From: a virus
Lineage: Duplodnaviria > Caudoviricetes
Strand: one strand, 5' to 3'
Length of the DNA stretch: 33,458 nucleotides
Virus record (IMG/VR): IMGVR_UViG_3300017978_000269
Location: 1 to 33,458 of that record
The number at the start of each line of letters is the position of its first letter. The stretch's first letter is position 1. Positions 1 to 33,458 of the stretch are shown here, one piece after another. The position numbers and the translations under genes are program-made. The notes under the pieces were generated by a model that was not told the origin of the DNA, did not search any database, and worked only from the letters and a program-made list of their open reading frames with translations.

Positions 1-82
1 TGGTGTTGGTGTTGGTGTTGGTGTTGGTGTTGGTGTTGGTGTTGGTGTTGGTGTTGGTGTTGGTGTTGGTGTTGGTGTTGGT
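1..82. repeat. (TGGTGT)13+TGGT microsatellite, left copy of an 82-bp direct terminal repeat
   Basis: Perfect hexamer array at 1-82, identical in length and phase to 33377-33458. Reads CCA ACA (Pro-Thr) on the minus strand. Confidence 0.97.
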
Positions 83-480
83 AGCTTAACGTCCGTTGAG
101 CGTTCGTTGAACGTCCGTTCATTGTTCGTTGTGCTTTCGTTGTGCGGTTGTTGTGCCTTCGCTTTTCGGGCGTTGACCGAGGCGTGTGCAGATGCGCGAG
201 CCTTCGCTTGCTTGTCTTGCATTCTCAAGATTTCTTCATCGCAACGAACGTGTCGCCAGCCTTCGGGCGTTTGCTCAAAAAACTCATTCAGCACGTCACG
301 AATCGTGGCGGCATGGTCACGCAAACGAATGAGCCGTGCAATCTCGGTCACGTCTGCTGGCAGTTGGCCTTCGCGCAGGTAGTACGCATCCAACATTCGG
401 CGGTAGGCCAAATCCTCCATCGGGTCGAGGTGGCCCGTGTGACTGGCGTAGTCGCCAAGGTGAAACGGGTAATAGTTCAT
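1..480 (-). CDS. Replication initiator, DUF1376/YdaU family, N-terminal part (continues across the window junction into 33458..32978)
   Basis: Hand translation from ATG 480: MNYYPFHLGDYASHTGHLDPMEDLAYRRMLDAYYLREGQLP...FFEQTPEGWRHVRCDEEI...DVKLPTPTP. Open to position 1 with no stop, so it is absent from the ORF track. Lies downstream of a Cro-like gene. Confidence 0.88.
   Translation of the reverse strand, partial: MNYYPFHLGDYASHTGHLDPMEDLAYRRMLDAYYLREGQLPADVTEIARLIRLRDHAATIRDVLNEFFEQTPEGWRHVRCDEEILRMQDKQAKARASAHASVNARKAKAQQPHNESTTNNERTFNERSTDVKLPTPTPTPTPTPTPTPTPTPTPTPTPTP
88..164. repeat. Seven degenerate 11-bp tandem repeats, candidate replication-origin iterons
   Basis: AACGTCCGTTG/AGCGTTCGTTG/AACGTCCGTTC/ATTGTTCGTTG/TGCTTTCGTTG/TGCGGTTGTTG/TGCCTTCGCTT. 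The period is not a multiple of 3 and the array lies inside the initiator gene, as in lambdoid origins. Confidence 0.65.
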
Positions 481-597
481 TGAACCCCCAGAAAAAGAAA
501 ACCCCAGACACCCCGTGGGTTCAGCACGGAATATCTGGGGTCAGCCATTGACGGCTTATGAGTATCTGGCCCTGAACCGACCAACGCATAAACCGTC
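481..597 (-). promoter_or_regulatory. Structured RNA leader of the replication gene: two hairpins with complementary 7-nt loops, the second terminator-like
   Basis: Hairpin 597-550 has loop GGUUCAG. Hairpin 541-501 (17-bp stem with G-U pairs) has loop CUGAACC and is followed by UUUCUUUUU. GGUUCA recurs at 486-481, abutting the AUG. Confidence 0.75.
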
Positions 598-617
598 TCG
601 TTGAAATTATAACTCCA

Positions 618-821
618 TCAGACGGGTGGGTAAAGGTCTGGCCGCAACAACGACCTCGACACGCCCGTGGCCTTTTCGATGGGCAGCACGAACTTGGCCG
701 GGATGTTGGCCCGTGCCTTCCACATAGATATCTGCCCCGTGTTGCAGCCGATCAACAGCCCGAGCTTCCTCATGCTCCCGGCGGTCTTGATGGCCCGGTG
801 TAGTGCTTTCATTTGTTCCAT
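618..821 (-). CDS. Cro-like / YdaS-family HTH regulator
   Basis: MEQMKALHRAIKTAGSMRKLGLLIGCNTGQISMWK...IPAKFVLPIEKATGVSRSLLRPDLY; HTH plus the typical LRPD C-terminal motif. Confidence 0.85.
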   Translation of the reverse strand: MEQMKALHRAIKTAGSMRKLGLLIGCNTGQISMWKARANIPAKFVLPIEKATGVSRSLLRPDLYPPV

Positions 822-858
822 GCCGCGCATCATAACGTATCGTGCAAAAAAGACACAA
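822..858 (-). promoter_or_regulatory. Putative sigma70 promoter, probably giving a leaderless cro-like mRNA
   Basis: TTGTGT-18 nt-TATGAT-7 nt-ATG(821); no Shine-Dalgarno. Confidence 0.5.
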
Positions 859-881
859 CCCACCCACGAAAAAATTATTTT

Positions 882-910
882 TTGTTTATTTTAAATTTTG
901 TGTTTATAAT
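882..910 (+). promoter_or_regulatory. Early promoter 1
   Basis: TTGTTT-17 nt-TATAAT in the AT-rich divergent gap; TTTTGTGTTTATAAT is shared with 4101-4115. Confidence 0.65.
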
Positions 911-955
911 GCTCACACGGCGGTCATGGGGACTGCCGGTCAACTGGAGAACACG

Positions 956-1525
956 ATGGAACACAACATGGCAAAAATCGCCGCCGCGCTCGTCAAAGCT
1001 CAACGTGAGTTTGGCCCCGCGCTTAAGACCTCAAGCAACCCGCATTTCAAGTCGCGTTATGCCGACCTCGCCGCTTGCGTTGAAGCCGTGATGGACGGCC
1101 TGAACAACAACGGCATCGCGCTGATTCAAAAAACTCACCAATGCGAATCTGGCGTTATGGTGGAAACGATGTTTGTCCACGAATCGGGCGAGACGCTTTC
1201 CAGCGGTGTGCTGCACGTTCCCGCATCCAAGCAAGACCCGCAGGGCTATGGTTCGGCACTTACCTACGCACGGCGGTATTCATTGATGGCCGCTTGCGGT
1301 ATCGCGCCCGAAGATGACGATGGCAACGCCGCCAGCCGCAAACCAACTCAAGCGTTCAACCTGCAAGCCGCATCCACCGATGCCGCCGCCGCCAAGACGA
1401 TTGATGAGTTGGGCAAGGTTTGGTCTAAGCACAGCGCGATTGCCAGCGCCGCCAATGACCGCCAAGGTTATGCCGCGCTTAAAACGCTTATTAATGACCG
1501 CAAAGAAACATTGGAGGCAGCATGA
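956..1525 (+). CDS. erf: ERF-family ssDNA annealing protein
   Basis: NPHFKSRYADL and DPQGYGSALTYARRYSLMAACGIAPEDDDG motifs; GGAG RBS before ATG 956. Confidence 0.92.
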   Translation: MEHNMAKIAAALVKAQREFGPALKTSSNPHFKSRYADLAACVEAVMDGLNNNGIALIQKTHQCESGVMVETMFVHESGETLSSGVLHVPASKQDPQGYGSALTYARRYSLMAACGIAPEDDDGNAASRKPTQAFNLQAASTDAAAAKTIDELGKVWSKHSAIASAANDRQGYAALKTLINDRKETLEAA

Positions 1526-1773
1526 TTCTCAAATCTCAATCCATGCGCTTTGTCATGGCAACCATGATGGACGTTGACCACGAATGGCAAACCAACAAAT
1601 GGAAAGACAAAAACGACATGATTAACCCAGACGCGCCGATGGTTGTGCAAGTCGGCGACTACGGTTATGAGGTGCAGTCTTGCGGTGGTGATGGCGATAT
1701 TGAGGGTTTCGTCATTCAATGCAAAGACGAACCCGTCTGCAAGTGGGACGGATTGGAGTGCATCAAATTATGA
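1522..1773 (+). CDS. Hypothetical protein
   Basis: 83-aa ORF with ATGA overlap and GGAGG RBS. Confidence 0.7.
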   Translation: MILKSQSMRFVMATMMDVDHEWQTNKWKDKNDMINPDAPMVVQVGDYGYEVQSCGGDGDIEGFVIQCKDEPVCKWDGLECIKL

Positions 1774-1886
1774 CCGCACCCGTTTGGCCTTTCCCGCCGC
1801 CCGGTGGCCCCGTGCCTTGGACGCGCAAACAGATTCAGGAATACAACCAGCAGCAACGGGACAAATTGCCCCCTGCACCGTTTTAA
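1770..1886 (+). CDS. Small Pro/Trp-rich hypothetical protein (38 aa)
   Basis: Hand translation MTAPVWPFPPPGGPVPWTRKQIQEYNQQQRDKLPPAPF; ATGA overlap and fills the gap exactly. Confidence 0.65.
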   Translation: MTAPVWPFPPPGGPVPWTRKQIQEYNQQQRDKLPPAPF

Positions 1887-1897
1887 AGGACTGACGC

Positions 1898-2524
1898 ATG
1901 ACACAAATTATTCAAGGCACGCCCGAATGGTTTGCCCAACGTGTAGGCAAGGCCACGGCCAGCCGCATCGCTGACATTATTGCCAAGACCAAGACAGGCC
2001 CAAGCACCAGCCGCGCCAATTACCTCGCGCAGTTGGTGGCCGAGCGTTTGACGGGCAACCCGGCTGAATCGTTTTCCAATGCCGCCATGCAACACGGCAC
2101 GGAAACCGAACCGCTGGCACGTATGGCCTACGAGGTCGCCACGGGCCGCTTTGTCACCGAGGTGGACATGGTTCCTCACCCGCGCATTGAAATGTCGGGC
2201 GCAAGCCCTGACGGGTTGGTTGGCGATGATGGCTTGATCGAGATTAAGTGCCCCAACACGGCCACGCATATTGACACGCTGTTGACGCAAAAAGCCCCAA
2301 GCAAGTACGTGCCGCAGATGATGTGGCAAATGGCTTGCACGGGTCGTCAGTGGTGCGACTTTGTGAGCTTTGACCCACGGATGCCAGCCAATATGCAACT
2401 GTTCATCAAGCGCGTGGAGCGTGACGATGCGCTGATTGCCGAATATGAGGCCGAAGTGGAAAAGTTTTTGGCCGATGTGGACAAGACCGTTGCCAGCCTG
2501 AACGCTTTGGGGTTTGGCGAATGA
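1898..2524 (+). CDS. YqaJ / lambda-exonuclease-family 5'-3' exonuclease
   Basis: QGTPEWFAQR, AMQHGTETEP, GASPDGLV, IEIKCP and WCDFVSFDPR motifs. Confidence 0.93.
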   Translation: MTQIIQGTPEWFAQRVGKATASRIADIIAKTKTGPSTSRANYLAQLVAERLTGNPAESFSNAAMQHGTETEPLARMAYEVATGRFVTEVDMVPHPRIEMSGASPDGLVGDDGLIEIKCPNTATHIDTLLTQKAPSKYVPQMMWQMACTGRQWCDFVSFDPRMPANMQLFIKRVERDDALIAEYEAEVEKFLADVDKTVASLNALGFGE

Positions 2525-2808
2525 ACACGGGCGCACAACTCCGAGACCGTGGCATTGCGTTGGTCAGCGCAGGGAATGAGGACTGGGTTTACGAGGCCCG
2601 TTCCATTGCCATCGAGATCGCCACCGCTTACGGCACTGTGACCATCAACGATGTGCGCGAGCGCATCGAATTACCCGAGCATCTTAGCCCGAACCTTTGG
2701 GGCGCTGTCCTGCGTGGCAGCGACTTTGAGGCCGTGGGCTATACGCAAGCAACACACCCATCGGCTCATGCCCGTGTGGTGCGAATTTACAAACTGAAAG
2801 GAAACTGA
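2521..2808 (+). CDS. Hypothetical phage protein
   Basis: 95-aa ORF coupled by ATGA overlap. Confidence 0.75.
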   Translation: MNTGAQLRDRGIALVSAGNEDWVYEARSIAIEIATAYGTVTINDVRERIELPEHLSPNLWGAVLRGSDFEAVGYTQATHPSAHARVVRIYKLKGN

Positions 2809-2811
2809 GAA

Positions 2812-3231
2812 ATGAAAGCAAATGGATTGGCCCGTATCGGGCGCGATGTTGAAGTGCGCCACACACCCAACGGCGAGGCAGTCGCCAATTTGTCGCTGGC
2901 GTTCACGTATGGCAAACGTGGCGCAGACGGCAAACGCCCGACACAATGGGTTGAGGCCGCGCTGTGGGGCAAACGTGCTGAATCGCTTGCGCCGTATCTG
3001 GTCAAAGGCCAGCAGGTCGTGGCGTACCTTGAGGACGTGAGCATCCAAACCTTCCGCAAACAAGACGGCACGGACGGCGTAAAGTTGGCCGCACGGGTTA
3101 GCGACTTGGAATTGATTGCAGGACAGGCCGAAACCCAACAGCAAGCGCCAACACCACGCCAAGCCCCCGCACCACGTCCAGCAGCGCCAAGCGGCTTTGA
3201 CGACATGGACGATGGGGATATCCCCTTTTAG
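2812..3231 (+). CDS. ssb: Single-stranded DNA-binding protein
   Basis: OB-fold motifs (EVRHTPNGEAVANLSLA, YLVKGQQV) and acidic DDGDIPF tail. Confidence 0.93.
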   Translation: MKANGLARIGRDVEVRHTPNGEAVANLSLAFTYGKRGADGKRPTQWVEAALWGKRAESLAPYLVKGQQVVAYLEDVSIQTFRKQDGTDGVKLAARVSDLELIAGQAETQQQAPTPRQAPAPRPAAPSGFDDMDDGDIPF

Positions 3232-3270
3232 TAGTTTGATGATATGATGTAATTTTTCAAAGGAAAGATT

Positions 3271-3816
3271 ATGTCCATCGAATCAGATGCTTATGCAAAA
3301 CACAAAAACCTCAAATTGGCCGCAAGCGAAATTGGGGTTCCGTGGCAGACCTTGTATTGCAGACTGAAAGCGCAAGGCGTTGCCATAACTGGTGACAAAT
3401 TGCGCTACGGCTCAGACAGGGACAGGCTCGGCGCATATGGAGAGCAACTTTTTGCAACCATTGTTCCACTTGCGAAAAATGCAAACCAAAGCAAATTTCA
3501 AAGCAAGGTTGATTTTGATGTAAACGGATTCAAAGTTGATGTTAAGGCCAGCCTTCCAAGGCAGTTGAACAAAAGGTTTCCGGCATTGTCGTGGTCTTTT
3601 TCTTTCAAAAAACAAGCCTTACACGCCGACTTCATTGTTTGTTTTTGTCTTGATGAACAAAAAGAAATTGAGCACATTTTGCTTGTGCCAAAAGAATTTT
3701 TTGTCGGGCTTCAAACAGTATCTGTTTCAAGAAAAGGTTGCAGCAAGTGGCTGGATTATGAGATCGCCAAAAATGAACTTTCAAATTTCTTTTCATCTAT
3801 GAAGGACATGACATGA
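3271..3816 (+). CDS. HTH plus putative PD-(D/E)xK nuclease
   Basis: N-terminal HTH (LKLAASEIGVPWQTLYCRLK), then GEQLF...DFDVNGFKVDVKAS. Visibly AT-richer than its neighbours, with an extended -10 (TGATATGAT, 3240-3248) upstream. Confidence 0.6.
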   Translation: MSIESDAYAKHKNLKLAASEIGVPWQTLYCRLKAQGVAITGDKLRYGSDRDRLGAYGEQLFATIVPLAKNANQSKFQSKVDFDVNGFKVDVKASLPRQLNKRFPALSWSFSFKKQALHADFIVCFCLDEQKEIEHILLVPKEFFVGLQTVSVSRKGCSKWLDYEIAKNELSNFFSSMKDMT

Positions 3817-3965
3817 CAAAAGAAACCAAAAAACCCGCAACCCACACCTTTGTCACTATTCGGATGCCCAAGGAGCTTGTCGCCAAGATTGACGCGTTGG
3901 CCGTTGAAGCCATGCGCTCGCGCTCGGGGCAAATCCAGCACATCCTGAAACAGGCATTGGGTTAA
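3813..3965 (+). CDS. Arc/ribbon-helix-helix DNA-binding protein (50 aa)
   Basis: Hand translation MTKETKKPATHTFVTIRMPKELVAKIDALAVEAMRSRSGQIQHILKQALG matches the RHH pattern. Confidence 0.8.
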   Translation: MTKETKKPATHTFVTIRMPKELVAKIDALAVEAMRSRSGQIQHILKQALG

Positions 3966-4014
3966 ACTCCAGCCGTCTCCAGTGACAAGCGCAGTTGCCA
4001 AAACGCCTTGTCTT

Positions 4015-4043
4015 AGCCTCGCCATCGTGCGGGGCTTTTTTTT
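4015..4043 (+). terminator. Rho-independent terminator
   Basis: AGCCTCGC-CATCGT-GCGGGGCT followed by a T run. Confidence 0.85.
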
Positions 4044-4085
4044 GTATCAAAAAAGCGACAAGTTGCGGAAAAGCAACGTCACCTC

Positions 4086-4130
4086 TTGGTGGTTGTGTTT
4101 TTTTGTGTTTATAATAAACACATCAACAAC
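4086..4130 (+). promoter_or_regulatory. Early promoter 2
   Basis: TTTTGTGTTTATAAT followed by AAACACATCAACAAC, just after the terminator. Confidence 0.65.
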
Positions 4131-4147
4131 GCAAACAGGAGAAACCC

Positions 4148-4480
4148 ATGAAATTCAACAAACACCACGTCACCAACGGCACGATCAAAGCCCGTGTGTC
4201 GTATCACCTCGACAACCGCATTGATGGCCGCCAATGCGTCACGCTGTACGCCAAGGACTATGACCGCAACTTGGGCGAGCTTTTCCCCGAGCAGTACGTG
4301 AACAACTCGGACGCAATGACCGATTATTTCGAGAAAGGCCGTGTTGTGCTTTTCCCCGACCACCCGTTTTATGCCCATGCCCGTCACCGCGCCATGATTA
4401 ACGATGCCGACCAGCGCATCAAGTCCGAGCAACGCCGCGCCAAATGGGTGTTGCCTTCCACGCAAATTGTCGCGCTTTAA
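4148..4480 (+). CDS. Hypothetical protein
   Basis: 110-aa ORF with AGGAG RBS. Confidence 0.8.
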   Translation: MKFNKHHVTNGTIKARVSYHLDNRIDGRQCVTLYAKDYDRNLGELFPEQYVNNSDAMTDYFEKGRVVLFPDHPFYAHARHRAMINDADQRIKSEQRRAKWVLPSTQIVAL

Positions 4481-4497
4481 TTTGCCCCAACTTCTAA

Positions 4498-4538
4498 TTT
4501 TTTGTTTATAATTAACACGTCAACAACTGGAGAACACA
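4498..4538 (+). promoter_or_regulatory. Early promoter 3 and RBS
   Basis: TTTTTGTTTATAAT-TAACACGTCAACAAC-TGGAGAACAC; shares blocks with promoters 1 and 2. Confidence 0.6.
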
Positions 4539-4631
4539 ATGCAAAAACTGACCGACCTCATCACCGCCACCGCCATCGGCCTTGCGCTTGCGGCTTTGGC
4601 CCTTGCTTACTTTGACGTTTTGACCAAGTGA
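4539..4631 (+). CDS. Small membrane peptide (30 aa)
   Basis: MQKLTDLITATAIGLALAALALAYFDVLTK with strong GGAG RBS. Confidence 0.7.
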   Translation: MQKLTDLITATAIGLALAALALAYFDVLTK

Positions 4632-4639
4632 GGCACACA

Positions 4640-4825
4640 ATGACCAACACCAGCATCCACAAAGTCGTATCCGTTGAACTTGGCGAGCGCTACTACCACG
4701 GCGGCAGTTCTGCCCCGTTTTGGAGCCGCGAAATCATCGTTAAAGACGAAAACGGCAACACGCATACGCTGGCATTGTTTGCCAACGGCGAAGAAGATTC
4801 AGACGCATTAAAGGTGGCAGCATGA
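4640..4825 (+). CDS. Hypothetical protein
   Basis: MTNTSIHKVV... with GAGG RBS. Confidence 0.7.
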   Translation: MTNTSIHKVVSVELGERYYHGGSSAPFWSREIIVKDENGNTHTLALFANGEEDSDALKVAA

Positions 4826-4941
4826 CCGAGCAACCACAACCAACACAAGAAGAAATCAACGAGCGCATCCGCGCCAAGATTTGGGACGAATACGACAGGG
4901 GATGGGATAGTTTTGACGATAGCGATGAGGAGGACGAGTGA
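4822..4941 (+). CDS. Small acidic protein (39 aa)
   Basis: MTEQPQPTQEEINERIRAKIWDEYDRGWDSFDDSDEEDE; overlaps both neighbours at start and stop. Confidence 0.6.
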   Translation: MTEQPQPTQEEINERIRAKIWDEYDRGWDSFDDSDEEDE

Positions 4942-5165
4942 TGGACAGCATGGAACATTTCGAGCAGCTTTATGGCGAACTCAACCTCGCGCCAAACGAT
5001 GCGGCCAAATGGGTGTTTGCCAGCGGTTGGAATTCAGCCTTGACGGAGCTTTTGCGTCAGGTTGGAGGCTTACCCTTGGACAAAGAAACCCGCGCTTGCA
5101 TGGCCGTCCAAATAGGCCAAATGATGCACATCAACCCCGCCGACATTCAAAGGACTATGCAATGA
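4941..5165 (+). CDS. Hypothetical protein
   Basis: MDSMEHFEQLYGEL... with GAGGAGG RBS. Confidence 0.7.
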   Translation: MDSMEHFEQLYGELNLAPNDAAKWVFASGWNSALTELLRQVGGLPLDKETRACMAVQIGQMMHINPADIQRTMQ

Positions 5166-5341
5166 AACGATACGACCCAATCACTTACCGCCATCCACGC
5201 ACAACCGAAGAGGCATTTGGGTTCAGCCCGTTTGCCATCGAGCGGCCACGTTATCACCCGCTGATGCGGTTCTGGGGTGAGATTGTTTTGGCTGTTGCCA
5301 TTGTTGCCGTGGTGGTTTTGATTCTGCGAGGTGCGGCATGA
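5162..5341 (+). CDS. Small protein with C-terminal TM helix
   Basis: MKRYDPITYRHPRTTEEAFG...IVLAVAIVAVVVLIL; ATGA overlaps. Confidence 0.7.
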   Translation: MKRYDPITYRHPRTTEEAFGFSPFAIERPRYHPLMRFWGEIVLAVAIVAVVVLILRGAA

Positions 5342-5637
5342 AATATAAACACACACCGGGGCCGTGGCAAATGAGGGCTGCAATTAAGCCAGATGAATTT
5401 GACATACGGGACGAAAATTCATCTGGTGGATATGCGCCAATCGCAAAGGTTAAAGGCGACAAACGGTCAACAATTGAGCAGGCTGCTGCAAACGCTAGGC
5501 TGATTGCCGCTGCGCCCGAGTTGCTAGACGCGCTTATGACGTTTCCGCAATCAATTGCTTGGACAGACCAAGAATTATGGGATTGGAGCGCAAAAGCGCT
5601 TGCCGCTATCGAAAAAGCAACAGGAGAACAGACATGA
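5338..5637 (+). CDS. Conserved phage hypothetical protein (HTPGPW...ANARLIAAAPELL type)
   Basis: Both characteristic motifs are present. Confidence 0.8.
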   Translation: MKYKHTPGPWQMRAAIKPDEFDIRDENSSGGYAPIAKVKGDKRSTIEQAAANARLIAAAPELLDALMTFPQSIAWTDQELWDWSAKALAAIEKATGEQT

Positions 5638-5840
5638 ACAAGCTCTGGATTCTGGCAACCGTGGCACTGGCCGGGGTGCTGCACGTCATCACCGTTGAGA
5701 ACGCCTACGACCAAGGGTATGAGGACGCTGAGAGGGCGCTTGGCACAACGGCAGAGCAATGTTTTCGCTGGTGTTTTGGCGATAACGACAAGCGCTTTGA
5801 CCATGAACTCAAACAATTTTGCAAAAAGGCACAACCATGA
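5634..5840 (+). CDS. Hypothetical protein with N-terminal hydrophobic segment
   Basis: MNKLWILATVALAGVLHV... with AGGAG RBS. Confidence 0.7.
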   Translation: MNKLWILATVALAGVLHVITVENAYDQGYEDAERALGTTAEQCFRWCFGDNDKRFDHELKQFCKKAQP

Positions 5841-6160
5841 AACACATCATCACGGCACTGGCCCTTGTTGCCAGCACAACGGCATCGGCTCAGTTTTTTA
5901 ACGGCAATGATTTGTTTAACCACATGACTGACGAAGCTCCGATAAAGCGGATGCTGGCAATGGGCTATATCGCTGGTACTTCTGATTTCTCTCAGGGCGA
6001 CTTCCATTGCACACCAGCATCGGTGTCGCTTGGTCAAACAAACGACGTGGTTATGCAGTATTTGAGACAAGACCCCGTGAACCGCCACCGTGACGCATCG
6101 GTTCTGGTTGTGGTCGCACTTGCAAAAGCATGGCCCTGCGCCAAGAAAGGCAACCTGTGA
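5837..6160 (+). CDS. Rap1a/Tai-like periplasmic immunity-family protein
   Basis: Signal peptide followed by NGNDL, GYIAG, C-x-P, VVMQYL..P..RH..A..LV..AL..AWPC pattern. Confidence 0.8.
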   Translation: MKHIITALALVASTTASAQFFNGNDLFNHMTDEAPIKRMLAMGYIAGTSDFSQGDFHCTPASVSLGQTNDVVMQYLRQDPVNRHRDASVLVVVALAKAWPCAKKGNL

Positions 6161-6357
6161 ACCGCCAACAAATCGAAGAACACCTCGGCATCGCCAAGCC
6201 AGCCAAGGTGCGGCAGAGCTACCCCATGATTAACCAAGAAACACCCTCGCACTGGCGCAAGACCTTGAAGCTGTGGGCCATCGTGGTGCTGATTTACATC
6301 GGGCTGTCTTTGGTCGGCGGCATGGTTGCTGGAATCATTGAAAGGGTTTGGCTATGA
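6157..6357 (+). CDS. Small membrane protein
   Basis: GTG start with GTGA overlap; C-terminal TM segment. Confidence 0.65.
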   Translation: MNRQQIEEHLGIAKPAKVRQSYPMINQETPSHWRKTLKLWAIVVLIYIGLSLVGGMVAGIIERVWL

Positions 6358-7025
6358 CAACAAAGACATTTGCCGAACGCTGCACCCTGTCCGAGCAGTG
6401 CCTACCCGATGCGCCATACCGCGCCATGCTGACGAAGCTGCACGTCGAAATGCAAGCCGAGATCGAGCGTTTAAACAAAGCCCTGACGTGGGAGCAGAAC
6501 CGCGCTGGGCGCATCGGCACACACGGCCCCGGATGCCACACATGGGGGCCAGCGCACTACGAGTGTTTGTTGCGCGAGCATGAGCGCCTGAAGATCGAAA
6601 CCGCGCTCAACAAGATGGCAGAGAACGCCCGTGAGCTTGGGTTGAGTTATGACGATGAACCAAAGATCGGCTGTGTAAACCACGACTGTGACCAGTGCAA
6701 GGCTGTGCAGGAGCCTTTAGGCTACATCGCGTCAATGGCTGCAAATGATCTTCAAGCATCCATATACCGCGACGTGACTGTCTACGGCGAAGATTTGGAA
6801 GATACGGTTGCGATCTACACCACCCCACCCGCAGCACAGCCAGCACCTGTGCCGCTGACGGATGAGCAGATACAACTGGTCGTGAGCCAAGCTGTAAGCG
6901 CAGAAACTCTTTCGTGGCTTGGCTACAAGAAAGACGCTGACGGCAAGTACACAGTGCCTGTTCTGTCGCCATCTGATTATCAGTTCGCCCGAGCCATCGA
7001 AGCCGCCCACGGCATTAAGGCGTAA
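6354..7025 (+). CDS. Mosaic hypothetical phage protein
   Basis: ORF ending PLTDEQI...FARAIEAAHGI; Cys/His motifs internally. Confidence 0.75.
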   Translation: MTTKTFAERCTLSEQCLPDAPYRAMLTKLHVEMQAEIERLNKALTWEQNRAGRIGTHGPGCHTWGPAHYECLLREHERLKIETALNKMAENARELGLSYDDEPKIGCVNHDCDQCKAVQEPLGYIASMAANDLQASIYRDVTVYGEDLEDTVAIYTTPPAAQPAPVPLTDEQIQLVVSQAVSAETLSWLGYKKDADGKYTVPVLSPSDYQFARAIEAAHGIKA

Positions 7026-7028
7026 GAC

Positions 7029-7250
7029 ATGAGGCCCGATTACTGCCCTGTGGTCAATGAACCATGTCAAAAACTGTGCGATACGCCATGCAGCAAAACA
7101 ATGCAGCGTCAATGGGTTGGACTAGCGGATGATGAGATTTATTCTGTGCTTCAAAATTTACAAGTAATGTACAACCGCCCACCAACTACGGACAGCAGAA
7201 TAATTTTTGCCAGAGCCATCGAAGCCAAACTCAAGGAGCTGAACACATGA
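7029..7250 (+). CDS. Hypothetical protein (WVGL.DDEI...FARAIEAKLKE.N type)
   Basis: C-terminal module is paralogous to that of the preceding ORF. Confidence 0.75.
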   Translation: MRPDYCPVVNEPCQKLCDTPCSKTMQRQWVGLADDEIYSVLQNLQVMYNRPPTTDSRIIFARAIEAKLKELNT

Positions 7251-7348
7251 ACTGGCTGCTTCTAATGCAGATCGCCACATGGGTAATCGTGGGCGCTCTG
7301 GTTATGTTCTTGGGCCTGACCGTGACCGTTTGGATGATTGCTTTATGA
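7247..7348 (+). CDS. Small membrane peptide (33 aa)
   Basis: MNWLLLMQIATWVIVGALVMFLGLTVTVWMIAL; AAGGAG RBS and ATGA overlaps on both sides. Confidence 0.6.
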   Translation: MNWLLLMQIATWVIVGALVMFLGLTVTVWMIAL

Positions 7349-7824
7349 GAAAAAAATCAAAATACAAACCAAAACCAGTATTGCAAAACCCGTTGGGCTA
7401 TGTTTTGGACGGCATTGCACCTATCACGGCGCACAGCAAATACTTGGTCGAGTTGCAACTCAAGAACTCCAGCGCAATGGTCAACTTGATGCAAGGCAAG
7501 GCCACCAAGCAAGACATGAATATCATCATTGCCATGTCCAACATTGTGGAGGCGTTGTGTGAGTTGGGTTTTGGCAAAGAATATGCAAGCGTGGCCGTTG
7601 ACGGGCGCGAGGCGATTATTTCCATTGTCTATCGTGCGGTGGACAAATTCCGATTCGTGCCAACAGGCCCAGAGATTAAAGCGCTCAACACATTGATGGA
7701 ACTGCACGACGAGCAAATGCAAGTCATCACCGTGCGAGACATGGACAAGGCCATTGCTCATTCCAAAGAAAAGCTGCGAAACAAACGCGCAACCGTATTA
7801 CCTGAACCGAAAGAGATAGCATGA
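7345..7824 (+). CDS. Hypothetical protein
   Basis: MRKKSKYKPKPV... start inferred from the ATGA overlap. Confidence 0.75.
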   Translation: MRKKSKYKPKPVLQNPLGYVLDGIAPITAHSKYLVELQLKNSSAMVNLMQGKATKQDMNIIIAMSNIVEALCELGFGKEYASVAVDGREAIISIVYRAVDKFRFVPTGPEIKALNTLMELHDEQMQVITVRDMDKAIAHSKEKLRNKRATVLPEPKEIA

Positions 7825-8003
7825 AAATTGACGAAACCCTGTGGCCGCTTCCGTCTGCGTTTAACATACGTGAGGGCAGTCCTTTTGGCCGTTCACCTGC
7901 GTTTGTGAAATCCGCAAATCGCGCAGCAATCAGCGCCAAGGCAGGAATGGCCGCAGCACTCAAAACCAACGACCCAAAGAAAAAACGAGTCATCAAAAAA
8001 TGA
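7821..8003 (+). CDS. Small basic hypothetical protein
   Basis: 60-aa ORF with coupled overlaps. Confidence 0.6.
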   Translation: MKIDETLWPLPSAFNIREGSPFGRSPAFVKSANRAAISAKAGMAAALKTNDPKKKRVIKK

Positions 8004-8455
8004 GCATTGAATCAATCGCCCTTTGGCACAAACGCGCACGACCAGCACCAACGCAACGTGATTTTGACGTTCAACTTGGATGCCATCTTGAGGAAATCGT
8101 GGAGATGGTCGAAGCCTTGCGATTCAGCCACACAACGGGCAACGGCATTGAAATGCCCGGCAAAAACTCGGACATATATCAAGTGGTTAAGGCATATGCG
8201 GACGGCCTGAAAAGCGGACGCATGACAGCCACCATTGCCAACAAGGTTGATTTTGTGGATTCAGTGGCCGACCAAGTTGTCACGTCCGTTGGTGTTGGTC
8301 ATTGCGCCAACGCAAAAATTGTGAAGGCGCTGGACGTTGTGAACACGTCCAACTGGAGCAAATACAGTGAGAACGGCGAGCCGTATTTTGACCAGAACGG
8401 CAAGATTTTGAAGGGGCCGAATTACGTGCCTCCCGCGCTTGATTCGTGCATTTGA
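8000..8455 (+). CDS. MazG-like / PRA-PH NTP pyrophosphohydrolase
   Basis: LEEIVEM, DSVADQ, SNWSK and NGKILKGPNY motifs. Confidence 0.8.
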   Translation: MSIESIALWHKRARPAPTQRDFDVQLGCHLEEIVEMVEALRFSHTTGNGIEMPGKNSDIYQVVKAYADGLKSGRMTATIANKVDFVDSVADQVVTSVGVGHCANAKIVKALDVVNTSNWSKYSENGEPYFDQNGKILKGPNYVPPALDSCI

Positions 8456-8457
8456 AA

Positions 8458-8529
8458 TTGCGAGGCGTGGAATTGAACCACGTTCTTTAGGCTCCAAGGC
8501 CTAACGTCCTACCAATGAACGACCCCGCG
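8458..8529 (-). tRNA. tRNA-like gene with an 8-nt anticodon loop (CCUUGGAG); identity ambiguous (Pro UGG / Gln UUG / quadruplet UUGG)
   Basis: Cloverleaf CGCGGGG-UC-GUUC-AUUGGUA-GGAC-G-UUAGG-CCUUGGAG-CCUAA-AGAA-CGUGG-UUCAAUU-CCACG-CCUCGCA-A; C1:A72 mismatch; no encoded CCA. Confidence 0.85.
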
Positions 8530-8533
8530 AAAA

Positions 8534-9190
8534 TCAGGCAACCGCCATCACTGCATTGTAGCGGCGTTGGCGGTCCTCAAGTCCAATCGTGCCGCCGTTG
8601 ATTTTTTTGGTCAACGCCACAAAGTCGCCACTGTCGGCAATCGGGCCGCACTTGTTGACCGACCAGAACCAAGCCGCCGACATTGACGCACCCTCGGGCG
8701 ACAACAGCAGGTCAGGGTTTCCCACCAAATCCATGCCCAAGCCTTGCCCACAACGGGTGTAATTGTCTTTGCCTGTGAGTTGCTTTAGGCCACGGCCACG
8801 ATATCGCCAGCCATCGCCAGATTCAATGTTGCCGTTTGCCATGCGGTTGGCATAGACGGTATTGGCAATGGCCTCGGGTTGACGATGCAGCGCCAGCGCG
8901 AACTTGTTTGGCTGATTCTTGCCCTTGACCTTAATGGGCTTTTTATCTGGCCCCATTACGGCAAACCGACCCGGCCAAACAGCGGCCATCGTGTCGGCGC
9001 TGTAATTCAGGTTCTCGGTCAAGGTTTTGAACCCTGCCGATTCATGGGCGCATTGAGCAATCCAAGCCGCCACCTGACGCTTGGTTGTGATGCCAAAGCG
9101 CTCCAAGGCCACCTGCACATGGGGCAACCAGCGGTCAGCCAGTTCGCGGTTTACGCCAGCGGCCACAAGATGCTCAAGCGTGGGTCTCAT
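8534..9190 (-). CDS. Endolysin, glycoside hydrolase family 19
   Basis: AQCAHES, ENLNYS, GDGWRYRGRGLKQLTGKDNY and TKKINGG motifs. Confidence 0.93.
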   Translation of the reverse strand: MRPTLEHLVAAGVNRELADRWLPHVQVALERFGITTKRQVAAWIAQCAHESAGFKTLTENLNYSADTMAAVWPGRFAVMGPDKKPIKVKGKNQPNKFALALHRQPEAIANTVYANRMANGNIESGDGWRYRGRGLKQLTGKDNYTRCGQGLGMDLVGNPDLLLSPEGASMSAAWFWSVNKCGPIADSGDFVALTKKINGGTIGLEDRQRRYNAVMAVA

Positions 9191-9678
9191 TTTTTGTCCT
9201 TTGCACGACTGCCAAGCGATGAGCCAAGCAAGAACTGGAACATGGACGCAACCATCGTGCCCAACACAAAGCCCAAGATTGTGTCGGCAAAACGCACGTT
9301 GCTTTCAGGAATGTTGCCAAACGTGATAAAGCCAATATAAAGCGCCGACAGGATAGACCACCCGCCAATAAAGTAATAGACAAAGCGGCGCACCAGCGGG
9401 TCATCCGACTGCATGGCGGTCAACTGCATATTGCGAGCGCCTTCCATGTTTTTGAGGTCAATCTCGGCCATAAATTCTTCATGCTTCATGGCGGCTTCTT
9501 GCAGGGACTTTGTGTCCTCATCGGTCATTTGATCTTCGGGTTTGAGCTTCACGCCCAACTTTTCTTCCACGGCCTCAACGCCTTTTTCCATGACGGCATC
9601 TGCCACCTTGGGCAAGCCTCGGTCAATCAGGCCCGAGACGATGGACATAACCATTGGGTTAGCGAGCAGTGGCAACAT
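9187..9678 (-). CDS. Holin-like membrane protein
   Basis: Two C-terminal TM helices ending FLLGSSLGSRAKD; directly upstream of the endolysin. Confidence 0.7.
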   Translation of the reverse strand: MLPLLANPMVMSIVSGLIDRGLPKVADAVMEKGVEAVEEKLGVKLKPEDQMTDEDTKSLQEAAMKHEEFMAEIDLKNMEGARNMQLTAMQSDDPLVRRFVYYFIGGWSILSALYIGFITFGNIPESNVRFADTILGFVLGTMVASMFQFLLGSSLGSRAKDKK

Positions 9679-9941
9679 CATTCAGCCTCTTTTGTTTCTG
9701 GTTTTGCATCATCGGTTGGTGGCTTTTTGTTCATTGCCAACAACGTGCCCAACGAGCCAACAATGAACGTGGCGATGGGAGTGATTAGCTCAAAGAACTT
9801 TGCGTCGATGGGGGCCATTGCGTTCATGGGTTGGGTCACAAAGACCAGCGAGTAAAGCACCACGCCGACAATGCCCATGAGAGTAATTGAAAGCGTGATG
9901 CCGATGGCGAAACGCAGTTTGGTGTCGAGGTCACTTTGCAT
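9678..9941 (-). CDS. Two-TM membrane protein
   Basis: Two hydrophobic helices flanking QPMNAMAPIDAKFFELITP. Confidence 0.75.
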   Translation of the reverse strand: MQSDLDTKLRFAIGITLSITLMGIVGVVLYSLVFVTQPMNAMAPIDAKFFELITPIATFIVGSLGTLLAMNKKPPTDDAKPETKEAE

Positions 9942-10107
9942 CAAGTTCTCCAATCAGGTATTTGGTGCAAGTGCCGTTGGCCTCACACACAGGGGGGTTG
10001 CAGGATGGGGACGAAAAATTGGCAGGGTCTTGGCATGGGTATCGGTATGCGTCCGAGCAAGCGGTCAACGCAAGCGCGGCCAGTGCCAACAAAATGGATT
10101 GCTTCAT
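9931..10107 (-). CDS. Small Cys-rich lipoprotein (58 aa)
   Basis: Hand translation MKQSILLALAALALTAC-SDAYRYPCQDPANFSSPSCNPPVCEANGTCTKYLIGELDAK; lipobox LTAC; GGAGG RBS. Not in the ORF track. Confidence 0.8.
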   Translation of the reverse strand: MKQSILLALAALALTACSDAYRYPCQDPANFSSPSCNPPVCEANGTCTKYLIGELDAK

Positions 10108-10110
10108 GGC

Positions 10111-10578
10111 TTACCTCCCGAGCGGGTTTGTGGTTGCGCGTTTCAGTCCGGCCATTTCGTTTCGCAACGATGCCGTGACTGATTCAAGCTCACGTTTGAT
10201 GGCCTCCAAACGGGTTTGCACTTCACGGCTCACGGCGGCAGCGTCTGACGATGCACTGCCAGCCACCGCTTTGGCCTCACGCGATAGCGCAATGGCGTTT
10301 GTCATGCTTTCAGTCAGGCGCACCAACGTGTCGGACGTTGCCAGTTGGCGCTCCTTTGCGGCCTTCATTTCAACCTCAAGCACTTGGAGCCGCGACTTTA
10401 AATCCGTGTCGTTGTATTGCTCAAACGCTTCAACTTGCTCAATGGCCGTCATTGCGCGGTTATACAGCGTCACGCCGTAATATCCACCAGAGCCAAGCGC
10501 ACCAATCACGGACACAAGCCCCGCAATAATCATCGTTGGCGACAACGTAAGGCTGAACGTCTTTGCTTCGTCACTCAT
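10111..10578 (-). CDS. Membrane-anchored coiled-coil protein (i-spanin-like topology)
   Basis: N-terminal TM, long helical region, ends TTNPLGR. Confidence 0.7.
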   Translation of the reverse strand: MSDEAKTFSLTLSPTMIIAGLVSVIGALGSGGYYGVTLYNRAMTAIEQVEAFEQYNDTDLKSRLQVLEVEMKAAKERQLATSDTLVRLTESMTNAIALSREAKAVAGSASSDAAAVSREVQTRLEAIKRELESVTASLRNEMAGLKRATTNPLGR

Positions 10579-11563
10579 AACCGCTTCCCTGAATTGTGTT
10601 GCTGTTGATTATCTGTTGAAAAATCTGGTTTTGCACGTCTGCCAAACCTTCAAAATTGCCATTCACCGTGAACAAGCCCATCACCAAGTCCTGTTGTTTT
10701 TTTACATCATCAGGCATTTGTTGGCTCAAGGTCAGCGTTTCAATGATTGTCGGCTGCGGTGGTAGCGCACCGATCATCGTCAGGCGTTGAACCATTGCCG
10801 CCGCCTTCGCACCAGTCCCGGCATTGGACGCTGGCGCACTGTTGGCCGCTGACGGGGCAACGGGCGCGGGTGTGTTCGCTGGCGCATCGTTGCTTTGTGC
10901 TGGCGTTTCCTGCGGGGTTTCCGCTGGTGTCTCCATTGTCGTCATCGGCGCAGGTGTTGGCACAGTTGCAGGTGCGCTCGGCATGGCGGGGGCACTTATG
11001 GGGCTGACTGGTGACAGCGGGTTGGTTGGATTCGTGACCGACTTGGTGCATGAATCGCTCACGAGGTTCCATTGGCCCCAGACCGCTTGGCCGTAGGGGT
11101 CGGGGCAGACGCTTTGGCGCGTGTAGTCTTTTTGCCCGATGAATCCGGCTTGGCAGCTTTCGGTTTTGCTTTCGGTGCTGGTTTGGCAGCTTGGCGGGTT
11201 CGGGGTGCAGTTGCTTTGGGTTTGCCACTCGCCCCAGACGGGCTGGCCGTAGGGGTCGGGGCAGGTGCTTTGTCGGATTCGGGTAACAGTCCCAGAGGTA
11301 TTGGCAGGGCAGGAACCTTGCTCACTCTCGGTGCTGGTCTGACAGGTTGGCGCGGGAGGGGGCGCTGGTGGGACGTAGTTTCCGCAGAACAGTGATTGCC
11401 AGTTTGGGTCGTAGGCTCCGGGCACACACGCCCAACAGTCGGAGTTTGCGATGCAATAGTTCCGACCTTGGAGGTCCACCATCCACGGAGTTGTGCAATA
11501 GCACGCCCAAGCATCACTTGGCTTCCACAGCAGGAGCAACAGGAGGAGTCCAAGCCTTGCCAT
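10571..11563 (-). CDS. Secreted Cys-rich repeat protein with Pro/Ala/Thr linker
   Basis: Signal peptide and two 52-aa repeats CQTSTES...C...RQSxCPDPYGQxVWGxW...CT. Confidence 0.75.
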   Translation of the reverse strand: MARLGLLLLLLLWKPSDAWACYCTTPWMVDLQGRNYCIANSDCWACVPGAYDPNWQSLFCGNYVPPAPPPAPTCQTSTESEQGSCPANTSGTVTRIRQSTCPDPYGQPVWGEWQTQSNCTPNPPSCQTSTESKTESCQAGFIGQKDYTRQSVCPDPYGQAVWGQWNLVSDSCTKSVTNPTNPLSPVSPISAPAMPSAPATVPTPAPMTTMETPAETPQETPAQSNDAPANTPAPVAPSAANSAPASNAGTGAKAAAMVQRLTMIGALPPQPTIIETLTLSQQMPDDVKKQQDLVMGLFTVNGNFEGLADVQNQIFQQIINSNTIQGSGYE

Positions 11564-11984
11564 ATAACTCCTTGAATCGGTCAGGTGTTATCGCCCACCA
11601 AGCAAGACGCGCCGGGTCACCAATCGCGCCACCAATGGGGCATGGGCTACCGCTCATTTCCATTGCGTCCCAAACGCGCTTGTCTTGGCACAGCATGGCA
11701 ACAGCGGCCACCTTTAAGCCTTGGTCTGACAGCGCCCGAGCGAGTTTGATGCGTTCACAGTTTGCGTCAGTGATGGTCGTGCCGCCAGCAAAGCCAATGA
11801 CCGTGGAACTAATTGCACCCGAAACTGGAATGGCGCAAATGTCATTGCCCATTGAAGTAACGGACGGGGCCATTGCCGTTGGCGGTGGTTGGCCTTTGTA
11901 ATTGATGGTGGTGTCTTGCGCGTATGCGGTGCTGGTGAGGACAGCAAACAATGCAACCAAAAACCTAACTACAACGGCGGTCAT
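11514..11984 (-). CDS. Conserved secreted phage protein (CERIKLAR...LCQD.RV..AM...GSPCP type)
   Basis: Signal peptide ending AYA-Q and four Cys; start from the ATGA overlap. Confidence 0.75.
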   Translation of the reverse strand: MTAVVVRFLVALFAVLTSTAYAQDTTINYKGQPPPTAMAPSVTSMGNDICAIPVSGAISSTVIGFAGGTTITDANCERIKLARALSDQGLKVAAVAMLCQDKRVWDAMEMSGSPCPIGGAIGDPARLAWWAITPDRFKELYGKAWTPPVAPAVEAK

Positions 11985-12211
11985 GGCTTGAACTTGACGT
12001 GTTCCCACGCTGCACCAATGGCAACAAATAAACCACCAATCCACAGGATTGGCTTTGCGGCTTTGGCAAGCCATTCAAGAACAGTAAACGCACCTTGGGC
12101 AGCATTGAAAGCATTGACGATGCCTTCCGTGTCCATGTAAATCTTGTCCACCTTGGATTCAACAGCGCAAAGGCGGTCATAGATTTCTTTGTGAGTTACT
12201 TCCTCGGCCAT
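11981..12211 (-). CDS. Small coiled-coil plus TM protein, holin/XhlA-like
   Basis: IYDRLCAVESKVDKI followed by a C-terminal TM segment; AGGAG RBS. Confidence 0.65.
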   Translation of the reverse strand: MAEEVTHKEIYDRLCAVESKVDKIYMDTEGIVNAFNAAQGAFTVLEWLAKAAKPILWIGGLFVAIGAAWEHVKFKP

Positions 12212-12225
12212 CGGTTGCTCCTGCG

Positions 12226-12609
12226 TCAGTTTGGTTTAATAGGCCATTGAATGTCGGTTGGGAAGCCCGACTGTTCTGGCACATCGCGTAAGGCTTGACG
12301 GTATGGAGCCCACAAGTCCTTTGTGGCTTGCGGCACGTCTGCGGCTTGCGTCCAATCGGTTGAGGCCAGCAATGCGTTACGCTGCGACCGTGCAGCGGCT
12401 GAAAGTTCTTTAGTTGTTGGTGGTGGTGTTGGCACGTATTCAGCCACGTCACTTTGCACCAAAGCGGCAAAGATTTCGCGTCCATGCGCTTCTAAATCGT
12501 CAGGCGATGCGGTGAATGGAATCCATCCATAAGTTGGGTGGTTGATTTCGCAGTCAATCATTGTGTGTTCTGCGTTTGCCCATATTTGGTTTCGAGTTTT
12601 TATTTGCAT
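12226..12609 (-). CDS. Tail fibre assembly chaperone
   Basis: GWIPFTASPDD, RSQRNALLASTDWTQ, YRQALRDVPEQSGFP..IQWP motifs. Confidence 0.85.
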   Translation of the reverse strand: MQIKTRNQIWANAEHTMIDCEINHPTYGWIPFTASPDDLEAHGREIFAALVQSDVAEYVPTPPPTTKELSAAARSQRNALLASTDWTQAADVPQATKDLWAPYRQALRDVPEQSGFPTDIQWPIKPN

Positions 12610-12621
12610 AATTCAATTCTT

Positions 12622-13113
12622 TTATGAAATGCGTAAAAACAAAGTTCCAGCGCTGTATTCAATTGTGTCATCTCCGCTTGTATATGAAACAAAAGGCGCA
12701 TATCCCATACATCTCCATGTTCCAGAAGGCGATCCACCCGTGCCGATATTTGGAGCGGCTGTTCCGGAAAATCTATAAATATTACCACTGTGATTTCTAA
12801 GAATCGGGCCACCTTGATAACCCAAACTAGAACCTGCAAAAGTGCTTCCGGGTGATATTGTTCCACTCCCTGAAGTTCTTATCAAAAAAGCATAAGTTCC
12901 AACAGCGCCGACAGAAGCGCCAGCGGTTGCAGCCAGAACGTTTGTTGTATTCATACGTTCTAAGCTGGTGATTGCCGCGGTTTGTATTTGTGGCGCACCA
13001 CTTGCACCCTCAGACAATGCAATGATGTTTTCTTTGATGGCAATAATGTCCACCGAACGAATCGGGTCTCCGGGTTCCAGAACCGTGCTTGATACGTTTG
13101 TCCACGTTGCCAT
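12622..13113 (-). CDS. Short tail fibre / receptor-binding tip protein
   Basis: VGAVGTYAFL...PSGTWRCMG...TLFLRIS C-terminus; precedes the chaperone. Confidence 0.7.
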   Translation of the reverse strand: MATWTNVSSTVLEPGDPIRSVDIIAIKENIIALSEGASGAPQIQTAAITSLERMNTTNVLAATAGASVGAVGTYAFLIRTSGSGTISPGSTFAGSSLGYQGGPILRNHSGNIYRFSGTAAPNIGTGGSPSGTWRCMGYAPFVSYTSGDDTIEYSAGTLFLRIS

Positions 13114-14882
13114 TATTGGTACTCCCAACCATTTGTGCTGTCAGGCATCAGCCCATTTTCATCAGCGTAAAAAGACAATCTTTGTTCTGTAATTTCTTCT
13201 GGTGTGTAATCTTCATAATGCAATGCATCGTTTTCCGTGTAAAAACCCACACGCGCCACACGGATTGCGAAGCTCTGCAACTGATACTCCACCACCTCGC
13301 CCGGCTGCACTTCTTCTGCCGAGAGAATTTGATAACGCTCAAACTGCGGCACACCAAACGGGTCAACAATGTTGCGGTGCTGCACTGTCAACACATCGCC
13401 CGTCCAGTAGCTGCGGTCTTTTGCGTCCACGCGCAATTTTAAAGTCTTTGGGTTGTCAATGGCAAATTCCAAAAACCTTGTGCCAAGAATAATTGCCTGT
13501 GCATCAGTCTGAATCCAACGGGCAAAAATCTTGCGAATCTTGGCCTCGCCGTATTTGTTAGGGCTTTCTGCGTCCGTGTCAGCACGAATCCGCAAGCTGT
13601 CATAGTTGGCCTCGTTGTCCAGCGGCAATGCGGCGTTGCGCTGGTTCCAGTAAATCCACAACTGGCTGATACGTTCTTTGGGGTCGGTTGTGATGCTGAC
13701 GCTGTTTTCCAGAATGTTGGCATCGTCATTGATTGAGCCAGCATTGGGGATTGCACGGAACGCCCGGAACTTGATTTTTTGGCTGCGCTCGTCCCACCAG
13801 ATGTAGGCCAAGACTTGCTGCAAAATTTCTGCAAGCACTGTACCAACGCCCGTGGGTTTGCTCAACAGGCTTGTGATGTTGAAGCCCACCAGCCATGTAT
13901 CGCCTTCCAAGTCCCATTCGTCTTTGTCGATAAAGGCGGCGGGAATCTTGGCGTATGTGACCAACAGGTCATAAATCACGTCCCAAATTGTTTGGTCGGT
14001 GTAGCGAACGCATCCTTGCACGTTTGCATCAACAGCGTGTGATGCAACAACAGACCCATCAGTGGCGCGTGTGATTCCACTCAAACGCACGTAATCCGTG
14101 CCGCTGATATTGACCAGCGCCCGTGTGGTGTAGGTCATTATTTCGTCACCAAGGCGCACAGTGCCCGATACCGCATAGTCCGTCAGCACGGCGTTGGCAA
14201 TGTCGATCTGCGTGTCAGTGGTGTTGATTGCCGTCAGCAATTTACCCTGCACCGCTACGGGCACTTGGGCTTTTTCTTTGTCGGCAAGGTTCAGCGGGTC
14301 TTTGGCCGTCAGTTTGACGCTGCCATTGGCATCTGGGCCGTTGATTGCGTCAATCAGGTAGTGGCGCACGTTCATGTCTGCCAATTCTTGCCCGATGTAC
14401 CCGTCATAAATCCGCACAGGACGGTTCTGGTAATACGGGTTCCGTGCCAGCCACTTTGCCCAAAACGATGAACGCTCAAACGGGTTGTAACTACGTTCTT
14501 CAACGTATGGGTCAACCCGAAAATCCGAATGGGGATGGTCTTGGAACGTCAGCGAAGCAACCGCCCGTTGCCCAAGGGCCGAGGTGTTTTTGTTATTGTT
14601 CGATGGATTGATGACCGATGGCGCAGTGCTGCTCTGCACCAGCGATGGAATGATATTTTCATCCGTGGGCAGGTTTACTTGCGGCTTGGCAAAAGTCAGC
14701 GTCAGCACGCCTTTGTCGTAATTCGCAGGGTCTTCGCAGGTCTTGCGCGTGTTGAAGCATTTGACCGAACCACTGGCCGTGCAAGGGGCAACCCCATAGG
14801 AGTTTTGGCAAAAGTCTTGGTCGATTTGAACCAATACGATTGGCTCGCGTCCGACTTTTTTTTCTGGTGGTTGCGTTGCCAT
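13113..14882 (-). CDS. Tail tip / hub structural protein
   Basis: 589 aa, Cys cluster near the N-terminus (C..C..CFNT..TC); position in the tail module. Confidence 0.65.
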   Translation of the reverse strand: MATQPPEKKVGREPIVLVQIDQDFCQNSYGVAPCTASGSVKCFNTRKTCEDPANYDKGVLTLTFAKPQVNLPTDENIIPSLVQSSTAPSVINPSNNNKNTSALGQRAVASLTFQDHPHSDFRVDPYVEERSYNPFERSSFWAKWLARNPYYQNRPVRIYDGYIGQELADMNVRHYLIDAINGPDANGSVKLTAKDPLNLADKEKAQVPVAVQGKLLTAINTTDTQIDIANAVLTDYAVSGTVRLGDEIMTYTTRALVNISGTDYVRLSGITRATDGSVVASHAVDANVQGCVRYTDQTIWDVIYDLLVTYAKIPAAFIDKDEWDLEGDTWLVGFNITSLLSKPTGVGTVLAEILQQVLAYIWWDERSQKIKFRAFRAIPNAGSINDDANILENSVSITTDPKERISQLWIYWNQRNAALPLDNEANYDSLRIRADTDAESPNKYGEAKIRKIFARWIQTDAQAIILGTRFLEFAIDNPKTLKLRVDAKDRSYWTGDVLTVQHRNIVDPFGVPQFERYQILSAEEVQPGEVVEYQLQSFAIRVARVGFYTENDALHYEDYTPEEITEQRLSFYADENGLMPDSTNGWEYQ

Positions 14883-14885
14883 TTT

Positions 14886-15245
14886 TTAACAAACTAGTGG
14901 TTTTGCCAAATCCATAGGGTTAACCCCTTTTGGTATTGATTTTGGGTCAATTATGTCATCAACGCCATTGCCATCGCGTAGCGCATGGATGCAATATGCC
15001 ACGGTGTTGTCCTCAAGTGCAACCAGCTCGTGGTTGTGTTCCGCTTTGATGTAAATCATGTGCGGGGCTTGAAAGTCGGTTGTATTGCCGTTTACGGTGA
15101 CGCGCAGCGAGCCAGAGGCCAAAAGGGTCAGGTGGTCAAACGGATGCGTGTGGCCGCGCTCCAAGTCGCCAGCTTTTTTGAAATGCATCTGGCGTGAGAA
15201 CAGGTTGGCGACGCAGCCGATTTGGACGTGTGGAGTGTCTGTCAT
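14886..15245 (-). CDS. Cupin-fold protein
   Basis: GHTHPFDHLTLLASGSL...APHMIYIKAEHNHELVALED...YCIH. Confidence 0.8.
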   Translation of the reverse strand: MTDTPHVQIGCVANLFSRQMHFKKAGDLERGHTHPFDHLTLLASGSLRVTVNGNTTDFQAPHMIYIKAEHNHELVALEDNTVAYCIHALRDGNGVDDIIDPKSIPKGVNPMDLAKPLVC

Positions 15246-15248
15246 CGC

Positions 15249-15527
15249 TTAAACCTCAGTAACTGGAATCTCACCATCGACCGGCGCGGTTTTTGCCGCA
15301 GTCCATGCGTCCACTGCAAATTGGAACGGCGCAATGTCAGCGATAAGTTGGTTCTGCGGCTTGGTCAACACACCGTTGGCAAACACAGTCTTAAATTCAA
15401 TCTCGCCATACTCACCATACCACTGCACGGCGTGGATGGCGGGGTCGAGTTGTGAAAGTTCAATGCCAGAAAAGAACTCGCCGTCAATTCCGACAGCGCC
15501 GTCATCGGCAACAATTGTTAATTTCAT
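15249..15527 (-). CDS. Hypothetical fibre-associated protein
   Basis: MKLTIVADD...IHAVQW...GEIEF; coupled to neighbours. Confidence 0.75.
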   Translation of the reverse strand: MKLTIVADDGAVGIDGEFFSGIELSQLDPAIHAVQWYGEYGEIEFKTVFANGVLTKPQNQLIADIAPFQFAVDAWTAAKTAPVDGEIPVTEV

Positions 15528-15835
15528 TATTTGACCTCAATTATTTTTAGCTCGGGTCGAGCTTGTTGCAACGTGGCCATCAAAACCTGCTGGCTCACGT
15601 CATTGGATTTCACCATCTCATTTCGAAAGCTCTCAACCGCAGCGCCAGTTTGACGTTGCTGTTGACTGTTCTCAATCATCAGCACTGGAAGCCACGCCAT
15701 TGAGCAGCCGTAGTCATCAATTTCTTCGCCAGTGTTTGGGTTTGTCCCACGCACCTTCATAAACCACGCGCAGTCAAGCTGACGGCATGGTTTAAAACCA
15801 TCAAGGGGGCAGTTGGCTTTTGGTTCGAGCTTCAT
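15527..15835 (-). CDS. Conserved Cys-containing hypothetical protein
   Basis: CPL..KPC..LDCAWF...GC..AWLP...GAAVESFRNEMVK. Confidence 0.8.
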   Translation of the reverse strand: MKLEPKANCPLDGFKPCRQLDCAWFMKVRGTNPNTGEEIDDYGCSMAWLPVLMIENSQQQRQTGAAVESFRNEMVKSNDVSQQVLMATLQQARPELKIIEVK

Positions 15836-17613
15836 TAGTCTTTAGTCGCAATAATCACATCCACATACGCCACGTTGATTTCGGCAGTCGCGGAAGAAAG
15901 CGAACCAGAAAAAGAATGGTTATGTGAACCGCCACCACCAATTGAACTTGTTGATTGTGAGCCAGAAACGTTAGTATTTAGACCACCAACAACTTTTGTG
16001 CTTGTATAAGGGTTGTAGGTGGTATATGTACTTACACTGTGACTATGACTTGGAATTTGAGTTGTTGTTAATGTTGTAGCGCCAACAGTACCGTTCAAAG
16101 AACCAGAAACAGACGGTGTACCAAACGCAGTGGTAAATCCAGCAGAACCGCCAGAACCCGCAGTTCCAGACACAACGCGCAGCGCTTTGTTATTGTGAGT
16201 TGTGGATTTAGTCCAACCAGTAGGTGCGGAACTTTGCACAAACACCATTGCAGTTCCAACATTAAATCCACCGCTAGCCGCTGGTGCAGACGAAACCCAA
16301 GCGCTTCCATTTGACGTTAATACATTTCCGGAGCCGCCGGGAGCAACAAAATTGACCGAAGAAGTACCATTACCAACAATTACGCTTCCAGCCGTCAGCG
16401 TGGTTGCGCCCGTGCCACCGTTTGCCACAGCAACAGTGCCCGTCACGTTTGCAGCCGTGCCCGTGGTGTTTTGGTTGCCCGTGGTGTTTACGCCGGGTAG
16501 GTCTATGTTTGCCGTGCCGTCAAACGATACGCCACCAATGGTTCTTGCCGTTGCCAGTGCTGTTGCAGTTGCGGCATTTCCGCTGGTGTCTTGGTTGCCA
16601 GCCGTATTAACGCCGGGCAAATCAATGTTGGCAGTTCCGTCAAACGAAACACCGCCGATGGTTCGCGCAGTTTGCAAAGCCGTAGCAGTTGCAGCGTTGC
16701 CCGTGGTGTTTTGGTTCCACGTTGGCACAATGCCAGTCAAGCCAGAATAGGCCACATTGGTAGCCGTTGCCGCATTGCCGCTGGTGTCCTGATTGCCAGC
16801 AATGTTTACACCGGGCAAATTGATATTGGCCGAGCCATCGAATGACACACCACCAATGGTTCTTGCGGTTGCCAGAATGGTTGCCGATGCCGCAACGCCA
16901 GAAATGTCAATGGCCCATGTGCCGCTTGGCGTAACAGTGGTGGCCGAGGTGACGCGCCCTTTGGCATCCACCGTCAATGATGGAATGGAGTTGTTGCCGC
17001 CGTAGGTTGCAGCCGTTACACCGCTGTTTGCCAGCGTCATAGCAGTTGCCACATCGCCAGAGCCGTTGACGCTTTCCGAGCCTGTAACGTCACCCGTAAA
17101 GCTCAATGTGCGCGAGGTTCCCCAATTTGCCGTTGTAATGTTGGCAGAGCCGTTAAAACTTGTGCCGTTGATTGTGCGTGCAGTTGTAAGCGTTGCGGCA
17201 GTTGCCACGTTTTTAACGCTGTCGGCGGTGTTGTCCACGTTGCCAAGGCCAACGTCAGCCTTCACAAGTCCAGTGGGTGTGGTGATTTCTGGCGATGTCA
17301 GGGTTTTGTTTGTCAGCGTCTGCTCGGTGTCAGTCGTTGCCAGAAACTCAGTGTCCAGCATTTGCACAAAGCGCCAAGAAATAGCCGCCGTCGGCGTGGT
17401 TGCCGTTACTTTGTATTCACCACGGGCAACAAAAAACTCAGCCAAGCCCGTTTCGTCAGTGATGAACGGATTTGGTTTGACTTCGGTCAGGTTGCGATTG
17501 ACGTAGATGGGCGCGAGTTCGTTTGTCGCTTCGTCGCGAACTTCAACCGATGCGCCGGGTTCCACGTTGCCATCGCTGTCAACAATCGTGCGCTGAAAAA
17601 TTGGTGCGGCCAT
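15835..17613 (-). CDS. Long tail fibre protein
   Basis: KADVGLGNVDNTAD, repeated TARTIGGVSFDG.ANI.LPGVN, collar-like APTGWTK, and TLTTTQIPSHSH...HNH metal-binding tip motifs. Confidence 0.88.
   Translation of the reverse strand: MAAPIFQRTIVDSDGNVEPGASVEVRDEATNELAPIYVNRNLTEVKPNPFITDETGLAEFFVARGEYKVTATTPTAAISWRFVQMLDTEFLATTDTEQTLTNKTLTSPEITTPTGLVKADVGLGNVDNTADSVKNVATAATLTTARTINGTSFNGSANITTANWGTSRTLSFTGDVTGSESVNGSGDVATAMTLANSGVTAATYGGNNSIPSLTVDAKGRVTSATTVTPSGTWAIDISGVAASATILATARTIGGVSFDGSANINLPGVNIAGNQDTSGNAATATNVAYSGLTGIVPTWNQNTTGNAATATALQTARTIGGVSFDGTANIDLPGVNTAGNQDTSGNAATATALATARTIGGVSFDGTANIDLPGVNTTGNQNTTGTAANVTGTVAVANGGTGATTLTAGSVIVGNGTSSVNFVAPGGSGNVLTSNGSAWVSSAPAASGGFNVGTAMVFVQSSAPTGWTKSTTHNNKALRVVSGTAGSGGSAGFTTAFGTPSVSGSLNGTVGATTLTTTQIPSHSHSVSTYTTYNPYTSTKVVGGLNTNVSGSQSTSSIGGGGSHNHSFSGSLSSATAEINVAYVDVIIATKD
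16450..16885 (-). repeat. Coding repeats in the tail fibre shaft
   Basis: Three copies of ARTIGGVSFDG(S/T)ANI(N/D)LPGVN..GNQ.T.G.AA; a more diverged copy lies near 17140-17200. Boundaries approximate. Confidence 0.8.
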
Positions 17614-17614
17614 G

Positions 17615-18397
17615 TCAGTCTACTCCTATGCCCGTCATGTTAAACGACACGGCCATCAAATCCCGAGGCCCAGTGTTCTGGGGGCGAATGTCTGCGCTTG
17701 TCCAAACGAAACCCACTTCCTCGGGGTATGCGTCAGGCCTCCAAGCAAAAAAGAATGGGCGCTCCCGTGCGGCTTTAACGAACGGGTCAAAGTTGGCACG
17801 ATACCAATCAGCCGTCAGGTGTTGGTAAGCCGCGCTGGAAACAACGCCGTTACGGATGATCGACCGCCCAAGGTATTGCCCACTTTCGGACAAGTTGTTG
17901 CTGTATTCGGTTTGGCGTGACAACGTGATTGGCGTATGCCCTGCGTAGATGCTGCGCTGCATTGACAAAGCCAAGCCGATGTAGATTACCGACACTTTTG
18001 GTGCGCCGTTGACAAACCGGATGCGCCAGTATCTTTGTCCAACAGGTTGGAACAAGAACATGGCGACTTTCTTTGTCGCAACGCCTTCCACTTCGGTTGT
18101 CCAAGTGCTATTGTCGTTGCTGGACTGCACCTGAATGGTCGTGCCTTCAATGTCGCCAACAACGCCAGCGTAATCGCACATGGCTTCTGTGCCGTTATCA
18201 ATGGCCCACGTTGCTGGCATGGCCGATGGCTTCCAGTATTCGTAGGTGGTGGGATACAACGGCGCAAGCGCGGAAAACCCCGCTTCGGTGGACGATGCCA
18301 CGGGGGTTTTGCCAAAGGTGATGGATTCGTAACCGATACGGCTGTTCCGCAGCGGTGTTATTGCGGTGATGACCAGTGAGTCGGAAATGTAAATCAT
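17615..18397 (-). CDS. Distal tail-type structural protein with discoidin-like segment
   Basis: Follows the tape measure; VQSSNDNSTWT...RYWRIRF. Confidence 0.65.
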   Translation of the reverse strand: MIYISDSLVITAITPLRNSRIGYESITFGKTPVASSTEAGFSALAPLYPTTYEYWKPSAMPATWAIDNGTEAMCDYAGVVGDIEGTTIQVQSSNDNSTWTTEVEGVATKKVAMFLFQPVGQRYWRIRFVNGAPKVSVIYIGLALSMQRSIYAGHTPITLSRQTEYSNNLSESGQYLGRSIIRNGVVSSAAYQHLTADWYRANFDPFVKAARERPFFFAWRPDAYPEEVGFVWTSADIRPQNTGPRDLMAVSFNMTGIGVD

Positions 18398-20241
18398 GCA
18401 ATTCTCAGCACGGAACCATCCGCAACCGCCTCGTTAATTTGGGTGATGAGTGAGCGCACTTGCTCACGCCCAAACATTTCACCTTGTAATTGTATCGTGA
18501 CGTTTTGGCGCTGTGCGACAGAAGTTGTGCCGCCCATGCCTGTAACTTCGCCAGCATTGCTGACGGTTGACGCATTGGATGAGCCACCACCGCCGACACT
18601 TAATGAGCCGCCGCCATCGCCAGACATAACGCCAGCGACTTGTGCAAGACCAGTGGCCGCAACAATACCCGCCTGAATCTTGCCATACATACCAATTTTG
18701 GCCGCTGCTGGTGGGCCAGCAATGGGGCCAAGCATCGCCAGAGCTTTCATTTGTGCAACAGCGGTGTTCTGGATGATTTGCCCAATGCTCAAAGCCTTGC
18801 CAAGCGCGATGGCCGCAATAGCCGCCGCCTTGTTCTTGCCACCCAACTGAGAAAGCAAACCAACAGCAGCATTGGCCGCAGACAAACGTGCATCGGTAAT
18901 GAGTTGTTGAGTTTCGCGCTCAATTCTCACACGCTCATCAGCGGCGGCTTTTTCACGTGCCAACTGCGCGTCCAATGCTTCCATGTCGATGTTTGCCATT
19001 GCTTCGCGGTGTGCCAGCAATGCCTCTTGCTCCATCAACTGATATTCGCCCTTGGTAATCAAGCCAAGTTCCAAGGCCTCCAACAGCTTTTCTTGCTCCA
19101 AGGTGTAGCGTTCTGCCTCTTGCTCTTGTTCGGTCATTGTGGCCGCAATACGGGCCTCCTCGCGCAGTTTCAGCGCGTCAATAAACGCTTGCACCTTTGC
19201 CAATTCGTGTTCGCGGATTTTTTCCAACTCATCGGCACGGGCTTTGGCTTCGGCTTCCCGAGCTTTGGCGGCTTCTTCATCAACAACGGGGGCAGCAGTT
19301 TTACCGCTAACAATGCGCGGGTCTTGGAAATCACGGCCACGAAATCCGGTGTTTTCCTGAATCTTTTGGGCTTCGCGGAAAATTGCCAAGAAACGCAACA
19401 TGGGCGAGGTGCTTTGCATCGCCCGGTTGGTCAGTTCGTCCAGCATCCCCGTGAACACATTGCCATATTGCTGCGCGTTTTGGATGCCAACAATCAGCGC
19501 GTCCGTGATGTTCACCAACGATGGCAACAACGATTCAGACAACGACTGTGCGGCATTGCCCGAAAGAACTCGCAAGCGGTCAAGGTTGTCGTTAAATTCT
19601 GCGGCGGCTTGTGCTGTTTGGGTGTTGATTGTGTTGCCGAGCTTGTCTGATTCTTCTGCCAGCGCTTGGATGCCCTCTGCACCACCGTTCAGCACCGGGA
19701 TAAGGTTTGCACCAGACTTACCAAACAACTGCACCGCCAAAGCGGTTTTGGCCGCGCCGTCCTCATACGTGGCGAACTTGTCGGCCACGTCTTGCAGCAC
19801 TTCAACCTGAGAGCGCAACGTACCATCGGCGTTTTTGACTGACACGCCCAACACATCAAACACCCGCGCAGCAGAACCGCCGTTGACGGATGCCATCGCC
19901 ATTGTGTTGCTGAGTTTGACGATTGCGCTCGTCATTTCATCGGCAGAGATGCCCGACATTTGGGCAACGTAGCCAAGGCGCGACAAATCCTCAACGGCAA
20001 GGCCTGTGCGTTCGCTCAGGTCAGTGAGTTTGTCGGCTGCGTCAATGAAGTTCTTGACCATCACCACGCCAACAGCCGCACCAGCAGCAATGGCGGCAGG
20101 GCCAACAGCAATCAATTTGTCCGTCAACTGAGTGGCTTTTTGACTGAAACCAGACAGCAAACTCTCGGAAGTTTTCAGGCCCGTTGCAAGGCCCGTGGTG
20201 TTTGCATCAATGTTTACGGATAAGCTGCCAATCGTTGCCAT
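18394..20241 (-). CDS. Tape measure protein
   Basis: MATIGSLSVNIDA start, Ala-rich helical sequence, LFGKSGANLIPVL motif. Confidence 0.9.
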   Translation of the reverse strand: MATIGSLSVNIDANTTGLATGLKTSESLLSGFSQKATQLTDKLIAVGPAAIAAGAAVGVVMVKNFIDAADKLTDLSERTGLAVEDLSRLGYVAQMSGISADEMTSAIVKLSNTMAMASVNGGSAARVFDVLGVSVKNADGTLRSQVEVLQDVADKFATYEDGAAKTALAVQLFGKSGANLIPVLNGGAEGIQALAEESDKLGNTINTQTAQAAAEFNDNLDRLRVLSGNAAQSLSESLLPSLVNITDALIVGIQNAQQYGNVFTGMLDELTNRAMQSTSPMLRFLAIFREAQKIQENTGFRGRDFQDPRIVSGKTAAPVVDEEAAKAREAEAKARADELEKIREHELAKVQAFIDALKLREEARIAATMTEQEQEAERYTLEQEKLLEALELGLITKGEYQLMEQEALLAHREAMANIDMEALDAQLAREKAAADERVRIERETQQLITDARLSAANAAVGLLSQLGGKNKAAAIAAIALGKALSIGQIIQNTAVAQMKALAMLGPIAGPPAAAKIGMYGKIQAGIVAATGLAQVAGVMSGDGGGSLSVGGGGSSNASTVSNAGEVTGMGGTTSVAQRQNVTIQLQGEMFGREQVRSLITQINEAVADGSVLRIA

Positions 20242-20244
20242 TGT

Positions 20245-20462
20245 TTACCTCAACAATTCATAAAGTTCTGAGCAATCTGCATCAGTCAGCGAACCCGCAT
20301 AATCCACCTCTTTGTCGCGTGGCCGCTTGGCCTCATACAGCAACCACCACTCTGCTGGCGACATTTTCCAAAACTCAGACGGGGACAAGCCCCACCCGAC
20401 AGCAACCACATAAAAACCACCCCAATCAATGTCGGTGATTTCTATGTTTGTGCTGGACTTTC
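20245..20462 (-). CDS. Frameshift-extended C-terminus of the tail assembly chaperone (gpGT-like)
   Basis: The -1 frame after the A9 run (20471-20463) reads RKSSTNIEITDIDWGGFYVVAVGWGLSPSEFWKMSPAEWWLLYEAKRP...LR*. Confidence 0.8.
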
Positions 20463-20768
20463 TTTTTTTTTCGGCTCGGGAAAGATGGCCGACAAGATAG
20501 CGTCACGCATACCCAAAAGGCTTGCCACGTCACCCGTCATTAATTCGCGGTACACCTCCTCATCCTCAACGCGTGCGCCGCCAGCCCGTAGGAACGAGCC
20601 AACGACAAACGCAAGATGAGACAGCGGAGGCGCTTCGGAACTCAGGCCACGAACCAAACCCGCAAGGCTGACGCGCTGTTCAATTTGGTTGAGCAGCAGC
20701 ATGGTGGGCTTGACCGTGTAGGTCTTGCCCTCCCAAGCCATCTCAACGTCTTTGAATACTGCGCTCAT
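20442..20768 (-). CDS. Tail assembly chaperone (gpG-like)
   Basis: Between major tail and tape measure genes; ends PEPKKKESPAQT across a slippery site. Confidence 0.85.
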   Translation of the reverse strand: MSAVFKDVEMAWEGKTYTVKPTMLLLNQIEQRVSLAGLVRGLSSEAPPLSHLAFVVGSFLRAGGARVEDEEVYRELMTGDVASLLGMRDAILSAIFPEPKKKESPAQT

Positions 20769-21157
20769 CAGACGGCGGCGGTGTAGGTGTAAGCGCCGGA
20801 CGATTGCAGCGATGCGCTGAACGTGCTGGCTTCGTTGTAAGCCGCGCCCAATTCAACCGATGCCACAAAGAAGTCGCCAGCGATGGTGCCGATGCCGGGA
20901 AAAGTGATTTCCACGTCTTCGATCAGACCAGACGAACCAGCGGCCAAAGCGATCAAAGAATCGTCCTTGGTCACGCCTTCGATGCTCATGTCGAGCGTCT
21001 TAGTGCCAGCCACGGACAACATGGTGCGGAAACCGCTGTCATCGTCCGAGGTAATGTCCACAGGCTCGTTGCCAATGGTGAAAGATTTAGTGCGAGCGCC
21101 AGCGACAGAAGCGCCAGCAACTTCAACAACAACGGTGCGACCAACAAAAGCAGCCAT
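20768..21157 (-). CDS. Major tail tube protein (TP901-1/GTA-like)
   Basis: EPVDITSDDDSGFRTML...SIEGV...ASTFSASLQSSG. Confidence 0.85.
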   Translation of the reverse strand: MAAFVGRTVVVEVAGASVAGARTKSFTIGNEPVDITSDDDSGFRTMLSVAGTKTLDMSIEGVTKDDSLIALAAGSSGLIEDVEITFPGIGTIAGDFFVASVELGAAYNEASTFSASLQSSGAYTYTAAV

Positions 21158-21168
21158 GATTTAACTCC

Positions 21169-21615
21169 TTATTCAGTGACCAAAACGTCACCAGATTCAG
21201 TTTCAAGCAACAAACCCGATTCTGTCATCAGCGTTGCGTTGATGTCCTCAACGGTCAGCCGAAACCGAATCACCCCATGTCTCGTCAAGCCATCGGATTC
21301 CAAGTAGGTTTCCTGAAACTCTGCGATACATTCTACCAAATGACAGCCAGAAACCGCTATATCTGCGCGGTTCAACTTGTCATAAATCTTTTCCAAAATG
21401 TCTTTGCACTCAAGCCGCCCACGGTACTGCGACCAGACGTGAATGGTCAACGTGGTTTCAGAGCCAACGCTCTCGTCCGTGTCAAACGGAATTGAGGTGT
21501 CATCGCCAATGACGATGTAAGGGTAGGCACTAACCTGCGGCACGTGGTCATAGACCGGATGGCCAATGGTTGCCAGTTCGTTATAGACGGCTTGCTGGAT
21601 GTTTGATTGCTTCAT
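21169..21615 (-). CDS. Tail terminator (DUF3168) with C-terminal LxTESG extension
   Basis: VYDHVPQ...YPYIVIG...TIHVWS...DGLTRHGVIRFR. Confidence 0.85.
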   Translation of the reverse strand: MKQSNIQQAVYNELATIGHPVYDHVPQVSAYPYIVIGDDTSIPFDTDESVGSETTLTIHVWSQYRGRLECKDILEKIYDKLNRADIAVSGCHLVECIAEFQETYLESDGLTRHGVIRFRLTVEDINATLMTESGLLLETESGDVLVTE

Positions 21616-22052
21616 TTCAACAGCCCTTTACCAGCGGCATCCACAATTTTTTGCAGACGCTGTTTAAACTTTGGGCGCTCCTGCTCAACGGCGGGAACCA
21701 TGAACGGGCGCGGCTCAATATCGCGAGTGCCAAACTCCAGCGGCGCGGCGTATTCGGTGTCTGCGGTGATGGTGGCTTGCTTGCCATCAATCTCGGCGGT
21801 GATGCTGTTTGCCAGCCGTCCGGTGTCGCTTGCAGGGGCTTGGCCCGGTGCAGAGGCTTGATGCGTGCGGCGTGGGTTTGTTTTGTCGTAAACAATGCCC
21901 GACTTTGTGCCACGCTGAATGGACTTGATGGCCGTGGTGCGGATGTTCTGCGCCGTGCCGTTCACAACGTCAGCAACGTATTTGTCCGCAGCCGCACCAA
22001 ATGCCGCCAAGTTCTTCAGCAGTTGCTTGTCGCCCGTGAGTGTGATGTTCAT
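21612..22052 (-). CDS. HK97 gp10-like neck/tail completion protein
   Basis: HQASAPGQAPASDTGRLANSI, YAAPLEFGT...PRPFMVPA. Confidence 0.88.
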   Translation of the reverse strand: MNITLTGDKQLLKNLAAFGAAADKYVADVVNGTAQNIRTTAIKSIQRGTKSGIVYDKTNPRRTHQASAPGQAPASDTGRLANSITAEIDGKQATITADTEYAAPLEFGTRDIEPRPFMVPAVEQERPKFKQRLQKIVDAAGKGLLK

Positions 22053-22387
22053 GTCGCCACCCCTCTCTCGCAAGACAACTCCAGCCATTGGTTGCGGAGT
22101 TCCAAGTTCAGGATGGACAGCACTTGCATTGCAACGCCACGCACCACAACACGGTCAGAGGGCAGCAGATCGGCCCTATACCGCACGTAAATCCGGTGGG
22201 TGACTGTTGCCTCGCGCTGCATTGCGAACAGGGCTTCACGGCCACTTAGCGGGGCAACCATGCCACGGGTGGTGAGTATGGGTGTCCACGTCACCACTTG
22301 ACCGCCAGCACCATCGGACACGGGCACAAGGCGCTGGAAAATCAGCGTCTCGCGCAACTTGCCCGAAGTCAGGTCACAACATTTCAC
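22049..22387 (-). CDS. Head-tail adaptor / head closure protein
   Basis: GKLRE...DGAGG...W...PLSGRE...THRIYVRYR; GTG start by GTGA overlap. Confidence 0.85.
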   Translation of the reverse strand: MKCCDLTSGKLRETLIFQRLVPVSDGAGGQVVTWTPILTTRGMVAPLSGREALFAMQREATVTHRIYVRYRADLLPSDRVVVRGVAMQVLSILNLELRNQWLELSCERGVAT

Positions 22388-22923
22388 AGCGAAACCTCGA
22401 CCCGGTAGGGTTTCAGAAAGTTCATTGCGCCGGACTTTGCCAAGGCATATTCGGCATCGCACGCGCCACGGTGGTCAAACATGAACGCCGCAATGGTGGT
22501 GATGCCCAACTTAATGGCTGCGGGGATAACGTCCATCCCTGCGGTGTATTCCACGCGCACCTCGTTGCCATCCCATGCGGGTAGGGTAATACGTGCGGGT
22601 CGGCGTTCGGCCTCCACGCTGTATTCCAAGTCCTCGCCATCCAGTGTGACAGCTTCAATGGAAACCAAACCCGTGTATGGCAACTCAAACACGTTGCCGT
22701 AGTCACGGATTGGCGACAGTTGTTGTGGGCGCAGTTGGGCTTTTGGGATGATGCCCACCCACTCGCGCTCGTTCAAATCCAGATTGATGTAGCGAATAGC
22801 CGCATCGGTTGCGGCACTCAGCAACAAAGGCAGCAGCGGGTCAGCCGCATCGCCACCGATAAACGCCGCCAACTCGGCAGCAGTTACGGGCGAAACAACG
22901 TCAGTCGTTGGTGTCGCTTGCAT
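22384..22923 (-). CDS. Head-tail connector (gp6-like)
   Basis: Position; VEYTAG...IPAAIKLGI...LKPYR. Confidence 0.8.
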   Translation of the reverse strand: MQATPTTDVVSPVTAAELAAFIGGDAADPLLPLLLSAATDAAIRYINLDLNEREWVGIIPKAQLRPQQLSPIRDYGNVFELPYTGLVSIEAVTLDGEDLEYSVEAERRPARITLPAWDGNEVRVEYTAGMDVIPAAIKLGITTIAAFMFDHRGACDAEYALAKSGAMNFLKPYRVEVSL

Positions 22924-23122
22924 TTTGTTTCCTTGGTCGGCCACGTTTTTTGACTTCCGGCTCTACCACTTTGGTGATTTCCGGGCCGTTTACCTTTTGC
23001 ACAACAGGATCCAAGTCGATAACGCCGTGGAAAGCAAGTTGTCGCGCCTCGTTGCCGTCCAGCAGGTCAACAAATTGACCTTTGGCCCCGTAGGTGCTGT
23101 TTTTGAGAAGTCGGTAAATCAT
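22901..23122 (-). CDS. Small hypothetical protein with AT-hook-like KRGRPRK
   Basis: 73-aa ORF after the capsid gene. Confidence 0.65.
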   Translation of the reverse strand: MIYRLLKNSTYGAKGQFVDLLDGNEARQLAFHGVIDLDPVVQKVNGPEITKVVEPEVKKRGRPRKQNASDTND

Positions 23123-23126
23123 AGGT

Positions 23127-23156
23127 AAAAAAGGGGAGAGCCGTTAAGCCCTCCCC
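23127..23156 (-). terminator. Rho-independent terminator after the major capsid gene
   Basis: GGGGAGGGC-TTAACG-GCTCTCCCC-TTTTTT. Confidence 0.85.
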
Positions 23157-23163
23157 GTTTTCA

Positions 23164-24396
23164 TCACTCAGCGGCGACGTCGAAGGAACCCTTGGTGAAG
23201 GCCTTGGGCAATTCGATACCGAAGCCATAACGCTCTTCGGCCAGAACAGCAACGCCGTTCTTCACGAAGTAATCGCTGTGGCTTTCGCTCACGCGCACGT
23301 CCATTTGCTCGCGATCATAGATGGTTGCGCCCATCGTCCAGTCGCCCAGCAAGAAGTCGCCAGCGGTCATTGCGTTGGACACAATGACAGGCACGCGCCA
23401 CAGACGTTGCTCGCCACCGTTGGGCACGGTCACCCAGATGTAGTGGCCGTCGCTGCCTTTGGCGGTTTCCAAGGTAGCCCAATCGAGTGGGTTCAACACC
23501 AAGCCGTTGATGTTGTAGTACTCGTTTTGCTGGTTCTTGGTGATGGCCGCACGGATGTGGTCCAACATTGCGCCGGGCAGTTCAGCATCAGTCGTGCCAG
23601 TGGCGATTTCGCCAACGGTGGACACACCAGCGTCAACCATCAAGCCAGTCAGCGATTGGTTAGTGCCAGCGCCGTAGAGCAACTGGGTGTCGCTCAACAG
23701 GTTCAGGCCATACATCAGCTTGCTGTCGATCAGGCGTTGCAACATAGGCGCATCGGTCAACACTTGGCGCGAAGCGGCAACCCAATGAGCCATCGTGCGA
23801 ACGGGCACAGTGACCAATTCGTAGGTAATGTTGCTCTCGGGCTTGGCTTGGAAATCACCAGCGCCGATGGCGGTGGAGGCCGAGCTTGGCTGTTGAGGTG
23901 CAGCGTTGTTGGTGAACACGTTTTCGCGCATCACTTCCACGGCGTTGGACGTGGTGGGGATGTGGGTCAACAGGTCACGGATGAATTGGCGACGCTCTGC
24001 ACCGATAACCACGTCAGCACGGCGCATGGGGTTAACCAATGCACCACCCGAAGCGGCCAAGCTGGAGATGGCCTTGTTCACGCGCACGGCATCAGTGCCA
24101 CGAGCGCCAGCGTTTTTGTAAGCAGCCGATTCAACGAACTGCGAACCAATCGATTTGGCTTCGGCTTGACCAGCGAATTGACGCTGTGCGGCTTTTTCCA
24201 TTTCGATGACGCGAGCGTCCATGCGGTCAAAGTCAGACTTGATAGCGTCCAAGCGCTCGGTGGCGGCGGTCAAAGCCTTACGGGTTTGCTCGGTGGCTTC
24301 GCCGTATTGCTTGATTTCGGCATCGCGCTTTTCAACAGCGGATTTGATCTCGGACTTAACGGTGTCCAAGTGAGATTTGATTTGTTCGAGTTCCAT
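23164..24396 (-). CDS. HK97-family major capsid protein
   Basis: N-terminal coiled-coil delta domain; AKPES, MAHWVAASRQVLTD, LWRVPVI, DYFVKNGVAVLAEER motifs. Confidence 0.95.
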   Translation of the reverse strand: MELEQIKSHLDTVKSEIKSAVEKRDAEIKQYGEATEQTRKALTAATERLDAIKSDFDRMDARVIEMEKAAQRQFAGQAEAKSIGSQFVESAAYKNAGARGTDAVRVNKAISSLAASGGALVNPMRRADVVIGAERRQFIRDLLTHIPTTSNAVEVMRENVFTNNAAPQQPSSASTAIGAGDFQAKPESNITYELVTVPVRTMAHWVAASRQVLTDAPMLQRLIDSKLMYGLNLLSDTQLLYGAGTNQSLTGLMVDAGVSTVGEIATGTTDAELPGAMLDHIRAAITKNQQNEYYNINGLVLNPLDWATLETAKGSDGHYIWVTVPNGGEQRLWRVPVIVSNAMTAGDFLLGDWTMGATIYDREQMDVRVSESHSDYFVKNGVAVLAEERYGFGIELPKAFTKGSFDVAAE

Positions 24397-24420
24397 GATG
24401 GTTTCTTTCAAAGTGAGGTT

Positions 24421-25086
24421 TTAGATTCGGGCCAAGTCGCCCAGAGTGGAGTCAATCAAGGATTTAACTTGATCGGCAGACAATGGCGGCTGTCCCTTGG
24501 AATGAGTGCCTTGCAGCGGCTCACCCTTCAACAGTGCCGTGATGCTGGACATTTCTGCCAGCAATTCGTTTCGGGCCTTTTCGCTGAGACTGTTGTTCTC
24601 GGCAAATTCCCGCATTTCTTTGAGCGTTTTCACGCCCGTGATGATGGCTTGGTCGTTTGCTGGCCAAGTCACCAGTGAGTATTCAAACAGTTTGCCTTCG
24701 TAGATGTGGCGCACACCAGCAGCGTCCACTTGGGACTTGCCACCGGGAATAGAAAAGCCCACGCTCAGGCGGTCAATCACGCCGTCACGCATCAACTCGA
24801 TGGCTTCATCGCCTTTGGCGGTCTTGCTGATTTTGGACTTGACCCACAGGCCTTTGCTGTCCTCACGCATTTCAACAGGCAAACCAATAGGAGTGTCAGC
24901 CTTATGCTGCCAGAGGACTTTGATACGGTTGGCGGGAAAGCCCTCTTTGATGGACTTGGCAAAGGCGTTTTGTTCAATGACGTCTCCATCGCTGTCCACG
25001 TTGCCGTAGGCGGCGGCATAACCTTCAAAGGTGCGCTCGTCTGGGTTGACCAGCGTGTCGTCAAATTTGATGCTCTTAAATTCCAT
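24421..25086 (-). CDS. HK97-family prohead protease
   Basis: FEGYAA..GNVDSDGD, LWQH, LSVGF, LFEYSLVTWPAN. Confidence 0.93.
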   Translation of the reverse strand: MEFKSIKFDDTLVNPDERTFEGYAAAYGNVDSDGDVIEQNAFAKSIKEGFPANRIKVLWQHKADTPIGLPVEMREDSKGLWVKSKISKTAKGDEAIELMRDGVIDRLSVGFSIPGGKSQVDAAGVRHIYEGKLFEYSLVTWPANDQAIITGVKTLKEMREFAENNSLSEKARNELLAEMSSITALLKGEPLQGTHSKGQPPLSADQVKSLIDSTLGDLARI

Positions 25087-25136
25087 ACTTCACCCCCCGT
25101 TGCTTGGATTATTACCCAAGTTGACAAAAAAAGAAA

Positions 25137-25907
25137 TCAATCAAAAACAAACACCACCGCACAGCGGCAGTTGATGATGTTGCCAGCGCTGCCCGATGGA
25201 TCGCCGGGGTACATCAGTTGTTCACCCTCGACCTCAAAAGGCTCATTCATGCCCACCACTTGCCCGTTGGCATCGGCGTGGTCGGGCCGTGTGCGGTCAT
25301 CCTCCACGCTTACCCACTCGCGGCGCATATCCAGCCCCGTCAGTTGCGCGGCCTCTTGTGCGCCAAAGTTGGCGGCGGCGTGCGTTTCGGTTCGGGCGAT
25401 GATGCTGGCGCGGGTGCGTGCAATGCTTGGCGCGTAGTCCCGAATTTCCCGCGCAATTTTGTCCGTGCCAAAACCCTGCTCAATGCCGTTGCGGACAATC
25501 GTGCGAATTTGAGATTCGGTGGTGGTGTTGATGCGGGTGATTTTGGAGGCCAGCCATTCGCCAATGAACAGCTCGATGGATCGCTTGAGCAATGCCTTGG
25601 GCGTTTCCTCGTCTTTGGTTTCCAGCAGCAAGCCACGGCTTTTTGCTTCGCCCAACACCCGCTCACCAAAGAACAGCGCCGTTGCCCGGTAGTCTGCGGC
25701 CAGCGCGTCTGAAATGTTTTTCGAGTGTTCGCGCACGGCCAGCGGGATAGCCAACTCGCCGCGCTTTTCGTACTCATCGGCCACTTGACGCAGGGTTTTG
25801 GCAATCTGGCTGCGAAGGCGGCGCTCATACCTTGCGGCCATACGGGTCTGCAAGGCATCGGCCAAGGCTCGCTCGGCTTGCTTGTTGCGCGGGTTGATTG
25901 CCCCCAC
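25137..25907 (-). CDS. Mu gpF / SPP1 gp7-like head morphogenesis protein
   Basis: IARTETH, D.RTRPDH, LMYPGDP, INCRC. Confidence 0.9.
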   Translation of the reverse strand: MGAINPRNKQAERALADALQTRMAARYERRLRSQIAKTLRQVADEYEKRGELAIPLAVREHSKNISDALAADYRATALFFGERVLGEAKSRGLLLETKDEETPKALLKRSIELFIGEWLASKITRINTTTESQIRTIVRNGIEQGFGTDKIAREIRDYAPSIARTRASIIARTETHAAANFGAQEAAQLTGLDMRREWVSVEDDRTRPDHADANGQVVGMNEPFEVEGEQLMYPGDPSGSAGNIINCRCAVVFVFD

Positions 25908-25910
25908 GGG

Positions 25911-27194
25911 TCAGTCCTTGCCGTAGGCCAGCAGCTTGGCAATGTCGTTCGGCAGTTCGCCTTTGGCCTCGCCGGACATATCAAGGTTGGTGGGCAGCAG
26001 TGAGCTTTGCAGGTAACCAACGTCACCGCCCTCAATACCGCCAACACCAAGGCCAAGCATCTCGTCAATCTTGTTGAATGGCACACCCATAGCGAACAGC
26101 TTTGCGGCCTCGTCCAGCTTTTTGCTGTAATCCTCGCGCAAGGCTTCCACGTCCGAAATGTCGTATTCCAACACCCACTCAGGGCCGAATTGCGCGGCCA
26201 GTTGTGCGTTGAGTTGGCTGCGAATCATCCGCAGGACGGGAATCATCGTGTCAATCCAGAAAATTTTGCGAGCGGTCTCGATGTTGGCGAGCGTGGCGTT
26301 TTCCATAATGCCCACCATGACAGGGGGCACACCCATTGCCGAGCAGATTTCTTCCCAAACCTTGGCGCGGCTCGCCACGAAGTCCAGCTCGGTTGCGCTT
26401 TGGTTTAGGGTCTTAATGTCGCGGGTCGTAAAGAACGGCGCACGCGCATTGGCCGCGCCGCTTTGTTTTTCTTTGTGCAGTTCGCGCAAACGAGCCATTT
26501 GCTCTGGCGTGGTTTCCGGGTCAATGATGATCGCGTAGTCCGAGATGCCACGGTTCTGCATGGAACCCAACTGCCATGTGGACGATTCGCGGTCAACGTC
26601 AATGGCGCGACCAGCCGCTTGGATGGTGGGCATACCAAACAGAAAGTCGTTCGGGTTGGCCGTCTTAACGTGAACCATGTCCTCGGGCTGAATGTCCCGA
26701 GTGATGCCGCCGTATTGGTAACGATACAGGTCAATCAGGCGGGTTTTGCCAGCTTGAATTTTTACGCCTTGGGGCAGCACGGGCCACAATTCCACGGGTT
26801 GATTGGCGTTACCTGCACGGATGATTGACCAATAGTTGTTGCCAGCGAGGTCGATGTACTGGCTCATGAGTTCCATCATCTCGGCAAACGCAAAATCGGG
26901 GTTTGGCTTGTCAATCAAACGCTGCAAAGGCGAATCAGGCGCAGGGGCCAACGTGCCGTCCGATAGTTTGCGGTATGCCTTCCAAGGCACTTGGGCAATG
27001 GACTGTGCGCGGCGGTTGACGCAAGCGTAAAAGATGGCCGATGCTTTCAGGCCTTCCTCAATCGCAACTTCCGTGTTCCACTTTTGGAACGTGGGTGCGG
27101 TCTTGGAAAAGGTCATCATCAGTTCGGGCAACGAAACTGATTTCAGCTCAAACTGCACCGCAGTCGGCTTGCGTTTGAAGAAATTAAATTGCAT
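25911..27194 (-). CDS. Portal protein (HK97-like)
   Basis: PNP, LAGNNY, ELWPVLP, ICSAMGVPP; size and position. Confidence 0.92.
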   Translation of the reverse strand: MQFNFFKRKPTAVQFELKSVSLPELMMTFSKTAPTFQKWNTEVAIEEGLKASAIFYACVNRRAQSIAQVPWKAYRKLSDGTLAPAPDSPLQRLIDKPNPDFAFAEMMELMSQYIDLAGNNYWSIIRAGNANQPVELWPVLPQGVKIQAGKTRLIDLYRYQYGGITRDIQPEDMVHVKTANPNDFLFGMPTIQAAGRAIDVDRESSTWQLGSMQNRGISDYAIIIDPETTPEQMARLRELHKEKQSGAANARAPFFTTRDIKTLNQSATELDFVASRAKVWEEICSAMGVPPVMVGIMENATLANIETARKIFWIDTMIPVLRMIRSQLNAQLAAQFGPEWVLEYDISDVEALREDYSKKLDEAAKLFAMGVPFNKIDEMLGLGVGGIEGGDVGYLQSSLLPTNLDMSGEAKGELPNDIAKLLAYGKD

Positions 27195-27205
27195 CGTTCA
27201 ATCCT

Positions 27206-27841
27206 TTAGCGGCGAACAAAAATAGAGCCGTTGTTGCCAGCGCTCAACACAATGGCAATGGGCAGGTCAAGCGGGTGTGTGCCTTTGGTCAAGCCGCCAG
27301 CGATTGTGGGGTGCGGGTAAAGCACATCACCATCTGCCCACGTCTCGGTCACGCCAGCGCCCGTGGTGTTAATGCCACGCACCACACCGAACGTGGTCAA
27401 AAACCCGTCAGCGTTGTTGGCGATGGATTCGTCAGTGATGCCGACAATGTAGATGGCCGAAACAGAACCGCTGCCATTGCTTTTGCCGATGTTGATGCGT
27501 CCGCTGTTGCCCGTTGTGCCCGTGGCGCTTACCAGCGTGCCCTTGGCGATGGTTGCGCCCGAAGTGTTACGCACCTTCATGTGGAGTTGTTGGCCCACCT
27601 TGAGCGTCACATCAGAATCAAGGCCCACGTCCACAGTGCCGTCCGTGGCGTTCCAGTTCATTTCACCTTTGGCGGGTGTGCTTTCGTTTGTAATGTCAAA
27701 AACAAACTTCTCCACGGGGACGGGCAGCAGTTGGGCGGCTGTTGCTCGGACTGTTTCGCCACCTTGGACGATGGGCACAAACTCTGCGCCCGTGAGTGCA
27801 GTCGCCAAAGGCAACTCGGAAATTTTTACTGTGTCAGCCAT
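27206..27841 (-). CDS. Putative virion appendage/fibre protein
   Basis: MADTVKISELPLAT... N-terminus and Gly/Thr-rich beta domain; inserted between TerL and portal. Confidence 0.6.
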   Translation of the reverse strand: MADTVKISELPLATALTGAEFVPIVQGGETVRATAAQLLPVPVEKFVFDITNESTPAKGEMNWNATDGTVDVGLDSDVTLKVGQQLHMKVRNTSGATIAKGTLVSATGTTGNSGRINIGKSNGSGSVSAIYIVGITDESIANNADGFLTTFGVVRGINTTGAGVTETWADGDVLYPHPTIAGGLTKGTHPLDLPIAIVLSAGNNGSIFVRR

Positions 27842-27875
27842 AAAGCCCCCATGAGTTGCCCGATTTTATCCACAA

Positions 27876-29261
27876 TCACAGAAATTCCATAATCAGGTCT
27901 TGTTTTGCCGTGGTTAAAAGCATATCCGAGATGGCATCGAACATTGGGTCCAATTGGTCATCGTGTGCGCCATTGGGGAAAACCGAAGCCTCGGCCAAGA
28001 AATCCGACAGCCAAGGCGCGTTTTGGGGAAGCAGCACGTTGCCCGACTGAATCATGGGGGCCACGTCCATTGCGCGGGTCACTTTGTCGGTGTTGCGCTG
28101 GATGGGAAGCACGGGGATACCCTCGCGCTTGAGCGTTTGAATCAGGCCCGTGCCCGAAACCTTGTCCTCGATTTTCATGGCTCGCAGCACACCCACGTCC
28201 AGCGCCTTGTGCTTTGCGTAGAACGCCCGTGCCTGAACCAACAACTCGGGGGCTTCCCACTTGCCACGGGACTGGTCGAGCAGAATGGCTTGGCCGTCCT
28301 TGGTCATGCCCCAACATTGGAAAACAGAATAATCGTTGTGTTCTTTTGTTTTTTGCGCTGTGTCGGCGTAGATGATGCGGTGCGTCACCTTGGGCGGGTG
28401 GGTGTAATACCGCCACCATTCATCCTTGAGCAAGCCCCCACCAATGGGCGCGGGGTTCTGCATATATTGCCCTGCGAACCGATACGCGTCCGTCTTTTCC
28501 ATGCGGTGCAGGTCGTCCAGCGGAAATTGCTCCTGCCAAAACGACTGGCCGTTTGGCTTGATGGCCGGGATGTTGACGTGTTCCCAAGTCTCACCATTGC
28601 CGCCTTCCAGCAAAAAGCCCGAAAGGTCGCCTTCGTGCAGACGCTGCATGATGACAATGATGGGCGTGTCCGGGTTGTTTTTGCGGCTTTCAATCGTGGT
28701 GCTGAACCAGTCAATTACGTTTTGGCGCATGGTGTCGCTGTTGCCTTCGCCAGCTTTGTGGGGGTCGTCCAGCACAATGGCCCCGCCAAACGTGGACCGC
28801 ATCTTGCCAGCGCCGTAACCAGTAATCGTGCCTTCGTTACCTGTGGCGTAAACAATCCCACCCTGTTCGGTGCGGAACTCATCCTTGGCGTTGCTGTCTT
28901 GCCGCAGTTGCGGTGCGCCAAATATCTCGGCAAAGGTTTCGTGCTGCATTACCGCACGGGCGTTGAAGGTGTTATTGGTTGCCAAGCGCTTGCTGTATGA
29001 AGCGTGGATGAACTCGGAATCAGGCCAGTTTCCCATACACCATGCAATGAAGTTCACCACGGCCAACTCGGTTTTGCCCGAGCGTGGCGGCACGTTAATG
29101 ATGAGCCGCTTAACCCGTCCAAGCACCACGCGTTCCAAGGCGTTGCAAATCACCTCTTGGTGATAATTGTCCTTCATCGGCGTGCCCTTACGGGCAAAGA
29201 ACATTGTCCGGGTGAAACTCAGCAGGTCTGCGCGGCAATCGGCAATCTGTTGGGGTGTCAT
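27876..29261 (-). CDS. terL: Terminase large subunit
   Basis: Walker A PPRSGKT, Walker B IVLDDP, IMQRLH, YMQNP, nuclease DTA and FPNGAHDDQLD. Confidence 0.95.
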   Translation of the reverse strand: MTPQQIADCRADLLSFTRTMFFARKGTPMKDNYHQEVICNALERVVLGRVKRLIINVPPRSGKTELAVVNFIAWCMGNWPDSEFIHASYSKRLATNNTFNARAVMQHETFAEIFGAPQLRQDSNAKDEFRTEQGGIVYATGNEGTITGYGAGKMRSTFGGAIVLDDPHKAGEGNSDTMRQNVIDWFSTTIESRKNNPDTPIIVIMQRLHEGDLSGFLLEGGNGETWEHVNIPAIKPNGQSFWQEQFPLDDLHRMEKTDAYRFAGQYMQNPAPIGGGLLKDEWWRYYTHPPKVTHRIIYADTAQKTKEHNDYSVFQCWGMTKDGQAILLDQSRGKWEAPELLVQARAFYAKHKALDVGVLRAMKIEDKVSGTGLIQTLKREGIPVLPIQRNTDKVTRAMDVAPMIQSGNVLLPQNAPWLSDFLAEASVFPNGAHDDQLDPMFDAISDMLLTTAKQDLIMEFL

Positions 29262-29686
29262 TCGGCGTGTTTACGGGCAAGCGCGGCCAGCACCGCATCA
29301 TTGACCGCTGCGGGGGACATAGTGCCATCGGGCGAGGTGTGTTCCACCTTTTGTGTTTCGGCCCACTTCATTTGTGTTTTGCTCCACCAAATCATGGCCG
29401 TGGTGTCGCCGCCCACCGCCTTTTGGAACAGCGTTTGTCCAATCTTGGCATTGGCTTTGGCCTTCCCCGCTTGCAACTCGGTGTGAAAGTGCTTCCGCAG
29501 GGTGTCGGTGTCGATGCCGTCACGAATCAGCACAGCAATTTGCTCGATGGGCACACCATACCCGGACATTGCTTCCACCCGTGCGCGTTCATCGTTTGTT
29601 GGCTTGAATGCCTGACGGCCAGCACCCTCACGAGCGCCGCCGTGGGTATTTGTGTTTTTTAGGGTCGATTTTTCAAGTTTCGGCAT
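29258..29686 (-). CDS. terS: Terminase small subunit
   Basis: HTH-like region, TLRKHF..EL..GK, GDTTAMIWWSK; directly upstream of TerL. Confidence 0.75.
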   Translation of the reverse strand: MPKLEKSTLKNTNTHGGAREGAGRQAFKPTNDERARVEAMSGYGVPIEQIAVLIRDGIDTDTLRKHFHTELQAGKAKANAKIGQTLFQKAVGGDTTAMIWWSKTQMKWAETQKVEHTSPDGTMSPAAVNDAVLAALARKHAE

Positions 29687-29897
29687 TTGATACCTCTGCC
29701 ATTGTTTTGCCAGTTAAGAGCATTTCTGCTATTGCGGCACTCATAATTGCCACCCGCTCAATTCTGAATTTTGCCGGGTCACTCATCCCAAGCATACGTT
29801 TTTGGGCTTTGTCTTTATGGACGTAGGTGCAGCCATCAACCGGGGAGCCGTCATGGTCATGAACCAAAGTCCATCTCTTGCACGGCTGAACTCTCAT
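29673..29897 (-). CDS. Hypothetical protein
   Basis: 74-aa ORF with overlapping start and stop. Confidence 0.6.
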   Translation of the reverse strand: MRVQPCKRWTLVHDHDGSPVDGCTYVHKDKAQKRMLGMSDPAKFRIERVAIMSAAIAEMLLTGKTMAEVSNAET

Positions 29898-31123
29898 TTT
29901 GCGTCCTCTGAATCAAAAAGCTCTCCAGTTGCCTCGAGGGTGGCTTTTTTGCCAGTGAAGTCTTGCCATCGCTTGACGATCACATCGCAATACTTAGGAT
30001 CAAGCTCCATCAGCCGCGCCACTCGGCCATTTTTTTCAGCCGCGATCAAAGTTGTGCCTGAACCGCCAAAAGAGTCCAAGACAGCGTCACCGCCTTTTGT
30101 ATTGTTCAGGAGCTGGTATTCAAACAAAGCCACTGGCTTCATTGTCGGGTGTTCGCCATTGCGGGTTGGTTTGTCAAACTCAAGAATAGTGGTTTGTTTT
30201 CGATCCGCTGCCCAAAGATGACTGGCCCCGTCTTTCCATCCATAAAGGCAAGGCTCATGCTGCCAGTGGTAATCCTGTCGGCCCATAACCAAACTAGACT
30301 TTTTCCAAATCAAGCATTGTCGAACCCTCCACCCCGAATCCTGCGCTGCCCCTCGGAAGTTGTATCCCTCTGAATCAGCATGCCAAATGTAAAACACAGC
30401 GCCGGGCTTCATTACCGAATCGGCAGCAGTGTAAGCATCGCGCAAGAATTGGCGAAACTGATCATCTGCCATTGAATCGTTTTGAATCGTCAGCTTTTCT
30501 TTTGTGCCACCCTCATAAGCAACGTTGTAAGGCGGGTCTGTCAGCCACATATCGACCAGCTGGTCTTGGCACAGCTTGGCAAGGTCATCCATGCTTGTGC
30601 TATCACCACACAGCAAACGATGCTTTCCCATGACCCAAATGTCACCCGGCTTTGTGATGGGGTTTTCTGGAGGCGGGGGAGCCTCATCAGGGTCTGTCAG
30701 GCCTTCGTTTAGCTCAACAGGGGTCATTGCATCAAGCTCTTCATCCGAAAAGCCAGTCAGAGTCACATCAAAGCCAAACTCTTTCAGATCTGCAAACTCG
30801 AGCTTGAGCATCTCATCATCCCAACCCGAGTTAAGCGCCAACTTGTTGTCCGCAATAACGTAAGCGCGTTTTTGGATTTCGCTCAAATACCCAAGGCGCA
30901 AACAAGGCACTTCGGTCATGCCGAGCTTACGCGCAGCCAACAATCGGCCATGCCCCGCAATGATGCCGTCCGCTTCGTCAATTAGCACGGGATTGGTAAA
31001 TCCAAACTCCTTGATGCTGGCCGCGATTTGGGCCACTTGCGCGTCCGAGTGCGTTCGGCTGTTGCGAGCGTAGGGAATCAGGTTCTCTACGGGGACAAAT
31101 TCGAGGTTTTCTGGTTGGTTCAT
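29894..31123 (-). CDS. ParB-like nuclease domain fused to an N6/N4 DNA methyltransferase (beta class)
   Basis: PYARNSRTH...GFTNPVL...AGHGRL...IADNKL, then TDPPY, HPTMKP and DSFGGSGTT. Confidence 0.93.
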   Translation of the reverse strand: MNQPENLEFVPVENLIPYARNSRTHSDAQVAQIAASIKEFGFTNPVLIDEADGIIAGHGRLLAARKLGMTEVPCLRLGYLSEIQKRAYVIADNKLALNSGWDDEMLKLEFADLKEFGFDVTLTGFSDEELDAMTPVELNEGLTDPDEAPPPPENPITKPGDIWVMGKHRLLCGDSTSMDDLAKLCQDQLVDMWLTDPPYNVAYEGGTKEKLTIQNDSMADDQFRQFLRDAYTAADSVMKPGAVFYIWHADSEGYNFRGAAQDSGWRVRQCLIWKKSSLVMGRQDYHWQHEPCLYGWKDGASHLWAADRKQTTILEFDKPTRNGEHPTMKPVALFEYQLLNNTKGGDAVLDSFGGSGTTLIAAEKNGRVARLMELDPKYCDVIVKRWQDFTGKKATLEATGELFDSEDAK

Positions 31124-31158
31124 GGTTGAATCTTACTCGTTTTACATTTTACGTTCAA
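31124..31158 (-). promoter_or_regulatory. Putative sigma70 promoter, leaderless methylase mRNA
   Basis: TTGAAC-17 nt-TAAGAT-6 nt-ATG(31123); no Shine-Dalgarno. Confidence 0.6.
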
Positions 31159-31711
31159 ATTTTTTGGCTTCTGCGCGGTAATGCCGGGCGATTTCGCGCA
31201 AGCCATCGTGCGTATATTTGCGGATGGTCTGGTCGGCCTCGATCAATTCCACCGCCCGTTGCCCGATGCGCTCCAGCAGCCCAAGGCGGTAGGCCACATG
31301 ATTGCCTGACAGGTGACGATTGCAATGCTTACATTGCCCGTGGGCGTTGTCCTCAACGAATCGCATATGCGGGGCAGAACCCACCGAGCGGTAGTGCCCA
31401 CAATCGAACGCGCCGCCGATTTGTGCGCTTGGCAGTGGTGTTCCACATGAAATGCAGGGTTTACCCGAATCTCGAGCGCGGACAAACGCATTGAAGGCGG
31501 TTTGAGCTTCGCGCACCAGTTGCGGCTTGCCTTTCATTGCTTCCAGCTTGGCCTTGGTTTGTTTTCGGTCTTGCGCGGCGGCTTTTGCCTGTTCTTTGAC
31601 CACCTGTTGTTTTGCCAACTTAATGGCGCACACGGGTGAACACACTTTTTGCAATGGCCGTTGTTTGACGTATGCCTCGCCACAGGCTTTGCATTTGTGC
31701 TGCTTGGTCAT
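31142..31711 (-). CDS. ninG: NinG/Rap recombination endonuclease
   Basis: CKAC...CSPVCA, AQTAFNAFVRARD, CISCG, DCGHYRSVGSAPHMRF, HGQCKHCN. Confidence 0.92.
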   Translation of the reverse strand: MTKQHKCKACGEAYVKQRPLQKVCSPVCAIKLAKQQVVKEQAKAAAQDRKQTKAKLEAMKGKPQLVREAQTAFNAFVRARDSGKPCISCGTPLPSAQIGGAFDCGHYRSVGSAPHMRFVEDNAHGQCKHCNRHLSGNHVAYRLGLLERIGQRAVELIEADQTIRKYTHDGLREIARHYRAEAKKFERKM

Positions 31712-32040
31712 TGTGCGGCCCTGTCTTGCAAGCGGTTGCTGGCTTCTTGACTGCGCCATATTTCCACCCGCGCTTGTGCGGCAATCAGCGTCCAGCGCAG
31801 TTGTTCTTCCACCTCCACGGCTTGCTTCAAGCCCAGCAGAAGCTCTCTGTATTCGGCATGAGCGTATGCGTCACGCTCTTGGGCGGCGCTGGTGGTTTCG
31901 GGGCTGTCTTTCATCAGCAGGGCTTTTTTGCTCTTGCGAAATTCCTCAAGGTAAATTCTGTCTGACTTGGCCTTGGCAAACAGTTTGGCGTTCTTCAAGA
32001 TAAAGTCCACCGCTTGATTGGGGTTTATTTGTTCGGTCAT
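31708..32040 (-). CDS. Conserved helical hypothetical phage protein
   Basis: YLEEFRKSKKALLM...AQERDAYAH.EY...VEIWRSQEA. Confidence 0.8.
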   Translation of the reverse strand: MTEQINPNQAVDFILKNAKLFAKAKSDRIYLEEFRKSKKALLMKDSPETTSAAQERDAYAHAEYRELLLGLKQAVEVEEQLRWTLIAAQARVEIWRSQEASNRLQDRAAQ

Positions 32041-32264
32041 TTGTTCATCCAGTCATCAAGCAAATCCATCTGGTCTGCGGGTGTGAGTTTGTTTTTTGGC
32101 TTTTTTGGGGCGCTTGCTTTCAGCAAATCTTGGCGCACCAAAGGCTGTTCTGGGTCTGCCATGTCAATGACGTAGCTGTGGCCCCGAAACGTGATGCCGC
32201 CGTAAAAACGCGCAATGCTCAGTTGGGTGTCCAGCCAGCCATAAATTTTGTCCGGTGCGTTCAT
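32037..32264 (-). CDS. Hypothetical protein
   Basis: MNAPDKIYGWLDTQLSIARFYGG... with AAGGA RBS. Confidence 0.7.
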   Translation of the reverse strand: MNAPDKIYGWLDTQLSIARFYGGITFRGHSYVIDMADPEQPLVRQDLLKASAPKKPKNKLTPADQMDLLDDWMNK

Positions 32265-32304
32265 GTCATATCCTTTGATTGCCAATGCCGAACTTCGGCC
32301 CAAC

Positions 32305-32526
32305 TCAGCGGGGTTTCGTCAATGCCGGGTCTGCGGATGCCTTCGTATTTGCCGGGCCAATCATTCGGGCCTTCAAAGCCTTGTCCATGCCAGTAAATAG
32401 CCCCGTGGTGTCTCGGCCCAACTTCTGCGCTTCGTGCCATGCATAGGCCTTCCATGCGGGTTGTTTGCTCAACATAACCAGCCTGTCCAGTGTGTCGTTG
32501 AAAAGTTTGGTTGGGTTCCACATCAA
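32305..32526 (-). CDS. Hypothetical protein
   Basis: 73-aa ORF overlapping the upstream stop; GAGGGG RBS. Confidence 0.6.
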   Translation of the reverse strand: MMWNPTKLFNDTLDRLVMLSKQPAWKAYAWHEAQKLGRDTTGLFTGMDKALKARMIGPANTKASADPALTKPR

Positions 32527-32981
32527 GCCCCCTCAAATCGCAACGCTTCACGGGCAAACCGCAGCGAGGTCGGGTTGATGCGTTCGCCAGCGGTGTATCG
32601 AGCAAGGATGCGCTTGGCCCATGCCTTATGGTCAACCTTGGACGGCGTGGCGGTAATGTTGGCCTTCATGTCACCCAATTTGGCAAGCTCGCGCTTCAAG
32701 CGTTCCGGGTCGGCCTTGGGTTCTGGCAATGCAGGGGCTTCGGGCGCGGGGGCTTGGCGGCATAGTTGTTTGAACTCGATGACGTTCGGGCAACGTGGCG
32801 GCAGGTTTTCCAACGCCCATGCGATGCGGTGCAGACTTCCAGCGTATGCCGACAACTCATGCGCCCAAAGTGTTTTCACGTCACCCAACGGGGCGCTGCC
32901 CAATGATTTTTCCCACTGCGCCCCGTAGGTTGCACCAAGGCGGGTAAACAGGCGGTCAATGGCTTGTGTTGATAGGCTCAT
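32523..32981 (-). CDS. Replication accessory protein (lambda P-like position)
   Basis: Immediately after the initiator; LFTRLGATYG..W...W..EL...PPRCPNVIEFKQLCR. Function inferred from position. Confidence 0.6.
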   Translation of the reverse strand: MSLSTQAIDRLFTRLGATYGAQWEKSLGSAPLGDVKTLWAHELSAYAGSLHRIAWALENLPPRCPNVIEFKQLCRQAPAPEAPALPEPKADPERLKRELAKLGDMKANITATPSKVDHKAWAKRILARYTAGERINPTSLRFAREALRFEGA

Positions 32982-33458
32982 TTTCCAATCTCCAAAATGT
33001 CGGTGGCTTGCACGTCAATGAACTGTTGCGGCTGTTTGCCTTCGTGTGCCAGTCGGTCAGGGTGTTCGCGTCCAGTCATTTCCTCCCAACGCTTCCAGCC
33101 CAATTCGCGCTCTTGTTGGGCAAAACTCACGGGCGCGGCTTTGGTTTTTGTCACCAAATCAGCAACCCATTCTGCTTTGAACCCTTGCCAGCCACGGGCA
33201 CAACACGTCGCCAAAGCCATGTTTAACGACATGGGCACTTTGTCGGCTTCGCGTTGTATCGCGTCCAAGGCGGTTTGCGTCAGCGGTGACCGCTTGGCTT
33301 TCCTCATTGCCAAAAAATCATTCCAGACGTTTTCCAAAACACCATCGGGCCGTGCAACGGCCTGTCTTTTATTTACTGGTGTTGGTGTTGGTGTTGGTGT
33401 TGGTGTTGGTGTTGGTGTTGGTGTTGGTGTTGGTGTTGGTGTTGGTGTTGGTGTTGGT
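32978..33458 (-). CDS. Replication initiator, C-terminal part
   Basis: PTPTP-VNKRQAVARPDGVLENVWNDFLAMRKAKRSPLT...CCARGWQGFKAEW; in frame with the terminal repeat. Confidence 0.85.
   Translation of the reverse strand, partial: PTPTPTPTPTPTPTPTPTPTPTPTPTPVNKRQAVARPDGVLENVWNDFLAMRKAKRSPLTQTALDAIQREADKVPMSLNMALATCCARGWQGFKAEWVADLVTKTKAAPVSFAQQERELGWKRWEEMTGREHPDRLAHEGKQPQQFIDVQATDILEIGK
33377..33458. repeat. Right copy of the 82-bp (TGGTGT)n direct terminal repeat
   Basis: Identical to 1-82. Confidence 0.97.

Follow-up and report, generated by a model that had tools for sequence, protein, structure and literature searches.

The stretch of DNA analysed here (the window) is a complete phage record of 33,458 bases that has direct repeats at its termini. 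Its layout is of the lambdoid type: the plus strand carries an arm with ERF, YqaJ and SSB, and the minus strand has a Cro/YdaS-like gene, the DUF1376 initiator, NinG and the genes for head and tail. Neither an integrase nor a CI was found among the 40 and 49 window ORFs scanned. A tRNA gene at 8458-8529 (-) has the lysis genes on one side and the end of the opposite arm on the other. The DUF1376 gene probably continues across the record ends, at 33457-32978, and positions 32978-33457 give an O-like match (phrog_678). The initiator contains a long Thr-Pro hexanucleotide repeat that spans the record ends (window 1-82 and 33376-33458), and whose true length the assembly may have collapsed or inflated. 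The 137 bases that separate the Cro-like gene from the initiator hold a two-hairpin element, the features of which are collected in Table 1.

Table 1. Features of the two-hairpin leader and its flanking genes (window positions).
Feature	Position	Strand	Basis or conservation
Cro/YdaS-like repressor gene, upstream of the element	618..863	-	Pfam YdaS, E 1.6e-12; phrog_35
Predicted sigma-70-type promoter, TTTACC-17-TATAAT	606..634	-	-10-like hexamer at the same spacing in 48/50 listed members
Hairpin 1: ~14 bp, 3-nt bulge (566-564), 5 bp, 7-nt loop	550..597	-	Two-sided changes in both stem parts
Loop 1, GGUUCAG; ends G..AG fixed, positions 2-5 variable	572..578	-	Covariation among members
CCAGAUA copies, one per hairpin	563..569 and 532..538	-	Sequence
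Linker with near-invariant GGCU (546-543)	542..549	-	Possible pairing with AGCC (556-553)
Hairpin 2: 17-bp terminator-shaped stem, 7-nt loop	501..541	-	Fold, covariation
Loop 2, CUGAACC, complement of loop 1, with YUNR at its start	518..524	-	Covariation; YUNR in 49/50 listed members
U tract	492..501	-	7 or 8 T within 8 nt past the stem in 50/50 listed members
Shine-Dalgarno-like GGGGG (489-485) and start codon AUG (480-478)	478..489	-	Sequence
GGUUCA third site, overlapping the Shine-Dalgarno-like/start-codon region	481..486	-	Not conserved
DUF1376 replication-initiator gene, N-terminal part	1..480	-	Pfam DUF1376, E 3e-24

The -35 box of the predicted promoter falls inside the 3′ end of the Cro/YdaS-like gene, and transcription is predicted to start near 599-597, at the foot of hairpin 1. 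This promoter was absent from an earlier note on the window, which had described both hairpins, both 7-nt loops, the U tract, a GGUUCA ahead of the AUG and two copies of CCAGAUA; all of these are present. The fold of the element goes beyond chance (z = −4.86, with 0/200 shuffles as good), and the probability of finding an exact 7-nt complement at any one given place is ~6e-5. An ORF at 584-477 was considered as a leader peptide and rejected: the overlapping frame in L041 has a different length, and no ribosome site was seen for the ORF.

The first copy outside the window, in MW202710, was found by blastn, and this is the single record with the element among annotated phages. Homologues were collected by pattern scans that used no loop letters and by a profile with the loops masked, for which 77 of 515 loci reached at least 15 bits, 33 of them distinct. 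L360, whose contig ends ahead of hairpin 2, was dropped from the set, as was L504, the best match in the genome collection (18.9 bits), which is without such a fold; this gave a first set of 31 sequences, window included. A later set of 20 came from patterns on the linker, the terminator foot and the U tract, together with a second copy in one genome. The total is at least 51 distinct homologues found without using the loops, two of which collapse in later counts (n = 50). Among the pattern matches in the genome collection, 0/86 were members, and the plasmids searched held no match to the element. It was also absent from 40/40 loci of DUF1376 relatives; thus, its distribution is not tied to the initiator family. 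When the window, these 40 loci and 12 longer stretches of carrier DNA were searched generically for two hairpins whose loops are complementary, this element alone was returned. Contigs of relatives also came from sequencing runs X1, X3 and X4, in a form that cannot show RNA ends; the one run of raw reads, X5, contributed 0 reads. One such contig, in runs X1 and X3, matches window 493-598, which is exactly the element, and diverges on both sides; the close relatives of the initiator diverge at 480.

The complementarity of the loops, first noticed in the window, is kept across the family: a perfect 7-bp Watson-Crick match occurs in 50/51 listed homologues, with 11 different loop sequences (codes) among them. 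The loops are exact complements in 30/31 of the first set, L367 having a single mismatch, and in 20/20 of the later set. Over the first 31 sequences the loop helix is paired in 216/217 cells, with 53 two-sided changes and no G-U; over the window and the 20 later sequences it is paired in 147/147. In 500 shuffles this helix was never equalled in paired share, in its count of two-sided cells or in covariation score, although two further measures, the pairs with a change and the pair types, lay within the shuffle range. In slid controls the paired share fell to 20-46%. Four of the seven loop pairs vary, and the only fixed positions are the loop ends (G..AG in loop 1, C..C in loop 2) along with the flanking G-C pairs. 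On a tree built from non-loop columns, loop positions 2-5 change 8, 6, 1 and 5 times (20 in total). Counting these changes as pairs requires no more steps than counting them as single columns, so both loops change together. There is also a suggestive indication that the loops evolve faster than the stems.

Both stems covary as well, by two-sided changes, and their wobble depends on the strand, with 77 G-U vs. 12 A-C cells when read on the minus strand. Judged from the aligned sequences, the structure is real and belongs to single-stranded nucleic acid from the minus strand, and strong selection on the loop-loop interaction is supported. For an uncatalogued RNA, the structural support is unusually good.

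The surroundings of the hairpins are also conserved. A -10-like hexamer lies 7-9 nt ahead of hairpin 1 in 48/50 listed members, against a background of 3.1% at random places, and has a TG extension in 26. An ATG start codon follows the terminator stem by 15-24 nt in listed members. Because a -10 box precedes hairpin 1 and a start codon follows the terminator, we read the element as a promoter-proximal leader that heads replication modules. Members are ~105 nt long overall, with a linker of up to 8 nt and a narrow loop-to-loop distance (51-56 nt in listed members). No -10-like hexamer was found in loop 2 or in the 3′ arm (0/50 listed members), and one occurs on the opposite strand in 8/50, that is, there is no conserved counter-promoter. 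A terminator in the leader of a replication gene, as the earlier note had it, is supported by a predicted terminator with 7-8 T of 8 in 50/50.

The next genes encode replication initiators of several families (DUF1376 in 7/49), an SNF2-type helicase, HNH nucleases and small ORFs. PHROGs, for which 21 of the 49 were scanned, gave replication, helicase and HNH families, and Pfam found no transporter family among the 49. Since the gene after the element varies this widely, the coupling to translation of one initiator that had been suggested for the window is not general. The absence of a visible CI, also remarked on there, is borne out more broadly: neither a tyrosine integrase nor an S24 repressor domain was found in 22 carrier records, six of which are at least 90% complete. 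One genome, G005, holds two copies of the element 2.3 kb apart (C1:27316-27421 and 29644-29750; L517), each with a -10 box and a start codon, and their codes differ at 4/7 positions. By sequence, the element behaves as an exchangeable cassette.

Several further features of these modules deserve mention. Between the two copies in G005 lies a gene of 733 aa that encodes an SNF2-type helicase domain. A 39-aa ORF that is conserved but belongs to no Pfam family often separates the element from the initiator (L362, L214, L363, L046, L170, L517 and L660). Leaders of DUF1376 genes contain int-alpA RNA (RF02996) at L022:1275-1342 and L026:1417-1482, with weaker matches in L005, L013, L038 and L046; in L046 the match, just below the cut-off, lies downstream of the kissing element, placing two structured leaders in tandem. 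The closest relatives of the window's initiator, in L001 and L002 (95% and 86% over ~110 aa), have a different RNA in the same slot. There, at L001:1005-1152 and L002:1356-1503, a small hairpin with UUGGCGG or UUGGUCG precedes a branched stem, which contains the covarying complement of that motif (CCGCCAA or CGACCAA) and is followed by a U tract. This RNA has no Rfam match, and a scan for further copies found none. We take its branched form to recall c4 or P4 CI.

Judging from the sequence, the next gene would need read-through, because a strong predicted terminator precedes it and leaves no room for another promoter. We propose, by analogy and with about even confidence, that the two-hairpin leader is a transcription attenuator, in which a kiss formed in cis during transcription hinders the terminator and gives read-through. 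The promoter would fire and the terminator would work; hairpin 1 would fold first, and its loop would capture loop 2 as loop 2 leaves the polymerase. The kiss would form within one molecule, while ~26 unpaired nt still join loop 2 to hairpin 1, and the closed ring would delay the lower terminator stem long enough for the polymerase to cross the U tract. Transcripts that miss the kiss would end as an RNA of ~105 nt. In this way the element would ration the synthesis of initiator and helicase in phages in which neither CI nor integrase was detected.

The direction of control, from kiss to read-through, is suggested by the precedent of guanidine-IV. For that RNA, a kiss between the first hairpin and the loop of the terminator is proposed to impede completion of the stem, with read-through as the outcome (PMC11611296, PMC7736828, PMC9788692, PMC10907184), and elongation of the stem shortens the linker and opposes the kiss (PMC11611296, PMC7736828). 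In a crude rod model of our element, a kiss with both stems complete is possible only at large bends; this fits two competing states, in a model too crude to decide on a kiss with a finished terminator. Opening the lower terminator stem is estimated at 21-25 kcal/mol, compared with ~7-11 kcal/mol for the loop helix. Since the terminator wins at equilibrium, the lock must be kinetic. A counterpoint is that a leader with no known ligand or factor might be a fixed leak and not a switch; the balance might be tipped by the speed of the polymerase, by a protein or by the short RNA.

Our preferred explanation offers no reason for the near-invariant AAGCC and GGC of the members. By sequence, AGCC and GGCU could form an alternative short hairpin of 4 bp adjoining the terminator, which would end 1 nt ahead of it. 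All four pairs are possible in 46/50 listed members, at a mean cost of ~9 kcal/mol and with no two-sided change. After removal of the first 9 nt this hairpin is complete in 44/50 listed members, and its loop is a GNRA tetraloop in three (L660, L678 and L688). Structures directly upstream of terminators are described as suppressing termination at short spacers (preprint 10.64898/2026.06.17.733018), and this spacer effect may bear on the AGCC/GGCU hairpin.

The same pairing could instead work between molecules, a reading that we hold only tentatively. The short terminated RNA would accumulate, and its loop 2 would bind loop 1 of new transcripts ahead of the emergence of their own loop 2, undo the lock and force termination; the outcome might conceivably be copy control or the exclusion of same-code phages, in the manner of P4 CI RNA. 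The YUNR at the start of loop 2 (49/50 listed members) fits binding by a finished RNA better, because YUNR matters mainly in a closed hairpin, and it is described as a scaffold for the first contact between two RNAs (PMC4152353, PMC4872101); against this, the R at its position 4 rests on a single change. The tree has 12 code switches among the 11 codes, L163 and L347 differ at four loop positions and one other, and the two copies in G005 have distinct codes, but the two-copy case is one lineage, and diversifying selection on the loops is not supported by the tree counts: the 8, 6, 1 and 5 changes in the loops compare with as many as 6 at stem positions that pair, and the tree itself is biased towards low counts in the stems. 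The lack of an S24 repressor or tyrosine integrase in the 22 records would suit RNA-based feedback, as would the RNA of L001 and L002, which pairs an upstream loop with a covarying downstream complement in the same slot. However, no second target occurs between the U tract and codon 6, the pairing does not extend beyond 7 bp, and the finished RNA carries a competing loop 1 of its own. Joined with the nascent kiss, the trans reading would describe a class of RNA with a 7-base address, which we also put forward with considerable reserve: the nascent kiss would lock the terminator open and short RNAs of the same address would unlock it in trans, giving copy feedback, exclusion groups and orthogonal addresses for two modules per genome, in phages without CI or integrase.

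We are doubtful that the terminated RNA is itself the working product, that is, a compact or multimeric RNA, held by the kiss, which binds a protein or polymerase as put does, with read-through set otherwise or with the kiss favouring termination. The element does have its own predicted promoter and terminator, a narrow loop-to-loop distance (51-56 nt), a conserved bulge and near-invariant junction bases, and the put RNAs of HK022 have two stems and follow early promoters (PMC9378689). Nevertheless, its constant place in a replication module, 15-24 nt ahead of a start codon, suggests that it acts in cis, and the put RNAs as described in that source have no loop-loop helix and have stems that meet at one base. 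It seems quite improbable, too, that the leader is a true riboswitch of guanidine-IV design, sensing a small molecule or ion at the fixed kiss ends and turning the replication genes on. Such a sensor would share its secondary-structure plan with guanidine-IV and the variant of that RNA, and could account for the flanking G-C pairs and for loop ends, G..AG and C..C, that do not vary. But four of the seven loop pairs exchange freely within a fully Watson-Crick helix, whereas guanidine-IV is described as needing highly conserved loop bases, and there is no transporter family among the 49 next genes. Because it contains no G-U pair, the loop match also reads as an inverted repeat on either strand, and one might picture an element acting as DNA: a pair of inverted repeats whose 7-bp cores match each other when inverted, serving as a site of recombination or single-strand initiation and moving like a cassette between gene contexts. 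The strand-specific wobble of the stems makes this extremely improbable, as do hairpin arms that are unrelated to each other, the frame of predicted promoter, U tract and ribosome site, and the lack of a tyrosine recombinase in the carriers. We likewise give hardly any credence to the switch envisaged in the earlier note, in which loop 2 chooses between loop 1 and the start-codon region while hairpin 1, through its 3′ arm, displaces the terminator. The window does contain the two extra matches, and there that arm pairs with the 3′ arm of the terminator at −17 kcal/mol; of the three sites proposed to interact the two loops do covary; the start-proximal site does not. A run of at least 6 nt complementary to a member's own loop 2 was found near the start codon in 1/34 contexts, vs. 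2/272 for foreign loops, and in the wider interval from the U tract to codon 6 in 3/50 vs. 12/500, which puts the third site at background level and removes it as a family feature. CCAGAUA stands in both hairpins only in the window itself (1/31), and the pairing of the two arms averages −7.6 kcal/mol with own and −7.2 with foreign partners, reaching −15 or lower in 1/50. The sequences behind the supposed choice are thus not conserved.

If the kiss opens the terminator, then phages would be using the switching plan of guanidine-IV without its conserved pocket, as a gate on replication genes, and this would account for the rationing of initiator synthesis in lambdoid-type phages that have no repressor. 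The 11 natural codes are ready compensatory and cross-talk controls, which makes the question of cis vs. trans directly testable. If the codes act in trans, they would define RNA-based exclusion groups and provide a natural set of orthogonal transcription switches.

A search of Rfam, named as a check in the earlier note, matched no family. In the window, only the tRNA reached gathering; over 400-1000, chance matches alone appeared at E up to 10, with no C4 or isrK, and five members gave none at E up to 1, C4 and isrK included. No paper on the element was found in the literature searched, which left most subscription journals outside. The element may be an unnamed candidate of a collection of >10,000 candidate viral RNAs (PMC10690425), for which we found no match in four supplement files that may not hold sequences.

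Among known RNAs, int-alpA (RF02996) occupies the same slot before DUF1376 genes (L022, L026) but is a three-way junction and does not match the element. The IncI repZ pseudoknot and the plasmid antisense attenuators likewise rely on a YUNR loop for pairing within a replication-initiator leader, and in IncI repZ the loop pairs with sequence at the rep ribosome site. The element, in contrast, has no conserved ribosome-site pairing and no conserved counter-promoter (8/50). HK022 put resembles it in that two stem-loops follow an early promoter in a lambdoid-type phage, and is described as an RNA of ~70 nt that binds the beta′ zinc-binding domain and gives protein-free read-through, with stems meeting at one base (PMC9378689). 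Our element differs: it is ~105 nt long and has an 8-nt linker, stems that are longer and loops that covary, and its second stem has the shape of a terminator.

The P4 CI RNA with its seqA and seqC sites (as also IsrK and P1 c4) is, as described in two sources, a structured RNA that controls premature termination; it is made from a promoter ahead of replication genes and has an upstream complementary site (PMC4825925, PMC10111431). A seqA-like upstream complement is present in the element, where loop 1 complements loop 2 in 50/51 listed homologues, but matches to a seqC-like target from the U tract to codon 6 stay at background level. P4 CI is a branched RNA, whereas the element is a plain hairpin whose pairing is limited to 7 bp, and it has no Rfam C4 or isrK match. 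Guanidine-IV (GGAM-1) and its variant Gd4v are alike in plan, with two hairpins, a loop-loop pseudoknot and a 3′ hairpin that is an intrinsic terminator (PMC7736828, PMC9788692, PMC11611296). The loop core of the element is a freely varying 7-bp Watson-Crick code, where the loop bases of guanidine-IV are described as highly conserved (PMC7736828); it is carried by phages, precedes replication genes and has no known ligand, while guanidine-IV, in the accounts cited, belongs to exporter genes. Because its loop core varies and transporter genes are lacking, the element is not a member of guanidine-IV. It is a real, uncatalogued RNA family, absent from Rfam, and likely a form of kissing-loop attenuation.
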